A stretch of 63,811 nt of DNA, the filler included, from Octopus bimaculoides (Eukaryota), in the NCBI RefSeq assembly GCF_001194135.2. It is 6 parts of 6 records of this genome, joined end to end, with 100 filler letters (N's around TTAATTAATTAA, not from the genome) between each part and the next. Parts side by side here need not be neighbours in the genome. Positions count along the whole stretch, not along the records: positions 8,909 to 31,935 come from NC_068984.1; 5 more parts are not named here. One strand, written 5' to 3'. Within the stretch, counting starts at the first letter, position 1; every line of letters begins with the position of its first letter. A program made the translations under genes and the position numbers. The notes under the pieces were generated by a model. It was not told the DNA's origin. It saw only the letters and a program-made list of their open reading frames with translations, and made no database searches. Positions 1 through 63,811 of the stretch are shown piece after piece.

Positions 1-27
1 TATATATATATATATATATATATTACA

Positions 28-239
28 CAATGGGATCCTGAAAAGTTCCTGGCTTTGGGTAAAAGAAAATACAGGAGGATCAGTTAATTATGATTTTATT
101 CAACGTATTCCCCTATCAGATTCACACACTTATTGCAGTCAATCTTCAGTTTTTCTAAGCCTTGTAAAAAAACTCAGAAGGGTTCCAGCCAGGCCTTTTG
201 TGACACCCTTAAACCCTGGAACTTTTAAGTACCCCCTCA
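28..239. mobile_element. Mariner-type MITE (~210 bp)
   Basis: Imperfect TIRs: left CAATGGGATCCTGAAAAGTTCCTGGCTTT vs reverse complement of right end TGAGGGGGTACTTAAAAGTTCCAGGGTTT. TA follows the right end. No coding capacity. Confidence 0.65.
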
Positions 240-259
240 TATATATAAGTGTTGTCATA

Positions 260-960
260 TGGAAAACACTTGAGCTTTAAGAGGGTCAACAATTGATAAG
301 GAAAGAAGTATTTCCTGAACCTGAAAGGGAGAGCTAATATTTGGAATGTAGTTTTGACATTGGAAGAATGTTTCCAATGTCTGTTCATGGAAAACAGAAT
401 ATGTCTGACATGAGGTACTTATTTTGTTCCTTGATGCCAATTTTGTGCTCATGACAAAGGAATGGTATCATCAGCATAGGAACATCTACACTAGAATGCA
501 TTTGAAGCAACACTAAGAAAATGATTAGAAAATCAACCAAACCTTTGGATAAACTGGATTTAACAGAATGTAGGCTAGAGACAATTTCATTAATCCATAA
601 ATAGTCTGACAGGAAGTTTCTGTTTCAAAATAGGAAAGATATAACTTATATCATATAAGGAACCCACACAAGGATAAAATAACTGGCATGTTTTTTCATT
701 TGGCATCTTTGAAGATTTTGCTGATGGTAAGGACAACAATGATAAGTTTTCATGAGCTAAAGACATTTAGTGCATGATCTCTTCAATAGCAAGACGAGTG
801 GCTTGCTCTCCACCACACTTTAACCTTTCAGTACCTAGCATGGAACCATCGCCCCACCTCCCCATTTCAAATACCACTCTCCAGTTAGTTGAGTAGGCAG
901 CAAACAAATTGTTGTATATCTTGCTCTACAGAAGTTTTTCTGTTGATTATTGAAATAGAG

Positions 961-1008
<48 letters not shown>

Positions 1009-1350
1009 AAATGTAAGATGAGCCACATGTCGAATAACTACATGTGACTCAAGTATTTCAGAGAGTGACAGAGGCAGTGTATAAATTTAGAATTGTGAGA
1101 AAATAAAGAGTTTGAACCAGAATAACTAGAATTCTTTATTGCTGATAAGTGAAAGGGGAGTGTGGCAGACTGGGGGGATTCTCTACTTAGGCACCTACTT
1201 TTAAGGAAAAACTCGATTACACAGTGTAGCTTGGACATCAGGATTACTTAAAGATGAAAAGACCTGGTCTAAAAATGTTTCAACAAAATGAATTCTGCCA
1301 AAAGCACTCAAAGACCTGATGGTGGAGTTAAACTGGGTGATGAGTTAGGT
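260..1350 (-). mobile_element. Highly decayed LINE remnant (L2/CR1/Jockey-like), interrupted by (GA)n
   Basis: Minus strand gives an RT-like YADDT at ~464-478 in a plausible context. The rest is frameshifted and stop-ridden. Extent and clade are uncertain. Confidence 0.4.
963..1007. repeat. (GA)n microsatellite
   Basis: Pure GA run. Confidence 0.95.
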
Positions 1351-1364
1351 CTACTGTGAAAGAG

Positions 1365-1751
1365 TGGAGGCGCAATGGCCCAGTGGTTAGGGCAGCGGAC
1401 TCGCGGTCATAGGATTGCGGTTTCGATTCCCAGACCAGGCGTTGTGAGTGTCTATTGAGCGAAAACACCTAAAGCTCCACGAAGCTCCGGCAGGGGATGG
1501 TGGTGAACCCTGCTGTACTCTTCCACCACAACTTTCTCTCACTCTTACTTCCTGTTTCTGTTGTGCCTGTAATTCAAAGGATCAGCCTTGTCACACTGTG
1601 TCACGCTGAATATCCCTGAGAACTACGTTAAGGGTACACGTGTCTGTGGAGTGCTCAGCCACTTGCACGTTAATTTCACGAGCAGGCTGTTCCGTTGATC
1701 GGATCAACTGGAACCCTCGACGTCGTAAGCGACGGAGTGCCAACAACAACA
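1365..1751 (+). mobile_element. Full-length tRNA-derived SINE with (CAA)n tail (OR1/OR2-like octopus SINE)
   Basis: Head has A box TGGCCCAGTGG and B box GTTTCGATTCC. Tail is CAA. Perfect 12-bp TSD ACTGTGAAAGAG at 1353-1364 and 1752-1763. Head also seen at ~4190-4277 (-). 3' body also at ~40349-40505 (+) and ~41180-41350 (-). Family name is from memory. Confidence 0.9.
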
Positions 1752-2274
1752 ACTGTGAAAGAGGAGATACAGTCATTTTATGAATAATATCAATTCTTTC
1801 TAATTTTGGCACAAGGCCAGCTATTTGAGGTGAGTGGTAGTAAATCAATGACATTAATCCCAATCCTTAACTGAATGGATGAAAGGCAAAGTTAACCTTG
1901 ATGGTATTTGAATTTAGAACATTTTGTCCAATGCACAAATGATTCTGCCAGCTCACCACCTTGACTTCAATAATTAATATGAACACTGGTTCCATAGTCT
2001 TCTGAATAAAGTTAAGGGAGGATAATAAATATGGAAAGGAATTAATGCTGCCGAAAGAACTCAAAAGACAATAATAGAATTCCTTTGTCATTTCCAGTAG
2101 TAATGTCCATTAAAGTGTAGTTTGATGGAGCTGTAAAGTTTAACATTGACAATAAAAGAAGTAATAAAGTTTTAAGTACATATAGTTAGTCTTTTTCGCC
2201 TTTATGGCTGCTATTGTTGTTTAACCCAAGGTTAACACTGATCAAGCAAACTCATAAACAACAATCTACTAATA

Positions 2275-2480
2275 GTCTTTTCTACTCCATGTACAAAGTC
2301 CGAAATTTTGGGGGAGGGGGCCAGTCAATTAGATCGACCCCTGTACACAGCTGGTACTTAATTTATGGACCCTGAAAGGATGAAAGGCAAAGTCGACCTC
2401 AGCGGAATTTGAACTCAGAATGTAAAGACAGACGAAATACCACTAAGCATTTTGCCCGGCATGCTAATGCTTCTGCCAAC
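2275..2480 (-). mobile_element. tRNA-derived SINE family A
   Basis: Matches the 55329-55551 copy (GGATGAAAGGCAAAGTCGACCTC...GGAATTTGAACTCAGAA). A more degenerate copy lies at ~1800-1965. Confidence 0.85.
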
Positions 2481-3423
2481 AATCTACTAATAATGACTAT
2501 GCTATTACTTTGTACATATAGGATAGCTCTGTCCAATCTATTCATCCTATTTTTAAGCATAGAATATTTTTTAAGGAGATTTCACTGCTATATCTGATAC
2601 ATTGAGTAGCCACATAGAAACTCTGTCATTAGCTCATCTTTTCAGTTGGCAGTTGATATTGTTTAGCCTCAGCTCAAACATGATCAAGCAAACCAAGATT
2701 TTAATCCTTTCAATACCAACTTCCCCGAGACTGCTCCTAGTTCTATGATACACATTTCTAGTTTTAAAATAATCTAAGTTAGAACATCTCAATAAAAGAT
2801 GAAAGTAGTAACTATACTAAAAAGTAATGCTTATCACCACATCAATATAGCTTTACGATGTTACAACTGTTTTAATTCCAGGTTTCTATTGGTTGGGTGT
2901 TCATGACTGAAGATGGACACAAGTATTCTGAGTTTGCTCCCCTGCTTGCAATATATACAGGGTGCAAGATGTACTGGTAATCAACTGGGGAAGAACCTGC
3001 CTAGGGTTAAAACAGTAGTAATGTCAAACAGCCTTACTGATGTAGTGATAAACAATACTTCTTAAATTAGAACCTTCCATCAAAATTCCATGTTAATTCA
3101 TGTATCCAACACCAACTTAATGACAAAATTATTTTCCATAAATTTTTTCTTATTTTCAAAATTAATGGAAACACAGGCATTGTATTTCAGCAGAAATATG
3201 GTAACAAAGAAGTTAACCTAATTTCATAATTAACCAATGTTATTCAACTTTGATTATATTGCATATTTTGGACACTTATATTCTATTATACTGGAGTTAT
3301 CTTGTTTGTTTTTATATTTTAAATACCTCTAGAGGGAGTTTATGTTTGCTAATATAACAAATGTATTCTGATTCACTATATATCATATATATATATATAT
3401 ACACGTGTGTATGTATGTATGTA

Positions 3424-3466
<43 letters not shown>

Positions 3467-3489
3467 ATGCATATGTATATATATATATA

Positions 3490-3675
3490 TCATCATCATC
3501 ATCATGATCGTTTAACGTCCGCTTTCCATGCTAGCATGGGTTGGACGATTTGACTGAGGACTGGTGAAACCGGATGGCAACACCAGGCTCCAATCTAATT
3601 TGGCAGAGTTTCTACAGCTGGATGCCCTTCCTAACACCAACCACTCAGAGAGTGTAGTGGGTGCTTTTACATGTC
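3490..3675 (-). mobile_element. SINE/LINE-tail family with (GAT)n tail (family D)
   Basis: CGTTTAACGTCCGCTTTCCATGCTAGCATGGGTTGGACG...CTGGATGCCCTTCCTAAC. Same family at 8157-8273, 8468-8797 and 42645-42803 (+). Confidence 0.85.
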
Positions 3676-4599
3676 NNNNNNNNNNNNNNNNNNNNNNNNN
3701 NNNNNNNNNNNNNNNNNNNNNNNNNNNNNNNNNNNNNNNNNNNNNNNNNNNNNNNNNNNNNNNNNNNNNNNNNNNNNNNNNNNNNNNNNNNNNNNNNNNN
3801 NNNNNNNNNNNNNNNNNNNNNNNNNNNNNNNNNNNNNNNNNNNNNNNNNNNNNNNNNNNNNNNNNNNAAAACTAACTTCCTAGTTAACCTGCCTTTGATG
3901 TTGCTGCACCTCTTATGTGTCCATAGCTTGCACCGGGTACATCTTATAGAGTTACTACCTACTCCTTTACTGCATACTGAGCAGGGCCATATATATATAT
4001 ATATATATATATATAAGATGGGCTTCTTTCAGTTTTCATCTACCAAATCTACTCATAAAGCTTTAGTCAATCTGGGGCTATAGTTGGAGACACATGGCCA
4101 AGGTGCCACACAGTAGGAACACACACAAACATGCATGTACATAAAATATAAGTAATAAAAGTTATAATAATAATAATAATAATAATAATAAACACTCACA
4201 ACCCCCGGTCTGGGAATTGAAACCACAATCCTATGACCACGAGTCCACTGCCCTAACCACTGGGCCATTGTGCCTCCATAATAGCGTAAGTATGGAAGGT
4301 GTAAAAATGAAGATAAGCAAAACATGTGCAAAGAAAATGAAGTAAGTAATGAAACACAACAGTCTCAAACCCTATGAATGCATAATGATGATCAAAATAC
4401 ACTAAACCAGAACAACACAGACAAAGATATATACGGGAAGCAATGTACAGCAAATTTAAATACTTGAAACAATGGATTTGGAAACCATGTTTATGATATT
4501 TTAAAATTAAGTATGATCACAAAATTAAAAGCCATAAAAAAACCTTGTATGGACTACCAGCTGTACTGCCCCAAAATTAAACTTAATAATAAGATAGCA

Positions 4600-6500
4600 G
4601 AAACAATGAAAAAATATAAGTTTGGCTGTCATTGACTTAATTGTATCAGAAGTGAATATCAATATGACCAAGCTAAATAAAATATGTGGCAACCCCTGTG
4701 GTCACAAGGACAAATGGATGTCTCTTAAAATCCATTAAAACAAAAGTATCACACCATAAACAAAGGTATGGGAAACTAATATCCATTAAAAAAAAAAAGA
4801 GAGAAAATAAAAGAAAGGATCTGTCAATCCTTAATGAAATTAGTAACCAAACAACACTACTAAACAACAAGAAAGAAAGAAAACTATTATGGAAATATAA
4901 AGTAAGAAAACAGCATGTACCTGACACAAAAGAACATTCAAAGCAAGATATCCTTGCTAAATCACAAAGAATCCATCGGTTTGAAAAATGCAAACAATTC
5001 TTTGAACAAAATCAGTAGTTTAGCTACAACCCAAAATAATTCTACCAAGAACTTGATAAAAATAAAACAGAAATCAAGGCAGTACCAACAGCAGGAAAAA
5101 TGGAAGAGTTTTGGAAAGAAATATGGTTGGCAAAGGAACTACCCCAGAAAAAAAAAAATCAATTAAAACAACAAACACTGTATCTGAACAATTCTGGACA
5201 CCCTTAACAATGGAAGAGGTTACCCAAGTGCTACAGAAATTTAACTGGAAATTATTAGGGCATGACAAGATTTCCAATTTCTGGTTAAAATATTTAAATG
5301 GAATGCACAAGGCACTGGTAAAGCAATTCTATGACATGCTAATGGAGTCAGAGGCAATACCTGAATGGCCTACAGAAGGGAAAAACCATCCTAATTCCCA
5401 AATCTACTGAAACTACAAACCCACAAAACAACAGACCCTACAATCTACAAAGCTTTAACTACAATAATATCGCAGAGAATGAGTAGACATCTAAAAGAAA
5501 GAATCTGTTTTCAGAAGAGCAGAAGAGATACTACAAAGACTCATATAGTTGTAAAGACCAGTTATTGATCAACAAATCCATAACTGAAGACTGCTGAAAG
5601 AAAAAGAAGGGTTTAAGCATAGCTTGGATCGATTAACGGAAGGCTTTTGACAATATTCCCCACACATGGATCCTAGAGACATTAACCATGAACAAAGAAG
5701 CACCATCAAAAATAAGATAGACAAAGCATGTCATGAATAAATGGCAAACAGTTCTGCAGCCACAGGCAAATGAGGAAATTATAAAAATTAAAACCATCTC
5801 CATTAGAAGAAGTATATTCAAAGAAGATTCGTTCTCCCTGTTCCTTTTCTGTCTGGCACTGATGCCTTTGACAGAAATAATTGTGGATGCAACTGCTATG
5901 GCAAAACAATCAATCATCTCATGTATATGGATGATCTAAAGATGTATGCTGCATATGATTGACAACTGGAAACATTACTACAGAAAGTGCATGAATTTAC
6001 CAAACAAATAAATATAAAAGTCGACAGAAAAATGTACCAAAGCAACCCTGAAAAAAAAAAAAATGGAAAATTAGTTAAGAAAAACAACATCACACTAAGT
6101 AAAAACATGAAATAAGATAACTAGACCAAAGCCAGGAAAAGAAAAAAACTTTGTATAACACACACACAACTAGAAAGAAAAACTAAGGGGAAAATATTCT
6201 AGACAAGTTAGATTAGTACTTAAAATAGAGCATAATGTGAAAAATAAAGTAGTAGTTTCCAATACTCTGGCTGTCTCAGTTATAAGTTATGGTTATAAGT
6301 ACAATATTCAGTTATATAAGTACAATATAAGTACAATATACAGTTATAAGTTATAAGTACAATATTCTTAATTTGACATGAAATGAACTAGCCTAACTAG
6401 ATGGGAAAATAAGAAAAATAATGATGGAATTTAGAATACATCACCTAAAATCTGACATAGTAAGGTTATATGTACAATGAATTGAAAGTGAAAGTTACCA
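4600..6500 (+). mobile_element. Decayed R4/Dong-like (RLE-type) non-LTR retrotransposon, RT region
   Basis: Broken-frame motifs: GHDKISNFWLKYL, PEWPTEG, SCKDQLLINKSITEDC, LSIAWID*RKAFDNIPHTWILETL, IRRSIFKEDSFSLFLFCLAL, HLMYMDDLKMY (YMDD at 5924-5935), HHLKSDIVRLY. Many stops and frameshifts. Confidence 0.85.
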
Positions 6501-6504
6501 ATAG

Positions 6505-7560
6505 TAGTCCCCACTCGGAAGGTCCTCTGGAACAGACTAATCAGTTCGTTTTCGTCGATGCCCAAAACTCCTCCAAAAAACATTGCTATTGCTCCTAATC
6601 CCTAATCCTACTGGTAGAAGCAGTGAGCATTTGATAACTATTTGGGATTGTACACATTACAGCTTCCCTCACCAGATTACCAACGACAAGTACCAACGTT
6701 TTTGCTAACACTTTGATCAAAATCTCAAAATTTGTGTCCAGCAGAGTTATGGACTGAAAGTTGTCTGTGTTACTTCTTTTGTTGGCGTCCTTTCTTAGCT
6801 GTGTTAACATTCACTGGCTCACAGCAGTAGGAAGTTTCCAGTTGCCATAGTAGTCTGCTAAAAGATCACTAAATAAGTCTGGCATGAATTAGTAAAATCA
6901 TTAGGAAGACCATCTTAAACCAAACAATTTGCATCTTGTACAACCAGCCACAATAACTGTCTCCAATCAACCATCCATCCTCAACAGTTGAGTGAATTAC
7001 TATTGAAAAGCCACACCCAACTGCTTGGAATTGAAAAGCAGGTTTCATCTCAATCAAAGCTTGTGGCTCTGTTGTCATATCATTTTCCGCCACTCAGACC
7101 CAATGGACTACTTTTGTTCTTTCGTGTTTTAGCTCACAGACCTTAACTCTGGCAACACAACCTCTGTATTTTACGTTGAAGAAATAGTCATGGTCAGTCT
7201 TGACATTAATATGTCTGTCCTAATGTCTTTACCAATTACTTCTTCTAGATAGCTAGGCAGCCCTCCCTCCATACTCCAACCAATTTCAGTCTGTTGCTGA
7301 ATGAATGCTATGCCCTGCCAAAGGGTAGTCTGTAACTATGCAAGGCATGGTCATCACTCTGTGAGGTATTTTCAAAATACCCCATTGTCATTGAAAATGG
7401 GCACTATTGCTACTGTTCTAGAGATCCTTGTCTTGCTGATGGCTACTACATCTATGTCTAGTGACCTGAATCACTTTGGTTCCAAGCTAACCTCAGGTCC
7501 ATGTACATTTATGCATTTCCACTCTCAGTACAGCCATATTTGTCACAGAAACAAAATTGG
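6505..7560 (-). mobile_element. Decayed Tx1/L1-clade LINE ORF2 (APE endonuclease to RT start)
   Basis: INVHG...SLDIDVVAISKTRIS resembles the APE N-terminus. NFQSITLLDTNFEILIKVLAKTLVLVVGNLV and NELISLFQRTFRV resemble RT domains 1-3. Abuts the R4/Dong fossil tail-to-tail near 6500. Confidence 0.75.
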
Positions 7561-8467
7561 AAGTTTACTCAGCCTAGAGAAAGCTGTGTCATCAGTCCTC
7601 TTCACTGGTTGAAAAAAAAGGTCAAATTGACATTCTAAGATGTGTTTGATGTCTTTCTAAAAAAGCCCAATATCAAAAGTTTTATTTTGCTTTAAGTGTC
7701 TAAGTTTGCAAATCAACTGATTTGCAAACTTTAGGATTCTGTCAGCTGAGGTTTTGGAGATGAACTTCAGAAAACATCTCCTACTAGAACGAACACTTTT
7801 ATTGTTGACCATCCCTTCTCCCAATTCAATGTTGCTCTTCCAATCAACAGTGAAACTGATATAGGAGGACTGATCTGATGAGTTTTGTTGTTGCTCAGCT
7901 TGTAGTCAAGTTGTTGTCTTCTCTTTCTTGTGTAACTGGTTATTCTTTAGATGTTCGCTGCAGTTGTTATTGTTGTTGACGTTGCAATGATGGTATGGAT
8001 GTGTTGTGAATATGAGGAATGTCATGCGATCTTTGGATTCTACTGGCTTTCAGTTTTGGCTGGCTATTTTCTGCATGTGCAGTTGTGTTTGAGTTTGCCT
8101 TTGGGGAAGAAGTCATTGCTAGGTAGATGTTGGGAGGTTTTGTTTCTGTCACTTTTGTTAGAAACTCTGCCAAATCAGATTGGAGCCTGGTGTAACCACC
8201 TGGTTCACCAGTCCTCAGTCAAATCGTCCAACCCATGCTAGCATGGAAAGCGGACATTAAACGATGATGATGATGTTATTGTTGATGTTGCTGTTACATC
8301 TGTTGTAGTAATTTTAGTAGTTTCTTTACTAGTCAGTAGAGCTCAAAGAGCTACAAGTATTGCAAAAGACATTAAACAGGACTTACAAAGATGTGTGGAT
8401 TTGAGAGAGAGAGAAAAAGAAGGGGGCAGGGATGAAAGATGTTATAAAATATAGAATATATCACCTT

Positions 8468-8797
8468 TCTGGCACTTGTGCCGGTGGCATGTGTAAAGAC
8501 ATTCGAGCGAGATCGTTGCCAGTGCCGCTGGACTGGCTCTTGTGCGGGTGGCATGTAAAATACACCATTTTGAGCATGGCCGTTGCCAGTACCGCCTGAC
8601 TGGCCTTCGTGTCGGTGTAACGTAAAAGCACCCATTACACTCTCTGAGTGGTTGGCGTTAGGAAGGGCATCCAGCTGTAGAAACTCTGCCAAATCAGATT
8701 GGAGCCTGGTGTAGCCATCTGGTTTCACCAGTCCTCAGTCAAATCGTCCAACCCATGCTAGCATGGAAAGCGGACGTTAAACGATGATGATGATGGT
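8468..8797 (+). mobile_element. Family D SINE, long well-preserved copy
   Basis: Ends ...GGACGTTAAACGATGATGATGATG. Shares its 3' part with 8157-8273 and 3490-3675. Confidence 0.85.
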
Positions 8798-8852
8798 GAT
8801 ATATATATNNNNNNNNNNNNNNNNNNNNNNNNNNNNNNNNNNNNNNNNNNNN

Positions 8853-8864
8853 TTAATTAATTAA
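8853..8864. other. Assembly join marker TTAATTAATTAA inside a 100-bp gap
   Basis: 44 N + 12-mer + 44 N. The same marker occurs at 31980-31991, 38797-38808, 59787-59798 and 62139-62150. It has stops in all six frames. Confidence 0.9.
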
Positions 8865-9115
8865 NNNNNNNNNNNNNNNNNNNNNNNNNNNNNNNNNNNN
8901 NNNNNNNNAAAGAGTTCCAACACTGTCTGTTTTTTATGTTTTATTTATATTCCTGCAGAACTAATGTGGGGTATAGAATATGGAATATACAATATATAAT
9001 ATGATATACAATATACAATATAAAATAAAATAAAATAAAAATGGATGGCACCATGAAAGAAAGTATTGAATGTAGATGAAATATTGAGTGTTCAATATAA
9101 AGGATCAAATATATA

Positions 9116-9149
<34 letters not shown>

Positions 9150-9876
9150 TAAAGGCGACTCGAGTTTCAGGGCTATTTCTCTTCGTCATGGCCGGTATGA
9201 CAGACTTTAACAGACTGTCTGTATATGCACACACACACATACACAAAAAATTTTAAAAGATATTTTCGCACAGTGACAACAGAAGGGAAGGTGATGTAAT
9301 ATTTGCCGGGTAATAGGTTGAATTATGCTTAACAAAACAGCGCAGTAAGCAGATACAACGGTCCTAACACATACTAATATCGTACACTAAAGCTCTTCAG
9401 GAAACGTTGTAAGGAAACAAAAAGAACGAAACCAAATATAGCGTCAGGTGTGAAGTCAGAAATAGCTACAGCCAGTCTAATCCAATCAGTTTCCCCCTGC
9501 AGCTTTGGAATGAGGAGGCTAACCCATTATTTTCACTTGTTGTGAACTTTGAATGAACCTAACTTCCACATCACTCTTCTTTCACTTCACTAGATTCTCT
9601 GGGTAAAAGAGAAGTCAGAAATGACAATAAAAAATACTGGAGCCGTCTGTCAAGGATTTGTACGCACGCACGCACGCACACGCACACACACACACACACA
9701 CACATGCGTGAGGGTCTGTGTGTATGCATGTGCATGTGTGTATATATGTGTGTGCCTGCGCGCTTGTACGTGTGTATATATAAGTAAGTATATATATATA
9801 TATATATATATATCACAAATACATATACATATATATTTATGTAAATATATACATTTATATATACATGTGTGTGTAC

Positions 9877-9909
<33 letters not shown>

Positions 9910-10767
9910 NNNNNNNNNNNNNNNNNNNNNNNNNNNNNNNNNNNNNNNNNNNNNNNNNNNNNNNNNNNNNNNNNNNNNNNNNNNNNNNNNNNNNNNNNNN
10001 NNNNNNNNNNNNNNNNNNNNNNNNNNNNNNNNNNNNNNNNNNNNNNNNNNNNNNNNNNNNNNNNNNNNNNNNNNNNNNNNNNNNNNNNNNNNNNNNNNNN
10101 NNNNNNNNNNNNNNNNNNNNNNNNNNNNNNNNNNNNNNNNNNNNNNNNNNNNNNNNNNNNNNNNNNNNNNNNNNNNNNNNNNNNNNNNNNNNNNNNNNNN
10201 NNNNNNNNNNNNNNNNNNNNNNNNNNNNNNNNTATATATATATATATGTATATGTATGTATCTGAATATGTATATATGACATTTAAGGAAACCAATTGGC
10301 TTGAAGTGGCTAATAAATAAATGAATAAGTGTTTTCAGATATTGATTCCTATTTAAATGTATACCTTTAGGCTGAAGTAGAAGTCTCTACTCCTTCCACA
10401 CTCAATGGATTTTTGTGAGGTCGTTTTCTCCTCTCTTTCGCTTCCCCCTCTCTCTATCTCCATTTCTCTCTCTGTCTACTTGTTTCTTATTTTGTTGACC
10501 ACAACCAGAGGAAAAAGAAAAGCAAACTGACTTTAACCAGAATCACACAAAAAGTATTTCATATTCAATGCTCTGCCAGTCCTACATTTGAATGAATCTA
10601 ATGCCAACAGATGTAACAACCTTCCATAAGCCACCAAGAAAAAACCTCTATGCAGTCGCTCAGTTTGCAAGAAAGAGGAGCCAAATTACCTCAAATCATA
10701 CCGTCTATAATAGAGAAAGATATTATTATGTCTCAAGCTACTGCTATCTAGCACCTTCGGATGATCT

Positions 10768-10842
10768 CTACTCAACCGCTACACAACTGCTACTCGACTG
10801 CTACTCAACTGCTACACGACTGCTACTCCACTGCTGCTCAAC
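10768..10842 (+). repeat. 11-bp minisatellite CTAC(T/A)C(A/G)ACTG, ~6.8 copies
   Basis: ctactcaaccg ctacacaactg ctactcgactg ctactcaactg ctacacgactg ctactccactg ctgctcaac. Confidence 0.9.
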
Positions 10843-11239
10843 ACCCCTACCACAGCCAGACTACCTCTATTTATATGTCTTGGGAGATCTTACTTCTTCG
10901 CCTGGGGCCGTCGACACAACAGATACTAAAGACATTGTATTTCTAAATTAGTATACAAGAAAAAAGAAAATTGAAAATAGAAGAGACAGAGTCGTCTTGG
11001 CTGGAATGCTCTTAATCTTTTTCCTTCTCCACGAATTACGGTTCTAATTTCTTTCCACACACTCTTTACACATCTTGGATAAATTCTTTTCTACAATCGT
11101 ACAGAAAACCAATCATATATTTTGGGCTCTGCGTGTATGTATGCATTTATGCATGTATGTCTATATGTATATATGCGTGTGCAAGCATGTCTATATATGC
11201 ATGTGTGTGTCTATATGTATGTGTGTCCTAAGTTTGTAT

Positions 11240-11470
11240 ATGTTTGTAAGTGTGCCTGTTTGTCCCCCCTAACATCGCTTGACAATCGATGCTGGTGTGT
11301 TTACGTCCCCGTAACTTAGCGTTTCGGCAAAAGAGACCGATGGAATAAGTACTAGCCTTACAAAGAATAAGTCCTGGGGTCGATTTGCTCGACTAAATGC
11401 GGTGCTCCAGCATGGCCACAGTCAAATGACTGAAACAACTAAAAGAGTAAAAGAAAGTAAAAAGAGTATA
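11240..11470 (+). mobile_element. SINE family B, 3' half
   Basis: GTTTGTCCCCCTAACATCGCTTGACAA...GTAACTTAGCG...AATAAGTCCTGGGGTCGAT...GGTGCTCCAGCATGGCC...GACTGAAACAA with an AAAAGAGT tail. Confidence 0.9.
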
Positions 11471-11534
11471 CATAAAGATACATATATATATGTGTGTGTA
11501 TGTACGTATGTATGTATTTTTGTATGTATGCATG

Positions 11535-12290
11535 TATTACATTTGGCCTCGCAATGAGCTTAAAGAAGACAAAAGTAATGTTCACTCATACACCAGGTAA
11601 ACCCTTTCTTGGCACAAAATTCGTGGCTCTGGACATAATGCGATGGCAAAAGTATATAAGTGACGTTGAAGTCTTCGAATGTAGTCGGTCTGCCTGTACA
11701 AAGTCTCTAATACTTCGGCATCGATTACGGTGGAATGGTCATGTGGTCAGGATGGAAGATAATCAGATCTGAAAGCAATTTCCATAATGGTGAGTTAGCC
11801 TAGGGTAAGAGACCATCGCACAAACTGAAAGTAGAGTACAAGGACTGCATCATGAATACATTGAAGAAGGTAAGAATTTTAGAAAACGGTTGAGAAAACG
11901 TCGTTCTAAATCATTTATCGTGGAGGAAAGCAGTGCATGATGGGAGGAGGAAATTCGAACGAAATCGTATCATGAAAAGCTCAAGAGATATGTTTGAATA
12001 TGCCTGAGTATGCTGGCTCACAACCCATTTCAATAGGTAACGAGTATAGCCGTGTCTGTTTAAGTGAAAATGGCCTTAGAAATATCTTAGAAGCAACAGA
12101 CATGGGGAAGTTGCTATAGTTAACAACTTCCATTTGTCTGTTGTTCCTAAGGCAGATTGAAACGTCATATGAAGGTTCCCTAAAACAATATTGTAACACC
12201 TACTGCAGAGGCGCCCGCCACGTCTATACAAAACAAAAGTCCTTAGCAGGGCTGAAAAGTCACATCCGTACTGCTCATGATGAAGAGAAA
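11535..12290 (+). mobile_element. Decayed RTE-clade LINE, 3' part of ORF
   Basis: FGLAMSLKKTKVM, RHRLRWNGHVVRMEDNQI, WRKAVHDG, and terminal KSLAGLKSHIRTAH (RTE C-terminal zinc-finger-like remnant). Confidence 0.85.
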
Positions 12291-12354
12291 AATCAAGCAA
12301 TGGCATTACTCGAAATTGAATTGCAGCCAAAATGTGTAGGTATGTATGCATGTT

Positions 12355-12397
<43 letters not shown>

Positions 12398-12401
12398 ATT
12401 T

Positions 12402-12440
<39 letters not shown>

Positions 12441-12479
12441 TGTAAGACACGTTGGATAATGTCCTGGGCTCCTTGCACA

Positions 12480-12790
12480 TAAAATGATAGAGCAATCAGT
12501 CCCGGAATGTCCTTGATCGTGAGTCTGCTTGAACAGGGTTAAGGTGGAACTAAACAACAACAGCAACAAAAGCACTGAATTTCTATGTGGTCGTTTGATC
12601 CGCTAAGAAGGAAATGAAATTTAACCTTCCTGAAATCACACTCGATCGTCTTGAAAATGGACATGAGATATAGCGTATTCCGGGTTTCCTACACATAGGA
12701 AAAAGACGGGATTGTCCCGATTGAAATTCCTTTGATCATAGGCCCACTTGAACAGAGCATACCTGAAACTAAACAGAAGCAGCAACAACA
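12480..12790 (-). mobile_element. Unclassified dispersed repeat family C
   Basis: Shared core GATTTGAGGGAGATTTGGCTGCTATTTCTAGCAGG, seen in degenerate form at ~2550-2750, ~15860-16045, ~18430-18610, ~27800-27935, ~32220-32270, ~50300-50490 and ~52790-52860. Confidence 0.55.
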
Positions 12791-12958
12791 ACAGTGACCA
12801 ATAGCAACTCTCCTGTTTTCATTCTTAATCTCTCTTCCTTGCTTATATGTACTGTTTTGAGGTATCTGTTGCGGAGTTACATATCTTAGCGTTGTTGAAT
12901 TAGCTCACCGAACTGTATTCAACAGAAGAATGTTGTGATATTTCTGGAAATATTACAA

Positions 12959-13031
<73 letters not shown>
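12959..13031. repeat. (TAA)n microsatellite
   Basis: Pure TAA run. Confidence 0.95.
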
Positions 13032-14523
13032 TTCAAAGCAATTAGGATTTGTCTAAAGCAAGTTTAGATATAATCCTTTAAATACATCAGACTAAGAAAA
13101 CAAATGTTGAAGCTACCATACAAATTGTTTCAAGTAAATTAAGGTAACTACAAAAAAATATAGTTGCTTATTTAAGTGGAAGCTGAAGCATAGTTATCTC
13201 CAACGAAACATAAACAGTTATTGTGAAAAGAGACTTATTATATCGCAATGCATTTTTCTCATTCCATCTTGTAATTTAATTCTGAGTAAGCATAAATGTG
13301 GAGACTGTGAGACTAGCGAAGGAAACAGTGGTTAGGGATCAGAAACGAAATCGAGGAGAAGCAGGAGCAGGGTATGTGTAGGTAGGAGTGAAATGTGAGG
13401 TAACTCTTTAGATTGACGGACAGGCATTATTATGGTGGGTAGATGGTTACAAAACACAAAAAAAAATGGAGCCCAATAGATGCATAGATAATACATCACA
13501 TACATAAATAAATACATACATACATACATGCATACATACATACATACATACATACATACATACATACTTACTTACACACGTACGTACAAAATCTGCAAGA
13601 ACTTAAGATTTAAAGGATGATGGCTAAAACAAGATGCTTTTTTTTCTTTAAAACCTTGCTACCAAGTAAGTCAAAATTTACTCTAAATTAAAGAAAGAGA
13701 ACATATACACACATACATACATGCATACACGCATGCATACATACGTACAAAATCTACATGGTCTTCTTAAAACTTAAAGGATGATGGTTAAAACCTGGCT
13801 ATCAAGTAGGTCAAAATTTACTCAAAGAGAATGAGAACATACATACATACATACATACATACATACATACATACGTAAAGAAAAAGAAAGAGAAAAAGAA
13901 AAAGTGAGAAAAAAGAGCGAAAAGGAGAAAAAGATAGAGAGAAACTGATGGAAAGTGATGTTGACTTTTCTGAAAAAATATGACATTATGACGTATTACA
14001 TTTCTTAATACATTGATTACAACGAAGAACGGTCAATAGCTCTCTGGAAAAGAACATATTTTCCTGTTGTGAATAAGGAGATGTGAGTCTTTCTCTTTCT
14101 CTTGCTTTCTCTTACTTTTCTCTTCCTCTTGCTCTCCCTCTTTTTCGTATGCACACACACTGACTACAGACACACACATACATGCACACACACATGCGTA
14201 CATACATACATACATACATACATACATACATACAGTAAAAACCATTCAAGTAAAAGTTAATGATATTCCTTTTCATACATTGTCTACAATTGTTTCATCA
14301 ACTCACATTTTAACCAATCTTGCCTCATGTTGTTACTATTCTTCGATGTTTTTCATTATATATACTCTTCAGAAATTTGTGGATTTTCAAATTGTTGGCG
14401 CTGTAGTTTTGTAAGGAAGCTTCCCCATTTCGATTTTCACTATCTTTAGAAGTGCTTCATGAGGTAAACGCTTGGATTACATAACCTGACTTGCTATGTA
14501 TGTATATGTGCGTGTGTGTGTTT

Positions 14524-14600
<77 letters not shown>

Positions 14601-14649
14601 CTAAGTGCCTTGATCTACTAGAGACGGGGTGGGGCAACTGCCGTGCTGA

Positions 14650-15340
14650 TGACCCGTGACGCAGAAAAAGGAGAGACCAAACTTCTGGACTTGTATGCTA
14701 GTAACATCAATACTTAAGAAGGTTTGTTATGCAAAACCCCGACAATTCTCGGCTGATTCCTCCCTGGGTAAAGTATTCAGCAGTATTCTCCTCTACAGAA
14801 TGAAAAGCAAAGCTGAAGAAGCGACAGGAGATAGTCAATTTGCTTTTTAGACCTAGAAGAAAGTACAATAGATGCTATTTTTATCTTCAAATTTTTAAGG
14901 AAAAAATATCAACTGCTCTTGCATTTCAACTTCATCAAGTTCAAAGTTGACTTTGATACCATCTATGGAAGTCTTTATTGAAGATAATGAAAATGAAAGG
15001 TGTACGCCCAAAGAGAATTGTAGAAGTGTTAAATAACAATACCGTGTGTCGTGATCGTTAAGGGTCAGCAGAAGGATTGGTTTGCAGTGAATGAAAGTCT
15101 AAGAGAAGGCGACATTCTGTTGTCTGCAGTTTTCAACATCTTCCTGGAATTTATGAAAAAACTTTGAATTTGGATGAAGTCTAGCACTTGTCGACGATGA
15201 CGACCAATTCATAGTTATTAGATATGCTAACGACGTAACTGTAAAAACTATGACAAATCGAATATATTCAGTTGAACAAAGCGTATCAAAAATAGGATTT
15301 GAAAGCAAATAGAGCAAAGTGCAAGTTCCTGTCATCTAGC
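14650..15340 (+). mobile_element. Decayed LINE RT fragment (RTE-like)
   Basis: SSLGKVFSSILLYRMKSKAEEATGDSQFAF, STIDAIFIF, RQGD-like segment, AVFNIFLEFM, VIRYANDVT (degenerate YADD). Confidence 0.8.
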
Positions 15341-16466
15341 AAGGGAATTAGAACATTGGATGTTTTTAAAGTAAAAACACATCACAGAGTTTGTGTTTCA
15401 TGGAAGTTTAGCACCCTAATATATATAAATGTTTAACTACTTACTAAACAGTCATCGTGACTATTTTGTTTTTGTAGCTGGCAATCTGGTGGCAAAATCA
15501 TTTGAATAAATCTGGAAGATATGTCCTTGTTTGGAAGACATGATACTACAAGAATTATTTGCACGCGCACACAAACACGCGTGTGTACGCATGTGTAAGC
15601 ATGCAGAGAGAAGAAGCAGGACCGAGAAAGTGAAAGAAGGAAATATATAACAAGATAAAGAGAGATAGATAAAGAGTGAGACAGACAGGTAGAGAGAGAG
15701 AGAGAGGGGGAGAGAAAGAGGGGTGGCGAGAAAGCGAGAGAGAAAGAGAGAAGGAAAGAGAGAAGGAAAGAGACTGATAGACAGTGAACTGATAAACAAA
15801 TGTACACCGCGAGAAGTGGAATATTTTCTCATCAATTTCAACTCTGGAATCAGTTGTTGTTGAAACTTATGATTAAAGACGTGCCAGCCATGACCACCCC
15901 CGTCTTTTTGTATATTCAGGGTTCCATTGTCCTGTGGAACCTACCTGTTTTAAGACAGTATGATATGATTTGAGGGAATTTGAATTTGAATTTCACTTCT
16001 ATTACTACGCAGATCGAGCAACTGTACAGGAGGTCCCTTTTCTGGTTTAGGAGGTAGGAGTGGAGAAGGAGAAGAGAAGAAACAGAAGAAGAAAGAAAAA
16101 AGAAAAAGAAACAAGGAAAAAATTTTTAAAAAACGAAAAGGAAGTAAAAGGAGGAAGAAGGAAAGAAGAAAAGGAAAAATAGAAGAAAAATGAAGAAAAA
16201 GAAATGTTTACAATTAGAAGGTTTCGTAACATTGGCTCTATAATGAATGTATATACTATGAGAAAACTTCCAGTCCACCAAGGCAGCTAAACTCTCTTTT
16301 AATCTGGTCGACTCGTGCAAACCATTACAGGAAAAGTAAACTTTCTTAGGAAATCAGCGCAAAAAGCCAAGATTTGATATTTTTCCAATGTCAGGATGAG
16401 GTGTGAAAAAAGAGAAAGCAACACCACCAACAACAACAACAACATATATACATATATATATATGTG

Positions 16467-16516
<50 letters not shown>

Positions 16517-16716
16517 NNNNNNNNNNNNNNNNNNNNNNNNNNNNNNNNNNNNNNNNNNNNNNNNNNNNNNNNNNNNNNNNNNNNNNNNNNNNNNNNNNNN
16601 NNNNNNNNNNNNNNNNNNNNNNNNNNNNNNNNNNNNNNNNNNNNNNNNNNNNNNNNNNNNNNNNNNNNNNNNNNNNNNNNNNNNNNNNNNNNNNNNNNNN
16701 NNNNNNNNNNNNNNNN

Positions 16717-16770
<54 letters not shown>

Positions 16771-16974
16771 GCGCGTGTAGGCGTGTGTGCTTAAATGTTC
16801 GCTCTACAATTCTATAAAAGTTAAATAACCCGAATTGAAAACTCTGAAGAATTACATACGTAGATTACGTTCTCAAATATATTTCTAAGGTTAATTTTGT
16901 TATGGTCCCTGCAACGAATATGTTAGCTGTAACTCAACAATAATTTTTCGCGTTTATTTTTTTAATGTTTATTG

Positions 16975-17157
16975 CTTTTAGTCGAACAAATCTACTCCAG
17001 TACTTATATTAAGCCTGGTACTTATTCTATTGGGCAGTCCTAAACCGAACTGGTAAGTTATTGGAACGAAAACAAACCAGCACCGGTTGTCAAGCGATGT
17101 GGGGACAAGCACAAATACAAAGTTCCATACATATATACATACATATATATATGTGTG

Positions 17158-17198
<41 letters not shown>

Positions 17199-17420
17199 TC
17201 TTTTATTCTTTCATTCGTTTCTGCCATTTGGCTGCTGTCATGCTGGAGCATCGCTGTGTGTGTATGTGCGCGTGTGCGTGACCAGCTTCCATGCAGTTTC
17301 CGCCTACCAAATACGAGCCATTGACTGGGATATTACGAGAAAGCATTTGCTCTATGTGCAGCGCGGTGCGACTGAACCTGAAATCACGTCGTTGCGAAGA
17401 GATCTTCTTCACCACACAGC
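16975..17420 (-). mobile_element. Degenerate SINE family B pieces
   Basis: Tail modules at ~16975-17120 and ~17200-17255. Degenerate head at ~17290-17420. Confidence 0.65.
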
Positions 17421-17555
17421 CTTGCTGAGATGATTAAAATATTTTTCTTTGAGTTAATAATATCTGCATTGCTGTGTGTTCCTCACCACATCAGTATTTC
17501 TAATTGATTTCTTTAGCATTACTAAATATAATTTATTTGGCAAAGCTACACAAGT

Positions 17556-17786
17556 ATTATTTCTTTACTACCCACAAGGGGCTACACACAGAGGGGACAA
17601 ACAAGGACAGACAAACGGATTAAGTCGATTATATCGACCCCGGTACGTAACTGGTACTTATTTAATCGACACCGAAAGGATGAAAGGCAAAGTCGACCTC
17701 GGCGGAATTTGAACTCAGAACGTAGCGGCAGACGAAATACCGCTAAGCATTTCGCCCGGCATGCTAACGTTTCTGCCAGCTTGCCT
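17556..17786 (-). mobile_element. SINE family A, near full length
   Basis: Closely matches 55329-55551. Other family A copies at ~20810-21018 (-), ~21410-21635 (-), ~24085-24240 (+), ~26195-26295 (+), ~29085-29303 (-), ~30850-31045 (+) and ~38460-38615 (+). Confidence 0.9.
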
Positions 17787-17788
17787 TC

Positions 17789-18131
17789 GAATTTGTTTCC
17801 TCATAACTTTCAGAAAAATGGTCATCTACATGTTTATCTACAAATACCTTTGAGATAGTGTAGAATACGATTATATCGGAAGTTAATGTCAAAACAAAAT
17901 GAAGGTCGCGAGCACATATATACTGATATACATCATATATTATCTACAAAATGAAACTAGAAATTTTGAAAAGAATTATGTGATGTGTATCACTATGTAT
18001 GTATGCATGCCCACTAATGATTTTTCCTCACAAAAATTCTGATATAATTGTAATCTGAACCATCTGAAAGATATTTATAGGAAATTCATTAAATTATACC
18101 AATCTTCTGAAAATTACGAGGAAACAAAATC
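17789..18131. mobile_element. MITE-like segment with ~30-bp inverted ends
   Basis: TTTGTTTCCTCATAACTTTCAGAAAAATGGT vs reverse complement of the right end TTTGTTTCCTCGTAATTTTCAGAAGATTGGT. Confidence 0.55.
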
Positions 18132-18987
18132 ATTTCGTGCGAATTATTGGAAACTCTTCACACACCTCCGAAAAAGTGTTTTAGAGCATATATTTGTTAT
18201 GAGGAAACAATATCCGATTGGGAGGGGGTACACTTGTGTTATGCCGAATCGTTGACGCTCAGCAAATATGTTAACACTGAACTAAGTTCTCAAACGTTAC
18301 CACTCTTCAGTCGTTGTCGTTCTGGCTGTCAGTTAAAGATTGAGGAACTACATAGAAGCTCGCTCATTAGCTAAAATTGCTAATCATTTTAAAAACATTG
18401 ATTAATAAAACAGTTATAACCAATTCTCTCAGCAAGTCCTGATGAAGTAGATCTATGATCAAAATTATCCCAACCTTGACCATTACGTCTTTTTCTGACA
18501 GTGTGCATTATCTAATGTGTCCCCCCGCTTTTTTTTCTGAAGGTGACAGAATTTGATTTGAGGAAGATGCGATTACAATTTCCAGCAACACGAGCTACCA
18601 CTCAGAGGTTTTCTTTTCGGTTTGTTGCTTGTACTGCTTTGACAAACAAATGTTGTTACTTAATATTTCAAAAGAAGACTTTGCCAAACGATTAAAAACA
18701 GGTTGTCGCTTCATTTCATTGTAGTGAGTGCAGACACATGTGACGCCTGTCGGCAGACCAAGACGTAGACACCCGACAAGCCAAAACCACAATCTCTCAT
18801 AATTAGTTTAGTAGTGGATTTGCTGGTTGGTTAGTTGGCTGGTTGGTTAGTTGGCTGGTTGGTTGGTTGGTTGGTTGGTTGGTTGCGTAGTGGGTTATTG
18901 TCTACTCACTCTCTTCACGACCTGCAAAAGTGTATAAATATACTTTATAAGTTTATTTATCCCCAATAATTCGAGGATAAATCACTC

Positions 18988-19113
<126 letters not shown>

Positions 19114-19709
19114 GTTTACTGGAATATAACAGCAGCAAATCTAAAGCTCGTGTTTTCAGTTACTCATCATAACAAATAGGTTTCGCCTCAGCTCCATGGT
19201 CCTCTATTTTAGAGGAAGAAAAGAATGGAATGTAGTGATGATGTCTATGTTTCTCGCAAGAGTGTTAACGGTGTCAGGGAAGTGAAATAGTTTCAACTGA
19301 GGGACAAAACATTAGCACGATTTGACTTGCTCAAACTTCCCTTCGTATTTTAGAACGTTTTACGAAATGGTTTATTGTCTAATGAGAAAATTAGATGTTG
19401 TGACATCATACTTTTCTTAAAGAACTTCAAATGATATAAATCAAGTCATATAATTTCAAATGAGGTATCAAGAAATGTTCTGCCAACTCACCAGTCTCAC
19501 ATTTCACTAAAAGAAATGCTAGACAATTGCAAAGAAACAGTTTACTCTAATGTGGTACATTGCTGGTATTGACGACGAAAGCAGAACTGAAACAGAACTA
19601 TACGCCACGAATTATTTTATGCGGCACTTCTCCATTTTCAGCATTATTTATTATTTCTGCACACGCACGCACGCTCTCTCTCTCTCTCTCTTTCTCTCTC
19701 TCCCCCTCT

Positions 19710-19772
<63 letters not shown>

Positions 19773-19927
19773 CCTAACAAACAAACAAAGACAAGTAACT
19801 GAAACAGTAGTTGTTATTCATAGAAGCATGAGAGATAAATAACTGTGATACATAAGAAATATACTGAAGTTAGTAATATATTGAAATTAGCTATTCGCGA
19901 CAGAAGCAGCCTTTATAACGAATATTA

Positions 19928-20446
19928 GCACATGCAACCTAACCCGGATGTGCTGTTTATAACGCTGTAGACTGCGGTAAATGTCCCAAGACATCGTCTC
20001 ACGTACTAAAAAGCACAAATTTTATCGGTCGACGAAATTTTGTCAGCACCAGTGGATGGCGCTGTTGTTTCATGAGATTTCACCGTAATTTGTGATTCAT
20101 CAGCAATAGGTAGCCAGACACCGAATACCAGATCGAAAATCAGTCAAACAGATATAGTTTAACACTGTCTAAACAGTTAGTGATGTCACGAAAAGCTGAA
20201 GTGTGATGTATCAATTAGCTATTAGCAACAGTTGCTGCCTTTGTATTGACTGCCTTTTACCCAAGATCCGCAATTTAGAGTGCAATCACAAGATTTAACA
20301 GTGCCATCCATGATGCTGACGAAATATCGTCAAACGATATTAACTATGCTTTTCGAGCGTTTGTAGTCTACGCGAGATAATTTCTCGAGGCGTTTACCGC
20401 AGTCTACGGCGTTATAAACAGCACACACAAATTAGGTTGGATATGC
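19928..20446. mobile_element. PIF/Harbinger (Tourist)-like MITE
   Basis: ~80-bp imperfect TIRs (core GTGCTGTTTATAACGCYGTAGACTGCGGTAAA). TTA flanks both ends (19925-27, 20447-49), matching the TWA target duplication of this superfamily. Confidence 0.65.
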
Positions 20447-22149
20447 TTATTAATTGTGTTAATATATTTACTGTAAAGAACTTTAAGAAGTTAATTAGAA
20501 ATCTATACTCGTTTAAGCAACACAGTATTAGTCAACCACAAACGGTAATTATTTTAAATTATTTTGACAAGTTCAAAAGAAAAAAAAAACTTTCACCGGT
20601 GAATTCCATGTTTCACTGACGAAGCCATAATGATATCGAAACATGATTGGAGGTGTCATCCTTACTTAATGAAATTTATTAAGATTATATTAATCAACAT
20701 TAATATTGTTTCGTTTTTCTTTCACCGTATTATTATTTTTTTTCGGTCTTTTTTAATGTTCTCTATATTTTTGCTAGCATTAATTCAACTATGATAAATA
20801 AGTAGTTTAAAATTCTGCCACCAGACCAGCAACTTTTAGTGAGAAGGGGTTTAGACGATTACATCGACTCCAGTAAATGACTATTACCTTATCGACCGCG
20901 AAAGGTTGAAAGGCAAAGTTGATCAAAGTGGAATTTGAAACCAAAACGTAAAGAGCCGGAAGAAATTCTATAAGAAATTTGTCCGATACGTTAACGATTC
21001 TGGCAGCTCACCACCTTAATGATGATAAATAATGCCAAATGTTAAATGTATTGTATTATAAGCAAGGTGGTCACGTTGATAAGATAGCGGATAACAAACT
21101 GACAGGTTCACAATTCGGGTTAGATATTAGTATCTATGGCCATGACACTCAACTCGTACTACTAGTTCTTAAAGACACCTGGAGCAATTCGGTTGTAAAT
21201 TAATTGATTTCAAAAATAGACAAAAGACCAGGTCAGGACGGAAGTAACTCCAATACTTGACTGATACTTATTTTATCGACCTCTAAAAGAAAGAACGAAG
21301 GTAAGATTAACTTCGATGGGATCTGAACTGAAGAACTTAAAGTGACACAAATAAATGTCCCAAGGCATCCTTCTCGGTGCTCTTCCGATTCTGCTTATAA
21401 TAAATGATTTAAAAATTGTGACACAAGATCACCAGTTTAAGGGAGGGGCGAAGTTGATTACATCGACCCCAATGTTCAACTGGTACTTATTTTATCCCCA
21501 CCCTCACCCCAACGAAAGACAAAAGAAAAAAAAACGAGAAACAAAGAATTTGAACTCAAACCTAAAGAGCCGATAGAAATACTGTATAGTATATTGTCCG
21601 ACTTGCTAACGATTCTATCACCTCGTCACCTTAATTACCTCAATCACAAATAAGTTACAAGTTATTGCCGATTTTAACGCTTCGAAGTCGCTGGCACTTG
21701 TTTGACAGTGAAAAACACTGAACATTTCGACGAAGGTAAAGATCTAATCTTGTCAAAAAAAAAGAGTTTATAACTCGGTTTTCCATTTCCTGCTGCACTC
21801 AATAAGTCTCATTAATTTTTATGAAATGCATGTTTGACAAAACAGCAAAATTTTAAATCTTTTATAATTTATAATTTAGCTGAATCACTACTAATATCGA
21901 TTGAATAACAATTTCATTCAAAATGGTGCATTTTCTTCTTGTTGTTTGATTTTTTCACTTTAGAGGTATGACTCATGAAAATACTTTACAAGGTTGAAGC
22001 AGAAGCGAAGGTAGAAACTTGATACAGAGTATGTTTGCAAAAATTATTTCCCCAATTGTAATTAAAGTATACATTGTTTCTTTATCACCCAGTGTCTCGC
22101 TGGAAAGTCTGGTTACAATTATTCTGTATTTATGACCGGAAGAACGTCT

Positions 22150-22195
<46 letters not shown>

Positions 22196-22531
22196 NNNNN
22201 NNNNNNNNNNNNNNNNNNNNNNNNNNNNNNNNNNNNNNNNNNNNNNNNNNNNNNNNNNNNNNNNNNNNNNNNNNNNNNNNNNNNNNNNNNNNNNNNNNNN
22301 NNNNNNNNNNNNNNNNNNNNNNNNNNNNNNNNNNNNNNNNNNNNNNNNNNNNNNNNNNNNNNNNNNCATTCAAACCTATCTACTTATCTTTTCTGCGTTT
22401 AACTACCCATCCGTCTATCTATCTAGCAATCCAATCATCTTTCTCTCTCCCTCTCCTTCTGTCTCTCTCTCTTTCTTCCTCCAATTCTCCCTCACTCTTT
22501 CCGCGTTCTCCCACTCTTTCTCTTTCTCTCT

Positions 22532-22584
<53 letters not shown>

Positions 22585-22973
22585 CTCGTCACTTACTGTT
22601 TAAAATCGTTTGTGGAAGCTATTAAGTGGCCCTGTATTATTTACTGCATCACTTTCTAATAAAATAGTTGAAGTTTCTTACTGTCATACACTCTTCGAAA
22701 GCCTTCCACTCATTTCTACCTCACTTTCTTTTCAAATATAGAACTAGTAACTTCTATCATCTTTTACCATGGATATTCCTTAATACTTCAACAATGGAAA
22801 CTGCTAAATGACATTATCTCTCGCTAAGGATTTCCTTAATTCTTTGATCATGGAATTACTAACCACTATTATGTTTTACTTTGGATGCTCCCTAGCTCCT
22901 CGACGAACTGGTAACTACTAATATCCTTGGTTAAGAAAGGGATACTCCTTGATTAACGATATTCCTTGTTTCT

Positions 22974-23066
22974 GTTTCCCCGATGACGAAATAGCCTGCG
23001 TGGAAATCTTTACTCAATAACATAGGATCCACACACTTAGCTATTCTAGAAACAGCTGTAAGAGAC
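22974..23066 (+). ncRNA. Degenerate type I hammerhead-ribozyme-like motif (PLE type)
   Basis: gtttcc-CCGATGA-[AATAGC...GCTATT stem II with long loop]-GAAA-CAGCTG-TA-agagac. Confidence 0.45.
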
Positions 23067-23684
23067 TTTACCTACTTACTATAACTACGCCGCACTATGT
23101 TTCAGTTATAAAACTACATACTCTAAAGTGATGCCATATGCTTTGCTTGTTCATTTCCTGTTTCTAAGATACGCACACACACACATACATACACAGACAT
23201 ACACACATATACACGCACACACACACACATCATACATACATACAGACTTGATCGGTTATGATTCTTAGTCAAGACAAAGATTATACAACTATACTAAAAC
23301 AGTGAGATCGTATAATGTAGTAAAGTGACGATCGCACTAACAAACAATAAGCATGACGCTGAATTGCTTGTAAGTTACTGATACCTCACACTCTTCAGAT
23401 GTGCATGCTATGGATTTAAGTTTAATACTGTTATTCTTTGTATGATTGTCATTTAACAACATCAGATACTCGAGCGCGAGCGCGCGCACACACACACACA
23501 CACGCTTACACAAACACACACAAAAAAACCACACAAACACACATAACTGCTCATGAATACGTAAGTTAATGTGAATTGAAATATATAAACACTTAGACAA
23601 TTACATAATCATATGTACACAAATATACACGCGCATACACAAATGCATGCAGATGCACGCACACACTCACATACAAGCCCGCGA

Positions 23685-23732
<48 letters not shown>

Positions 23733-23742
23733 NNNNNNNNNN

Positions 23743-23787
<45 letters not shown>

Positions 23788-24282
23788 AAGAGGCGCGTGT
23801 GAGCAAAGGCACACATGTTTCCGGTAAATATGTCTTTTGAACGTTTTCAGTTTCCCCGTTATTCACTTCATGTCCCTATATGATTGGCCACCATTGCTAG
23901 AAAGTTTTTAATAAACTAGATACTTAATGTCACTGTTACATGTCACACTCACTTTCTCTTTTTTCCCCCTCTCTTGCTCGCTCTGCTTCTTTTTGACTCC
24001 CTTTTTACCTTTTTTTAAAAATAAATTTCGCCTCCCTCTTTTTATATTCCATATTGTCTCACTTTTTCTCTCTTCTTAATATTCTTTGCGAGCTGGTAGG
24101 AGTTCAAATTCTGCCGAGGTTAACTTTGCCTTTCATCTTTTCGGGGTCGATAAAATAAGTACCAATTGAGTACTGGCATCAATGTAATCGACTTACTCCT
24201 TCCATGAAATTACTGGCCTTGAGCCAAAAGTTGAAACCTATATTCATTGCTTAATTACGGAAATATTAATTTTAATATTAAT

Positions 24283-24450
24283 AGGCGCAGGAGTGGCTGT
24301 GTGGTAAGAAGCTTGCTTACCAACCACATAGTTCCGGGTTCATTCCCACTGCGTGGCATCTTGGGCAAGTATCTTCTACTATAGCCTCGGGCCGACCATA
24401 GCCTTGTGAGTGGATTTGGTAGACGGAAACTGAAAGAAGCCCGTCGTATA
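24283..24450 (+). mobile_element. SINE family B head (tRNA-like plus CORE-like TTGGGCAAGT segment)
   Basis: GGCGCAGGAGTGGCTGTGTGGTAAG...GGTTCATTCCC...TTGGGCAAGT...GAAAGAAGCCCGTCG(TA)n. Similar heads at ~33530-33685 (+), ~3990-4115 (-) and ~62980-63115 (-, degenerate). Confidence 0.9.
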
Positions 24451-26295
24451 TATATATATATATATATATATATAAGCAATGTTAATTCTCTAAATGAAGT
24501 ATTAACAGTAACTGCACGATAAAGTGTAGTATATTGCCACTTAAGTGTGGCTGACCCCTAGGGGTGGATGTTACTGTTGCTTTTAGCCCCAGGAGGACAT
24601 CTCCTCCAGCTGGCTTATCGACACACGACTGTGTCNNNNNNNNNNNNNNNNNNNNNNNNNNNNNNNNNNNNNNNNNNNNNNNNNNNNNNNNNNNNNNNNN
24701 NNNNNNNNNNNNNNNNNNNNNNNNNNNNNNNNNNNNNNNNNNNNNNNNNNNNNNNNNNNNNNNNNNNNNNNNNNNNNNNNNNNNNNNNNNNNNNNNNNNN
24801 NNNNNNNNNNNNNNNNNNNNNNNNNNNNNNNNNNNNNNNNNNNNNNNNNNNNNNNNNNNNNNNNNNNNNNNNNNNNNNNNNNNNNNNNNNNNNNNNNNNN
24901 NNNNNNNNNNNNNNNNNNNNNNNNNNNNNNNNNNNNNNNNNNNNNNNNNNNNNNNNNNNNNNNNNNNNNNNNNNNNNNNNNNNNNNNNNNNNNNNNNNNN
25001 NNNNNNNNNGGCTAAAGAGGACGATAGAATAAGTACTAGGTTTCCAAAGAATAAGTCCTGGGGTCGATTTGCTCGACTAAAGGCGGTGCTCCAGCATGGC
25101 CGCTGTCAAATGACTGAAACAAGTAAGTAAAAAAAAAAAAAGGAAGTAAAATATACAAAACTTCACATTTAGGAGGAGGATCAGTACATTCGATCAAATC
25201 GACCGGAGTTTTTAACAGACACTCATTCTATCAAGCCCAGAACGTTGAAAACCACAGTTGACTGTAAAGGAATTCGAAATCAGAACATTATTTATTTATT
25301 TGTTTGTTTGTTATTTAATCACTTTTTCCTAAATGGAAAATATGATCTTCAACTATTTGATATATTCAGATTGCTTTTTAGTAACCTCCTGTGCCTTACC
25401 CTATATCGAATCCATTTTTCTCAGCCCACTTTCAGCTGTTCTATGCCAGATATCTCTAGTCATCCAAGTGCTTCCAGGTGTTTATCTTGAAGCAACTTTT
25501 TGTATCTTGTTCCGGTCCATTCTGTGAGCTATGAAATCAGAAATTTCACTAAACAGCAAAATTTTTTGTCATTGAACAGGTTGCAGTTTCGAGCAACGAA
25601 AATTTTGACACTGTATAACAAATAAATGTTTAAATGAAGTTGCCAGCCTTTGTGTGTTTCTGAATGGCTAACTTATGTTTTCTATGCTGCATTCGCTTTA
25701 GTTTTAGAACAAAATCTCAGATCAAAACACTTGCTATACAAATACATCTCCATGAATAAATACTGCAAGGCATACATAGTCTGCTATTCCACGGATTCTA
25801 CAGATCCACCGCCTGTTTCCCACTTGCAGATATCAATGATTATTTTCGAATCAAGTACATATGTAAGAAACCAACCAAAGAAACCTTCACGCCTATGTTT
25901 ACCATCTTCTAGGCCTCATTATAATTCTGAATGTTCTGTGAAGATCTTTTGCTTTTGAAATATTTGATAAAATGTAAAACGTTCATGAACATGTTATGCA
26001 ATATGATTGGTATTTTAATTTATTTGCCCAGAAAGGATGAAGCACTAAATTGATCTTTATGGGATTTGAACTCTGAACCTAAAGTTGCGATTAAATACCC
26101 GCAAACGCAAGTCTGATGCTCTAACGATTCTCCGAATCGACCAAAAGAGTTGAGGTGGGGTATTGATTTGTCAGACAGAATTGAGATGGCAGATCTTTAA
26201 ATTCCGCCGAGGTCGACTTTGCCTTTCATCCTTTCGGGGTAGATAAATGAAGTACCAGTCACGTCCTGGGGTCGATCTAATCGACTACCCTCCCC

Positions 26296-26499
26296 CCGGC
26301 CCAAATATTCTATCTGTTGTATGTTCAAACTGACCGGATCCAAGTTTTCACAGCTACCCTAGAATATTATTCTAGAAATAAACAATCACATTATTGAACT
26401 CAAAGCCATGATATAATGCATGATTAATTCAAAATGATGTAAACAAATAACCAATACATTTGATGGTTTGATGGAGTAATCTGAATGCTAAAGGGTTAA
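26296..26499. mobile_element. piggyBac-like MITE, one end
   Basis: Ends ...TGAATGCTAAAGGG|TTAA (CCC-type TIR plus TTAA target). A related end is seen at ~3020-3240. Confidence 0.5.
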
Positions 26500-26527
26500 C
26501 AGTCATTTCCGCTTACATTTACAATAC

Positions 26528-26535
26528 CTTACCCT

Positions 26536-26603
<68 letters not shown>

Positions 26604-26606
26604 CTC

Positions 26607-26640
<34 letters not shown>

Positions 26641-26672
26641 GTAGATAGATAGATAGATAAATAGATAGATAA

Positions 26673-26709
<37 letters not shown>
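26528..26709. repeat. Compound (CT)n(AGAT)n microsatellite
   Basis: Directly visible. Confidence 0.95.
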
Positions 26710-27107
26710 CACACACACGCGCGTTATTAATGATTGCTTTCACACACATTCTACTCTGCATCTCACTCGCTTTACACCGCTTCTCTAAGTCTTGCTAATC
26801 GTTCCTCGCTCCTCGCCCTTCGCCCTANNNNNNNNNNNNNNNNNNNNNNNNNNNNNNNNNNNNNNNNNNNNNNNNNNNNNNNNNNNNNNNNNNNNNNNNN
26901 NNNNNNNNNNNNNNNNNNNNNNNNNNNNNNNNNNNNNNNNNNNNNNNNNNNNNNNNNNNNNNNNNNNNNNNNNNNNNNNNNNNNNNNNNNNNNNNNNNNN
27001 NNNNNNNNNNATAAGGAGGTAGAGAGAGACAGAGAGAGAAGAGCGAGAGAAAGGTAATGTAAATATATATTTGTATTGTTTATATAAACATGTATGCACA
27101 TACATAA

Positions 27108-27176
<69 letters not shown>

Positions 27177-27184
27177 AAGAGATT

Positions 27185-27223
<39 letters not shown>

Positions 27224-27248
27224 GATGCACACACACTCATACATACAA

Positions 27249-27283
<35 letters not shown>

Positions 27284-27518
27284 CACACACAAACCTACAA
27301 CACACAAACATACATCACACATATACACAAATACATATTTATGTATACCTATGAGCCTTTTAACTGAGTATGTATGCTCCTAAGAAGATAATCTCATGTT
27401 GAGGATTTTGATGTAGTCTTCCCTCATTAGAGAGTTTCATCAAGATAAGTATAAAAACTGTCCATTCTTTGGCACAGTTGTCTGTCCCAGGCACTTTTAT
27501 AACTTTTATAATCAATAT

Positions 27519-27613
27519 TTCGACTGCACGTATTCTAAAATTGGAACGGTACAGAGAAAATTAGCATGGCTCCTGCGCAAGAATGACATGCAAATTCGTG
27601 AAGCGATCCACAT
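27519..27613 (+). pseudogene. U6 snRNA retro-pseudogene
   Basis: 95 nt collinear with U6 from position ~9. I count about 11 mismatches to the vertebrate U6 sequence as recalled. ACAGAGA box and AGC triad are retained. It lacks the first ~8 nt and the oligo-T terminator. Confidence 0.9.
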
Positions 27614-27674
27614 CAGCGGTGCTACAGCATAGTCACAGCCTTAGGGCTGACAAATATAAAAGAATAAAAGAATA
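27614..27674 (+). mobile_element. SINE family B 3' tail fused to the U6 copy
   Basis: CAGCGGTGCTACAGCATAGTCACAG...AAAAGAATAAAAGAATA vs family tail AGGCGGTGCTCCAGCATGGCCGCAG...AAAAGAATAAAAGA. Confidence 0.75.
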
Positions 27675-27954
27675 CTGAGTGCCTCCTAGATTGGAGATGC
27701 ATCTTACGCCGTGCTTAAACCATAGAGAGCTTATGAAGTTGAGAAATATCTCCGTCTCCTCTTTGGAATATCACTCTATAGTCATTTGTTTTTGGTGCTG
27801 ATGTTGTTTAACTCTAGGTCAGCTTTCATAGAGCAGAAATATCAATGTTTTTTATAAAATTATCAAATACCTACAATTCGATGGAAATTTGGCTTTTATT
27901 TCTAGCGGAAAAGGAGGTTCTTTTTGCTGGCACGTCCTACAACAGATTTTATTC

Positions 27955-28385
27955 TTTCATTCTTTTTCTTGTTTCAGTCATTTGACTGTGTCCATGCTGG
28001 AGCACAGCCTTGAAGGGTCTTAGTCAAAGAAATCGGCGTCAGGGTTTATTCTTTGTAAGTGTAGTACTTATTTTATCGGTCTCTTTTGCCGAACTGCTAG
28101 GTTACGAGGACGTAAAAATACCAACATATCAACATTGGTTGTCAAGCGATGATGGGGGACAAACACAGATACAAAGACACACACACACACACACGCATAT
28201 ATACGCATGTGTATGTGTATACGCCAGGCTTCTTTCAGTTTCCGTCTACCAAATCAACTCACAAGACTGGTCAGCCCGAGGCTATAGTAGAAGACACTTG
28301 CCCAAGGTTTCACGCAATGGAATTGAACCCGGAGCCATGTGGTTGAGAAACAAGCTTCTTATCACAAAGCCACGCCTACGCCTAT
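27955..28385 (-). mobile_element. Full-length SINE family B (head, internal microsatellite, tail)
   Basis: Both halves are present around an internal (CA/TA)n. Other copies or halves at ~25010-25130 (+), ~32280-32545 (-), ~35125-35340 (-), ~36405-36780 (-), ~48162-48400 (+), ~60172-60335 (+) and ~63370-63600 (-). Confidence 0.9.
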
Positions 28386-30479
28386 GCAGGTTTAAATTCA
28401 ACAAAGTAAATTCACAAAGCACTAATCAATTATTCAAAGTTAGCATGAATATTAAATTTGGGCATCACTGCAGAGCTTGTATAGCTTGATAGCAAGTACC
28501 ATGTTTTCATTACTTTTGGTGCCTGTGGGTCGCGAGCAGACATAGATACCTCCTCCATCTCTCATTCTTGACCCAGCAGACTGGCCTCCAAAATGTGACG
28601 ACAAGAGTGACAGATGTCTACACCAGTTCCCAGTCTAAGAATTGAACCTTCGGCACCATGACTGTAAGCTGAACACCCTAACAACTAGGCCATGAGCTTT
28701 CATAATTTCCCTAATTAGAGTGGTTATACTTCACATTCCATATGCTTATTTACTGCTTGGATGTTGTTGTTATTGTTTTTGTTGTTGTTGTTGTTGTGGT
28801 TGTTGGTGTTGTTGATGATGATGATGATGATGATGATGATGACGATGATGTACTTATTTAACCCCTACGTCAAAACTGCCTGAGAAAACATTTGATGAAA
28901 TGCGTTCTATCTCATCCTGTGGTTTTGTATCCCTAAAACTAGATTAACAAACGTGTCCTGCCATTTTTTAAGTAACTCCAGTTGCGATCCTCTTCTTCAG
29001 GATATCTAAAACTATTTTTATCTACAGACTCCTTGGCTCATTTAAGACGGCAGTGTAATTTATTTAAGAGAGAGATTTGGCTTATGTTCATTTCAAATTT
29101 TGGCACAAGGGCAGCAATTTCGGGGGAAGGGGTGAGTCGATTACATCGACCCCAGGGATTAACCGGTACTTATTTTATCGACGTCGAAAGGATGACAGGC
29201 AAAGTCGACTTAGGCGGAATTTGAGCTCAGAACGCAAATACGGACGAAATACCGCTAAGTATTTTTCCCAGCCTGCTAATGATGTCGACAGCTTGCCACC
29301 TTAGATTTGGCTCATACTGATACCAGTTCAAACGATTTCGTTCAATTGCTTGCTTGTTTACTTCTAGGTATAGACTCCAGATGAGAGGGCAGCGATATTC
29401 AAAACGAAATAATGTCGCGTCAGTAACACGATACGAATCGTTAACTCAACCAAATCGATAAGTGAACACTATGACGAATTGATCAAATGTAAATATCACT
29501 CACTGTCCTCTGGTTTTCAAGTTCCATTATGTAGTAACTCACGTTGCAACAGTGTGATTTGCCGTTGCCGACGTCTCGTATTTAAAATGAATGAAAACGA
29601 AAATACAATAGGGTTGCTTGTCGCTAGTCTACCCTTGGGTGAGTCGACTGTCTATCACTATATCAACAAAATATGTTTAGAGTTTAATTTTAGTTTCGAT
29701 ACGCATATTACTGTATAGAAGCTCATATTCACAATAAATTTAACTTATGGTGCTAAGTAGTTACGCTATTTATAATTGAAATTGGGTTCTATTTGATAAA
29801 GATGTTAGATCACGTCACACACTAGCTTTCAATGGAAATATGACAGTATTTATATAAGGTGTGAGCTTTCTGGAGCACTGAGGCGTTAAATTAACTGTTA
29901 CAAGGTGTTTTAGCTAAATATATCTCACTTGAATAAAATAGATTTATGTGGAACTATAAAATGAAGTTAAATCTGATAAAATCAGAACCAGCTCAAAGAT
30001 GCGTATATGGTTTATATATGTATATATATATATATATATATATNNNNNNNNNNNNNNNNNNNNNNNNNNNNNNNNNNNNNNNNNNATATATATAGTTATA
30101 CACACACATGCATACACAACACATATACACACACACATATATAATACTATATGTATTTATAGTTTAATATATATTACGCAACATATATTTATGTCTATAT
30201 ATGTATATAAATATTTATCTATCTATCATCTCGATTATCTATCTAGCTAGTTAGCTATATATATGTGTAGAAAGTGAGGTCGGCACTGGATGGGTGCCTC
30301 ACAATTCCTTACATAAACTCGGAAGGAAAATAGCGGAACAAGAATATCTAAACAAATAACAATATTTATTTTCCGTCTGTACAAACGTTACATTTTGGGA
30401 CAATCAGTAGCCAGGTCGCCTTGGTGTGGAAGCAGCAGAATCGGTTTAATCACAATTGTGAAGGCATTCTTCACAGGTT

Positions 30480-30815
30480 AGCCAACGTCGTGTGGCGCCT
30501 TCAATATTTCAGCTACATTCAAAATCAAACGGCGATAAGGAACCGGTGTTATCGGTGTACTCCACTTTAAATTTTATATGTCCATTAATATTTGTGAATA
30601 TATTGTATATTTAACAGTATCCTCGTGAGACGATGTTAATATGAGAATGTCGTCGACATATCAGGCGAAAAAGGCACAGGTGTGACAGCTGTTGAGTGCC
30701 TTTCATTCTAACCGGTCTGTGTATGTGATGGTTAGTAGGCCTGACAAACTTGATCCCAACGACAGTCCAGAGATTAGTTTGTAAATGGATCCTTCGAAAT
30801 GGAAGATGTTGTGTA
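30480..30815 (-). mobile_element. Penelope-like element RT fragment
   Basis: NIFHFEGSIYKLISGLSLGSSLSGLLTITYTDRLE, then YVDDILILTSSHED (30646-30660), then NGHIKFKVEY. Frameshifted. Confidence 0.85.
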
Positions 30816-31575
30816 AGTATATATTTGTATTAGTTATGTATCTATGCGTAGAATTGTTAACGCGTTGGACAAATGTTTAGCGGCATTTCTTCTGACTCTT
30901 TATATCCTGAATTCAAATTCTGAGTTCAACTTAACAGTTCAGCCTTTTGGAGTCGATAAAATAAAGTACTAGTCTAGTACTGGGATCAATGTAATCGACT
31001 GACCCCTTTCTCCAAAAATTGTTGGAGTTGTCTCAATATTAGAAAGAATATTAAAAAGAAGCAACAATAACATAGCTTTTCACAAGTAATGCCTAGTTCT
31101 TCAATTTTATATTAGCTATAATATTGATAACTACCAATGACTCGACTATGAAGATCAATATATTATTGCAATTGTTTCATGAATGGTGCAGGTAGAAATC
31201 GTGAATTGACTACATTTAGGTGTGAGCTTTCTGGAAAGAAATGTAGTAAAAACTAAGATTAGTAAATACCATAATGCATTTAGTTCATCGCTTCACCATA
31301 TATATTAAAACATTGCTGTCAGGATGAAAATTATTAATACTATTATTGAGCCTCGGCTCACTACAAACAGCGGCCAAATCACTTGCAAATTTAACTGTAC
31401 TGACGTAAAAAGAACACAACGGACATATTGGATAATTTTGTTTGACCAGAGTGTTTCTGGTCAAAAGAACAATAAAAATAGCTGCAGCAGCAATAGCAAA
31501 AGCAACGACAACTGCAGCCGTTGCTGTTGTTGTACTTTGTGTTATTCTATCCATTAATCGTAGAATTGGCAGGTC

Positions 31576-31931
31576 AGTTATGTTGTGAGGAAAGTGTAAC
31601 AAACTATCAGCTCATGCGGTGTAGGATGAATATTTCGTTTGAAAAATTAGTTACCCAACCCCGTACCTGTTATATGGACTGTTAGATATGTAATTCGTCT
31701 GACGTTCCGTGTGTCATGTGGTTCGTCTGAGTTCATTGTTTCATTGTTGTTGTCTTGTGGGACTGTCGTAGTAAAATGTCATTGATATATATATGGCGGA
31801 CATGACTTTTGTTTATTCATAACGAACATTGGGTGAGTGCGTTCTTTGTATGTAATTGAACATTAAATGTAATAATTAAATTGTATAACTCGTTATGTTA
31901 TCTCTACGAGTCACCCGAGGGAAACATAACA
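31576..31931 (+). mobile_element. Putative solo LTR
   Basis: Ends (A)GTTATGTT...AACATAACA are inverted, with one mismatch from TG...CA. ATTAAA lies near the 3' end. TSD is not convincing. Confidence 0.45.
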
Positions 31932-32821
31932 GTACNNNNNNNNNNNNNNNNNNNNNNNNNNNNNNNNNNNNNNNNNNNNTTAATTAATTAANNNNNNNNN
32001 NNNNNNNNNNNNNNNNNNNNNNNNNNNNNNNNNNNCATCATTATCCTCCTCCTCCTCCTCCTCATCATCATCACTGTCATCGTTATCAGCAGCAGCACCA
32101 TCACCATCACCAACACCAGTAGCAGTAACAGATCCGCCCCCCCCACCTCACTATACGTTTTCTTTTGGGAACGTTTCGTAAATTAACTAATGTGTCCGTT
32201 CCTTCATGGAAAAAGTAGGGTCAGCCTTATAAGCAAGAGATTTGGCTGCTATTTCTGGCATGTCATGTGATGCGTTAAGGAATCGTCTTTTTTCCTTTAT
32301 CTTATGCTTGTCTCAACATTGGTCTGCGGCCATGCTGGAGCATCGCTTTCAAGGATTCAGTATAACAAATCTACCCCAGGTCTTATTCTCTGTAAGCCTA
32401 GTACTTATCATATCGGTCTCTTTTGCCGAACCGCTATGTTACGGTGACGTAAACGCACCAGCATCGGTTGTCAAGTGATGATGGGGGCGAGGGACAAACA
32501 CAGAACACACACACATACACATATATATATGTCTGTATATACGACGGGCTGGATCTTTTTTAAAACGGGGGCCACATTTTTCATTAATGTTTTACGTAGT
32601 GTTTTTGGTACCGAAAGACTTTCAAACTTCGTATACTTATCTATTTTGTGTTATAGAACAGAAAAATATTTTTGTATTCGAATTTATTTCATGTAAAAAA
32701 TTGTCTTATTTCGATAATTTCAACCAATCACTGACGTCCATTCAGCCGATATACATTAAGTGCCGACTACATAAACAAACGATTCTTCGTTTTATTTGCT
32801 TTTTTCATTTTAAATTTGCTT

Positions 32822-32862
32822 TAACCCTAACCCTAACCCTAACTCTAACCCTAACTATAACC
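32822..32862. repeat. Short degenerate (TAACCC)n tract running into a gap
   Basis: taaccctaaccctaaccctaactctaaccctaactataacc. Confidence 0.85.
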
Positions 32863-33386
32863 NNNNNNNNNNNNNNNNNNNNNNNNNNNNNNNNNNNNNN
32901 NNNNNNNNNNNNNNNNNNNNNNNNNNNNNNNNNNNNNNNNNNNNNNNNNNNNNNNNNNNNNNNNNNNNNNNNNNNNNNNNNNNNNNNNNNNNNNNNNNNN
33001 NNNNNNNNNNNNNNNNNNNNNNNNNNNNNNNNNNNNNNNNNNNNNNNNNNNNNNNNNNNNNNNNNNNNNNNNNNNNNNNNNNNNNNNNNNNNNNNNNNNN
33101 NNNNNNNNNNNNNNNNNNNNNNNNNNNNNNNNNNNNNNNNNNNNNNNNNNNNNNNNNNNNNNNNNNNNNNNNNNNNNNNNNNNNNNNNNNNNNNNNNNNN
33201 NNNNNNNNNNNNNNNNNNNNNNNNNNNNNNNNNNNNNNNNNNNNNNNNNNNNNNNNNNNNNNNNNNNNNNNNNNNNNNNNNNNNNNNNNNNNNNNNNNNN
33301 NNNNNNNNNNNNNNNNNNNNNNNNNNNNNNNNNNNNNNNNNNNNNNNNNNNNNNNNNNNNNNNNNNNNNNNNNNNNNNNNNNNNNN

Positions 33387-33417
<31 letters not shown>

Positions 33418-33716
33418 TACGTGAGCTTCTCAGAAAATCCTATAGGGACACAAACACACACACACACACACATATACACGCACGCACGCACGCACGCACG
33501 CACACACATTAATTTTGCCAGTATAGGTGCAGGTATGGCTGTGTGTTAAGAAGATTGCTTCCAAACCACATGGTTCCAGGCTCGGTCTCACTGCGTTACA
33601 TCTTGGGTGTGTGTCTTCCACTCTAGCCTCCAATCAAAGCCTTGTGATAGGATTTCGTAGACGAAAACTGAAAAAAGCCCCTGCATAGAACATAATATGA
33701 CTGAAACAAGTAAAAG

Positions 33717-34050
33717 CTGAAAGATAAAAAGAATCCCAGTAGTAATGCTTACACCAATCACATTGCTATCTCAAATAAGGAGGCAGAAATACACACCAAC
33801 ATCACCCCATTCTGAAGATGTGACTGTGAAGGTCTGGAAACATTAGTAGTCGATTTGGGAAATATATTGTCCTATGTTGTTGAAATACGTAAAAACTGAG
33901 AGATAAAAGAATTCAGCTGTAGTGCTTACACCATTCACATTCCTCTTGTCTCCAATAACGAGACATCAACACACACCAACATCACTTCATTCTGAAGATG
34001 TGCCTATGAAGGTCTAGAAACTTTAATGGTCGATTTGGGAAACATATTGT
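33717..34050 (+). repeat. Tandem pair of ~180-bp units, each with a hammerhead-like core (PLE pseudo-LTR remnant)
   Basis: CTGAAGA at 33812 and 33992, GAAA at 33837 and 34017, GTC at 33849 and 34029. The period is exactly 180 bp. Confidence 0.7.
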
Positions 34051-34342
34051 TCGAAATTGCAAACAATCCATAGAGAAATATGCAAGAATCTCCGATAAAA
34101 TTAGAATACAATACATTCGTGTATTTGAACGTTTTTCTTTAACGTCTGCGTAAAATTTTATCGTTTTTACATAATTACAATGTTAACGAGTAAACACAAA
34201 TAATTGAGATAAGCGGAGCCGTCATCAAATTGCAATCATTCAAATTTAGTCTGGCTTGGATAATGGACACACTTAAATACATACATACATACATACATAC
34301 GCAAACAGATACATACATACATATATATATGTACATACATCA

Positions 34343-34376
<34 letters not shown>

Positions 34377-34818
34377 CCACACATATTAGTAAGTGTGTGT
34401 GCGTGCGTATACATACACACTGCTGTGATGTTGTGCATAAAGTTATATATATAATCAGAATGGACACTTATAAGCATTTAAGCAAAACACTACCGACTCC
34501 ACCAAGACTCAATTTTACTAAATAAATAGTATAATATACGCATGCATATACAGAGATATATATAGATACAAGCAGACAAATCGGTACGTATACACATGCA
34601 TACGTACATAATTGAAGCCGTATATATTTGTATAGAATTTATATCCTCACAATACGCATATTTAAATATCAATAAATATATGGATGTATATAGAATAAAT
34701 GTATTTATTTTTGTAGGAACATTCATATATGCGAGACACACTCTGTAAATACACAAACAGACAAATATAATAGCATACACAGACACAGACACAACATACT
34801 TGTGAATGTGTATGAATG

Positions 34819-34874
<56 letters not shown>

Positions 34875-35078
34875 TGTATGTGTGTGTGTGTGTATTGCGG
34901 GCAAACATTAATTTGCACTTTTGTAGCTCGTATATTACATCTACATATATACACATTCAAAAGACACTTTTAGAAGCATTCATAGATCATATATTCAAAT
35001 ATGTATATATATATATATATATATANNNNNNNNNNNNNNNNNNNNNNNNNNNNNNNNNNNNNNNNNNNNNNNNNNNNN

Positions 35079-35113
<35 letters not shown>

Positions 35114-35430
35114 TCAATATATATTCTTTTTATTCTTTTATTTGTTTTCGTTATTTGACTGCAGCCATGCTGGAGCACCACCATTAGCCGAACAAATCGA
35201 GCCTATGTCTTATGCTTTGTAAGCTTAGTACTTATTCTATCGGTCTCTTTTGCCGAACTGCTAGTTAACAGGGACCTAAACACACCAAATCGGTCTTCAA
35301 GCGATGATGGGGGTGGGACAAACACAGACACACAAACATGTATATATATAATAATATAAGGATTTACCTTTCGTAATGATATTTAAAAAAAACAAGGCTG
35401 TGTATATTTTAGAACATCTATAAATAGAAG

Positions 35431-35478
35431 GTCTTACATCTGTTTCCAAGATATTTATTATATCCCTTCATCGGAGAC
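35431..35478 (-). ncRNA. Degenerate type I hammerhead-ribozyme-like motif (PLE type)
   Basis: Minus strand: gtct-CCGATGA-a-GGGATA-taataaa-TATCTT-g-GAAA-CAGATG-TA-agac. Stem I (gtct/agac) is perfect. Confidence 0.5.
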
Positions 35479-36609
35479 GGTGTGAGAGGATGGTTAAGCA
35501 ATAGTCAATTTAGATTAGATAGGAAATAGAGAGTGAATGCAGGGATATTGTATTTGTAAGTCTATTGTTTAGGCAGAATGGTATACATATAAGATTCCAA
35601 TACCTTATGAATAAAATCCAATTGTTTTTAAGATTGGTCGTTGATTTGTAAATCTATTATTAAGATTCCAATACCCTATGAGTAAAATCCAACAGTCTTT
35701 GAAATTGGGCATTCCAAACACAGAGTTTATACACAGTGTTATTGAATCAAGTGTTCTGTTTAAATAATATAAATAATATAGATATATATGCATATATACA
35801 TACGTATATGCACATACTTACATCTATACATATACATATATATATATATATATATACATATAAATATACATATATANNNNNNNNNNNNNNNNNNNNNNNN
35901 NNNNNNNNNNNNNNNNNNNNNNNNNNNNNNNNNNNNNNNNNNNNNNNNNNNNNNNNNNNNNNNNNNNNNNNNNNNNNNNNNNNNNNNNNNNNNNNNNNNN
36001 NNNNNNNNNNNNNNNNNNNNNNNNNNNNNNNNNNNNNNNNNNNNNNNNNNNNNNNNNNNNNNNNNNNNNNNNNNNNNNNNNNNNNNNNNNNNNNNNNNNN
36101 NNNNNNNNNNNNNNNNNNNNNNNNNNNNNNNNNNNNNNNNNNNNNNNNNNNNNNNNNNNNNNNNNNNNNNNNNNNNNNNNNNNNNNNNNNNNNNNNNNNN
36201 NNNNNNNNNNNNNNNNNNNNNNNNNNNNNNNNNNNNNNNNNNNNNNNNNNNNNNNNNNNNNNNNNNNNNNNNNNNNNNNNNNNNNNNNNNNNNNNNNNNN
36301 NNNNNNNNNNNNNNNNNNNNNNNNNNNNNNNNNNNNNNNNNNNNNNNNNNNNNNNNNNNNNNNNNNNNNNNNNNNNNNNNNNNNNNNNNNNNNNNNNNNN
36401 CGGTTTACTTTTTATTTCTTTCAGTCATTAGACTACGGCCATGCTGGGGCACCAGGTTGAAGGAATTAATGTCGAATGAATCGACTCCTGTACGTAGGTA
36501 CCTTGTAAAGCCTGATACTTATTGTGTTAGACATCTTGTGCCGAACTGCTAAGTTAACAGACTTAAACGCACCAACACATGTTGTGGAGTGGTGATGGGG
36601 AACAAACAC

Positions 36610-36727
36610 GGGCACCATTGTGAAAAGGAAAAAGACAATCAGCTAGCATTCCTGGACGTATTAATAATACGCACCAAGTATGGATTCAGGACATCCGTAT
36701 CCTGCAAGCCGACCTTCACTGGACGAC
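36610..36727 (+). mobile_element. Penelope-like RT thumb fragment nested in a family B SINE
   Basis: CEKEKDNQLAFLDVLIIRTKYGFRTSVSCKPTFTG. Confidence 0.8.
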
Positions 36728-36838
36728 ACGTCGGAATTATGTGCTTGGGAAACAAACTTCTTATCACACAGCCACTATATCTTACGTGTATAGTTAGATG
36801 CACCACCGATCCTGGTGAATTTAGAGCTCCATATAGAG

Positions 36839-37330
36839 CACGGATGGGGAAACCTCCGCCCACGGGCTGATATGTTCGTATGTACAAAATATAGTAAATT
36901 TTTCAATTATAAAATTTATACAATATTCCTACGCCTATTTGCAACATAGATAGTGTTTCCACTACAACTTAAAATGGTTAGACTCGAACAGAAAATCGTC
37001 CGGTAGTTGCCATTTGAATGGAAATTATGTTTTCACTATAAAACCCATATTGCTAGGTATGTACCAACCCCTTGACACCCAACTACACTCTAGCTGAAAA
37101 ATATAGAATGCCACATAGGTAATATAAACGTCCTAAATTCAGTGGCAGCATTAATGAAGATGTTACGCATTAATTTAATGCCTTAAACTTATCTTTATTA
37201 ATGTATATCGAATTATACATGGATATATACAAGTTCTACACAGATATAAGAGTTAGAACTTGTGATCCACTCGAGGGTCTTTTTCTTTGTAAATTTTTGC
37301 CCGCCGTACAAAAAAGTTTCTCCACCACTG
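36839..37330. mobile_element. hAT (Buster/Charlie-like) MITE
   Basis: TIRs CACGGATGGGGAAAC / CAGTGGTGGAGAAAC. 8-bp TSD ATATAGAG / GTATAGAG (7 of 8 match, central TA). Confidence 0.7.
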
Positions 37331-37535
37331 GTATAGAGTATTATCATCCAGTCTACGTTCAGTAAAGTGGAGTGGTTACAGCTGTATTCACAAGTATTAC
37401 TGGTTAGGAGTGAATAGCAAACGTAGGTAAAGTATGATAAACACAAAATGTAGTCTATATCAAGCAAAGTAGCTTTTTAAAATCTTTATAAGAAATTAAT
37501 GTAGTAACTATACTGAGAAGTAATGTTTATCAATA

Positions 37536-37827
37536 TGACTGTCCCATAGGAACCGACATTACTCCCGGTTTTTTTTTCTTTATATTGCGAGCTGGAGCGA
37601 ATTACTACGATCTCTAGTGGATGGGTGTTCACCACTAATGATGGACACAAAGGGCTCGAAACCGTACGCTCTGGTGATCGCGTCCGTCGTCTGCTAGAAG
37701 AGAGTGGGGGTTCGCTCGACTGCTTGCAATATATATCAGGTGCAGATTGCATTGATAACCAGCTGGAGGAGGCTCCTCCTGGGGTAAAAAAAAAACAGTA
37801 GTATCGTCGATTCCTATGGGACAACCA
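37536..37827. mobile_element. Mariner-type MITE
   Basis: TIRs TGACTGTCCCATAGGAACCGAC / TGGTTGTCCCATAGGAATCGAC, with TA on both flanks. The internal part recurs at ~2885-3020. Confidence 0.75.
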
Positions 37828-38056
37828 TATTGATGTAGTTTATATCATTTATTCTCTACATGCATTTCACAACTGTGTTTATTTGCATTCTCTGCAGTGG
37901 GTGTTCTCAGGGAAACTGGATTCCGAAGCACAATAATTGTGTTGGGGAACACTTTTATTGCTTTATGTTATACAAACCAAATGTTTGAATTTGGACAGAT
38001 GGCAAGAATTAGAGAGCAAAACACAGAGATAGACTCGTTTTACTCTCTTTTTTCTC

Positions 38057-38099
<43 letters not shown>

Positions 38100-38119
38100 T
38101 GATCTTTATTTCCTTTTTG

Positions 38120-38390
38120 GCATACTTATGAAAAGTCTTGCCATCTGCTCAACAGCAGCTACTTGATGAGTCTAGCCTAATACAATGGAGTGTTGCCCCT
38201 GATGAACTATTTGTTCCATGTACTTCTCAAGATTTTTACTCAATGTTCCCAGGGCTCTGACAAAAATATTGGTACTACTGCCACTTTTTTCATCGACCAC
38301 AACTGCTTAACCTCCCAAGCTAACCTGTCATAGCAATCGACTTTTCTTTCTTCCCCATCGCACACCTCGTTGTCACCTGGGCATGCGATT
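38120..38390 (-). mobile_element. 3' end (RLE domain) of an R4/Dong-like LINE
   Basis: IACPGDNEVCDGEERKVDCYDRLAWEVKQLWSMKKVAVVPI..ALGTLSKNLEKYMEQI resembles the C-terminal restriction-like endonuclease region. Confidence 0.75.
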
Positions 38391-38423
38391 ATTATCATTA
38401 TTATTATTATTATTATTATTATG

Positions 38424-38459
<36 letters not shown>

Positions 38460-38713
38460 GAGGTAGTGAGCAGGACAAAATGCTTAGCGGAATTTCGTCT
38501 CTCCTTACGTTCCGAGTTTAAATTCCGCCGAGTGTGACTTGCCTTTCAACTTTTCGGAGTCGCTAAATTAAGTACCAGTAAAACATTGGGGTCGATATAA
38601 TTGACTAGTTCCCACTATCACTGTCTCTCTCTCTCTCTCTCTCCCTTTCCCTCTCTTTACATGCATTCGCATATGAGCGCAAGCATGTATATCAATGTAT
38701 CTTGCTGTGTGTG

Positions 38714-38752
<39 letters not shown>

Positions 38753-41179
38753 NNNNNNNNNNNNNNNNNNNNNNNNNNNNNNNNNNNNNNNNNNNNTTAA
38801 TTAATTAANNNNNNNNNNNNNNNNNNNNNNNNNNNNNNNNNNNNNNNNNNNNCGCACACATATATATATATGTAATTAAAAAAGTTTACACGGGGAATTA
38901 TTCCATTCAATATCATGATTATTATAGAGATTACATATTCATAGAAAATTTCATTAAAAGATATCTATTTTTCTGAAAGTTATGATCATCCAAAGTCGGA
39001 AGTTGGGGCAGAAATCTGTAGTTATGCCCTGCATTGGCTATTTAGACGAAAGATAAACAAATAAATGAAGAGGAAAAAGAACAAAAATAGGCGGTAAAAT
39101 CAAATTTTTCAGTCTTCACATATTCGAGTTCGGTGCATTAAATTAAAAAAAAAAAAAACGAAACAAATCAAAACAAATAGAGTACTTATATCGCATATTT
39201 GCCCAAAATAACTAATGCTGTCTTTCTGTGTATATTTTGTAAATAGATAAAACACGAGTCATTCTATATGTGTGTCGCTCGGCCTGCTAGAAATGCCAGC
39301 TAAACCCCCTCAAATCCTTAGAAAAGAACATAACTACACTTTGGTATCTCCTCTTCCCGACTTTGTTTCCCCATAAGTTTCTAAAATATAAATATAATTT
39401 TATGCAAATTTTGTAGAAATAGGTTTTCGAATATGTAAAAGACGATTATGTTGATGGAAAAATTAGAATTAAAAATTATTTTTACTTAGAAAGAAAAGAA
39501 AGTTCATACTTTTTTAACTATTGAATATCTCGTGCATAACTATTGCACAGCATCAAAATATCTGTTTTTTTATAACCAACATTAAACTGGAAGGCACAAC
39601 AAAATTTCTCAGTTTATGTTTGCTCTATTGCAGTACAAATCGAAAATAATCTGTAAATGGACTGCTCGGTAAGAGCTAACCGGGCACTAAACAACATTGA
39701 AAGCATACTGAATAAAAGGTAGTGAAAATATACTTACAGACTGCTACCGGTATGAGTTAGCCCGCCCTTTTGCCTTACTCGGTACTTATATGAATGAGCC
39801 AATAAGCTGAAGCTGTTTATATACTAGTCTCGATCAAAACAAAATCCTTCTTTCGATATAAATATTTTATCTGTCATCCCTTCCCAGCTGTTTTGATGCC
39901 GTGTTCGGTAAAATCCGTAAAAAGATTTTACGTATTTATTTTTTGTTTTGATATACCACACATACTTTGATGACCGACTTTCATTCCCTTGACAGCTGAA
40001 TGCATACAGTCATTCACACACGTACTGAGTCCATTCACACACGTACTGAGTCATTCACACACATACACAGAGAAAAAAGAGGGTGATGTGAGTGAAGCAT
40101 GAATCTTAGCCGCACACATACACATAAACACATACAATGCATAGAAACACACACATACACAGACGGTCATTCACACACAGAGAAAAAAAGAGGGTGATGT
40201 GAGTGAAGCATGAATCCTAGCCGCACATAAACACATACAATGCATAGAAACACACCCACACATTAAATTAATCGTAAAAATGAAAAAAAAAAAAAGTGAT
40301 TTTCATTTAATTCAAAAAGAAAATTTCTGTATGCATGTATGTATGTATTTCAAAGGCTCAGCCTTGTCATACTATGTGTCGCTGATTTTGTCTGAGAATT
40401 ACATTAAGGGTACACGTGTCTATGGAATACTCAGCCACTTACACGTTAATTTCATTGAACAAGTAATTCATTTGATCGAACCACTGAAAGCTCATGGTCG
40501 AAACCGCTGGAGGAACCATCATGTATGTATGTATGTGTGTGTGTGTGTGTGTGTGTGTTTGTGTGTGTGTGTAAGGTTAAAAAATGACAAAAAATATCTA
40601 AAAATAACATACGATTTGTAAAAATAATTACATAAAAAATTAAGTATAACAATAGTAAAAATATACACAAGCATAAAACAGATTTATGTATATGCCTGTG
40701 TATGACTGACTGGGATGACAGATAAAATATCTATATCGAAAGAATGCCAAATAATTCAACATGTCATTTGTTTATCAAGAATTTTGATAACAAATCGATG
40801 ATAAAAAGATTAAATAAAAACTCGGCCTATATATTTCCACGTATTTCAATTAATCACTTTCTCCATATAACATGTTAGTTTTTATCTTGCATACGTAAAT
40901 CACGAGTCCTACCAGCCGTGAATCAGAAGTCTATCAGGAAGATTTCGATTTTAGCGACCAGAATATTCAGATGAAATTTATCTGTACTGAACGGTATATC
41001 GTGGGTAAAATCGTGTTTGGGAGTTGCTATCACTTTTCCAAATAGCATATGTTTTAGACGGCAATTTTCAGGACAACATGTATCACTATGAAGAGAGAGA
41101 TGTTCATGGTTAAAACTGACTGAAAAATAAGAGTATAAAAAATATGCAAATGAATCAAATAATATATTATGAGACTGGT

Positions 41180-41500
41180 ACTTTGTTGGTTACAACAACG
41201 AAAGTTCCAGTTGATCCGATCAACGGAACAGCTTGATCGTGAAATTAACGTGCAAGTGGCTGAGCACTCTACAGATACGTTGTAGCCTTACCTTCGTTCT
41301 CAGGGAGATTCAGCATGAAACAGAATGTGACAATTTGGCCCTTTGAAATACAGGTACCACTCGGTTTTTGCCAGCTGAGCGGACAGGAGCAACACGAAAT
41401 AAAGTGTCTTGCTCAAGTACACAACACATCACCAGAAATTGAACTCACAGCCTTACGATCGTTAACCGAATGCCCTAACCACTAAGACATGCACCTTCAC
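41180..41500 (-). mobile_element. tRNA-derived SINE with a CORE-like centre and the same 3' body as 1365-1751
   Basis: Minus strand: tRNA-like head, CTTGAGCAAGACACTTTATTTCGTGTTGCTCC..CAGCTGGCAAAA, then the shared tail ending in (GTT)n. Confidence 0.8.
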
Positions 41501-41974
41501 TAATACGTTATACCCTGATAATGAAATACTCTTACATAAAACCATAAAACAACCATGCAATCTAGATCGGACATTCGAATTGACTTAAGCTGATCTTTAC
41601 ATTTTCATTAAACAAATATATACGTGTATATACAAAGGCAAAAGTTTTAGGATCGCTAAATGTCTATAATGCAGGTGGTATATGTATGTATGTACGTATG
41701 TATGTATATATGTATGTATGCATGCATGCATACATACATACATACATACAGTTCCAGTGATGGATTGGATCTGTAGTCTTCGAATTCGCTTTCTCCTTTC
41801 TGGCTTTGAGAAGCCTAATATCTCAAGATTGGTATTTAGTCAGTGTGTTACATATCCCAGGGCCCCAATAACTATAGGTATAAACTTGAACTCGTAATCT
41901 GGATAGAGTAACTGCAGATTTCTCGTATGTATGTATGTATGTATGTATGTATGTCATTATTCAATTTTTTTTAA

Positions 41975-42233
41975 AGATTTCTTGCCAATAGAGAACTCAT
42001 TGCAAGGAAAAACATTTAATGATTTAAATGGAGTCAAAATGCATCTAGATAACTTTTTATTTCAAAACCAGTCAAATTTTATGGTGAAGGAATATTTAAA
42101 TTGCCTGATAGATGGGCAGAGGTCATTAGTAATAATGGAAATTATTTCATTGAATAAAATTTATTGAAAGGTCAATGATTTATATACCTTTTGCATATTA
42201 AAAAAACAGTCAGAATTTTCCAGACAACTTCAT
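41975..42233 (+). mobile_element. Mariner transposase C-terminus plus right TIR
   Basis: NSLQGKTFNDLNGVKMHLDNF..KFYGEGIFKLPDRWAEVISNNGNYFIE*, followed by a mariner-like end ...AATTTTCCAGACAACTTCA|TA. Confidence 0.85.
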
Positions 42234-42239
42234 ATGTAT

Positions 42240-42548
42240 AATTGCAGCATGGAAGATGTTTGTAAGCCATTTAAGAACACACACACACACACACAAAAAA
42301 AAAAGACCGTAAGATTCACTTCAACATTTAAATTTAATTTGTGTCAAAATATTTTCATTGCCTTGAAACCGCAACCTGTTCACTGATAAAACTACATGCT
42401 GCATCTGAGAAAGTTTTGTTAGTGAACAGATCACGTTTTCAGAGCGCCGAAAATTTTTTGACACAAATTACATTTAAATGTTGAAGTGAATCTAATGGCT
42501 TTTTTGTGTGTTCTTAAATAGCTTACAAATATCTTCCATGCTGCAATT
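42240..42548. mobile_element. Fold-back MITE with >100-bp TIRs
   Basis: AATTGCAGCATGGAAGAT...AGATTCACTTCAACATTTAAAT..AATTTGTGTCAAAA is mirrored at the right end. A related piece lies at ~25540-25750. Confidence 0.8.
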
Positions 42549-42596
42549 GTTTTTGTTTCTGCACACGATCTCAGATCAAGTCACTTGCTATGCAAG

Positions 42597-42627
<31 letters not shown>

Positions 42628-42644
42628 TAGATATACACTCTCGG

Positions 42645-42803
42645 AGTGGTTGGCGTTAGGAAGGGCATCCAGCTGTAGAAACTCTGCCAAATCAGATTGG
42701 AGCCTGGTGTCGCCTCCTGGTCCACCAGTCCTCAGTCAAATCGTCCAACCCATGCTAGCATGGAAAACAGACGTTAAACGACGACGATGATGATGATGAT
42801 GAT
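42645..42803 (+). mobile_element. Family D SINE 3' part
   Basis: Same body and (GAT)n tail as 8468-8797. Confidence 0.85.
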
Positions 42804-43112
42804 ATATAGTTAAGAAAAAAAACATATATCAGAAAGAAGCACCTTCTAAAAATATAGAGCAGTAATTATTACAACAAAATTTTATATCTTGGACATAGAG
42901 TTACCCAAGGTTTCGCACCCACAAAGTTTACTTTTAGGTGTGTCTAAGTGTATACATACATACATACATGCATGCATGCATACATCCATCCATACATACA
43001 TACATGCATACATACACATATACATGTATGTATGTATAAACACACATGCACACACACACAAATATATACATATAGACACACCCAAAAGTAAACCTATATA
43101 TATATATATATA

Positions 43113-43411
43113 CTAGCAGTACAACCCGACGTTGTCCGGGTGTGACTTATTACGCCATCTACGATAAGTCTTGCTAGGTGAAAATCAACTAAAAAAGAAA
43201 GCCTTACAATGAAAAAACCCTTACGATGTAAATATGTTCATAATTCAAAAGACGAAATTAATAGGGAAAGTCTGAAGGCTGTTTTGTGTAACATTATTAA
43301 GTGTACGTAAATTTCATCCGTCTAATTGGCTATACAAATGCTTGTGCAAAACAACTTTTTGCGCAGGAGCTGCTAGGACGGCAATTTGTGATGAAGCAAT
43401 TGCTGGCGATC
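43113..43411 (-). mobile_element. Non-autonomous Helitron 3' end
   Basis: Minus strand: hairpin CCCGG..TCGGG, 8 nt, then CTAG|T. Nearly the same terminus as at 56145. Runs into a gap. Confidence 0.7.
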
Positions 43412-45414
43412 NNNNNNNNNNNNNNNNNNNNNNNNNNNNNNNNNNNNNNNNNNNNNNNNNNNNNNNNNNNNNNNNNNNNNNNNNNNNNNNNNNNNNNNNN
43501 NNNNNNNNNNNNNNNNNNNNNNNNNNNNNNNNNNNNNNNNNNNNNNNNNNNNNNNNNNNNNNNNNNNNNNNNNNNNNNNNNNNNNNNNNNNNNNNNNNNN
43601 NNNNNNNNNNNNNNNNNNNNNNNNNNNNNNNNNNNNNNNNNNNNNNNNNNNNNNNNNNNNNNNNNNNNNNNNNNNNNNNNNNNNNNNNNNNNNNNNNNNN
43701 NNNNNNNNNNNNNNNNNNNNNNNNNNNNNNNNNNNNNNNNNNNNNNNNNNNNNNNNNNNNNNNNNNNNNNNNGTATATATATATATATGGGCAACACACA
43801 CACACTAAATAAAAAAATGTTAGTAAGTACAGAACTTCAGCATTATATATTAAGAGAGGCAACATACACACACACTAAATTTTTAAAATGACAGGTATTT
43901 GTATGTATGTGTGTATTAATGTGTATTCTGTGTCTAATTAAATGCGTTTTAAGAAAGATATTAAAAAAATTCAGTTTACCCGTACGATTTTCACTACAGT
44001 GTTAGGGTTAGGTAGGTAATGATGCGGGTGTTAATCTGAAGATTTACGAAAAGATTTTCAAAAAAAAACTCACAGTTTGTAGGGAATAAATGTTTGTTGA
44101 TTGGGATGTGAAGCTGCTGCCCACACTGGTAAATGACGGTGTTAGAAATGGAAAGTAAACTTATAATTCCCGCCAATTAGAATGAGGTCATTGGTAACCA
44201 TAGGTACATATATATGTGTGTATTTACGTATGATTGGCAGTGTGTCTGTTTATTTGACTCTCACTCCCCTTCGTTTTTTTGTCTTTTTTCTTGGATCGTT
44301 CGTAAAAGAAAGTAGCAATTGAAACGATGTGTAAGAGGAATAGAAATAGTTAATTTTAGAGGGGCAAAGTAATTTTGTATGTATCTGTCATTACAGTATC
44401 GAAATATGATTGTTTCAGTTTTGATAGTTTTCTTTTTCTCCTTCCNNNNNNNNNNNNNNNNNNNNNNNNNNNNNNNNNNNNNNNNNNNNNNNNNNNNNNN
44501 NNNNNNNNNNNNNNNNNNNNNNNNNNNNNNNNNNNNNNNNNNNNNNNNNNNNNNNNNNNNNNNNNNNNNNNNNNNNNNNNNNNNNNNNNNNNNNNNNNNN
44601 NNNNNNNNNNNNNNNNNNNNNNNNNNNNNNNNNNNNNNNNNNNNNNNNNNNNNNNNNNNNNNNNNNNNNNNNNNNNNNNNNNNNNNNNNNNNNNNNNNNN
44701 NNNNNNNNNNNNNNNNNNNNNNNNNNNNNNNNNNNNNNNNNNNNNNNNNNNNNNNNNNNNNNNNNNNNNNNNNNNNNNNNNNNNNNNNNNNNNNNNNNNN
44801 NNNNNNNNNNNNNNNNNNNNNNNNNNNNNNNNNNNNNNNNNNNNNNNNNNNNNNNNNNNNNNNNNNNNNNNNNNNNNNNNNNNNNNNNNNNNNNNNNNNN
44901 NNNNNNNNNNNNNNNNNNNNNNNNNNNNNNNNNNNNNNNNNNNNNNNNNNNNNNNNNNNNNNNNNNNNNNNNNNNNNNNNNNNNNNNNNNNNNNNNNNNN
45001 NNNNNNNNNNNNNNNNNNNNNNNNNNNNNNNNNNNNNNNNNNNNNNNNNNNNNNNNNNNNNNNNNNNNNNNNNNNNNNNNNNNNNNNNNNNNNNNNNNNN
45101 NNNNNNNNNNNNNNNNNNNNNNNNNNNNNNNNNNNNNNNNNNNNNNNNNNNNNNNNNNNNNNNNNNNNNNNNNNNNNNNNNNNNNNNNNNNNNNNNNNNN
45201 NNNNNNNNNNNNNNNNNNNNNNNNNNNNNNNNNNNNNNNNNNNNNNNNNNNNNNNNNNNNNNNNNNNNNNNNNNNNNNNNNNNNNNNNNNNNNNNNNNNN
45301 NNNNNNNNNNNNNNNNNNNNNNNNNNNNNNNNNNNNNNNNNNNNNNNNNTCCTATAGTGTACACAAGAACTGGTATATAATTGCTCACGTGTTATTGACT
45401 CTCTTTCTCTCTGC

Positions 45415-45742
45415 TGTAATAACATACACACACATGTATCACTCACATACATACTTTTCTTTGTACGACGGCCTGTCTTTGATTATGTCCTTATATGTCG
45501 CATTCACACTCTCACACAGACATACATCTTTAACGCCATAATAAATATCTCTGTTATTCATCTAATACGGTTGTGGTCTTTCATTACTGGTCATCTATGT
45601 TATCGTCGTATAACATATCATGTATATCATCTTTGATATATATTTTGTGTTCGACCGTGTGACACGTTTAAATAAAAGGAGTCCTCTGTTCTTCCATTCG
45701 TCACCATTTCTCCTTTTTGAGTTCGCACGGTCCTTCCTTACA
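45415..45742 (+). mobile_element. Possible solo LTR
   Basis: TGTAA...TTACA termini with AATAAA ~70 nt before the end. No TSD seen. Confidence 0.3.
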
Positions 45743-45900
45743 TATATATATAGAAGCAAACATTTAGATTCAGATGAATTAGGTACTTAAGTTGAGGCAC
45801 CAGAATTTAGTACGGTATCATCCATACAATTTCAAAATAAGTTGATTAAAATCAAATTAAGCAACAAGGATATCCAGAGGTAATGCAATACAATCGTTTC

Positions 45901-47116
45901 AAGCTATTTTATTCCTTTTCTATGGTGTTCTACCCTACCTGATCATTTTAATACTTTATAATTTTTGTACCCCTATAAATTCATACTTAGCTTATATAAA
46001 ACAATATATAAACTTAAAATAAACTGCTTAGATTATAATTTAATTAATATATAGTTAGCATGTTCTTTTGCTTCAGTACACCTTTATTAAATACCAGTAA
46101 ATACCAATTGATCAATCTCCATAGATACCATGTAATAAGTTAATGTTTAAGTATATAATATGTATAAATATAAAACTATTTCTATGTAATTTCTTTTCCT
46201 CCCTCTAATGTGGTAAAATTTGGTATATACTCAAAAGTATTCATAGAAATTTTATCCTTTTGTTATAATATCCTTCTTAATAATCTTCTTGATAACCCTA
46301 AATTTTAACTTTATACAATATAGCAATATTGTTTAAAATGGTTTTAGTAATTACTTTATTTATCCCTTTCTTAAAGTGTTCCACCATCCTGATCTTAGTA
46401 TTTATAAGGGCCTTTATGTAAGTAGCCCTTCTAATGAAGGGCTACTATAATATCATAAAACCTATAATATACCTCTTAGTTTATAATTAGTATATAATTA
46501 GCAGATCCTATAACATCAACATTCCTTTAGCTAATACCAGGTATCAGTCTTTATTCATACAAGCTAGATAAGTAAATAAACAATTTTTAGTTTAAAATAC
46601 TTAAATTATTATACATTTTCTATAAATCTTCTCTATTGATGTTAATAAAGTATATATACTTTATCATGGTTTTTAGTGATTAAGCTATTTTATTCCTTTT
46701 CTATGGTGTTCTGCCCTTCCTGATTATTTTATTATTTATAATAGCCTTTATCTATAAAATAAATCTAATTTTTGTACCCCTATAAATTCATACTTGGCTT
46801 ATATAAAACAATACCGGTATCCTCACTACTTAAAATAAGCTGCTTAGATTATAATTTAATTAATATATAGTTAGCATGTTAAATACCAATGATCAATCTT
46901 CACAGATACCATCTAATAAGTTAGTATTTAAGTATATAATATGTATAAATATAAAACTATTTCTATGTAATTTCTTTTTCTCCCTCTATTGTGGTAAAAT
47001 TTGTTATATACTCAAAAGTATTCAAAAAAATTTATCCTTTTGTTATATCCTTCTTAATAATCTTCTGAATAACCCTAAATTTTAACTTTATACAATATGG
47101 CAATATTGTTTAAAAT
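45901..47116. repeat. Two diverged ~440-bp direct repeats (45901-46339, 46682-47116) in an AT-rich island
   Basis: Both copies begin AAGCTATTTTATTCCTTTTCTATGGTGTTCT and end GCAATATTGTTTAAAAT. They are collinear with indels. Confidence 0.9.
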
Positions 47117-48401
47117 ATTTAACTACAGTACCCCATGATAAAATTTCCACTGTATCATTATCAATGGTCTACTAGTGGCTTGCCCCTTTAATTGTCAGCT
47201 AACATCTTGTTTTAAGATTTCCTTGACCAATTCTCATTATATTGCTTCAAATTAATCTTGATAGTTTTATGACCATACCCACTATGATTTCTGTTGACCC
47301 CCTCAAACCCCTTCCAAACAGACAATGCTCCTTGGTCTTTGGCCTTAGATTTTGATATACAAAGATTTGATAAACAAGACTATAAATTAAAACTAACCCC
47401 CAGAAAACAGTGACAAGCTAGATCTTTAACAAGTCTTTCTTCCTGATACCTTAGTAGCTTCTAAGTTGAAGTGAAGACAGCATGTTCTTTGTCTATCTCC
47501 TTACCTTCTTGAAGGTTTTAGGTAAAATTATACTAATGTGTCCATCTGTTTTNNNNNNNNNNNNNNNNNNNNNNNNNNNNNNNNNNNNNNNNNNNNNNNN
47601 NNNNNNNNNNNNNNNNNNNNNNNNNNNNNNNNNNNNNNNNNNNNNNNNNNNNNNNNNNNNNNNNNNNNNNNNNNNNNNNNNNNNNNNNNNNNNNNNNNNN
47701 NNNNNNNNNNNNNNNNNNNNNNNNNNNNNNNNNNNNNNNNNNNNNNNNNNNNNNNNNNNNNNNNNNNNNNNNNNNNNNNNNNNNNNNNNNNNNNNNNNNN
47801 NNNNNNNNNNNNNNNNNNNNNNNNNNNNNNNNNNNNNNNNNNNNNNNNNNNNNNNNNNNNNNNNNNNNNNNNNNNNNNNNNNNNNNNNNNNNNNNNNNNN
47901 NNNNNNNNNNNNNNNNNNNNNNNNNNNNNNNNNNNNNNNNNNNNNNNNNNNNNNNNNNNNNNNNNNNNNNNNNNNNNNNNNNNNNNNNNNNNNNNNNNNN
48001 NNNNNNNNNNNNNNNNNNNNNNNNNNNNNNNNNNNNNNNNNNNNNNNNNNNNNNNNNNNNNNNNNNNNNNNNNNNNNNNNNNNNNNNNNNNNNNNNNNNN
48101 NNNNNNNNNNNNNNNNNNNNNNNNNNNNNNNNNNNNNNNNNNNNNNNNNNNNNNNNNNNNNGAAGCCCGTCGTATATATGTGTATGTATATATATGTGTT
48201 TGTGTATCTGTGTTTGTCCCCCCAACATCGCTTGACAACCGATGCTGGTGTGTTTAAGTCCCCGTCACTTAGCGGTTCGGCATAAGAGACCGATAGAATA
48301 AGTACTAGGCTTACAAAGAATAAGTCCTGGGGTCGATAAGCTCGACTGAAAAGGCGGTGCTCCAGCATGGCCGCAGTCAAATGACTGAAACAAGTAAGAC
48401 A

Positions 48402-48435
<34 letters not shown>

Positions 48436-49038
48436 TAAAAGTTGAAGATCGGAGTTTGTGATCTTATTTTTGTTTCATAGTTGAAAATTGTTACAACAAT
48501 TCCATGGTGACTAATCTTGTATCATGTTTATAAACATGATCTAGTCACATTGGCAATGTCTTCTGTTTCATCAGAATTATGAAATAAAAAATAATATCGC
48601 AAACTTTAATCTTCAGTTTTCATTATTCATACTTTACAGGCAAAAAGTTATTAGCGGATTTTCTCTTTATCTGGAACATCGCTGTTATAAGAGTATATAT
48701 CCCAACTGGAACTTTTCGAAAGAGCCACTGTTCGTAGAAGTGCTTCTCAAGGTAAGCGCCTAGATTATCTTATCCCAATTGACTTTTTACGCGCGCGTGC
48801 ACACACGCACGCACGCGCGCACACACACACACTCACGCACACACACACGTGTATATAGTTATATCTTTCACCATGTATCGACGAAAAACCAGTAGACTTT
48901 GAACAGTCTACTGTTAAATGCTCCTAATGAGCATTGAATAGGCTATCTCAAACATAACATAATTATGCAGTGACCTCATTGCTCATATAAACGAGATATT
49001 TTCCTAATAACTGAAAGCTAAGTGACTTAGACTCAATA

Positions 49039-50261
49039 CAGAGTGCGTCAGTTTTTTGAGGACACCTCTTTCATGAGCTCTTTCTTGTCACTTATTTTTT
49101 TTACCTACTTTTCAGATAAATAATGTGAGACATCAGGTTGGCCCAGCAAATGAAAAGGTGTGTTGCAACCGTTGCTTCAAAAGCGCAATATTGTGATACA
49201 GAGAGAGCTCGCTTCCTCAAGGTTGCCAGATCCTTCGTTCTCAAAGTTCGAAAGCCGGAAGCTGCGGATGGGATCTAACATCAACAGCAAAACGCATGCG
49301 CAAGGTCCTTATACGATTAGAACACATAACATTGTACACAAAGTCCGAGAAATAATCGATACTCCTACCACCCCGAAAGTCAATTACAGCCATTGCAAAG
49401 GACCTCAGAATGCAACATCAGAAGAGCTGTATATGAGGACATCCGATAGAAGTCATATGTGATGTGGAGGGGTCAGTTTATGTCGGATGTGACAAGAGGG
49501 AGTCGTTCGATCTGTGTAAAGCGCTTGCTCAACAAGTTCAAACACCAAGATACTGGAATGCTTTGGTTTTTGTCCGATGAGAAAGACTTCGACCAGGACC
49601 AAAAGGTAAACTGAAGGAACGAAAGATGGTTATGCACAATTCCTAAGGCCATGGAATTCTAAGTTTCCAACAACTGTGATGATTCTGGAAGTCGTCAACA
49701 ACGAGGGAGATGTCATGCCACAGCATGTTTTTCGCAGGGCTCAAGAGTCGATGCTGTTGTCTACATAGAGGTGTTGGAGAAAACTGTGAGGCCCTGCACA
49801 GACAGAGAATGCAACGGAAGACCGTACGTCTTCCAACAAGACTCAGTGCCATGTCATAAGGCCAGGACAGCCCAAGCGTGGATACATGCCAATCTTCATG
49901 ATCGTGTTCTCTCAGACACATGGCTCCATTGCTTAACAGACATCAATCCACTGGACTATTACGTATGGGGCGTAGTCGAGAGAGAGAGGTCAATCAACAT
50001 TTCCGTAACACCATACAATCTCTCAAGTCCGCCAAAAGCAGCACTATTTCTGAAATTGATAAAAATCATCTTATTCGGGCTTGTCAACGCTTCCGACCTC
50101 GTATTGAAGCAGCTATTGATGCTAACAGTGGATTTATTGAATTGGTGTAGTAAGAGGATTCTCAAGATTATTTGTACCAATTTATTTTCAAATGCAGCTT
50201 TGATGAGCTACACATCTTTTTCTAAATTCATACAAATGACCTCAAAAACTGACGCACCCTG
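49039..50261 (+). mobile_element. Full-length decayed DD37D (maT) Tc1/mariner transposon
   Basis: TIRs CAGAGTGCGTCAGTTTTTTGAGG / CAGGGTGCGTCAGTTTTTGAGG with TA on both sides. WFLSDEKDF, and YVFQQDSVPCH...INPLDYYVWG with 37 residues between the second and third D. Stops and frameshifts are present. Confidence 0.9.
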
Positions 50262-50855
50262 TATATCGTCGAATAGAGATACGGATCAACTCTACATGGT
50301 TGCTCGATCTGCTAGATATTGCAGTTAAATCCATATTAAATTAGACTCAGCTGTTTAAAAAGGAAGAACAGAACAGATCATGTGGTCCTAGACAAACTGT
50401 ATCGGAAGAAAAAAGAAAAGACGGGAAGATCGCAGTTAGAACATTTTGATCAAAGATAAATCTGCTGAATAAGAGGTGATTTTGGGTTCAGTAACAACAA
50501 AATCGTCGTCGTCATCATCATCAGCAGTGGCAGAGCAGAGAATCCTCTGACAGTCAAAACAATATCCTGAGGATTTGGTAACTTGTGATCCCCAGCACTT
50601 CTCTGACGGCAAGAACTAGTTTCTTAGTCGAGTCAAGAAAAAAGATGAGTAATGTTTTATAACCAAAAAACTTTTCTTTAAATTTGAAACAAGGTTATTG
50701 CGGTTAATTTTTGCTTAAGTGGTGAGCTTTCCAAACCTCTCATCCCAATATGATTCATTCAATCATGTGCTTAAGAACATTACATACATACATACACCTC
50801 TTTCTTTCTCCCACACGCATACTATCTTTCACACACGCATACACACACATGCGCG

Positions 50856-50887
<32 letters not shown>

Positions 50888-51864
50888 TACATACACACAG
50901 ATTTCCTCTTTTTCATACAAACACATACAGTCACATACAAACTCTCTCCAGTGTCCCACTTTCTGACGAAACAAAATTCTGAAACGTTAAATTCTACACT
51001 TCTTATTGAATTCCTCTATCACTAATTTACCTATGGACAGATTATTACCGAAACAAGCATTAATTAATTTCTTTGGTTGCGTATCTTACTCTATTTGTTT
51101 CCGCTAGTTTTCAAATAACTTCAAAAGTACGAGATGTATATGTATGAGGACATAGACATAATAAGTACCGCATATTTGAAACTCAGTCAGTATGGTGTAT
51201 ATTTTCCTCTCGCAAATTAATGATTATTATCTTTAATATAATTTCACACTGAAAATCTTAGTCAAGTTCGTTCGAAAATATTCCTGTAGTAAAAAAAGGT
51301 AAAAGAAAACTTTAAGCTGGTTTGTAAAATGAAATAAACTATACTAAAGTTTATTTCATTTTACCAACTAATCAACTAATCATTACTATCATTACCAACT
51401 AATCAACTAATCATTACCATCATTACCAACTAATCACTAAAGGGATTAGTTGGTAATGATGTTGAGCTGACGTTTTTCGTTGTGAGCACATGATACTTTC
51501 TGCTCAGACTGATCAGCTTTGTCTCATTTGCACAACAGTACATAAGTTGACATCTTTGTTAATTACCATTCTACTACAGAACGTTTTTCAGTAATTTAAA
51601 ATGTAACATTGTATCTGTTTATTCTATTGATAGCTTTTTATTAAGTTAGTTATTAATCTCTCTGTGGAGGGAAGATGAATATTTCTTTTCAGGTTAAGTA
51701 TGAAAACTAGTTAGATAGATGCCTTTTTTTCCTGATCAAAGAGAGATAAAACCTGCAGTTTACTTTCACAGCGAAGCTAGAATTTTATGTTTATGAACTC
51801 TCTCTCTCTCTCCATGTGTGTGTGTGTGTGTATACACATATGTGTATGTATGTATGTATCTATG

Positions 51865-51900
<36 letters not shown>

Positions 51901-52628
51901 ATCCAAATAAAAAAAAACAGAAAGATTTTTACATTATGCATCTGCCAGGCTCTCGATATAAGCAAATAGTAAAGCCTGGCAAACGCACAACGTAAAAGCG
52001 CGCCTTTGATTCAGCTCTGAGTAATGTCTAAAACCGTAAATATTCCGTAAATCTTCTCTTTGAACTTTTGCGTGAATTAGTGTTGAAATCAGAGTTGGTA
52101 CAGAAACAATTGTAACTGGTCATTAAAGATGTTATAAAATCATTCTTTGTCTTATTTGGATTATATTTTACTCTTCGCTAAACCCAGGTTTCACAACGGT
52201 TTTACCGTTATGAAACCTGGATTTTCTACACCTGAAGAATTTCGATCTTAGTTAAGACTAGAATCCGACAGTGTAGGTAACCTGAGTACTGTATTGAAAA
52301 TACCCCGTCTTTCTACCCTCCCAAGACCTTACATACATACAGACATACATACATACATACATACATACATACATACATACATACATACATCGAGTATAAC
52401 CAGCTGAAATTGCAAAGATAATCTGGAACTCGACTGAGGAAAGAAAACTCTGAATGACCCGTCCTTGTTTTCTTTGTATCGTCTATCTGGATGTTTTGTT
52501 GTGCCTTTTTTTGTATCACCTGACTGTCTGGATGTTTTGCGTTCTTGTCCTATTTTGTATTTTATACATACATACATACATACATACATACATACACGCA
52601 CACACACACACACACACACATACACACA

Positions 52629-52678
52629 TCTGTATTAATAAAAGCGAGGTTTTGTCTGTCCGTCTGCCCCCCCCCCCN
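52629..52678 (+). mobile_element. Probable Helitron 5' end
   Basis: A|TCTGTATTAATAAAAGC followed by (GTCT)n-like repeat. It parallels the 5' end of the 56145-56936 element. Confidence 0.4.
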
Positions 52679-53331
52679 NNNNNNNNNNNNCCCCCGTATC
52701 TCAGTCTATATTTGCTCTACATAGACATATTATATCATTTTGAAATCAGGATGATCTCGGGATTGAAAATCTGCCCCTCATTTGGTTCTTGAACATCCAG
52801 CATTGAGATCTGATTTAAAAGCATTTGGATTACTATTTCTAGCAGGTAAAGCTTGTCTAATTCACGCCATCTTGCTTGGCGTTTGTTAGATGACGCTAGA
52901 AATCAAGGGGGAAATAAATGACATTTGCATTGTTACTTTTACGTCGAGATAAGAACTTTGGGACAAATTAGCCAACAGTTGGAATTCAACTTGAGACTGG
53001 AACAATACAATAGAGAGCCAAATGGCATTTACAGAATTAATTCTCATTCGTCCTTCACCTTTGATCAAACACCAACGGGGGATATAGTCATTACAGACGT
53101 ATTATATTTATGAATTTCTATTGCAAGATTCCTGATGTGAAGTCGTGTGTTGAAACAGATATTGTTGTATTTCGAGATGATAATTTTTTGTTTGTTTGTT
53201 TGTCAAGTGAACCCACGCACTAGACAGGGTTCATGGAGTAAATAAAATCATAATATAAACAATTAAATATAAGAAATAATAATTTCTTAAAGTATGTGTT
53301 AATCCACATGTTCCCAGACTTTGTGGACACC

Positions 53332-54383
53332 CTATATATTCATTATTCACTCGTTTATTACTGTTCTTATTCTAACTCATGTTCCGGAAATCTTTCGTCA
53401 CACATCTGTGACCTCTTCAGCGACACTTTCCGTCTTCGTGTGTGTCCTTACTTCACTGTCCTTCTATGATGTGTATCCTTATATGCGCATGCGTTTGCGT
53501 CTGTGTTTGTGAGTATGTGTACATATGTGTGTTTGTGTGTTTGTGTGATTGTTCTTAATAGCTCTACGACCTTCCTCTCACCCCCTCCCCCGTTGTCGTT
53601 GCTGCTGTCTTAGGACCCAAAATTTGGTACGGTTTCTGTATCTCTCTGTGTTTGTGTGTTCGCTCACGCTGCGCCCATCGTGGTTGTTGTTGCTCTTGTT
53701 ATTGCCATCGTTGTCACTGCTGTTGCTATTGTTGTTATTCGTGTTCTTGATAGTGTTGTGGCCGTCTGTGGAGTTATTGTATGTGTGTTTGTGTGTGTAT
53801 ATAGGTTCGCTTCCTATGTTGGTTGCATCCCTGCCTTTATATCGATTTTTTTATTCATTCATTTATTTAAAAAAAGATCTATATAAAAGGAAGGGACACA
53901 AACAACATAGAAAGCGAACTTCTATACACACACGAATAACAACGACAACAGCAGAAGTGCCAACGATGGCAATAGCAACAACAATAATGATGGCAGCGGC
54001 GTGGGCGAACACAAACACAGAGAAGTACAGGAACTGTACCGAATTTCGGGTCCTAGGATAGCAGCAACGACAACGGGGGAGGGGATGGGGTCGATCATAG
54101 AGAAGGTCATAGAGCGATTAAGAACAATGACACACACACACACATACACACACACAAACAAACAAACATACACACACACACAAACACACATACATGGACG
54201 CAAACGCATGTGCATATAAGGATACACACCACAGAAGAACAGAATGAAATAAGTGGAGCAAAAGCACACACGAAGACGGAAAGTGTCGCTGAAGAGGTCA
54301 CAGATGTGTGGCGAAAGATTTCCAGACAATGGACATAAGTTAGAATAAGAACAGTAATAAACGAGTGAAGAACGAATATATAG
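53332..54383. repeat. ~1.05-kb inverted duplication (arms ~53332-53850 and ~53870-54383), probably PLE-derived
   Basis: Arms are collinear in reverse complement, e.g. CTTTCGTCACACATCTGTGACCTCTTCAGCGACACTTTCCGTCTTCGTGTGTG vs CACACACGAAGACGGAAAGTGTCGCTGAAGAGGTCACAGATGTGTGGCGAAAG. Spacer is ~20-30 nt. Confidence 0.9.
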
Positions 54384-54858
54384 TGCGTGTATTTATTTGG
54401 CAAAAAAAAAAAGACCATCCCTGAATACAACAATAGACATATTATAGTCATGCTATTTAGTTCTCTTTAGTTTTGGGCTGCAGGCCCAATTAGACCTCGA
54501 CACGGAGTGCGGCTTTTAAGCAAGTATATATATAAATAAATATATATACATGTGTGTGTGTGCGTGTACGCGCATGTGTGTAGTTTTATTTAAAAAAAGC
54601 ATACGTACATGCACACAGTGCAAGAAGTATACAGGAGACATAAACATAGTTAATATACTGCAGAACATGTCCTTCATCAGGTGTCGAGTGGAAATGACAA
54701 TAGCTTCGTCAATTTCCGTCTGTAGTATTCCGTCCAGCAGTACCAAAAGGCATTTATCTTTTAACATAGAAGGTTCGCATCCTTTTGGGTCTTACCGCAG
54801 CAAGTTTATCTCTACACATTTTTCTGTCATACACGCCCTCACCAAACGAAATATGGGA

Positions 54859-55004
54859 CAGTGGCGTTGCTAGAGAGTATGCTGCTCAGAAAAGCCCTTG
54901 AGTTCGCTGGCCCTGGTCTCGTCCCCGATACCGGCTTATACAGCAGACCCAAAAGTGTTCCCTGAGGCGGTTCGCCCCTCGATTTCCACCTAGCTACGCT
55001 ACTG
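54859..55004. mobile_element. Short MITE with CAGTGGCG-type TIRs
   Basis: CAGTGGCGTTGCTAG ... CTAGCTACGCTACTG. TSD is unclear. Confidence 0.6.
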
Positions 55005-55328
55005 ATCTAGTGTAGCTTAACCATTGCATTCAGATTCCGCCTATTTCATTATATATTTAAGATTTTAGAAATAGATAATGTAAATGATATAAAGAAAACT
55101 CACCTGACAAAATATTTCATATGAATTGCATATTTTAGTTTTTGATAGAGCATCTAAAGATCTGGTTTTTCTTGTCTGAATTGTATGCTCTATTTGTTTC
55201 TGTGTTATGTACATGATTAAATTTTCACATTCATCTGTTTTCTTTGTATCTCTTTTCACGGAGTTGGGGACATGGGATTCTTTTTCACAGAACATTATGA
55301 ATCAGAAAAGTTGCTTATACTTGTTTCT

Positions 55329-55551
55329 TATTTCTTTATTGCCCACAAGGGGCTAAACACAGAGGGGACACACAAAGGTATTAAGTCGATTACATCGACT
55401 CCAGTGCGTAACTGGTACTTAATTTATCGACCCCGAAAGGATGAAAGGCAAAGTCGACCTCGGCGGAATTTGAACTCAGAACGTAACGGCAGACGAAATA
55501 CCGCTAAGCATTTCGTCTGGCGTGCTAACGTTTCTGCCAGCTCGCCGCCTT
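55329..55551 (-). mobile_element. Full-length young SINE family A
   Basis: tRNA-like head (GCTGGCAGAAACGTTAGC; GAGTTCAAATTCC). Perfect 22-bp TSD AAAGTTGCTTATACTTGTTTCT at 55307-55328 and 55552-55573. Confidence 0.95.
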
Positions 55552-56144
55552 AAAGTTGCTTATACTTGTTTCTACTTTCTATTTGTTTAATCTGTTTCTG
55601 TCAGCCTGGAGGTTACGCTGATGGTTTTATGAGAGGTGTATTCAGCGACAGTATTATCCTCACTTAGACGTTGGTAGCGGTTTGTTACAGCAGGAACAAT
55701 GGATTTGTAGCTCGTATTGGCACTGTTTCTATCAAGGTTCATTTGAAGCAACACTGCTTTTGTACGAAGAGTAATGAATTCGTTTTACGAAACAATTTAA
55801 GATCTGCATGTCACTTTCGTACACTCGATCACCATCAATATATGACTCTTATGTTTGTAATTTCAATCATTTTTATTGGCAAAACGAAATGAATTAAAAG
55901 CATGAGAAACATGTTGAGATCAGCCGATGTAACCGTATCGTTCCAGTCTGGTAAGTATTTGCACAAAGGTGTCTATCAAATGCAAATACATAAGAAGGTA
56001 AAAGAGGACTGTTCACATGACATAAGAAGCAAAGGAATGGCCGCGTTTCATCTCGAAGTTTTCGACTCTATATAAAAAAAAGAAAAGAAATAAAGTAATA
56101 AGATGAAACAATAATCGTTTTATAATGTTGGCTTTTATCATTGA

Positions 56145-56936
56145 CTAGCAGTATAGCCCGGCTTTGCCCGGGATTAAGTTAGGATTATTAAGCTAATCAA
56201 GTTCTTTATTTCAAACGAAACTAAGTAACATCGACGTCAAATTTGGGTAGAATCAGTGTCGCGACGGGAGCGCATGGGTTGGGAGTTTGATCGGCAGAGG
56301 TGATCAGGTTACCCATGCCAGCCCTTTGAAAACACACTCCCCATCAGCTAACCCCTCTTTGCTCATGGGTTGGGACCCTTCCAGCAAGGAAAATAGAATG
56401 CCCAAAAGGGCTCCCGATTCTCTGTGTCAGAAGCGGTTATGTTCAGATCACAACTAAGTCTTAAGTATATGTGTGTATGTATATATATATATATAGATAT
56501 ATATGGGCAACACACACACACGCACGTACGTACACCAATTGTATACATATCTTTTTGTACGCATATATGTTCGTATGTGTGTGTGTGTGTTGGTGTGTTG
56601 CCCGTATATCAACAAAACACTTTTTTCCTCGGTGGAAAAAAAACACAAAAGTTTTAACAAAAACTTACTCGTCGCTAGAAGGGGACTTAACTCCTGTTGT
56701 AAACAATGGTGGATTTCTCCGACTTGAAAATTGTTAAAAGTTTTGGTTGAAAATTTATTTTTACTGCTATTCACTGGTACCTCTGGGGAAAATAAGTTGA
56801 CGAAAATACAGCTAGGGTCATGACAAATGTCCTCCTAAAATTGGAGCGACATGCGTGCTAATTTGTGGACGTGCATAAATTACATTCACGTACACACACA
56901 CACACACACACACATCTTGCCTGTTATATATACAGA
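56145..56936 (-). mobile_element. Complete non-autonomous Helitron (792 bp)
   Basis: Minus strand: A|TC 5' end, subterminal (TG)n, 3' hairpin CCCGG-GCAAAG-CCGGG, 8 nt, then CTAG|T. It is inserted between A and T with no TSD. Confidence 0.85.
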
Positions 56937-57023
56937 TTACGGTACAGTGAAGTATGTGAGTTTAGATAAATTTGAATGCTGGTGTAATAAGAAGAACCTG
57001 ACGTTTCAGAATTGACTTCTTGT

Positions 57024-57074
<51 letters not shown>

Positions 57075-57099
57075 AAAGTGAGGGAGAGAGAGAGAGAGA

Positions 57100-57803
57100 A
57101 CACCAAGCACACCGGACTTTTCCCAACTGTTTCTCCACTCTGCGGGTGAATGCTTAGAGTAGTTCCAATCTCCCTGACCATTTTCATCTCCCACTTTTTG
57201 ACAATTTTTCTTGGGAAGAGTACTTTCTTCTACACCCTCATTTTCCTTTCTAAGTAGAACCTGAGAAAATCGACGAGGGCTTGATCAAAGAGGAGGGTGC
57301 CTATTCTCAATCCTTTCAATCTCATTCACCACACGGCCTCCGCTTTCTTAAAAGTGCATTAGTCCTACGCGTTGCAACAGCTTTCGGCATGACTTCACAA
57401 GCCAGCAATAATAATTGGACACTGCATGAATGTATGCAATACAATTTCCTCGCTCTGCACGCATCTCGGACAGTCCAGAATAGCAGTTCTTCCCTATCAG
57501 AGTAGAGTTTATCTCAAATCGGTAGTGCCACTCAGTAGCAATACCTGACCAAGCTTGAAGACAGCAGCCAAGTATTGATGCTCGATCCTATCGAACATTT
57601 TCAACTGATCTAAATTGATCAGAGTCCCACACATACCGGATTCTTAACTCGCCCTTACTATGATGCATCACGTGAGATATTGTGGATAGTTCTGTTTGGT
57701 ATGGGACATGTACCTCACCTATCAGAGTATCAACAAGTGCCAGCGTCTTAGCTAACGCATTGGACAAAATCTTCATCACTGAATTTAGCAGTCATGGGCC
57801 TGA
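57100..57803 (-). mobile_element. Internally deleted Tx1/L1-clade LINE (RT start joined to C-terminal CCHC region and 3' end)
   Basis: MKILSNALAKTLALVDTLIGE, FDRIEHQYLAAVF, CPRCVQSEEIVLHTFMQCP (C-x2-C-x8-H-x4-C), DFLRFYLERKMRV. Confidence 0.8.
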
Positions 57804-57805
57804 AG

Positions 57806-57900
57806 AAAAAGAAGAAGAAGAAGAAGAAGAAGAAGAAGAAGAAGAAGAAGAAGAAGAAGAAGAAGAAGAAGAAGAAGAAGAAGCAGCAGCAGCAGCAGCA
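57806..57900. repeat. (GAA)n(GCA)n microsatellite
   Basis: Directly visible. Source of the poly-E/F/S ORFs. Confidence 0.95.
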
Positions 57901-57901
57901 A

Positions 57902-58330
57902 TGGGATCTTGGAAGAAAAGGAAAGTGTGTGCCTTCAATTTTTTCAGTCGCTTCACTTGCGTCCACCATATAATTTCTTTCGTCATAACCTCCAGTCTGG
58001 ATAAAAGTGCCTACCCCTTTTTCAGTGAAAGGAAAGCGCTGGTATGCTCTTCAACAGTAACTTTGACAAAAGCACAATCCATCCTATCCGCAACAGCAGT
58101 TGTTCGACGAAACACTGCAAAATTAGTAATGCTTAGAAACTGAACGAAGACGTGCGGAGCAGTTTTATCGATCTGCACACATCTCAGGCAGGCCTGTCCG
58201 TCGAAACTGCTGCGTGTGCAGAGTTTATTCCGAACGAGCAATCAACCGTTTGTAGCACAGTCAGGTTAAGGATCTCCAAAAGATAGCCATAAACCCATCC
58301 CGAGTTGAAAGTCTTCAAGAAAATAGCAGC
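57902..58330 (-). mobile_element. Second Tx1/L1 C-terminal fragment
   Basis: LLVRNKLCTRSSFDGQACLRCVQIDKTAPHVFVQ (degenerate CCHC region) and TKEIIWWTQVKRLK. Confidence 0.65.
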
Positions 58331-59112
58331 TAGTTGATTTTCATCGACACAGTTTGCTCGAGAACGTCACCACTGACCCCGCCATCACTAGTTCTCAAAT
58401 ATCGTACTATCTTAACCTTGACAATAATAATAAAAAAAGAAAAAAAAGAGAGTGTTAAAAAGTGGTACACAGACATCTCCGCCCTCACTCATTTACCTGA
58501 AGAAAGTTGGCGCATAGAATATGTATGTATGTATGTATGTATGTGTGTGGGGGGTGTTGTATGTATGTATATCTGAAGATGTGTGCGTATGTATGTTTGT
58601 GTGAGAGAGTGAGAAAAAGAGAGAACGAGAGAGAAAGAGCGAGGAGGGAAAGAGAAAAAGAGAGGGGGCAAAATAGCGTGCGTAAGATGTTTATAATTTA
58701 GTAAGAGAACGTGGCACAGTGCCATAGCTTACGTAAACATACTAGTGGGGTTTTACTAGTATGCATGTATGTATGTATGTATGTATGTATGCATGCATGT
58801 ACGTACGTATGCAAGTACGTACGTATGTATATATGTATGCATGTACGTATGTATGTACGTACGTATGTCTGTATGTATGTATACGTGTGTATCTAGGTGT
58901 GCACGCACAAGACTAACCAAATATGGGTTTTCAAATTTATCTAACATGTTAGACTCAAGTTTTATATCGATATCTTATACGCACACGCACACACGCATGC
59001 ACACACACACACACACTTTCTCTCTCTCATACACGTGCTTTCATGCAGACACTGATTCACATATCCCAAACAATATACACATGGACTCACACATGTATAC
59101 ATGAATGTATAA

Positions 59113-59143
<31 letters not shown>

Positions 59144-59576
59144 CACAAATTACACATCTAATCTCAAATACTTGTGCACATAAGCACGCACACACATACA
59201 CATACACTCACATACACGCTGTGACAAACACATACACACATACACACACGCACCACGCACATACAAATGTTTCAAACCTGTTATTAACGTCTAAAAGAAA
59301 GTCATAAAAAAAATAATAATAAATGGATCAAATGAAGGACAATGAACTTGAGTGATGGTGATGATTAATAAGCTAACTCACGAGCAAACACTGTCGTTCA
59401 TTATCACTGTTTTTGTTGTACTTGTAGTCTTGATGTATCACTCGAATACCGACTGATACTAAATACAAAGTCCGCAGTTACAGTTGTTTCTCGATTCATT
59501 CGTCAGCATTCGGTTGTTAAACGCGCTCTTTTTTTCTTCCTTTTTTTCTTTATTTCTTTCTCTCATTCTTCATTTA

Positions 59577-59578
59577 AT

Positions 59579-59650
<72 letters not shown>

Positions 59651-59690
59651 TTTTTTCATTCTTTCTTTCTTTCTTTCTTTCTGTCTTTCT
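59577..59690. repeat. (TTTC)n microsatellite
   Basis: Directly visible. Confidence 0.95.
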
Positions 59691-59842
59691 CTTTTGATGT
59701 GATAACGTTCGCAGTAATACTATGAGCGAAATAAAAAGGCACNNNNNNNNNNNNNNNNNNNNNNNNNNNNNNNNNNNNNNNNNNNNTTAATTAATTAANN
59801 NNNNNNNNNNNNNNNNNNNNNNNNNNNNNNNNNNNNNNNNNN

Positions 59843-59888
<46 letters not shown>

Positions 59889-59904
59889 AAATATATATAC
59901 GGGA

Positions 59905-60172
59905 ATGTGGAACAAATTCTTTAACCTGTGCAAGAGGATCCTCGGAGGAAAATCAACGACATTGCTAATATTATTGGTCTGTCGTATGGGTGCATCTAGG
60001 CAATCCTAATGTCTGAACTGAACAAGCAGCGTGTCTCTGTCAAATTTGTTCTCCGCCTGCTAACCACTGAGCAGAGAGAACAGCGCGTCAAAGTCAGTTA
60101 AGTTCTCTGTCAGTGCACCACTGATTACGCATTCTTTATGAGGAGGACCATTACCGGTGTCGAGAGTTGGGT
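59905..60172 (+). mobile_element. Mariner transposase fragment (HTH to first catalytic D), cut by a SINE tail
   Basis: DPRRKINDIANIIGLSYGCI*AILMSELNKQRVSVKFVLRLLTTEQREQRVKV...FMRRTITGVESW (cf. WVPR and ITGDETW motifs). Confidence 0.85.
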
Positions 60173-60545
60173 CCCCGTAACTTAGCGATTTGGCCAAAGA
60201 CAACGACAGAATAAGTACTAGGCTTAATAGTTAGTCCGGGGATCGGATCGTTAGATTTTCTGGAGCACCATTCAAAACGGTACTCCAGTATTGCCGCAGT
60301 GAAATGACTGAAACAAGTAAAGAAATAAAAGAATAAATGATATGTATGTATGTATGTATGTATATAGATAGATGGATAGATAGGCAGGCAGACAGACAGA
60401 CAGACAGACAGATAGATAGATAGATAGATAGATATGTNNNNNNNNNNNNNNNNNNNNNNNNNNNNNNNNNNNNNNNNNNNNNNNNNNNNACATTTTATAA
60501 AGAATGTTACTGAGCTTATATTAAGTGCTCTATTATTTTGACCAA

Positions 60546-60582
<37 letters not shown>

Positions 60583-61236
60583 TTTATATCATTAATAAAT
60601 TTATAAAATTATTAATAATATTCGCAGGAAATCAATATTCAAATTTCGAAAGATATATGTTTAAGATGTACGAAATATAGATATAAATATATATAAAAAA
60701 ATATAAATGTATATAAAAATACATGTGTATATAAATGCATATAAAAATTTATGCGTAATTGAGCATAAATATTATAAAGTCTAAAAATTAAAAAACTAAA
60801 AAACATCTGACGATCATTTCACGGACATTATTGCAACCACAATGTAATCAAAAGATAAGCATATTGGCAATAATTCCGCTCTTCGGAGATGAATGGAGTT
60901 ATTATATACGTGTTAAGAACGAATCGTATATATAATAAGATGATATTAATTAAAATATTAAAAAATATTAAAAACATTGAAAATATTAAAATGTATACTG
61001 TCCTATAAGAATTTGTAAAAGTAATCCCTCCTATAATTTGGAAAATTCATTTTTTTCGTCTGTGGAAATTTTAAATGAAATATATTTTTTTATAAAAATT
61101 TATGTTTTTCAGAATATTTAAGAATTCGGTATGTAACTATAGTAAAGTTCATCTTGTTGTTGGATACATTGGTAATCCTATGAATCACATCAATATTTTA
61201 AAAGTTCATCCACTGCAAATATTTCATCATTAAAAA

Positions 61237-61835
61237 AATGATGAAATATTTGCAGTAACAATCTATTAAGCAACAACTACCCCAAAAGCATACTCTCCAC
61301 TCCGATTATGAAGTAAAGAGAGGATGAAACCGATAAACTGTCCACAGTCTGTCTACCCTATTTGAAAGGCCTCTCCGAAAAGATACAAAAGATATGCGGC
61401 CCGTATGACATCAGGACAATATTCACAATATTCAAGAGAAATACAACACTTCGCAAATATCTGCTTCGAGTAAAACCACCAATAGAAGAAATTATGACTA
61501 AGAACTACGTGTACTCCATCCCATGCAGCTGTGGTAGGTTATACAAAGGTGAAATATGTCGCACCCTCAAAATAATGGTAGAGGAACATCGCATAGCTGT
61601 GACATGGGGAGATATTGATAAATCGGGTATAGCTGATCATGTATGGAAAAATGGAGACCACCTCCCCCTGTAGAATGAAGTTAAAATAATAGACAGAGAA
61701 CACCACTGGAAAATACGTTAACGGTTTCTAATCGGCATATTCTTACTACCTCTGAAGAGGTTCATCTTATAATGATTTTAGTTTCATAAATTAATTATCT
61801 TAAGATTTCTGAATTGAAACAGCTGTCAGATATGT
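61237..61835 (+). mobile_element. 5'-truncated Penelope-like element: GIY-YIG endonuclease region plus 3' motif
   Basis: LLSNNYPK..VCLPYLKGLSEKIQKIC..TLRKYL..NYVYSIPCSCGRLYKGEICRTLKIMVEEH..SGIADHVWKNGDH..VKIIDRE. Confidence 0.9.
61747..61832 (+). ncRNA. Type I hammerhead-ribozyme motif at the PLE 3' end
   Basis: tacct-CTGAAGA-GGTTCA..TGAATT-GAAA-CAGCTG-TC-agata. All core nucleotides are present, with a palindromic stem III. Confidence 0.65.
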
Positions 61836-61897
61836 TGCCATATTTTATAATAAATAAATAATTTTATTAAATACCTCTCCATTTTCTCCTTATTTTT

Positions 61898-61933
<36 letters not shown>

Positions 61934-63811
61934 CCACAGTTCATATGGTTACCTTATAGTTGATCTATCTATAGATTGTTAACTAACCAGTATTTTCATT
62001 GTATTTATGATCCCTTAATAATGTTTATTACCTTTACTTGATACTATATGTATATATATATGTATGTATATATATATGTATATATATATATATANNNNNN
62101 NNNNNNNNNNNNNNNNNNNNNNNNNNNNNNNNNNNNNNTTAATTAATTAANNNNNNNNNNNNNNNNNNNNNNNNNNNNNNNNNNNNNNNNNNNNGTTTAT
62201 CATTTCAAACATTGACAAAAACATACCTTTAGTTTCTATCAGTGATTTCTACCACTCTATAAAATTCGATCTTTAACTGTCTTCTTACATTTCACTTCCA
62301 CCAAATATATCTATTTCTACGCCTTTAATCTTTATTCCCATCCATCTATCGCACTATATTTCTACATTTTTAATTTTCTGCTAATTTCTTTCTTTCTCTT
62401 CCTTCTCTTTCTACAAATTGTTTTTGACGTTAAATCTATTATTGGTTAAAAAAAAAATGTACCAGCATCCTCTTCATCATATATGCAGTAATCACATTCG
62501 ATTAAAATGTCTTATTGATACATTTTGTTTCTCTTTTTCTCCCTGATGAGATGATTGCATTGTTTTACATCATTTTATTCCTTCCGGAATGATACCAATG
62601 TTTTCTTCAAAACATAATGTTTCATTACCAATTTAACATCATCAGAAGATTTTTAATGCACAATGCATCAAATTTGATAACACTAGCATAACAACTATTT
62701 TTTTGTGCACATTAAAAGATTTTCTATTTTTCAGTGTGTGTAACAATTTTTAAATTCTAAAATATCTTTTTAACGCCTTAACCCGAAGAAAAAGAACAGT
62801 ACACATGGCTCTTTCTAGGCTTTCCATGACTGGGAAGAAGGAAAGAAGTTCTCCACTGACAAGAGACTTAGCTTCAATACTTGCAACAAAGTAATTTTTT
62901 TAAAACGTAGCTGAGAACCAAATGGTATATTAAACTGGGTAATAGGTGAAGTCTACAACTAAAGAGACTTCCATGTAGTATCAGTCTATCAAATTCTACT
63001 CACAAGATTTTGGTCAACCTGATGTCGTGGACACATTCCCAATGGGTTGTGAAGTGAGTTGAAAACCCAGATCGTATAGTTTTGAAGCAAGTTGTTTAAC
63101 CACATAATCATGTCTGCATTATAAAGCCAGCTTTGTGAGAAATGCTGAAATCGTTATGAATACTTTACAACTTTCCTGTCTAATAATGAATGTTAAATGA
63201 GTGTCACTTTCATAAATGTTTCATATCTTTCTATTTTTATGTGTGGAAGCCATGTATAAGCTGGAGGATTACTCATTCATGGATTGTATATTCAAACCCA
63301 CTACAGAATTTTCATACAGTATAACTGAATCAAATATCTACATTGCAGGGATTTGTTTATCTAAGGAAACCTTTCTTTTCTTTTATTCTTTTACTTGTTT
63401 CAGTCATTTGACTGTGGCCATACTGGAGCACCACCTTCGACCCCAGAACTTATTCTTTGTAAGTTTAGTACTTATTCTATTGGTCTCATTTGCCGACCAC
63501 TGAATTACAGGAATATAAACACACCAGCACCAATTGTCAAGCGCTGGCAAAGGGACAAACACAGACACACGCACAAATATATACACATACATACATACAT
63601 ATATATCTATATATATGTATGTATTTATTTATGTAAGTATGTATGTATGTATATGTAATATATGTTGTGTTATGCAGATGAAGAGAAACGGGTATTTATT
63701 CGTAATCCTGAAATCAATTGATACACAGCTAAACATCGTCATGACTCTTTTCTGTTTATTTCTTCGCTTTCAGCACGTGTTTATGTGATACTTAAGGTAG
63801 TTTAGCGCCAT

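What the first reader, a model, noticed from the sequence alone, without database searches (positions are those of the whole stretch)
27519..27674. U6 snRNA / SINE-tail chimeric retrocopy
A nearly full U6 copy stops just before its U-rich 3' end and continues without spacer into the last ~60 nt of SINE family B, including its AAAAGAAT tail. This is the architecture of U6/LINE or U6/SINE chimeras attributed to template switching or RNA ligation during target-primed reverse transcription, best known in mammals. I am not aware of a description in cephalopods. If the same junction is multicopy, it would be a U6-headed SINE family instead of a one-off.
Basis: partly seen in the sequence, partly recalled or inferred. 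Interest (0 to 1): 0.72.

Follow-up and report, generated by a model that had tools for sequence, protein, structure and literature searches.

The report
Decayed U6 copy fused to SINE tail
A decayed, end-trimmed copy of the U6 spliceosomal RNA is joined directly to the last 58 bases of a local tRNA-derived SINE. This is the known signature of a retrotransposon enzyme copying two RNAs into one insertion, so it is a new example of a known process, not a new kind of element.

Summary
Window 27519-27613 (+) matches positions 9-103 of the 107-nt U6 snRNA, 84/95 identical with no indel. Rfam U6 scores 74.5 bits, E 1.8e-17. The first 8 nt and the terminal T-run are missing. After two bases (CA) comes 27616-27673. 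This is the 58-nt 3' module of a tRNA-derived SINE whose tail occurs four more times in the 23-kb piece (BLAST E 2e-7 to 8e-6 for the three reported copies; 46/58 to their consensus). The module has two small hairpins and ends in (AAAAGAAT)2. Both flanks are unique in the piece.

The best reading is one chimeric retrocopy. A LINE reverse transcriptase started on a tail-bearing RNA, switched to U6 RNA and stopped 8 nt short of its 5' end.

The decisive tests could not be run. There is no target-site duplication of 5 nt or more, but full-length copies of this SINE lack one too. No collection held this genome, so junction copy number and the empty site remain untested.

U6 chimeras with L2, RTE and their SINEs are already described in platypus and lizard. 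This is therefore a new member of a known kind, possibly the first noted in a mollusc. I could not verify the organism. Interest is modest.

The parts
27519..27613 (+). U6 snRNA-derived segment, U6 positions 9-103 of 107. It is 5'-truncated by 8 nt and lacks the terminal U/T run. The ACAGAGA box and the AGC triad are intact, but the 5' stem-loop is destroyed.
   Evidence: Rfam U6, 74.5 bits, E 1.8e-17. Pairwise alignment 84/95 identical, no indel, 11 substitutions of which 8 are transitions.
27614..27615 (+). Junction dinucleotide CA, of unassigned origin. It is neither U6 (where T is expected) nor the SINE body (where AG, AT or GG is seen). The other tail-only unit, at 17253 (-), is also preceded by CA, there as part of a (CA)n run.
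   Evidence: Alignment of the five tails with their upstream sequence; sequence.
27616..27633 (+). Tail hairpin 1 (GCGGUGCU ACAG CAUAGU). The tail module starts at its base.
   Evidence: MFE fold of the tail gives the same two-hairpin shape in three of the four tails folded.
27636..27649 (+). Tail hairpin 2 (CAGCC UUAG GGCUG), a 5-bp stem. Relative to the majority form CAGUC AAAU GACUG it carries a U-A to C-G compensatory change.
   Evidence: RNAalifold: 5 pairs, one with both sides changed in 2 of 5 sequences, this copy and 17196-17254 (-); fold.
27650..27673 (+). A-rich 3' end of the tail, ACAAATAT followed by (AAAAGAAT)2. This is the authentic 3' terminus of the SINE family.
   Evidence: The same terminal 8-mer repeats are seen at 11440-11455 (+), 27950-27965 (-) and 17196-17211 (-).
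27330..27518 (.). Upstream flank. It is unique in the piece and holds no SINE head or body, and there is no TATA box at -30 from the would-be U6 start.
   Evidence: BLASTN of the flank against the piece gives only microsatellite noise, E 0.14 or worse; sequence read.
27674..27949 (.). Downstream flank. No repeat family was found in it. Its only matches (E 0.005 or weaker) fall in a T/G-rich simple stretch at 27786-27810, and no duplicate of the upstream flank is present.
   Evidence: The longest shared word between the two flanks is AATA.

Best explanation
This is a single, old, dead-on-arrival chimeric retrocopy.

The proposed sequence of events is inferred, not shown. A LINE reverse transcriptase of the stringent type, one that recognises a structured 3' end rather than poly(A), began target-primed reverse transcription on an RNA carrying the 58-nt tail. 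That tail has two hairpins plus AAAAGAAT repeats and is shared with the local tRNA-derived SINE. After copying the tail the enzyme left that template at or 2 nt beyond the tail's 5' boundary. It continued on U6 snRNA, entering just inside the terminal U-run, and ended 8 nt before the U6 5' end.

The product (U6 positions 9-103, then CA, then the tail) was integrated as one piece. It has since drifted neutrally, 12% in the U6 part and about 20% in the tail. It has no promoter, no terminator and no intact U6 5' stem, so it is not a U6 gene.

What is shown: the two homologies, their orientation, the exact junction, the truncations and the unique flanks.
For: The first 8 nt match at 1 of 8 sites while the rest is 88% identical. 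At the observed 11.6% divergence, 7 or more mismatches out of 8 have a probability of about 2e-6 (my arithmetic). The 5' end is therefore truly missing, as expected from incomplete reverse transcription and not from a decayed gene.

Tail homology is significant (nhmmer finds exactly five tails). The tail runs to the family's own 3' terminus.

Both parts have the same orientation with a spacer of 0-2 nt. With four other tails in 23 kb, about 9e-5 per base per strand, a chance abutment within 2 nt is of order 3e-4 per U6 fragment (my estimate).

No SINE body or head lies upstream of U6. This excludes insertion of U6 into a pre-existing full SINE.

The tail has the build of a stringent LINE recognition end: two hairpins, one with a compensatory change, plus short tandem repeats. 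With such LINEs a cellular RNA can be retrotransposed only if it acquires that tail (argument in PMC4476161).

The divergence of the two halves is not significantly different: 11/95 against 12/58. The Fisher test there, run with 13/58, gave p = 0.11; with 12/58 the difference is smaller still.

In platypus the published U6-L2 chimeras are almost all 5'-truncated U6 on a short L2 piece, and TSDs of only 1-9 bp were found for 72.5% of the 40 chimeras.
Against: No TSD of 5 nt or more was found; only AATA is shared, and 3 of its 4 nt belong to the tail. Simultaneous insertion is therefore unproven. The full-length SINE copies at 28398-27950 (-) and 24290-25125 (+) show no convincing TSD either, so this test has little power here.

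The tail looks somewhat more diverged than the U6 part (79% against 88% identity).

A second tail-only unit with the same 5' boundary exists at 17253-17196 (-). Tail-only pieces therefore do occur on their own in this genome.

The LINE partner carrying this tail was not found in the piece. The organism and the copy number of the junction are unknown.

The choice between template switching and RNA ligation rests on one feature only, the absence of the T-run.
Confidence: 0.72

Rival explanations
1. Two separate events. A U6 processed pseudogene, 3'-truncated or having lost its T-run, was already present. A 5'-truncated, tail-only copy of the SINE or of its LINE partner later inserted right at its 3' end, or the events came in the reverse order.
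For: Tail-only units exist independently: 17253-17196 (-) sits between microsatellite runs inside another SINE copy. No TSD brackets the whole unit. The tail is nominally more diverged than U6.
Against: This reading needs abutment to within 0-2 nt in the same orientation, of order 3e-4 by chance at the tail density seen in the piece (my estimate). No poly(A) or A-rich stretch follows U6, although a stand-alone U6 retrocopy made by a poly(A)-dependent LINE would have one. Where stringent LINEs are the active ones, as in platypus, no U6 copies with poly(A) or 3' truncation were detected (PMC4476161).
Confidence: 0.12
2. This locus is a daughter copy of a multicopy U6-headed SINE. A master U6 gene lost its T-run terminator and acquired the LINE-type tail. 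It is transcribed from its external Pol III promoter through the tail, and its transcripts are retrotransposed repeatedly with one fixed junction.
For: The junction removes exactly the U6 terminator, so transcription from a master gene would read through the tail. There is no run of four or more T inside 27519-27673. The tail starts exactly at the module boundary, at the base of hairpin 1. SINEs with snRNA heads exist (SINEU, with U1 or U2 heads; PMC4494074). The giant squid genome has about 1,300 U2-derived loci thought to be SINE-like (PMC6962438).
Against: There is only one copy in 23 kb, against five tails and 7-8 copies of another SINE. The copy is 5'-truncated. In the animals studied the U6 promoter is external (vertebrates: PMC4494074), so daughters cannot re-amplify. 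The searchable collections hold no second junction, but they do not hold this genome, so that result is uninformative.
Confidence: 0.08
3. This is not a retrotransposition product. It would then be a DNA-level join (end-joining with captured filler DNA, or a deletion between a U6 pseudogene and a downstream SINE) or an assembly artefact.
For: The assembly is gappy, with many N runs next to microsatellites. No TSD was found.
Against: The junction lies inside an uninterrupted stretch, about 27011 to 30040 without N. A deletion would have to end exactly at the U6 U-run on one side and at the base of tail hairpin 1 on the other. The missing 8 nt at the U6 5' end also point to reverse transcription.
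Confidence: 0.05

Closest known systems
U6-L2 and U6-Mon-1 chimeras of platypus; U6-L2, U6-RTE and U6-AnolisSINE2 chimeras of Anolis (Doucet et al. 2015, PMC4476161)
   Same: U6 in sense orientation is fused directly to the 3' piece of a stringent-type LINE or of its SINE. In platypus U6-L2 chimeras the U6 is usually 5'-truncated and the 3' piece is short. The 3' end is a short tandem repeat rather than poly(A). TSDs are absent or very short.
   Different: The tail sequence is different, with (AAAAGAAT)n instead of (TGAA)n. The U6 U-run is completely absent. A single locus was seen here, against 40 chimeras in platypus.
Human and other mammalian U6/L1 chimeric pseudogenes (Buzdin 2002; Garcia-Perez 2007; Moldovan et al. 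2019, PMC6789731)
   Same: The overall architecture is the same, U6 followed by a 5'-truncated retrotransposon 3' end, mobilised by a LINE enzyme.
   Different: In human U6/L1 chimeras the U6 is full length and ends in 4-8 T. The genomic copies examined ended in 5-7 T, had TSDs of 6-19 bp and sat in an L1 endonuclease site. They arise by RtcB ligation of U6 carrying a 2',3'-cyclic phosphate. Here there is no T-run, no TSD, no poly(A), and the U6 is 5'-truncated. The U6-derived ORFs found by chance in the protein database all continue with F, FF or FL, which is the T-run, after ...KRS(I/T) or its variant KHST in one of them. Two of them run into what I recognise from memory as L1 ORF2.
SINEU, SINEs with U1 or U2 snRNA-derived heads in crocodilians (Kojima 2015, PMC4494074)
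   Same: An snRNA-derived 5' part is joined to a retrotransposable 3' part. Template switching is the proposed origin of the heads.
   Different: SINEU are multicopy families with subfamilies and master copies, and their heads are U1 or U2 (Pol II snRNAs). No U6-headed SINE turned up in my literature searches. Multicopy status is untested here.
Tripartite and bipartite chimeric retrogenes of Magnaporthe grisea (Gogvadze et al. 2007, PMC2104539)
   Same: They show that LINE-mediated chimeras of cellular RNA with a LINE 3' end occur outside vertebrates.
   Different: The host is a fungus, the LINE is different, and the 5' partner is not U6-to-SINE. I saw only the abstract.

Membership tests
U6/retrotransposon chimeric retropseudogene (Group IV snRNA pseudogene of Doucet 2015) | U6 sequence in sense orientation abutting, at its 3' end, a retrotransposon sequence in the same orientation | tested here: met
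   U6 at 27519-27613 (+) and tail at 27616-27673 (+), with a 2-nt CA between them.
U6/retrotransposon chimeric retropseudogene (Group IV snRNA pseudogene of Doucet 2015) | The 3' partner is a 5'-truncated LINE or SINE that keeps the element's authentic 3' terminus | tested here: met
   Only the last 58 nt of the SINE are present. They end in (AAAAGAAT)2 as in the copies at 11455, 27950 and 17196.
U6/retrotransposon chimeric retropseudogene (Group IV snRNA pseudogene of Doucet 2015) | A target-site duplication brackets the whole chimera | tested here: inconclusive
   There is no shared word of 5 nt or more between the flanks, only AATA overlapping the tail. Two full-length SINE copies also lack a clear TSD. 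Platypus U6 chimeras have TSDs of 1-9 bp in only 72.5% of cases.
U6/retrotransposon chimeric retropseudogene (Group IV snRNA pseudogene of Doucet 2015) | Both halves arrived in one event (orthologous empty site, or contemporaneous presence or absence) | not testable with these tools
   No collection available here holds this genome or a relative.
RtcB-ligated U6/L1-type chimera (Moldovan 2019) | U6 is full length and ends in its oligo-U run (4-8 T in DNA) at the junction | tested here: not met
   U6 stops at position 103 (...CCACAT) and no T follows. The 5' 8 nt are also missing. Feature taken from PMC6789731.
snRNA-headed SINE (SINEU-like) | Many dispersed copies share the same head-to-tail junction | not testable with these tools
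   One copy in the 23-kb piece. External scans were empty, but the same scans also failed to find the abundant SINE tail, so they do not cover this genome.
snRNA-headed SINE (SINEU-like) | The 5' part is derived from an snRNA and the 3' part can be recognised by a LINE enzyme | tested here: met
   The U6 head; a tail shared with a tRNA-derived SINE, with conserved hairpins and terminal repeats.
Functional U6 snRNA gene | Intact 5' stem-loop, a T-run terminator, and an upstream TATA box near -30 | tested here: not met
   The Rfam alignment marks the 5' stem pairs as non-canonical. Positions 1-8 are absent and there is no T-run. The sequence 27481-27490 has no TATA; TATA-like words lie only at about -15 to -9 and across the would-be start at 27511.
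   Only the tail is present at this locus. The head (A box TGGCTGTGTGG, B box GGTTCAATCCC) and the body are absent from the upstream flank. The locus holds a fragment of the family, not a member copy.

The most novel reading that the evidence does not exclude
The 58-nt tail (two hairpins plus AAAAGAAT repeats) is a discrete mobile cassette with a fixed 5' boundary that is repeatedly joined to unrelated RNAs. Two of the five tails in this 23-kb piece are tail-only units starting at the same nucleotide. One follows U6; the other sits inside the internal microsatellite of another SINE copy. Both are preceded by CA and both carry the same compensatory C-G pair in hairpin 2. If so, the U6-tail junction would be one of many identical copies, that is, a U6-headed SINE fed by a terminator-less master U6 gene. 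That would be the first SINE with a U6 head.
Probability: 0.08. Interest if true: 0.6.

Novelty: new member of a known kind. Interest (0 to 1): 0.3.

Why it matters
If the source is indeed a cephalopod or another mollusc, this locus extends U6/retrotransposon chimeras from vertebrates and fungi to another phylum, and to another stringent LINE-SINE pair. That supports the view that joining a LINE tail to small RNAs is a general by-product of non-LTR retrotransposition and the route by which new SINEs are born.

The missing U-run is a small mechanistic hint in favour of template switching over ligation in this system.

On its own, one decayed copy changes little. The value lies in the cheap genome-wide follow-up it suggests.

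Tried and rejected
(1) Copy number of the junction by DNA pattern (GTGAAGCGNTCCANATN{0,12}TGCTNCAGCAT). There were 0 hits in metagenome contigs and genome contigs. The single hit in viral contigs (L001) is a chance match with no recognisable U6 sequence and no Rfam match. A control pattern from the abundant SINE tail also found nothing in all three collections. These collections simply do not contain this genome, so the negatives carry no weight.

(2) Copy number by protein. The open frame across the junction, padded to 47 aa and paired with an inferred ancestral form, found only six U6-derived ORFs with T-runs and none with the tail. A 159-aa ORF over the SINE and a conceptual LINE fragment found nothing. 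This closed the route to related contigs.

(3) Exact look-ups of three window ORFs, meant to identify the source record, all came back not on record.

(4) Literature look-up of SINE sequence strings found no paper. The octopus genome paper is not held.

(5) U6 inserted into a pre-existing full SINE: rejected, because the upstream flank has no SINE head or body. An early MAFFT alignment had suggested a weak resemblance of 27479-27495 to the start of the SINE body, but BLAST does not support it.

(6) A functional U6 gene or variant: rejected, see the membership test.

(7) The Rfam sub-threshold hits (mir-297, mir-466, mir-3149 and others) all lie on microsatellites and are artefacts.

(8) A closer kinship of this tail to the other tail-only unit is not supported by overall identity, 72% against 77% to the copy at 11399. 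Only the shared C-G pair and the shared boundary link them.

Full report
**What is there**

Rfam finds one family above threshold in the 23-kb piece. It is U6 at 27511-27617 (+), 74.5 bits against a gathering score of 44, E 1.8e-17. A permissive re-scan adds only microsatellite artefacts.

It gives 84/95 identities, no indel and 11 substitutions, 8 of them transitions.

The 8 nt where U6 positions 1-8 should lie match at 1 of 8 sites (read). At 12% divergence this is not decay but absence. The terminal T-run is also absent. The 5' stem-loop cannot form, and there is no TATA box near -30. This is a dead, 5'- and 3'-trimmed U6 copy, not a gene.

**The tail**

BLASTN of 27500-27720 against the piece finds 27616-27672/4 at 11399-11455 (+), 17196-17260 (-) and 27950-28008 (-), with E between 1.8e-7 and 7.7e-6. 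A profile of the tails finds exactly five in the piece, the fifth at about 25083-25131 (+).

Three of the five are the 3' ends of a long SINE. That SINE consists of:
- a tRNA-like head, with A box TGGCTGTGTGG and B box GGTTCAATCCC;
- an internal (CA)n(TA)n(TG)n microsatellite;
- a body of about 170 nt;
- the 58-nt tail.

The tail at the finding is 46/58 identical to the consensus of the others. It ends, like them, in (AAAAGAAT)2.

Three of the four tails folded form two small hairpins followed by the unpaired A-rich repeats; the fourth, at 17196-17253 (-), forms weaker versions. Hairpin 2 has a U-A to C-G compensatory change in two of the five sequences. This is the build of the 3' end that stringent LINEs such as L2 recognise (background in PMC4476161).

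**The junction**

The sequence reads ...GAAGCGATCCACAT | CA | GCGGTGCTACAGCAT.... U6 ends one base before its U-run would begin. The tail begins at the base of hairpin 1. The dinucleotide CA belongs to neither.

Both flanks, 27330-27518 and 27675-27949, belong to no repeat family in the piece. Their only matches are microsatellite or simple-sequence noise. U6 therefore did not land inside a full SINE.

**How it most likely arose**

A stand-alone U6 retrocopy needs a poly(A)-dependent LINE and would carry an A-tract; there is none. With a stringent LINE, a cellular RNA can be copied into the genome only if it is attached to the LINE-type tail. Here U6 is attached to exactly that tail, in the same orientation, with no real spacer.

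At the tail density seen in the piece, an accidental abutment within 2 nt is of order 3e-4 (my estimate). I therefore read the locus as one chimeric cDNA. It was primed on the tail, continued on U6 RNA and ended 8 nt short of the U6 5' end.

The divergence of the two halves is compatible with one age: 11/95 against 12/58. The Fisher test there, run with 13/58, gave p = 0.11.

Of the two mechanisms on offer, template switching fits better. RtcB-ligated human U6/L1 junctions keep 4-8 T (PMC6789731). The six U6-derived ORFs that my protein search happened to retrieve also all run into the T-run. This copy has no T at all.

**What remains unproven**

There is no TSD of 5 nt or more. Two full-length copies of the SINE have none either, and only short TSDs of 1-9 bp were found for 72.5% of the 40 platypus U6 chimeras. 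The test is weak here.

I could not reach the source genome or any relative:
- Junction and SINE-tail patterns found nothing relevant in the metagenome, prokaryote-genome and viral collections.
- Three protein searches and three exact look-ups gave no way in.

The copy number of the junction, the empty site and the organism are therefore untested. From memory, the two SINE families in the piece look like the abundant octopus SINEs, but no tool confirmed this.

**A detail worth keeping**

A second tail-only unit lies at 17253-17196 (-). It starts at the same nucleotide (GCGATGCT), is also preceded by CA, and shares the C-G pair in hairpin 2. It sits between the (CA)n and (TG)n halves of the internal microsatellite of a SINE copy whose body (17159-16975) lacks its own tail.

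Two tail-only units with one boundary in 23 kb suggest one of three things: a preferred stop or switch point at the base of hairpin 1, a discrete tail RNA, or a short SINE subfamily. This keeps alive, at low probability, the reading that U6-tail is a multicopy family.

**Comparison with what is known**

U6 chimeras are not confined to L1. Doucet et al. 2015 describe U6-L2 and U6-Mon-1 in platypus. In Anolis they describe U6-L1, U6-L2, U6-RTE and U6-AnolisSINE2, and they note candidates in opossum and turkey. Gogvadze et al. 2007 describe LINE-mediated chimeras in a fungus.

SINEs with snRNA heads (U1 or U2) exist in crocodilians. The giant squid genome has about 1,300 U2-derived loci. My searches found no report of a U6/SINE chimera or a U6-headed SINE in molluscs, but that library is incomplete.

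**Verdict**

It is a new member of a known kind and of modest interest, unless the junction proves to be multicopy.

Noticed in passing
window 17470-16975 (-): An odd SINE locus. It reads tRNA-like head, (CA)n, a 58-nt tail-only unit (17253-17196), (TG)n/(TA)n, and then a SINE body (17159-16975) that lacks its own tail and ends in an A-rich stretch. The tail sits in the middle of the element instead of at its end, and it starts at the same nucleotide as the tail behind U6.
   Followed up: partly
window 28398-27950 (-), 24268-25131 (+, assembly gap inside), 11206-11462 (+): Copies of the tRNA-derived SINE that owns the tail. It has a head of about 165 nt (A box TGGCTGTGTGG, B box GGTTCAATCCC), an internal palindromic microsatellite (CA)n(TA)n(TG)n, a body of about 170 nt and a 58-nt tail. 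ARAGORN and Rfam do not call the head as tRNA.
   Followed up: partly
window 27636-27649 and 17233-17220 (-): Hairpin 2 of the tail carries a U-A to C-G compensatory change in two of the five tails. This argues that the hairpin is functional, as a recognition element for the partner LINE.
   Followed up: partly
window 17612-17785 (+), 20806-21018 (+), 21413-21502 (+), 29091-29303 (+), 24100-24237 (-), 26196-26298 (-), 30850-31045 (-): A second, unrelated SINE-like family occurs 7-8 times at 70-89% identity (GTCGATTACATCGACCCC...GGAATTTGAACTCAGAAC). It is denser in the piece than the family that owns the tail.
   Followed up: no
window 11494-11990 (+): A degenerate open frame with stops and a frameshift. 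To my eye it resembles the C-terminal end of a LINE ORF2 (...RLRWNGHVVRMEDNQI...GELA.GKRP...YKD...W...A.D...WR). Pfam and the protein database gave no hit, so this rests on recollection only. It does not end in the 58-nt tail.
   Followed up: partly
window 17789-18131 and 19924-20450: Two foldback elements that match their own reverse complement over their whole length. One is 343 bp at 71% identity. The other is 527 bp, with terminal arms of 82 nt at 79% identity. They are MITE-like or hairpin elements.
   Followed up: partly
window 9910-10230, 16519-16716, 22196-22370, 24636-25005, 26829-27010, 30044-30085 (approximate): Assembly gaps (N runs) almost always sit next to long microsatellites. 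The sub-threshold Rfam 'miRNA' hits (mir-297, mir-466, mir-3149) lie on such repeats and are artefacts.
   Followed up: no
proteins P0003 and P0004: The junction-peptide search retrieved ORFs from ENA contigs in which a U6 copy with its T-run runs into sequence I recognise from memory as mammalian L1 ORF2. These look like ordinary U6/L1 chimeras. They are a convenient contrast to the T-less junction here.
   Followed up: no
L001 1697-1735 (+): This is the only external hit to the junction pattern. It is a chance match in an IMG/VR contig, with no recognisable U6 sequence and no Rfam match.
   Followed up: yes
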